DNA of 18,174 bases, taken from assembly GCA_963977445.1 (NCBI GenBank), contig CAXBPH010000133.1:1-18174 (forward strand), read 5' to 3'. This document shows positions 1 through 18,174 of this stretch, in pieces. The stretch comes from an uncultured bacterium. GTDB lineage: Bacteria > Hydrogenedentota > Hydrogenedentia > Hydrogenedentales > JAEUWI01. The first letter of the stretch is position 1, and every line of letters begins with the position of its first letter. The notes under the pieces are model-generated. The model was not told the origin of the DNA. It did no database searches and saw only the letters and a list, made by a program, of their open reading frames with translations. A program made the position numbers and the translations under genes.

Positions 1-80
1 AGGTCTTGGACGCGCCGGAGGTGGGCAGGTCATGACGCGCCGAGGCGGGAATGCCTAAGCCCCTGATGGCGCCCTCCCAA

Positions 81-115
81 ATTCACTATTCTAAATTCGC
101 TATTCTACATTCTAA
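81..115. repeat. Five tandem degenerate heptamers (ATTCACT-ATTCTAA-ATTCGCT-ATTCTAC-ATTCTAA)
   Basis: Read directly: ATTC recurs every 7 nt, at 81, 88, 95, 102 and 109. Confidence 0.7.
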
Positions 116-151
116 AAAAACAGTGCCCGGTGAGTCAGACTCACCGGGCAC
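114..151 (-). terminator. Intrinsic terminator of the OmpA-family gene
   Basis: Perfect 13-bp stem GTGCCCGGTGAGT (123-135) / ACTCACCGGGCAC (139-151) with a 3-nt loop. A7 at 114-120 gives a U-tract on the - strand. It lies 33 nt past the stop codon. Confidence 0.9.
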
Positions 152-183
152 CGGTATAGTATTTTTAATTGGCCGTGGTTAAC

Positions 184-834
184 TTAGTTAACTATGGCAA
201 TCTCGAAGACGGCGCGACGGTTAAGTGCGCGGTTTTCGCGGGTATCGTTGGGGACAGCAGGATCGCTCTCGCCCATGCTCTTCGTGGCGATACGACCGGC
301 ATCGATACCAGCAGCCTTCATGTAGCTGGCTACGGAATCGGCGCGACGCTGTCCAAGGCCCATGTTGTAGGCATCGGTACCAACGCTATCGGTGTGACCG
401 ACAACAACAACCGTGTCTTTACCGAACTTGTTCATCTCGGCGACCAGTCGGTCGATTTCGGCTTTGCCTTCGGGCTTCAGGTTGGTCTTGTCGAAGTCGA
501 ACAACACGTTGTTCAACACAACAGCCGTACGAGTTGGCTCTGCAACCGGCGTTGGGGCTGGCGGAGGCGTTACGGTGGGCTCTACTACCATGGGCTTTTC
601 CCATGCATGGTAGACGATACCGCGGTTACCCCAAAGTTCGCCGTCATCCGCGTTGGATGCTGGCTCGGTAGGCCACCACCAGTAGCCGGAGCGTCCCTTG
701 GTGTCCATCGTTGGTTCGGGGGTGGCGCCGGTATTGCCCCACCAGGACATGTCGTCCCACATTTTTGCGGCGTCTGCTGTACCACCCATTCCACAAAGGG
801 CGGCAATCAGAGCCAAAGCGATAATTCGTTTCAT
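184..834 (-). CDS. OmpA/MotB/Pal-type peptidoglycan-binding domain protein with signal peptide and Trp-rich N-terminal region
   Basis: OmpA C-terminal motifs NVLFDFDK, VVGHTDSVG, YNMGLGQRRADSV and NRALNRR; Pro/Thr linker; signal peptide MKRIIALALIAALCGMGGTADA. Start moved to ATG 834, with AAGGAG 10 nt upstream. Confidence 0.92.
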   Translation of the reverse strand: MKRIIALALIAALCGMGGTADAAKMWDDMSWWGNTGATPEPTMDTKGRSGYWWWPTEPASNADDGELWGNRGIVYHAWEKPMVVEPTVTPPPAPTPVAEPTRTAVVLNNVLFDFDKTNLKPEGKAEIDRLVAEMNKFGKDTVVVVGHTDSVGTDAYNMGLGQRRADSVASYMKAAGIDAGRIATKSMGESDPAVPNDTRENRALNRRAVFEIAIVN

Positions 835-927
835 AGCGGTCAATCTCCTTCTGCGCTGCTACGTTACACTGTCATTCCGCGTTATTACTAGATGGTCGTA
901 CAGAGCATACATAGCTCCGTAACCATC

Positions 928-956
928 ATTTAACCACAATACTTAGGGCGTGTCAA
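928..956 (-). promoter_or_regulatory. Candidate sigma70 promoter of the OmpA-family gene
   Basis: TTGACA (956-951), 17-nt spacer, TTAAAT (933-928) on the - strand. The -35 is perfect and the -10 imperfect. Confidence 0.45.
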
Positions 957-1129
957 GCAATACCCGTTCCATAGTCTATTTGAGCCATGAAATCAGGAGC
1001 CCGATCCGGTATCAACGCGATACACTTCCCTATCTCCGATTGTATCATGTTGGGCGCACGTGCGCAAATTTCCCGGGGTCCGAATCACGTTCGTCGGACT
1101 GCGACAATACCGGTGGAAGAGGCGGACTA

Positions 1130-1552
1130 TCATACGGCCTCCCTCAACCTGCCCTGGAGCGTGGTAAGTGCCTGGGCAATGGTGGGATTGTCGGTTTTGT
1201 CGATCAGTTTGCGCAACTTGGGTATGGCGCCACCAACCTTTTTACCACCGCGAACGGTGCCAAAGAGGTGACGACTCACCGTTGACTGGGTCAACTGGAG
1301 GATGACCGCAATGTCCTCCTGGGTCTTCCCGTAGTAATAATAGAGCTTGACGACTTCCCGTTGCCGTGCCGTCAGGCATCCATCGATAAAATCATTGACG
1401 GAAGGGCGAACTTCTTCGTAGAAGTTCTTCATGGCATAGCGCCGTTCCCGGTCGTCTTCCGATTCGTAGTAAAGCGCTTGAGTCGCTGGAACCCGGTCCA
1501 AGGTGGCAAACTCGGTGGGGATCTCCCAAAAATCTGGATTATAACTGGCCAT
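1130..1552 (-). CDS. Sigma70 region-4-like helix-turn-helix protein (no region 2); putative transcriptional regulator
   Basis: LTARQREVVKLYYYYGKTQEDIAVILQLTQSTVSRHL...AIPKLRK matches the sigma-70 region 4 HTH pattern. The start is either ATG 1552 (MASYNPDFWE) or ATG 1603 as in the ORF track. Confidence 0.8.
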   Translation of the reverse strand: MASYNPDFWEIPTEFATLDRVPATQALYYESEDDRERRYAMKNFYEEVRPSVNDFIDGCLTARQREVVKLYYYYGKTQEDIAVILQLTQSTVSRHLFGTVRGGKKVGGAIPKLRKLIDKTDNPTIAQALTTLQGRLREAV

Positions 1553-1694
1553 TGCTCGGTTCACTTTCTCTGAAACGTTGTTGTCTGTCACTGCGGCCCG
1601 CATCGTAAAATCGATTGGTAGAGTTGGTCATTGCCCAAATTCGGGCTACGCGGCATACCGGCATCAGGTTGTTTACAGTGGATACGTGTTTCAT
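1539..1694 (-). CDS. Small 51-aa upstream ORF overlapping the sigma-4 gene start (MKHVSTVNNLMPVCRVARIWAMTNSTNRFYDAGRSDRQQRFRESEPSNGQL)
   Basis: Translated by hand. GAAGGA lies 9 nt before ATG 1694, and there is a further in-frame ATG at 1715. The stop lies within the first codons after ATG 1552. No homology recognised. Confidence 0.4.
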   Translation of the reverse strand: MKHVSTVNNLMPVCRVARIWAMTNSTNRFYDAGRSDRQQRFRESEPSNGQL

Positions 1695-1749
1695 TGTGAG
1701 AATTCCTTCGTTCATTATGGTTTTTAGCAGGCCACATGGCCCGCCCGTT

Positions 1750-1785
1750 AAAAAAAAAGCCGCAGACTCGTTGGGAGCCTGCGGC
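1750..1785 (-). terminator. Intrinsic terminator in the 5' leader (attenuator) upstream of the sigma-4 gene
   Basis: - strand GCCGCAGGCTC-CCAAC-GAGTCTGCGGC (11 bp including one G-U) followed by U9. No long gene lies upstream on this strand, only a short leader ORF. Confidence 0.88.
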
Positions 1786-1816
1786 GTAGGTTGCTGTATG
1801 GATTTCAGAGAAATCG

Positions 1817-1936
1817 TTAACTCATACCCACTACCTCAGGCGTGGCGTAACCAAATACGCCGGCGTGCCACACGCATACGAGGGATCGCATCGTGGTGCA
1901 TTGAATGGCGGATTTATTGGCTACGGTTGAAATCAT
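1817..1936 (-). CDS. Putative attenuator leader peptide, 39 aa (MISTVANKSAIQCTTMRSLVCVWHAGVFGYATPEVVGMS)
   Basis: Translated by hand. AGAGGA lies 10 nt before ATG 1936. It sits between a promoter and a terminator, and its last codons form the antiterminator 5' arm. Confidence 0.6.
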   Translation of the reverse strand: MISTVANKSAIQCTTMRSLVCVWHAGVFGYATPEVVGMS

Positions 1937-1969
1937 GGATAGACATTCCTCTGCGGTTAATGTGCGATT

Positions 1970-2006
1970 ACGGTATCACAATCGGAAAATCGTTGCAAGG
2001 ATTTTC
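1970..2006 (-). promoter_or_regulatory. sigma70 promoter (extended -10) with palindromic operator over the -35 box
   Basis: TTGCAA (1998-1993), 17-nt spacer, TGa-TACCGT (-10 at 1975-1970). Palindrome GAAAATCgTTGCAAgGATTTTC at 1985-2006. Confidence 0.6.
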
Positions 2007-2228
2007 GACTTCACTTCGACGTGTTGAGATGCTCTTACACCCCGATATGCGCACTTTTGGAAACGACCAATAAACAATTTATTTCGCCTATCCGCCCACA
2101 AAGCACGTACAATTTTGTACGAATTCTGTACACGTCTGGTGATATGCACAATATTGAACACCATTGTCTCGTCGGATTTATACACCTAAACCGTTACAGA
2201 CAGTGGCCTTAGGCCACTACGCCATCTA

Positions 2229-2244
2229 TGGCACGATCCGTGCT
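2229..2244 (+). promoter_or_regulatory. sigma54 (RpoN) -24/-12 promoter
   Basis: TGGCACGATCCGTGCT versus consensus TGGCACG-N4-TTGCW: one mismatch and the exact GG-N10-GC spacing. It points toward the REC-HK gene. Confidence 0.65.
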
Positions 2245-2466
2245 TAAATAAGACGTATTCGGAAGAGAGTGGCCCTATCGGGCCATGTGGTTACCGGGGG
2301 CGGTTCGAATTTATGGTGTGAAATTCAGGTGTTAACCGGAGGTACCCCCTTGAGTGTTTTTAGTCCGTCCCCTTCTATATATCGAGCATCCTGCTCCTAT
2401 TCATTGCCCTCCGCACCTGAAAACAAGCTTCCAACCCGTGCATCTGATAGTGCCCACCGGAATTCT

Positions 2467-3606
2467 ATGAATATCGTTCCACATCCTGAGGAAACATCAA
2501 GCGCGTTTAATTTTAATACCCACCCAAAGATTCTCATCGTAGATGACGAGAATGGTCCCCGTCAGTCCCTTCGGATGGTGCTCAAGGAAGAGTTTGACGT
2601 CCGCCTTGCAACGGGGGTGGATGATGCACTCGACCAACTTGCCCAGGAGCAGGTGGATCTCATCGTAACGGACATCCGCATGCCCCACAAGACCGGAATG
2701 GATTTGTTGCGGGAGGTGCGGGGACTCTACCCCGACATCGAAATCATCATTCTGACGGGCTATGGCGAACTGGATACGGCGATGACGGCCATTGAATACG
2801 GTGCCTTTGCCTATCTGGAAAAACCTTTCGACCACGATAAAATGATGGAAAAGGTCCATGCCTGCATGGATAAGCGTCGCCGCGATCAGGATCGCAAAGC
2901 CCTCGAATCGTTGGCCATGGAAGCGAATCGCTTCGAAACACTGGGCCGCTTAATTTCAGGTACCATGCACGATTTAGGCACCCCCCTCTCGGTACTCGGC
3001 ACCCACCTGGAAATGCTGATTGCCGACCCCACGCCCGCAAGTTTTGAAAAGCGTCTTGGTACGATGGAATCACAGGTGCGCCACTGCACCGAGCTGGTCC
3101 GCTCGACCATGAATTTCCTCCGACACAGCCCCAACGAGCTGACGCCCTTCGATATTAATTCCGCCGTACAAGTCTGTCTCGAAGTGGCTCAACCGCTCCT
3201 TGGTCGCCAGTGTATTGACATGCACATTGACCTGAGCCCGAACATTTCGATTTGTGTCGGTGACTTTGTCCTCGTTCGCCAAGCCCTCCTCAACTTAATT
3301 TACAATGCCTGTCAAGCAATGGAAGCCCAGCGGAAGCCCCGGGAGCTGCATATTAAGACCGGCACCGAGGATGGTTGTCTTGTCCTGACAATCGAAGATA
3401 CGGGTCCGGGCATCCCTCTGGAAAGTCGTCAGCGAATCTTTCACACCCTCTACAGCACGAAGGGCAAGAAAGGCACGGGCCTCGGACTCAGCGTGGTGAA
3501 GAATGTTATGAAGCAGCACGGCGGGAGTGTGAGTCTGGAGCAGGAAGAAGGCCGCGGTGCACGCTTCAAGCTGACCTTCCCTCCCCGCCGCCAGGCGACT
3601 GAATAA
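2467..3606 (+). CDS. Hybrid response regulator / histidine kinase (REC-HisKA-HATPase_c), cytoplasmic
   Basis: REC: KILIVDDE, IVTDIRMP, ILTGYG, YLEKPF. H-box TMHDLGTPL, N-box LLNLIYNACQAM, G1 DTGPGI, G2 GTGLGL. ATG 2467 is preferred over the low-complexity extension from 2269. Confidence 0.92.
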   Translation: MNIVPHPEETSSAFNFNTHPKILIVDDENGPRQSLRMVLKEEFDVRLATGVDDALDQLAQEQVDLIVTDIRMPHKTGMDLLREVRGLYPDIEIIILTGYGELDTAMTAIEYGAFAYLEKPFDHDKMMEKVHACMDKRRRDQDRKALESLAMEANRFETLGRLISGTMHDLGTPLSVLGTHLEMLIADPTPASFEKRLGTMESQVRHCTELVRSTMNFLRHSPNELTPFDINSAVQVCLEVAQPLLGRQCIDMHIDLSPNISICVGDFVLVRQALLNLIYNACQAMEAQRKPRELHIKTGTEDGCLVLTIEDTGPGIPLESRQRIFHTLYSTKGKKGTGLGLSVVKNVMKQHGGSVSLEQEEGRGARFKLTFPPRRQATE

Positions 3607-3632
3607 TAATTGAAGCCTCTTACTATGGAGTA

Positions 3633-3853
3633 CTATGGGCCGGGCTTTCAGCCCTGTTCGTCTTATTCGTGCGTTTACTCCTGGGGCTTCGCCCCAGGTT
3701 GATATGGATCACGCCTTTGGGGCTGGAAAGAACGTGATTGCCCTACCGCTATGCACCCTTGAGGGCCAACGGCCAGACAGCATACCAGCATGGGGCGAAA
3801 GCCCATGTTTAGAAGTCGATTGAGCCATTGAAGGCTGAAAGCCCGTCCCATAG
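3633..3853. repeat. REP/REPIN-like element: two inverted ~92-bp arms, each with internal palindromes
   Basis: The left arm (3633-3724) reads CTATGGGCCGGGCTTTCAGCCCT...CCTGGGGCTTCGCCCCAGGTTGATATG...GCCTTTGGGGCT. The reverse complement of the right arm (3762-3853) reads CTATGGGACGGGCTTTCAGCCTT...CATGGGCTTTCGCCCCATGCTGGTATG...GCCGTTGGCCCT. It lies between convergent genes. Confidence 0.8.
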
Positions 3854-3977
3854 GTCATCGCAGCATCTCCCATCAGAAAAAATCAATGCTTGCCCAGTGA
3901 ATACGGGCACTATACTATCCCATCTGCTTGATTCAAACCACAAGGAGTCTGACTCCTGGCAACCCCCTGCTCCCCTC

Positions 3978-7346
<3,369 letters not shown>

Positions 7347-7679
7347 ATCGTTGGTGCAACGGTCAATGCAATGCCCCGTTGGTCGAAAGTAACGCTATTC
7401 GATATGACACCGGTCATGCACTCACCTGCCCGCTGGCCGAACCGCCCCCGCGGATGAAATTAAATGTAATGCCTACGCACTACCGCCTGTCGCTCCAGTA
7501 TATCGTAATTTTCGATATTTTAAAAGACATTCCGTGCTGGGGATTTGGCAGAAATTTACGAGAAATGATAGTATTGAGCGTATTGTATAGTGCGCGTTAC
7601 ACTACGTCTTGGGCGTTGATGCCGTCTTCAAGCGGGCCTGCTTCCACTTTCTATTCAACCGATATCTGAGGATTACTCA

Positions 7680-8813
7680 ATGACACGGTCACTTTCTCGA
7701 TACTTCTCCTACTCCCGCCACACCATCGCGGCGCTTGCCCTCCTCGGGTCGACGGGGTGCGGTATTCTGGCGGACACCAACCGCATTGTCATCGCGGAGA
7801 TGGACGGAAAATCGATTACCCGGGAGAAGCTTTTCACCATCATTCGGGACATGCCCGACGACAAGCGCCCCAATATTCGCAGCAAGCAGGATTACAAACG
7901 CGTGTTGAATCACTATATTGATGAGGAAATAAAAATCCCTCTCGGCGAGGATCTGGCGGCCGAGGGTAAGATTGAAGTTCCTCGTGAAATGGCCCGCGAA
8001 GAGTATTTTCACTCCATTCTGGACGAGAAAGAACGAGACACGCAGCGCCTAATGTGGAATGTACCGATTCCCAAACCGGGTGAGGAGAGTGACCTCATGC
8101 GAACCTATGAATTGACCCCCGAAGCCATTCAGTTTCAGAAAGACGTCATTGAACAGGGTACGGACCGGGAACTGGAACGGCTTCTCGGAGAACGGGCGGT
8201 CATGTTCCTCGCCACGGAGGCCTACCAGAACAAGGAACTGACGCTTGATGAAGACGCCCTTCGTATGGAATACGATTTGTCCAAGAACGATTTTAAGACC
8301 TTGGAGCGCATGACCATTCTTGGCCTTCAATTTCCTACCGCCCAGGAAGGATCGTCCGCCGAAGCTTCTGCGGTTCGGCAACGCCTCAACGATGGGGAGA
8401 GCTTTGATGCCATCCTGGATTCCTATCTCTCAAAGAGCATGAACTATGGTATCGAATCCGTCATCGAAAACAATCCGGAGCTGGATCGCTTTCGTGGTTT
8501 CTGGCAGGAAGCTTCTGGGGCCCAGGTGGGTGAGATTCGGGGTCCGGTGTTCATGCCCGAGTATGCCCGTATGAAAACGAATGCCCAGGGGCAGGTGGAA
8601 CAGGCAATCGTACCCGAATGCTACCTGGTGTTTAAGGTCATCGAGTATGCACCGGAAAGCGTCAGACCCTTTGAAGAAGCCCTGCCATACGTGGCACCCA
8701 CGGTTGCCTTCTCCGAGATGATGGAATTGTTGCGTGAACAGCGTGGCGTGAAGATATTTGAGGACAAATTGCCGACTCCACAGGGTGGCACCTCAACCAT
8801 GCTCAGCAACTAA
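7680..8813 (+). CDS. PrsA/SurA/PpiC (parvulin)-like foldase lipoprotein
   Basis: Lipobox-like LLGSTGC; VIAEMDGKSITREKL resembles the PrsA/SurA N-terminus; parvulin-like LNDGESFDAILDSY, GEIRGPV and YLVFKV; RPFEEA resembles the C-terminal helix. Confidence 0.7.
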   Translation: MTRSLSRYFSYSRHTIAALALLGSTGCGILADTNRIVIAEMDGKSITREKLFTIIRDMPDDKRPNIRSKQDYKRVLNHYIDEEIKIPLGEDLAAEGKIEVPREMAREEYFHSILDEKERDTQRLMWNVPIPKPGEESDLMRTYELTPEAIQFQKDVIEQGTDRELERLLGERAVMFLATEAYQNKELTLDEDALRMEYDLSKNDFKTLERMTILGLQFPTAQEGSSAEASAVRQRLNDGESFDAILDSYLSKSMNYGIESVIENNPELDRFRGFWQEASGAQVGEIRGPVFMPEYARMKTNAQGQVEQAIVPECYLVFKVIEYAPESVRPFEEALPYVAPTVAFSEMMELLREQRGVKIFEDKLPTPQGGTSTMLSN

Positions 8814-8821
8814 GTTGGCGT

Positions 8822-8844
8822 GCGGGGCTCTTCCTGGGCCCCGC
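8822..8844. terminator. GC-rich hairpin between convergent genes (possible terminator or pause site)
   Basis: GCGGGGCTC-TTCCT-GGGCCCCGC forms a 9-bp stem with one G-U. There is no U-tract on either side. Confidence 0.4.
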
Positions 8845-8856
8845 TGCCCCCCCCCA

Positions 8857-10458
8857 CTACCGAGGAATGTATCGGCCGGGGGCGAGGATCCCTGCGGGAT
8901 CCAATGAAGCCTTGATATCCCGTGCCACCTCCCAAAACATATCACCTTCGGGAGCGATATGTCCCATGCCGGCGAGGCTGCTCCGATAGGGAATATAGCC
9001 CGCTTCGATGAGGGCATCGGTGACCGTGTGATAACAGGCCAGGGCCCGGTCTACGTCATCCGCCACGGACTTGTCGAAGGAAACGTTCATCACTGCAACC
9101 ATGGAGCGCTCATTGAGCAGGGTCATGGTCACCGGCAGGTCGAAACCATGGGCGTGAAATAAGGGTTCCACCAAGGTCAGCAGTTGACGCGCATCTTCTC
9201 CCCGCAGCGGCAATACCGGTGCAAGCCAGATGAGTCCCACGTGAACATCGTGGGGATTGGTGATGGGCTCGGTTGGGGGAATACGGAGGCGCCACCCCAC
9301 ACTCTGCAGGGGCATGTCAGTGGGCACCCCCTGAAGCAGGCCATAGTTGGGCACGAGACCCTGAAAGTTTTTCACCAACGACTTCAGCAATCCAAAGGGG
9401 GCCAGTTTGCTCAACACCCAGCTTCCCAACGCGAGCTTGCGATCGTCGACGAAAATCAGCTTGCCCAGGTGCCCGCATGCCCGCTTTAAACGACGACGTG
9501 CTTCCCCCACTTGGGGGTGCGTTCCTGTCAGCGAACCCGTCACATTCCAAACACCCAACTTCATCTCAGCACGCATTTTCTGCCGCAGGGCATCGGGCAA
9601 GGGTGTCTCCCCGGCCGTCTCCGCCCAGGGATACTTATCGATACTCGTAAATACCCGCAGATCGTTACCGATATGAACGGCGCTATTGAGAATGCCCTTC
9701 ATGCGCAAGGGCCGGAGTGCCTCAATAGCCAAATCGAGGTGGTCTTCTTCAAATAGCTTCAGAACAAAAAAGCAAAACGCCTCGGGCCGGGGACACAACC
9801 AGACACCGACCTGGGTCACGATTCCCAGATTGGATTGGTAAAAGAGGCCGTCGAGGATGGGGCCCACGCCGTAGGGGTAGAGGTGCTGGGTCTTGTTTCC
9901 TGGATAGTGGCCGAAGCCGGTCTCCAGTAGACGGCCATCGGGCAACACCACGGTCATCCCGCAGGTGCTGCGCACGTGGTCGGCGTAGGGCGTGTGGCCA
10001 AAGCCCCGCTCCATGATATTGCCCACGATGGTCGCGTTGGGTCCGGCACCGGTTACATCCAACCAGAAGTCGGGGGCCTGCGCACGCACCGCTTCATAAA
10101 GCTGCTGCTGGGTGACGCCCGGTTCAATGACGACATAGCCTAGCGCGGGGTCAATCTTGAGTATCCGGTTCATCCCCCCCAAATCGATAATGGCCGCATG
10201 CTCTTCCGGCGCGCAGGCATCCCCGTAGCCCCAGTTTTTTCCACCGGAAATCGGGTAGATGGGCTGCCCATGTTCCTGGGCAATCCGGGCGATGGTCTGA
10301 ACGTCTTCCTGCGTGGTGGGGTGCAAAATGCAGCAGGGCGTCGTTCCGCTGGGCAAGGTAGTCTTGCCGTAGCGGGCACAACTCGCCTCAGACGCGTCGA
10401 CCTTCCCCTCACCCAGCGCAGCCGTCCAGGCATGAATAGCGTTTTCAGATACGGTCAT
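8857..10458 (-). CDS. FAD-binding oxidoreductase of the VAO/PCMH family (p-cresol methylhydroxylase flavoprotein-like)
   Basis: PISGGKNWGYG, IEPGVT, IVGNIMERGFG, GMTVVLPDG, QSNLGIVT and C-terminal LDPAGILAPGR. GAGAGG RBS upstream. Confidence 0.88.
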   Translation of the reverse strand: MTVSENAIHAWTAALGEGKVDASEASCARYGKTTLPSGTTPCCILHPTTQEDVQTIARIAQEHGQPIYPISGGKNWGYGDACAPEEHAAIIDLGGMNRILKIDPALGYVVIEPGVTQQQLYEAVRAQAPDFWLDVTGAGPNATIVGNIMERGFGHTPYADHVRSTCGMTVVLPDGRLLETGFGHYPGNKTQHLYPYGVGPILDGLFYQSNLGIVTQVGVWLCPRPEAFCFFVLKLFEEDHLDLAIEALRPLRMKGILNSAVHIGNDLRVFTSIDKYPWAETAGETPLPDALRQKMRAEMKLGVWNVTGSLTGTHPQVGEARRRLKRACGHLGKLIFVDDRKLALGSWVLSKLAPFGLLKSLVKNFQGLVPNYGLLQGVPTDMPLQSVGWRLRIPPTEPITNPHDVHVGLIWLAPVLPLRGEDARQLLTLVEPLFHAHGFDLPVTMTLLNERSMVAVMNVSFDKSVADDVDRALACYHTVTDALIEAGYIPYRSSLAGMGHIAPEGDMFWEVARDIKASLDPAGILAPGRYIPR

Positions 10459-10467
10459 GGCCTCTCT

Positions 10468-10722
10468 TCAAAATCTAAAATGCACAAAGAGACGTCCAAA
10501 GTTCTTACTGTCCTTCTCCACGCGATGATAGAGCTGCTTGATTTCTCCACGTTCCAGAAACTTCAGGACTTTTTTCTTCAACTGGCCACTGCCTTTTCCC
10601 GGAATAATTTCCACCAGGGCAATTTTCTTCTCTACCGCTTCACGAATGATGCGGTTGAGTTCGTTCTCAATCGTATTGCCTTTGTTGTATATGTCGTGCA
10701 AGTCTAGCTTGAGTTTTGCCAT
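10468..10722 (-). CDS. Stand-alone Smr/MutS2 C-terminal domain protein, 84 aa
   Basis: LDLH...VEIIPGKGSGQLKKKVLKFL...NFGRLFV Smr signature. Start set at ATG 10722 (MAKLKLDLH). Confidence 0.88.
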   Translation of the reverse strand: MAKLKLDLHDIYNKGNTIENELNRIIREAVEKKIALVEIIPGKGSGQLKKKVLKFLERGEIKQLYHRVEKDSKNFGRLFVHFRF

Positions 10723-10902
10723 GATCTCTCGTTCTTGTGCTTGTTCCTGCCATGTCCGTGGGGTACCATCTTTGGAGCACCGCTTTGGTAGCCACGGAAA
10801 CGCAGTATATATAATTTGGCCGATAAAGGCGAAGTGCGGGTACCGGCCGAATCCCTTTACAACTTGCAGACGGAAAAAACGCATTAACGGAGTTCTACTA
10901 TC

Positions 10903-12060
10903 ATGAAATTTCTACGTCCACGCCTGAAGCAGGCTTGTCTACTACTGGCCTGCCTCATCGCCCCCTGTGGCTTTGCCGAGGTCATAACCGCACCAACGAA
11001 TCTGTTGCTGGCTCCAGGCGAAAATAATCCCAGGAACTCAGAAGGTGATTTCATCACCTTGAAAGACGGTCGGACACTCTTTGTCTACACCCATTTCACC
11101 AGCGGGGCCAGTGATTACGCGAAGGCCCACCTGGCGGGACGTTTTTCGAAAGACGGCGGGGAGACCTGGGACCAGGAAGACACCATGATTCGGCCTTTTC
11201 CCGGCGGTCTCAATATCATGTCGGTGTCCCTGTTGCGCCTGCAGGATGGGTCGATTGGACTGCTCTATCTGCACAAGGTTGCAGAAGATGAGTGCATGCC
11301 CATGCTCCTTATTTCCACCGATGAAGGAGCGACCTGGTCCGACCCGATAGCCTGTATCTCCGATCCGGTGGGCTACTACGTCGTCAACAATGATCGCATG
11401 GTGCAACTCAAGAGTGGCCGCATCCTCATTCCCGCCGCACGCCATCTGCTGAAGGGCGAAACAGATTTTCAACGGGGGCAAACGCTCTGCACGATTTCTG
11501 ACGACGGTGGAAAGACCTGGCATATGAGCGGGACGACGCTCGTTGCGCCCGATGAGGTGAAGTCGGGCCTGCAGGAACCTCTGGTCCTGGAATTGCTGGA
11601 CGGACGTATATTGATGCTCATTCGAACCAGTGACGGCGCCCAGTACCGCTCTTTCTCTGAGGATCAGGGAGAAACTTGGAGCAGCGTGGAGAAAACGGCC
11701 CTCCTCTCCCCCACGTCACCGGCTACGGTAGAGCGAATTCCCGGACGGGACGAGTTACTGCTGGTCTGGAATGATCACACCGATGTGGACGAGAGCCTCA
11801 AAGGAAAACGTACGCCCCTTCGTGCCGCCGTTTCGTCGGACGATGGAAAAAGCTGGAAAGTTACCCGAACCCTCGAAGATTTCGCCGATGGCTGGTATTG
11901 CTACATCGCCATGGATTTCGTGGGCGACCACGTCCTGTTGGGCTATTGTGCCGGCAATCAACGGGAGCGCAAAGGCCTGGATACGACGAAAGTAACCCGC
12001 ATCGCCATCGATGATTTTTTCACGGACCTGAACTCAGCCAGAACCATTAAGGAGCATTAA
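10903..12060 (+). CDS. Secreted BNR/Asp-box beta-propeller protein, sialidase (GH33-like) family
   Basis: Signal peptide and five Asp-boxes (SKDGGETW, STDEGATW, SDDGGKTW, SEDQGETW, SSDDGKSW). GGAG RBS upstream. Confidence 0.85.
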   Translation: MKFLRPRLKQACLLLACLIAPCGFAEVITAPTNLLLAPGENNPRNSEGDFITLKDGRTLFVYTHFTSGASDYAKAHLAGRFSKDGGETWDQEDTMIRPFPGGLNIMSVSLLRLQDGSIGLLYLHKVAEDECMPMLLISTDEGATWSDPIACISDPVGYYVVNNDRMVQLKSGRILIPAARHLLKGETDFQRGQTLCTISDDGGKTWHMSGTTLVAPDEVKSGLQEPLVLELLDGRILMLIRTSDGAQYRSFSEDQGETWSSVEKTALLSPTSPATVERIPGRDELLLVWNDHTDVDESLKGKRTPLRAAVSSDDGKSWKVTRTLEDFADGWYCYIAMDFVGDHVLLGYCAGNQRERKGLDTTKVTRIAIDDFFTDLNSARTIKEH

Positions 12061-12061
12061 A

Positions 12062-12457
12062 ATGAAACGCATCGCAGCATTCCTCGCCGTCGCCACTATG
12101 GTCGGTATGATGGCCTCCACCCTGACGGTCAACGCCGCAGACAAGGAACCCGAAAAGATGTTACGCCACATTGTCATGTTTAAGTTTGCAGACACCGCGG
12201 CTAAAGAAGACGTCCAGAAAATCGTGGATGCTTTTGTCGCGCTGGAAGGCAAGATTGACGTCATTGCGGACTTCGAATGGGGTACGAATGTTAGCAAAGA
12301 AAAGCTCGACAAGGGATTAACCCACGCATTTACGCTGACCTTCAAGAGTGAGGCGGACCTGGATACCTATATCAACCATGCCGATCACAAGGCCTTTGTC
12401 GGTATGCTGGGCGATACCATAGCAGACGTATGTGTGTTCGATTATTGGGCCAATTAA
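12062..12457 (+). CDS. Dabb (stress-responsive alpha/beta barrel) family protein with signal peptide
   Basis: LRHIVMFKF, EWGTNVS, GLTHAFTLTF, YINHADH and VFDY motifs. The AAGGAG RBS lies within the end of the upstream gene. Confidence 0.9.
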   Translation: MKRIAAFLAVATMVGMMASTLTVNAADKEPEKMLRHIVMFKFADTAAKEDVQKIVDAFVALEGKIDVIADFEWGTNVSKEKLDKGLTHAFTLTFKSEADLDTYINHADHKAFVGMLGDTIADVCVFDYWAN

Positions 12458-12481
12458 CCCCAATTTTTCCGAATTACAGAG

Positions 12482-12511
12482 AAAAGCGCGACTACCAGTC
12501 GCGCTTTTTTT
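12482..12511 (+). terminator. Intrinsic terminator, possibly bidirectional
   Basis: AAAAGCGCGACT-ACC-AGTCGCGCTTTTTTT, 25 nt after the Dabb stop. Confidence 0.88.
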
Positions 12512-12613
12512 GTTTTTATCCCACGCAAAAAACAAAAGGCGGTACGATGAATTATCTAATTACAATTATTCCTCCAAAATTTCAGGGTTTAGCGGCCAAA
12601 ACAATCCCAAACT

Positions 12614-12642
12614 TGGACAAATTAGGGGCGATCTTGTAAAAT
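12614..12642 (+). promoter_or_regulatory. Candidate sigma70 promoter of the DUF1559 gene
   Basis: TGGACA, 17-nt spacer, TAAAAT in an AT-rich intergenic region; each box has one mismatch to consensus. Confidence 0.55.
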
Positions 12643-12788
12643 GGCGCGCTATTAACTTTTCCCCCGCAGGGCATAGGCAGTAATTGGGGATCACGGGTAA
12701 CCCATTCTTTATATCGGTTCAGGATTCATAACGATTCATACCCATTTTAGATTCATCTATTTCTACCCAAAAACAAGGAATTATCCCG

Positions 12789-13811
12789 ATGAAATCCCGT
12801 GGTTTTACACTGATCGAGCTTCTGGTAGTCATTGCGATTATCGGCATACTTGCGGCCATACTGCTTCCCGCCCTGGCCCGCGCCCGTGAGGCCGCCCGTC
12901 GTGCGGCGTGCCAAAACAACCTCAAGCAGCTTGGGCTCGTCGCAAAAATGTATGCCGGCGAGTCGCAAGGCGAACGTTTCCCGGCGATGGGCTACGTGCC
13001 CGAACCCGCCGTTGATTGTCCCGATCTGAAGGGGGGAGAAGCTCCCCTTGGGAAGAACGCCGTCATCGCGGCGACGCCCGTTCCCAATAAAGGGGGCAAG
13101 CCCTATTTTCAGATGCACATTCCTTCCATCTATCCCGAGTATCTGTCGGACTACAACGTTTTTATCTGCCCCTCGGAGGCGGAAGTACCGGTGATGGAGA
13201 ACCCCCTTTCCAATGAGCCCTGGATACATCTGCCCTGTGATGAACCCACCCTGGGGCAAAGTTTTGCCGACGAGAGCTATATTTATCTGCCCTATGCCCT
13301 GGACCAGTTGGAAACGACAGACAGCACCAAACTCTTCCCCATGAATGTATTTTTTCCTTCCGTGCCGGCGGGGGTCGTCGCCCCAGAGCAGGTCATCGGC
13401 ATCGTGCTCCTGGCATTGACTTCCAATGTGGACTCCGCCGTCGCGGGTGGCCAGACGGCCATCGACGCCGCCACAACCAAGCTCAACAACAACGTTAACA
13501 TCAAAGACCTCGCGAGTCTCTTTGGAAGGAATTTTTCCGGTTCCGGCAGTGGCGGCGGCGATATTCTCTTTCACCTTCGTGAAGGCATTGAGCGCTTCCT
13601 CATTACGGACATCAATAATGCCGGCGCCAGTGCCCGGGCCCAGAGCAATCTCCCCATGATGTCGGACGTGATTGCGACCGACCCGGCCATGTTTAACCAC
13701 ATCCCCGGGGGGATTAACGTGCTCTATCTGGACGGACACGTCGAGTATGTGCGGTATCCCGGTAAAGACTACGCCAGCGAAGGACTTGCCTGGCTCCTGG
13801 CCAGCGTCTGA
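12789..13811 (+). CDS. Prepilin-type N-terminal cleavage/methylation protein, DUF1559 family, with C-terminal H-X9-DG-like motif
   Basis: [71 protein letters not shown] (H-X10-DG here). AAGGA RBS upstream. Confidence 0.93.
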
Positions 13812-13835
13812 GGCACCCATCCACGTGCATACAAC

Positions 13836-13865
13836 GCCCCTGCTCATTTCGAGCAGGGGCTTTTT
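13836..13865 (+). terminator. Intrinsic terminator of the DUF1559 gene
   Basis: GCCCCTGCTC-ATTTC-GAGCAGGGGC perfect 10-bp stem followed by T5. Confidence 0.88.
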
Positions 13866-14050
13866 AATGTTTATACGGCCCGTAGCGAGAATCGAATGCA
13901 TACAATCATGGCGAGAGAACTATGGGGACGACGGGGTAACAAATACTTGGACTGTGCCATCGTCCACAGGATGCCTGACGCCCGCCGTCCTTTACCCGGC
14001 ACCCCGCTTCGGAGTAGGCTTTACCTAACCTGACCTTGGCGAGACCTGCA

Positions 14051-14818
14051 ATGCTATCTTCTACTGCCCTTTTAATGGTGATTTACGCCCTGTTACTCTG
14101 GAAAGCGAGTATCGCCTTGGGCGATGCGAGCATCATCGACCGTTTCTGGGGGCTGGGCTTTGTCCTCCTGTGCGGCGCGGGACTTTCCCTCAGTGCCTCC
14201 CCCACGCCCCATCAGTGGCTGGTCTCCGGCCTGGTAGCCCTGTGGGGCCTGCGCCTTTCGACCCATATCACCTGGCGTAACTGGGGAACGGGTGAGGACT
14301 ACCGCTATCGGGCCATGCGGGAAAAGCATGGGGCCTCATTTCCATGGAAAAGCTTGTTCACCGTGTTTCTGCTCCAGGGCTTCCTGACATGGTTTATCGC
14401 CCTGCCGCTCCAATTGGTCTTCGCAGCTAAAGACGAAGTGCCCATTTCGGGGCTCAGCTTCCTGGGCCTTGCCCTTTTCGCTGTGGGCTTTCTTTTCGAG
14501 GGCGTGGGCGATTGGCAGCTCGCGCGCTTTAAGGCCAACCCCGCGAATAAAGGGAAGGTAATGGATCGTGGGCTCTGGCACTACACCCGGCACCCCAATT
14601 ACTTTGGCGACGCCGTGCTCTGGTGGGGCCTCTTTATCGTCGCCCTGCCCGCGCCGAATGTCCTCTTCACGGTACTGAGTCCTGCGGTGATGACCCTGTT
14701 TCTCATGAAGGTGTCGGGGGTGCCGTTGCTGGAAAAACGCATGGCAGAAACGCGCCCGGACTACGCCGAGTATGTGGCGAAGACGCCCGCATTCATTCCG
14801 TGGTGGCCACGGGGGTGA
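14051..14818 (+). CDS. DUF1295 / steroid 5-alpha-reductase-like integral membrane protein
   Basis: ASIIDRFWGLGF, WGLRLS, GEDYRY, DWQLARFK, GLWHYTRHPNYFG, SGVPLLE and FIPW motifs; several TM helices. Start is ATG 14051 or TTG 14036. Confidence 0.9.
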   Translation: MLSSTALLMVIYALLLWKASIALGDASIIDRFWGLGFVLLCGAGLSLSASPTPHQWLVSGLVALWGLRLSTHITWRNWGTGEDYRYRAMREKHGASFPWKSLFTVFLLQGFLTWFIALPLQLVFAAKDEVPISGLSFLGLALFAVGFLFEGVGDWQLARFKANPANKGKVMDRGLWHYTRHPNYFGDAVLWWGLFIVALPAPNVLFTVLSPAVMTLFLMKVSGVPLLEKRMAETRPDYAEYVAKTPAFIPWWPRG

Positions 14819-14856
14819 ACGGGACGGCGGCGATGGCTCGGGTAGACCGACCCAGC

Positions 14857-15063
14857 TTACTCGTTCAAGTCGCCATAGGGTTCAGGCCCTTCAGAAGCCT
14901 TCGGTACGGAAATCCGCTTTGGCTCAAGATTGACATATTCGCAACCTGAAGTACCTTCCAGATCCTGGTAGGCCTCGACGATCTTCTTCAGGTCGTTGCC
15001 ATACTTCGCGGCGTGTTCTTTCCGGTAGCGCCGGATTTCTTCTACGATGGGATCTTCAATCAT
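14857..15063 (-). CDS. Small protein downstream of the PIN gene (putative antitoxin or partner)
   Basis: DPIVEEIRRYRKEHAAKYGNDLKKI resembles small proteins found after PIN genes. GAGAGG lies 8 nt before ATG 15063, which is 1 nt after the PIN stop. Confidence 0.7.
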   Translation of the reverse strand: MIEDPIVEEIRRYRKEHAAKYGNDLKKIVEAYQDLEGTSGCEYVNLEPKRISVPKASEGPEPYGDLNE

Positions 15064-15064
15064 C

Positions 15065-15538
15065 TCAGTCACCTCTCAAGTTCTCGGGCGAACAAAATAG
15101 CGGGCATTGGTACCCGAATGCTTCCACAATTGAGGAAATCAACGTCTTTAGTTCCGCGTTATTAATGTGCTTGAAGTTCCATGTTACCAAAAAGTCGGCA
15201 CCTTGCGTTGCGGCGATGGCGATGTGCAGCGCGTCTTCTTCGCTGCCCGGTGGAACACCGCCAGACTCGAGGAGTTGTGCCGCCAAATCGGCTGCTTCGG
15301 TAGAAATTGCTACACGTGTAATCCCGGCCAGGAGTTCTAAACGCCGGGCGCTCTGCGTGGGGTCACCACGCCCAGCCTCATCTGCAACAACCGCGGACAC
15401 GAGTAGTGTAAACCGATGCCGGTGCTTTTCCCACCATTCGTGGGTTACAGCCTGTCTACCTGCAATTATAACATCCCGGCTGGGTCGTGCGGCGATGTAA
15501 CTTAAGACAGAAGTTTCTACGTAGACTTTAGCTTTCAT
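15065..15538 (-). CDS. PIN-domain (VapC-like) ribonuclease toxin
   Basis: VYVETSVLSY, VSAVVADE, EDALHIAIA and LVTWNFKHINN PIN motifs. Confidence 0.88.
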   Translation of the reverse strand: MKAKVYVETSVLSYIAARPSRDVIIAGRQAVTHEWWEKHRHRFTLLVSAVVADEAGRGDPTQSARRLELLAGITRVAISTEAADLAAQLLESGGVPPGSEEDALHIAIAATQGADFLVTWNFKHINNAELKTLISSIVEAFGYQCPLFCSPENLRGD

Positions 15539-15579
15539 GGAAAACGCCCCTGCATGCCTTTCCAGTATCGAATTAACTT

Positions 15580-15608
15580 ATTAGAACATTGTGTCTACCT
15601 GGTGTCAA
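15580..15608 (-). promoter_or_regulatory. sigma70 promoter of the PIN operon
   Basis: TTGACA (15608-15603), 17-nt spacer, TGt-TCTAAT (15585-15580). Confidence 0.6.
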
Positions 15609-15815
15609 TAGATGCTGCGGGTCCACCGTAGTACGATTTAATTGTGGTGGACAAACAGTACTCCTTAAACCCGCGTCCCGAAAGCCGGGCAATTGAGGTC
15701 TGGTTCCACCCCCAGTGTCCACCGTTCCGCCATTAATTTTCCAGTTCTCGGACGTCGATGTAACCTTTTTTCCTTTTTCGGACTCTTATAGTGTAGACAC
15801 TACAGGAGACTGCCC

Positions 15816-16838
15816 ATGTACCCACCTACTCGATTGATGCGCACGGTATCCCTATCCCGATTTCTAGTCCTCCCTTTTGCCCTACTCGCCTTTGCAGGCT
15901 GCCCGAGCACCCCCGGGGCCGAGGGCGTCTACGACCCGCTATCGGTTCCTGCGCTGGCGTCGGTCGAGGTTGTAGACTTCCGTGTATTCGACAGCGCTCG
16001 GTCTCGCGAAATACCCATTCGGGTGTACCAGCTTCCCGGTGATGGACCATCTCCTGTGGTGCTGTTCAGTCACGGCCTGGGTGGCTCCCGGGAAAACAGC
16101 CCCTATCTCGGAAAGCATTGGGCATCGCGGGGCTATGCATGCGTGTTCATGCAGCATATCGGTAGCGATGAATCGGTGTGGCGCGATGCCCCCGTCGGCG
16201 AGCGCTACGGAAACCTTCGCGATGCCGCGAACCTGGAAAATTTCATGCTCCGCGTGGCGGATGTGCCCGCCGTATTGGACCAACTGACGACTTGGAATGG
16301 CGAGCCCGGACACCCGTTGGCGGGACGACTCGATCTGACCTGCGTCGGCATGTCGGGGCACTCCTTTGGTGCCGTCACCACCCAGGCGGTGAGTGGACAG
16401 ACCTTCGTCCGGGCGGATGCGCCGACGGATCCGCGTATCAATGCCGCCGTTGCCTTCAGTCCGAGCGCGCCCCGGGTCGGCAGTGCAACACGTGCCTTCG
16501 GCAGCGTCGCCATCCCGTGGATGCTCATGACGGGCACGGAAGACACGGCTCCCATCGGCAATATCGATGTTGAATCCCGTCTGGCCGTTTACCCCGCCTT
16601 GCCGGCCGGCGGAAAATATGAAGTGGTGCTATTTGGCGCGGAACACTCGGCCTTCAGCGACCGCGCCTTGCCCGGGGATTCGGAAGCCCGTAATCCGAAC
16701 CACCACCGGGTTATCCTCGCCCTCAGCACGGCCTTTTGGGATGCCTGGCTGAAGGAGAACGCCGCTGCACGTGCGTGGCTCGATGGCGATGGACCAGCCA
16801 CCGTGCTGGAAGCCGAGGACCGTTGGCAACGTAAGTAG
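15816..16838 (+). CDS. Alpha/beta-hydrolase lipoprotein (dienelactone hydrolase / PAF-acetylhydrolase-like)
   Basis: Lipobox [13 protein letters not shown] oxyanion loop, GHSFG nucleophile elbow, candidate Asp in GTED and His in AEHSAF. AGGAG RBS upstream. Confidence 0.88.
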
Positions 16839-16858
16839 CTGCTCCTGAATTCTCAGCC

Positions 16859-17512
16859 TCAAGTATTCGAAACCTTTTTTTCGCTCAGGATCCACGCCCG
16901 CTCGGTGACGGGATATTTGCCGTGCAATCCTTCGGGTGAATACCGGCTCTCGACGGACTCCACGGCGTAGGCACTATCATAGTGGCGGCGAACCTCTTCT
17001 TCCACGATAGAGAAGGGTGGGCCGTCAATAAGTCCCTCCCCATACTCGAGGGTAATCAGCAACTGGGACACCGTGCCGCAGAGGGTTTGAAGATGGGCCC
17101 GATAGGCCTTTCGCATGGCCTCGGGCAATGCCACCAGGGCGGCCCGGTCGTAAATGGCATCGACCGTGCCCAGAGTTTCCGGGCGGAGGTGGAAGATATC
17201 ACCGGCATAGAGGTCGATATGCTCTCCATAATAATGGGTAGTGGTCCCCCGCACCTCAATCACGGGCTCGATTCCGAGTTCCTGAAACAAATGCGCCACG
17301 GCGAGTTCAGAAAGCTCTGCCCCCGCAACCCGATAACCCTGTTCGAGCAGCCAATGGATGTCCCGCGTTTTGCCGCACAAGGGCACAAAGACCCGGGCAC
17401 CCGGTGCCAATGCCAATGCGCCAAAATGGGCTACCAGAAGGCTATTCGGCTCTCCTTCATGAAAGCCTATAGTGTTGCTTTCCCATCGCTCAGTCCAGAA
17501 TTTCGCGTCCAT
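16859..17512 (-). CDS. tpm: Thiopurine S-methyltransferase
   Basis: FWTERW...IGFH, RVFVPLCGK, GAELS, GDIF, YDRAALVALP and GPPFS motifs. AAGGAG RBS upstream. Confidence 0.93.
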   Translation of the reverse strand: MDAKFWTERWESNTIGFHEGEPNSLLVAHFGALALAPGARVFVPLCGKTRDIHWLLEQGYRVAGAELSELAVAHLFQELGIEPVIEVRGTTTHYYGEHIDLYAGDIFHLRPETLGTVDAIYDRAALVALPEAMRKAYRAHLQTLCGTVSQLLITLEYGEGLIDGPPFSIVEEEVRRHYDSAYAVESVESRYSPEGLHGKYPVTERAWILSEKKVSNT

Positions 17513-17598
17513 AGTTGCTCCTTACTAGGTTTATTCAGTCAGGACGAAATCACCGCCATGTTCACCGCCTATGCCCTATTTTTGAGGTTCATGGGCAA

Positions 17599-17995
17599 TT
17601 ACTGGGGAAGATTTATTCGATATTTCAAGCGCCGGAGGTAAAACGATGACTCGATGGGTTCTTGCGAATCCTGTCGTCTTGCAACTTTTTTCAGATAAAA
17701 CGACAAACCATAGACGTGCCGCGCGATCTGGTACTCCAGTTCGTGCGAAGGGACTGTGGGACGTCGTTGGGATCTGTGTCGTTGTAGGAAGCCTTCAATA
17801 GGTCATCAGGAATCGAGCATTTTGCTTGGCCATGGTCTTGATGTAGAGACCTAATCGTACCGCCCAACCCGCGCACGAATCCTCCTGCGGCGCATCTTCG
17901 ACCGGGAATACCGGATCGCGCGGCACGATTGGTGATTTCAGTTTGTGTTGGCGGACTGAGTCTTTGTTGGCATCGATTAATTGCCCATAAACCAT
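17599..17995 (-). pseudogene. Possible frameshifted hypothetical gene (66-aa + 65-aa segments)
   Basis: An ORF from ATG 17995 stops at TAT-TGA (17795). The +1 frame stays open from 17796 to TAA 17599. No family recognised. Confidence 0.25.
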
Positions 17996-18056
17996 TTTCA
18001 AGAAGACCCGAGATATCCGATTGCACCGTGCCGAATCCACGCGCCCAAAAAACCGT

Positions 18057-18173
18057 TTATTTATTCTCCACGAGCTCCCCGAGCAACATGATGGCACTGG
18101 CGTACCAGTTGGTGCCGTCGAAGCGGGCGGGGTTGTCCATGGTGTTGCCATTCTTGCTCAGAATAGCGACTTT
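18057..18173 (-). CDS. 3' end of a gene truncated by the window edge (...KVAILSKNGNTMDNPARFDGTNWYASAIMLLGELVENK*)
   Basis: Open frame from the window edge to TAA 18059-18057 with GC-rich third positions. Too short to assign a function. Confidence 0.55.
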   Translation of the reverse strand, partial: KVAILSKNGNTMDNPARFDGTNWYASAIMLLGELVENK

Positions 18174-18174
18174 G

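Follow-up and report, generated by a model that had tools for sequence, protein, structure and literature searches.

The locus described here raises the question of how a small regulatory gene is switched on in an uncultured bacterium of the phylum Ca. Hydrogenedentota, and which signal its leader perceives. The window, by which we mean the whole analyzed stretch of 18,174 nucleotides, carries on its minus strand a short upstream open reading frame (uORF1) and an intrinsic terminator ahead of a gene for a protein with a sigma-4 domain only. According to our analysis, this leader is very probably a ribosome-dependent attenuator, phylum-wide in its distribution. We assign a probability of about 60% to the complete interpretation, namely that it is a ribosome-dependent transcription attenuator of the sigma-4-only gene and senses general translation stress.

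All parts of the leader lie on the minus strand. The candidate sigma-70-type promoter (1970-1998), recognized from the sequence, consists of the -35 element TTGCAA (1998-1993), a 17-nt spacer ending in TG-n, and an extended -10 element, TGnTACCGT, at 1978-1970 (hexamer TACCGT, 1975-1970). It is followed by the RBS of uORF1, GAGGAA (1946-1951; anti-SD duplex of -6.0 kcal/mol), by the 39 codons of uORF1 (1817-1936), delimited by the ORF list and by conservation in homologues, and by an intrinsic terminator (1750-1785) with an 11-pair stem (1785-1759) and nine U (1758-1750), supported by sequence and covariation. The 5' strand of the putative antiterminator comprises the last uORF1 codons (1823-1841, core CCTGAGG; folding, pairing, and covariation), and its 3' strand (1777-1800; folding and pairing) overlaps the 5' arm of the terminator (CCGCAGG). 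The promoter, the RBS, the 39-aa ORF, and the 11-pair terminator with its nine U had been described in a first-pass annotation of the sequence, and all of them were found in place. Two further parts were overlooked there: a second ORF (uORF2, 1694-1539) that overlaps the start of the regulator gene, and a conserved box upstream of the promoter (2057-2046).

A sigma-70-like promoter was found no more than 150 nt upstream of uORF1 in 41 of 54 homologous loci; a simple promoter scan of the window did not pick out the uORF1 promoter TTGCAA-17-TGnTACCGT. The leader (1965-1750) folds at -72.2 kcal/mol (z = -4.32), which none of 200 shuffles equaled. No Rfam family reached the gathering score in the window, where four sub-threshold matches had E values of 0.28-5.1, and blastn and tblastn searches of the same genome revealed no second copy of the leader. 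Searched as DNA, the leader matched its own genus alone (7 of 21 genomes), and a genome-wide scan for further attenuators recovered neither of two known positives. The uORF-antiterminator-terminator layout itself is conserved across Ca. Hydrogenedentota.

This conservation was established on 82 homologous loci, of which 60 were unique with a full start and 51 of those were at least 50% identical. Defined as an SD-led frame of 30-70 codons ending 20-40 nt before the terminator, uORF1 was present in 48 of 50 loci, as compared with 4.6% of dinucleotide shuffles. Since these limits were chosen after the data had been seen and five uORFs were re-picked by hand, the test was repeated on held-out metagenome loci, 15 of 80 of which were admitted, each with a full start, no less than 520 nt of upstream sequence, and 49-85% identity. 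The terminator was found in 13 of these 15 and uORF1 in all 13 of the loci with a terminator. The first-pass annotation had tied its reading to conservation of the uORF, which these counts bear out.

The length of uORF1 (30-66 aa) and the position of its stop, 23-38 nt ahead of the terminator (n = 54), are conserved, whereas the peptide sequence is variable. In 11 non-independent pairs, changes in uORF1 were spread over the three codon positions as 68/64/66, as compared with 60/30/250 in the regulator; of the codon changes in uORF1, 25 were synonymous and 105 non-synonymous. This even distribution indicates that the uORF1 peptide is not under selection. The alignment contained no conserved nascent-peptide motif of the arrest-peptide type (ErmCL, TnaC, SecM), and no cluster of codons for one amino acid was present in uORF1.

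The terminator and the antiterminator core were far better preserved than the peptide. In 50 of 51 loci we found a terminator whose arm is of the GCCGCAGG type (the remaining locus had too little upstream DNA, and one terminator was placed by hand). Among 42 of the 49 leaders, seven near-duplicates having been left out, the terminator had 44 cells with double changes, and none of 500 shuffles had as many. The duplex between the last 42 nt of uORF1 and the terminator's loop plus 5' arm had an energy of -28.2 kcal/mol (n = 49), as compared with -21.3 kcal/mol for non-cognate partners, -18.6 for shuffled ones, and -15.0 for the first 42 nt of uORF1; the duplex reached p <= 0.05 in 40 of 49 loci. 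The leader's own partner ranked first in 9 and among the top 3 in 21 of 32 lineage representatives, with about 3 expected by chance for the top 3, and the core lay 17-27 nt before the end of the uORF1 stop in 40 of 41 scored loci. In a fixed register, five core pairs were kept in 32-38 of 42 leaders and a sixth in 18 of 42. Because the outer part of the pairing shifts register, covariation of the antiterminator in the fixed one was moderate: three measures gave 5, 3, and 6 of 500, and two further ones gave 378 and 130 of 500. Conservation of the antiterminator, another expectation of the first-pass annotation, thus finds support in cognate pairing stronger than the controls and in lineage-matched partners.

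In the window, when the nascent RNA extends to the terminator loop, the last uORF1 codons are predicted to pair with the terminator 5' arm with a probability of 0.86. The antiterminator had been drawn around a small apical GATTTC/GAAATC hairpin; the pairing is essentially as described, but the apical hairpin is not conserved, and homologues have an A-rich linker in its place.

Folding of nascent RNA in 49 leaders gave a median sequestration of the terminator 5' arm of 0.79 without a ribosome and of 0.62-0.83 for a P site placed 13-23 codons ahead of the last uORF1 codon, as opposed to 0.00-0.11 for one placed 0-10 codons ahead of it; with the uORF1 stop in the A site, 31% of the loci were still above 0.5. 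A ribosome within the last ~10 codons of uORF1 would cover the 5' strand of the antiterminator, and the terminator would form; with a ribosome at least 13 codons upstream, or with none, the antiterminator would form first. For RNA polymerase to read into the regulator gene, uORF1 would have to be translated slowly, with an early stall, or not at all. No switch was seen when the complete RNA was folded at equilibrium with ribosome masks: the terminator won in every ribosome state (median 1.0), with a preference of 13.9 kcal/mol (median) and of 8.3 kcal/mol in the window. Therefore, the switch must be kinetic, and the folding pattern predicts a kinetic attenuator that gives read-through once translation falls behind or does not take place.

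The dominance of the terminator at equilibrium would also suit a different arrangement, in which uORF1 and the terminator form a stand-alone small-protein or sRNA gene and expression of the regulator depends on leakage or on a different promoter. We consider this highly improbable. Not one of the 54 loci had a sigma-70-like promoter between the terminator and the regulator, in a scan that covered sigma-70-like promoters only and in that respect leaves room for such an arrangement. An independent promoter behind the terminator, of which the first-pass annotation had said that it would overturn its reading, was thus absent as far as promoters of this type are concerned. Moreover, the lack of amino-acid selection on uORF1 and the lineage-matched antiterminator are at odds with a stand-alone gene, as is the fact that the uORF-terminator unit keeps company with the regulator while the upstream genes vary among homologues. 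Taken with the conserved parts and the mutually exclusive pairings, these results support the proposal of a ribosome-dependent attenuator before a sigma-4-only protein.

Another reading keeps the switch and replaces its driver: an RNA-binding protein or a metabolite would act in a riboswitch-like manner, and the uORFs would merely tune basal read-through. Its attraction is that the terminator and the antiterminator core are far better conserved than the peptide and that most leaders contain a further hairpin within uORF1. It sits poorly with the fixed placement of the uORF1 stop before the terminator and of the antiterminator core before that stop; no conserved aptamer-like sequence was found beyond the two cores, and the leader has no Rfam family. 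We regard it as improbable.

If the leader is a ribosome-dependent attenuator, the next question is what slows the ribosome. Tuning of the same attenuator to tryptophan, by way of a single Trp codon in each uORF, initially looked strong, as in-frame Trp codons occurred in 22 of 23 uORF1 lineages (13.2 expected) and in 20 of 21 uORF2 lineages (9.9 expected) of the first set. Furthermore, in Mycobacterium smegmatis a single Trp codon of the whiB7 leader mediates induction by Trp shortage (10.1101/2023.06.02.543512). The excess was not replicated in the held-out loci (uORF1, 7 of 13 vs. 6.2 expected; uORF2, 7 of 11 vs. 6.3), Lys and Met were likewise enriched in uORF1 (z = 3.4 each), three Latescibacterota leaders lack Trp, and the uORFs have no run of Trp codons. 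Trp sensing was dropped after the failure in the held-out set and now appears to us a poor candidate. Specificity for one class of ribosome-targeting antibiotics, or for a small ligand that would stall the ribosome at a motif of the nascent peptide, is also unlikely. A box found before a MATE efflux gene (see below) points in this direction, as do the precedents of armZ (PMC12057347) and vmlR (PMC9226507). Against it stand the absence from uORF1 of a conserved peptide motif and of codon selection, and the near-chance frequency of R/K-X-R/K (15 of 23 vs. 12.3 expected); in addition, the antiterminator is predicted to form on naked RNA, so that an anti-antiterminator, as in vmlR, would not be needed.

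As no residue is selected and the Trp excess was not replicated, a general slowdown sensor is favored. By exclusion and by analogy, general translation slowdown is our best inference for the signal: any slowing of the ribosome, through antibiotics, amino-acid starvation, or lost coupling, would serve, as in whiB7.

Behind the attenuator lies uORF2 (1539-1708, with the RBS at 1708-1703, ATG at 1694, 51 aa, and the stop at 1539; sequence and conservation), an SD-led frame in the -1 register that spans the regulator start. Such an ORF was present in 45 of 47 loci, three loci with a short spacer having been left out, as compared with 2.9 expected; the other two frames had one such locus each, and 11 of 12 held-out loci had it as well. 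In the window uORF2 extends 14 nt beyond the regulator start codon; across loci it starts 109-223 nt upstream and ends 14-89 nt within the regulator gene. The RBS of the regulator was more closed than in shuffles in just 11 of 48 loci. This long, variable overlap and the open RBS fit occlusion better than re-initiation. We therefore suggest, less firmly than for the attenuator itself, that uORF2 may be a second lock: its ribosomes would cross the open RBS of the regulator and damp initiation until translation slows, the sign of this effect being presumed. Two other explanations for uORF2 were rejected. A +1 frameshift fusion of uORF2 with the regulator is not favored, as in 11 of 49 loci the frame of the regulator stays open for no more than 2-9 codons ahead of its start and most loci have a separate SD for the regulator. 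An RBS-hiding hairpin unwound by uORF2 ribosomes is unsupported in Hydrogenedentota, given the few closed RBSs.

The regulator (1130-1552, minus strand) has 140 aa and a sigma-70 region-4 HTH without region 2, as judged by Pfam, NCBIfam, a structure model, and Foldseek. Pfam assigned its ORF to sigma-70 region 4 (E = 2.5e-11) and to other HTH models; no Pfam match to region 2 was found in the protein, which thus does not qualify as a sigma-70 factor in the sense of region 2 plus region 4, and PF04542 had no match on contig C133. The top profile matches were mostly 110-190 aa long. The model (pLDDT 80.9) shows a long helix, the HTH, a two-strand hairpin, and two C-terminal helices; its best Foldseek structural neighbors are sigma-4 domains, and none in PDB or BFVD had E <= 0.001. 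In the Atlas the protein sits in an unnamed sigma-4 cluster of 616 members. Elsewhere in the same genome, two short frames of 101 and 140 aa (C252:9995-10195 and C101:3918-4100) match region 2, whereas the matches listed to region-4 type 2 include none next to them; these frames may be broken sigma genes or region-2-only partners.

A profile search detected the regulator gene in 86 of 135 Hydrogenedentota genomes, nearly always as a single copy; in two families it found none (0 of 23 and 0 of 10 genomes). According to the sequence records, close homologues are mostly from Ca. Hydrogenedentota and more distant ones from Latescibacterota, Poribacteria, and Actinomycetota. Downstream of the regulator lies an OmpA-family gene and not a biosynthetic operon. 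This gene (184-834, minus strand) directly follows the regulator and has its own TTGACA-17-type promoter near 956-928; an OmpA-family gene was found no more than 1.1 kb downstream of the regulator in 32 of 49 loci. The divergent response-regulator/histidine-kinase gene (2269-3606, plus strand) is probably unrelated, since the upstream neighbors vary among homologues.

The box AAAGTRYGCATA (2046-2057, minus strand in the window) was found ahead of the promoter in 47 of 51 loci and in 14 of 15 held-out ones, and a related box, AAAAGTGCATCC, occurs in Latescibacterota and some Poribacteria. It lies 49-130 nt before the -10 element, with distances clustering near 50, 59, 70, and 80 nt (n = 40); the periodicity gave R = 0.45 at a period of 10 (nominal p = 0.0003, nine periods tried) and R = 0.29 at 10.5. 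The box is likely a protein-binding site and is possibly bound by the regulator itself. A palindrome, GTACA-N4-TGTAC, at 2107-2120, upstream of the box, may be the site of another regulator; similar GTWCA-N4-TGWAC copies occur in several homologous loci (L002, L024, L025, and L027), and the genome has 8 exact matches.

A large regulon defined by the exact box was discarded, as matches beyond the regulator's own site were near the level of the reversed-pattern control. Among 20 inspected second box sites, two precede one MATE-family gene, which was chosen for testing after these two matches. A score of 12 bits or more was reached by 6 of the 29 MATE promoters in a first set, as compared with 0.8% of 5063 own-genome ORFs. 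In fresh genomes the box core preceded MATE in 14 of 26 genomes with the regulator and in 0 of 23 without it, a contrast that amounts to at most two independent losses, since the regulator-free genomes form two clades. In the window's own genome the MATE gene has no strong box (0.5 bits), and the best box sites precede a sulfite reductase gene and a gene that we take, from its sequence, to be ilvB-like. As a box target, hflX was rejected despite scores of at least 12 in 6 of 29 upstream regions; in the genus of the window the match ends in TAA just before a terminator hairpin and is thus likely the end of the upstream gene. The weakest link of the proposed mechanism is that the regulator might bind the upstream box and control its own promoter as well as, in many lineages, the MATE efflux gene.

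The position of the box at other promoters is varied. At sulfite reductase promoters of one family (f1; L133-L137) it lies one base before a TTGACT -35 element in four genomes, just where a class II activator would bind. At MATE promoters (L185-L190 and L312-L328) it ends 16 nt before an extended -10 element, i.e., at the -35 position, in five loci and lies at 28-30 nt in five further loci; these positions would fit a stand-alone sigma-4 protein that replaces or flanks -35 recognition. A box-like sequence was also seen upstream of the tmRNA gene in two genomes (L085, and contig C324 of the window's genome).

Leaders before the more distant homologues are built differently. Three Latescibacterota loci (L072, L073, and L082) have a uORF of 20-21 codons followed by a hairpin with a U tract, and five Poribacteria loci and one similar locus have a uORF of 26-27 codons and a hairpin over the SD of the regulator; in nine more distant metagenome loci no SD-led ATG uORF was found at the threshold used. 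Leader control thus recurs in different builds and is not universal. In the Latescibacterota loci the 3' part of the uORF can pair with its own SD, a switch that differs from that of Hydrogenedentota.

These observations suggest, very tentatively and with the odds against it, a convergent WhiB7-like translation-stress regulon in Hydrogenedentota and their relatives, in which a stand-alone sigma-4 protein, locked twice through ribosomes by the transcription attenuator and the overlapping -1 uORF, would bind a box with helical phasing both at its own promoter and at the MATE gene, and the leader would have been rebuilt as a terminator type in Latescibacterota and as an RBS-hairpin type in Poribacteria. 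If this is right, an uncultured phylum reached the whiB7 logic, in which slowdown of the ribosome switches on a small transcription factor and efflux, independently and with a different protein and an overlapping-uORF lock. For the unnamed sigma-4-only family, the analysis provides a lead to function and a candidate binding box. The leader is short, appears to be sigma-70-driven, and has an intrinsic terminator, which makes it amenable to reporters in Escherichia coli or Bacillus subtilis.

We found no paper on this leader in the open literature, most subscription journals lying outside the coverage of the search. The first-pass annotation knew of no described system with this combination, a claim that does not hold, as whiB7/wblC and PA5471.1-armZ already work in this manner. 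In whiB7/wblC of Actinomycetota a mixed-codon uORF, a terminator, and an antiterminator likewise precede a small transcription factor (10.1101/2023.06.02.543512), and read-through likewise occurs when uORF translation is poor or absent, which in our case is a folding prediction (10.1101/2023.06.02.543512; PMC7157823). The whiB7 uORF reacts to antibiotics as well as to shortage of many amino acids, and expression rises when its start codon is lost (10.1101/2023.06.02.543512). WhiB7 and WblC feed back on their own promoter and have resistance and efflux targets (10.1101/2023.06.02.543512; PMC7157823). In contrast, the protein described here carries an HTH of sigma-70 region 4 and matches no WhiB model in Pfam, a second uORF overlaps its start, and the phylum is different; unlike WblC, which binds 3 nt upstream of the -35 element (PMC7157823), the box lies 49-130 nt before the -10 element.

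PA5471.1-armZ of Pseudomonas aeruginosa also has a leader-peptide attenuator before a regulatory protein; ribosome-targeting antibiotics act via the leader peptide, and the product activates an efflux pump (PMC12057347). That pump is MexXY, and ArmZ acts as an anti-repressor, whereas here a DNA-binding protein is predicted, MATE is a candidate target, and there are two uORFs. The leader belongs to neither the whiB7/wblC nor the armZ system, the protein being unrelated. The leaders of vmlR in Bacillus subtilis and toiL in E. coli share uORF-based sensing of translation inhibitors (PMC9226507; PMC12121999); that of vmlR stacks several layers (PMC9226507), and toiL responds to five antibiotic classes (PMC12121999). 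They differ in that vmlR depends on an anti-antiterminator and regulates an ABCF protein, not a sigma-4-only one (PMC9226507), and in that toiL uses RBS occlusion and Rho and is not reported to control a sigma-4-only protein (PMC12121999).

The amino-acid biosynthetic attenuators of the trp, leu, and his type have the same geometry, but the present leader lacks a run of control codons and is not followed by a biosynthetic gene. A separate leader in the window's genome (contig C99), with a Leu-rich ORF (7 Leu in 32 codons), a terminator, and a CCTGAGG-type core, looks like a classical amino-acid attenuator in Hydrogenedentota; the gene behind it is presumably leuA-like. Orf7 of Tn916 is sigma-4-like. 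In orf12-tet(M)-orf7 of that element a leader-ORF attenuator leads, by an indirect route, to expression of the regulator Orf7, as here a leader ORF would govern a regulator; unlike here, faster translation leads to read-through, the control of orf7 is indirect, and the element is mobile (PMC7288454). In Sinorhizobium meliloti, uORFs that overlap the main start either couple to it or repress it, and coupling went with overlaps of at most 13 nt (PMC13285730); uORF2, in contrast, starts 109-223 nt upstream, ends 14-89 nt inside the gene, and lies behind an attenuator. The class of mechanism is thus already well known, and what this locus adds to it is the overlapping uORF2 together with the MATE-linked box.
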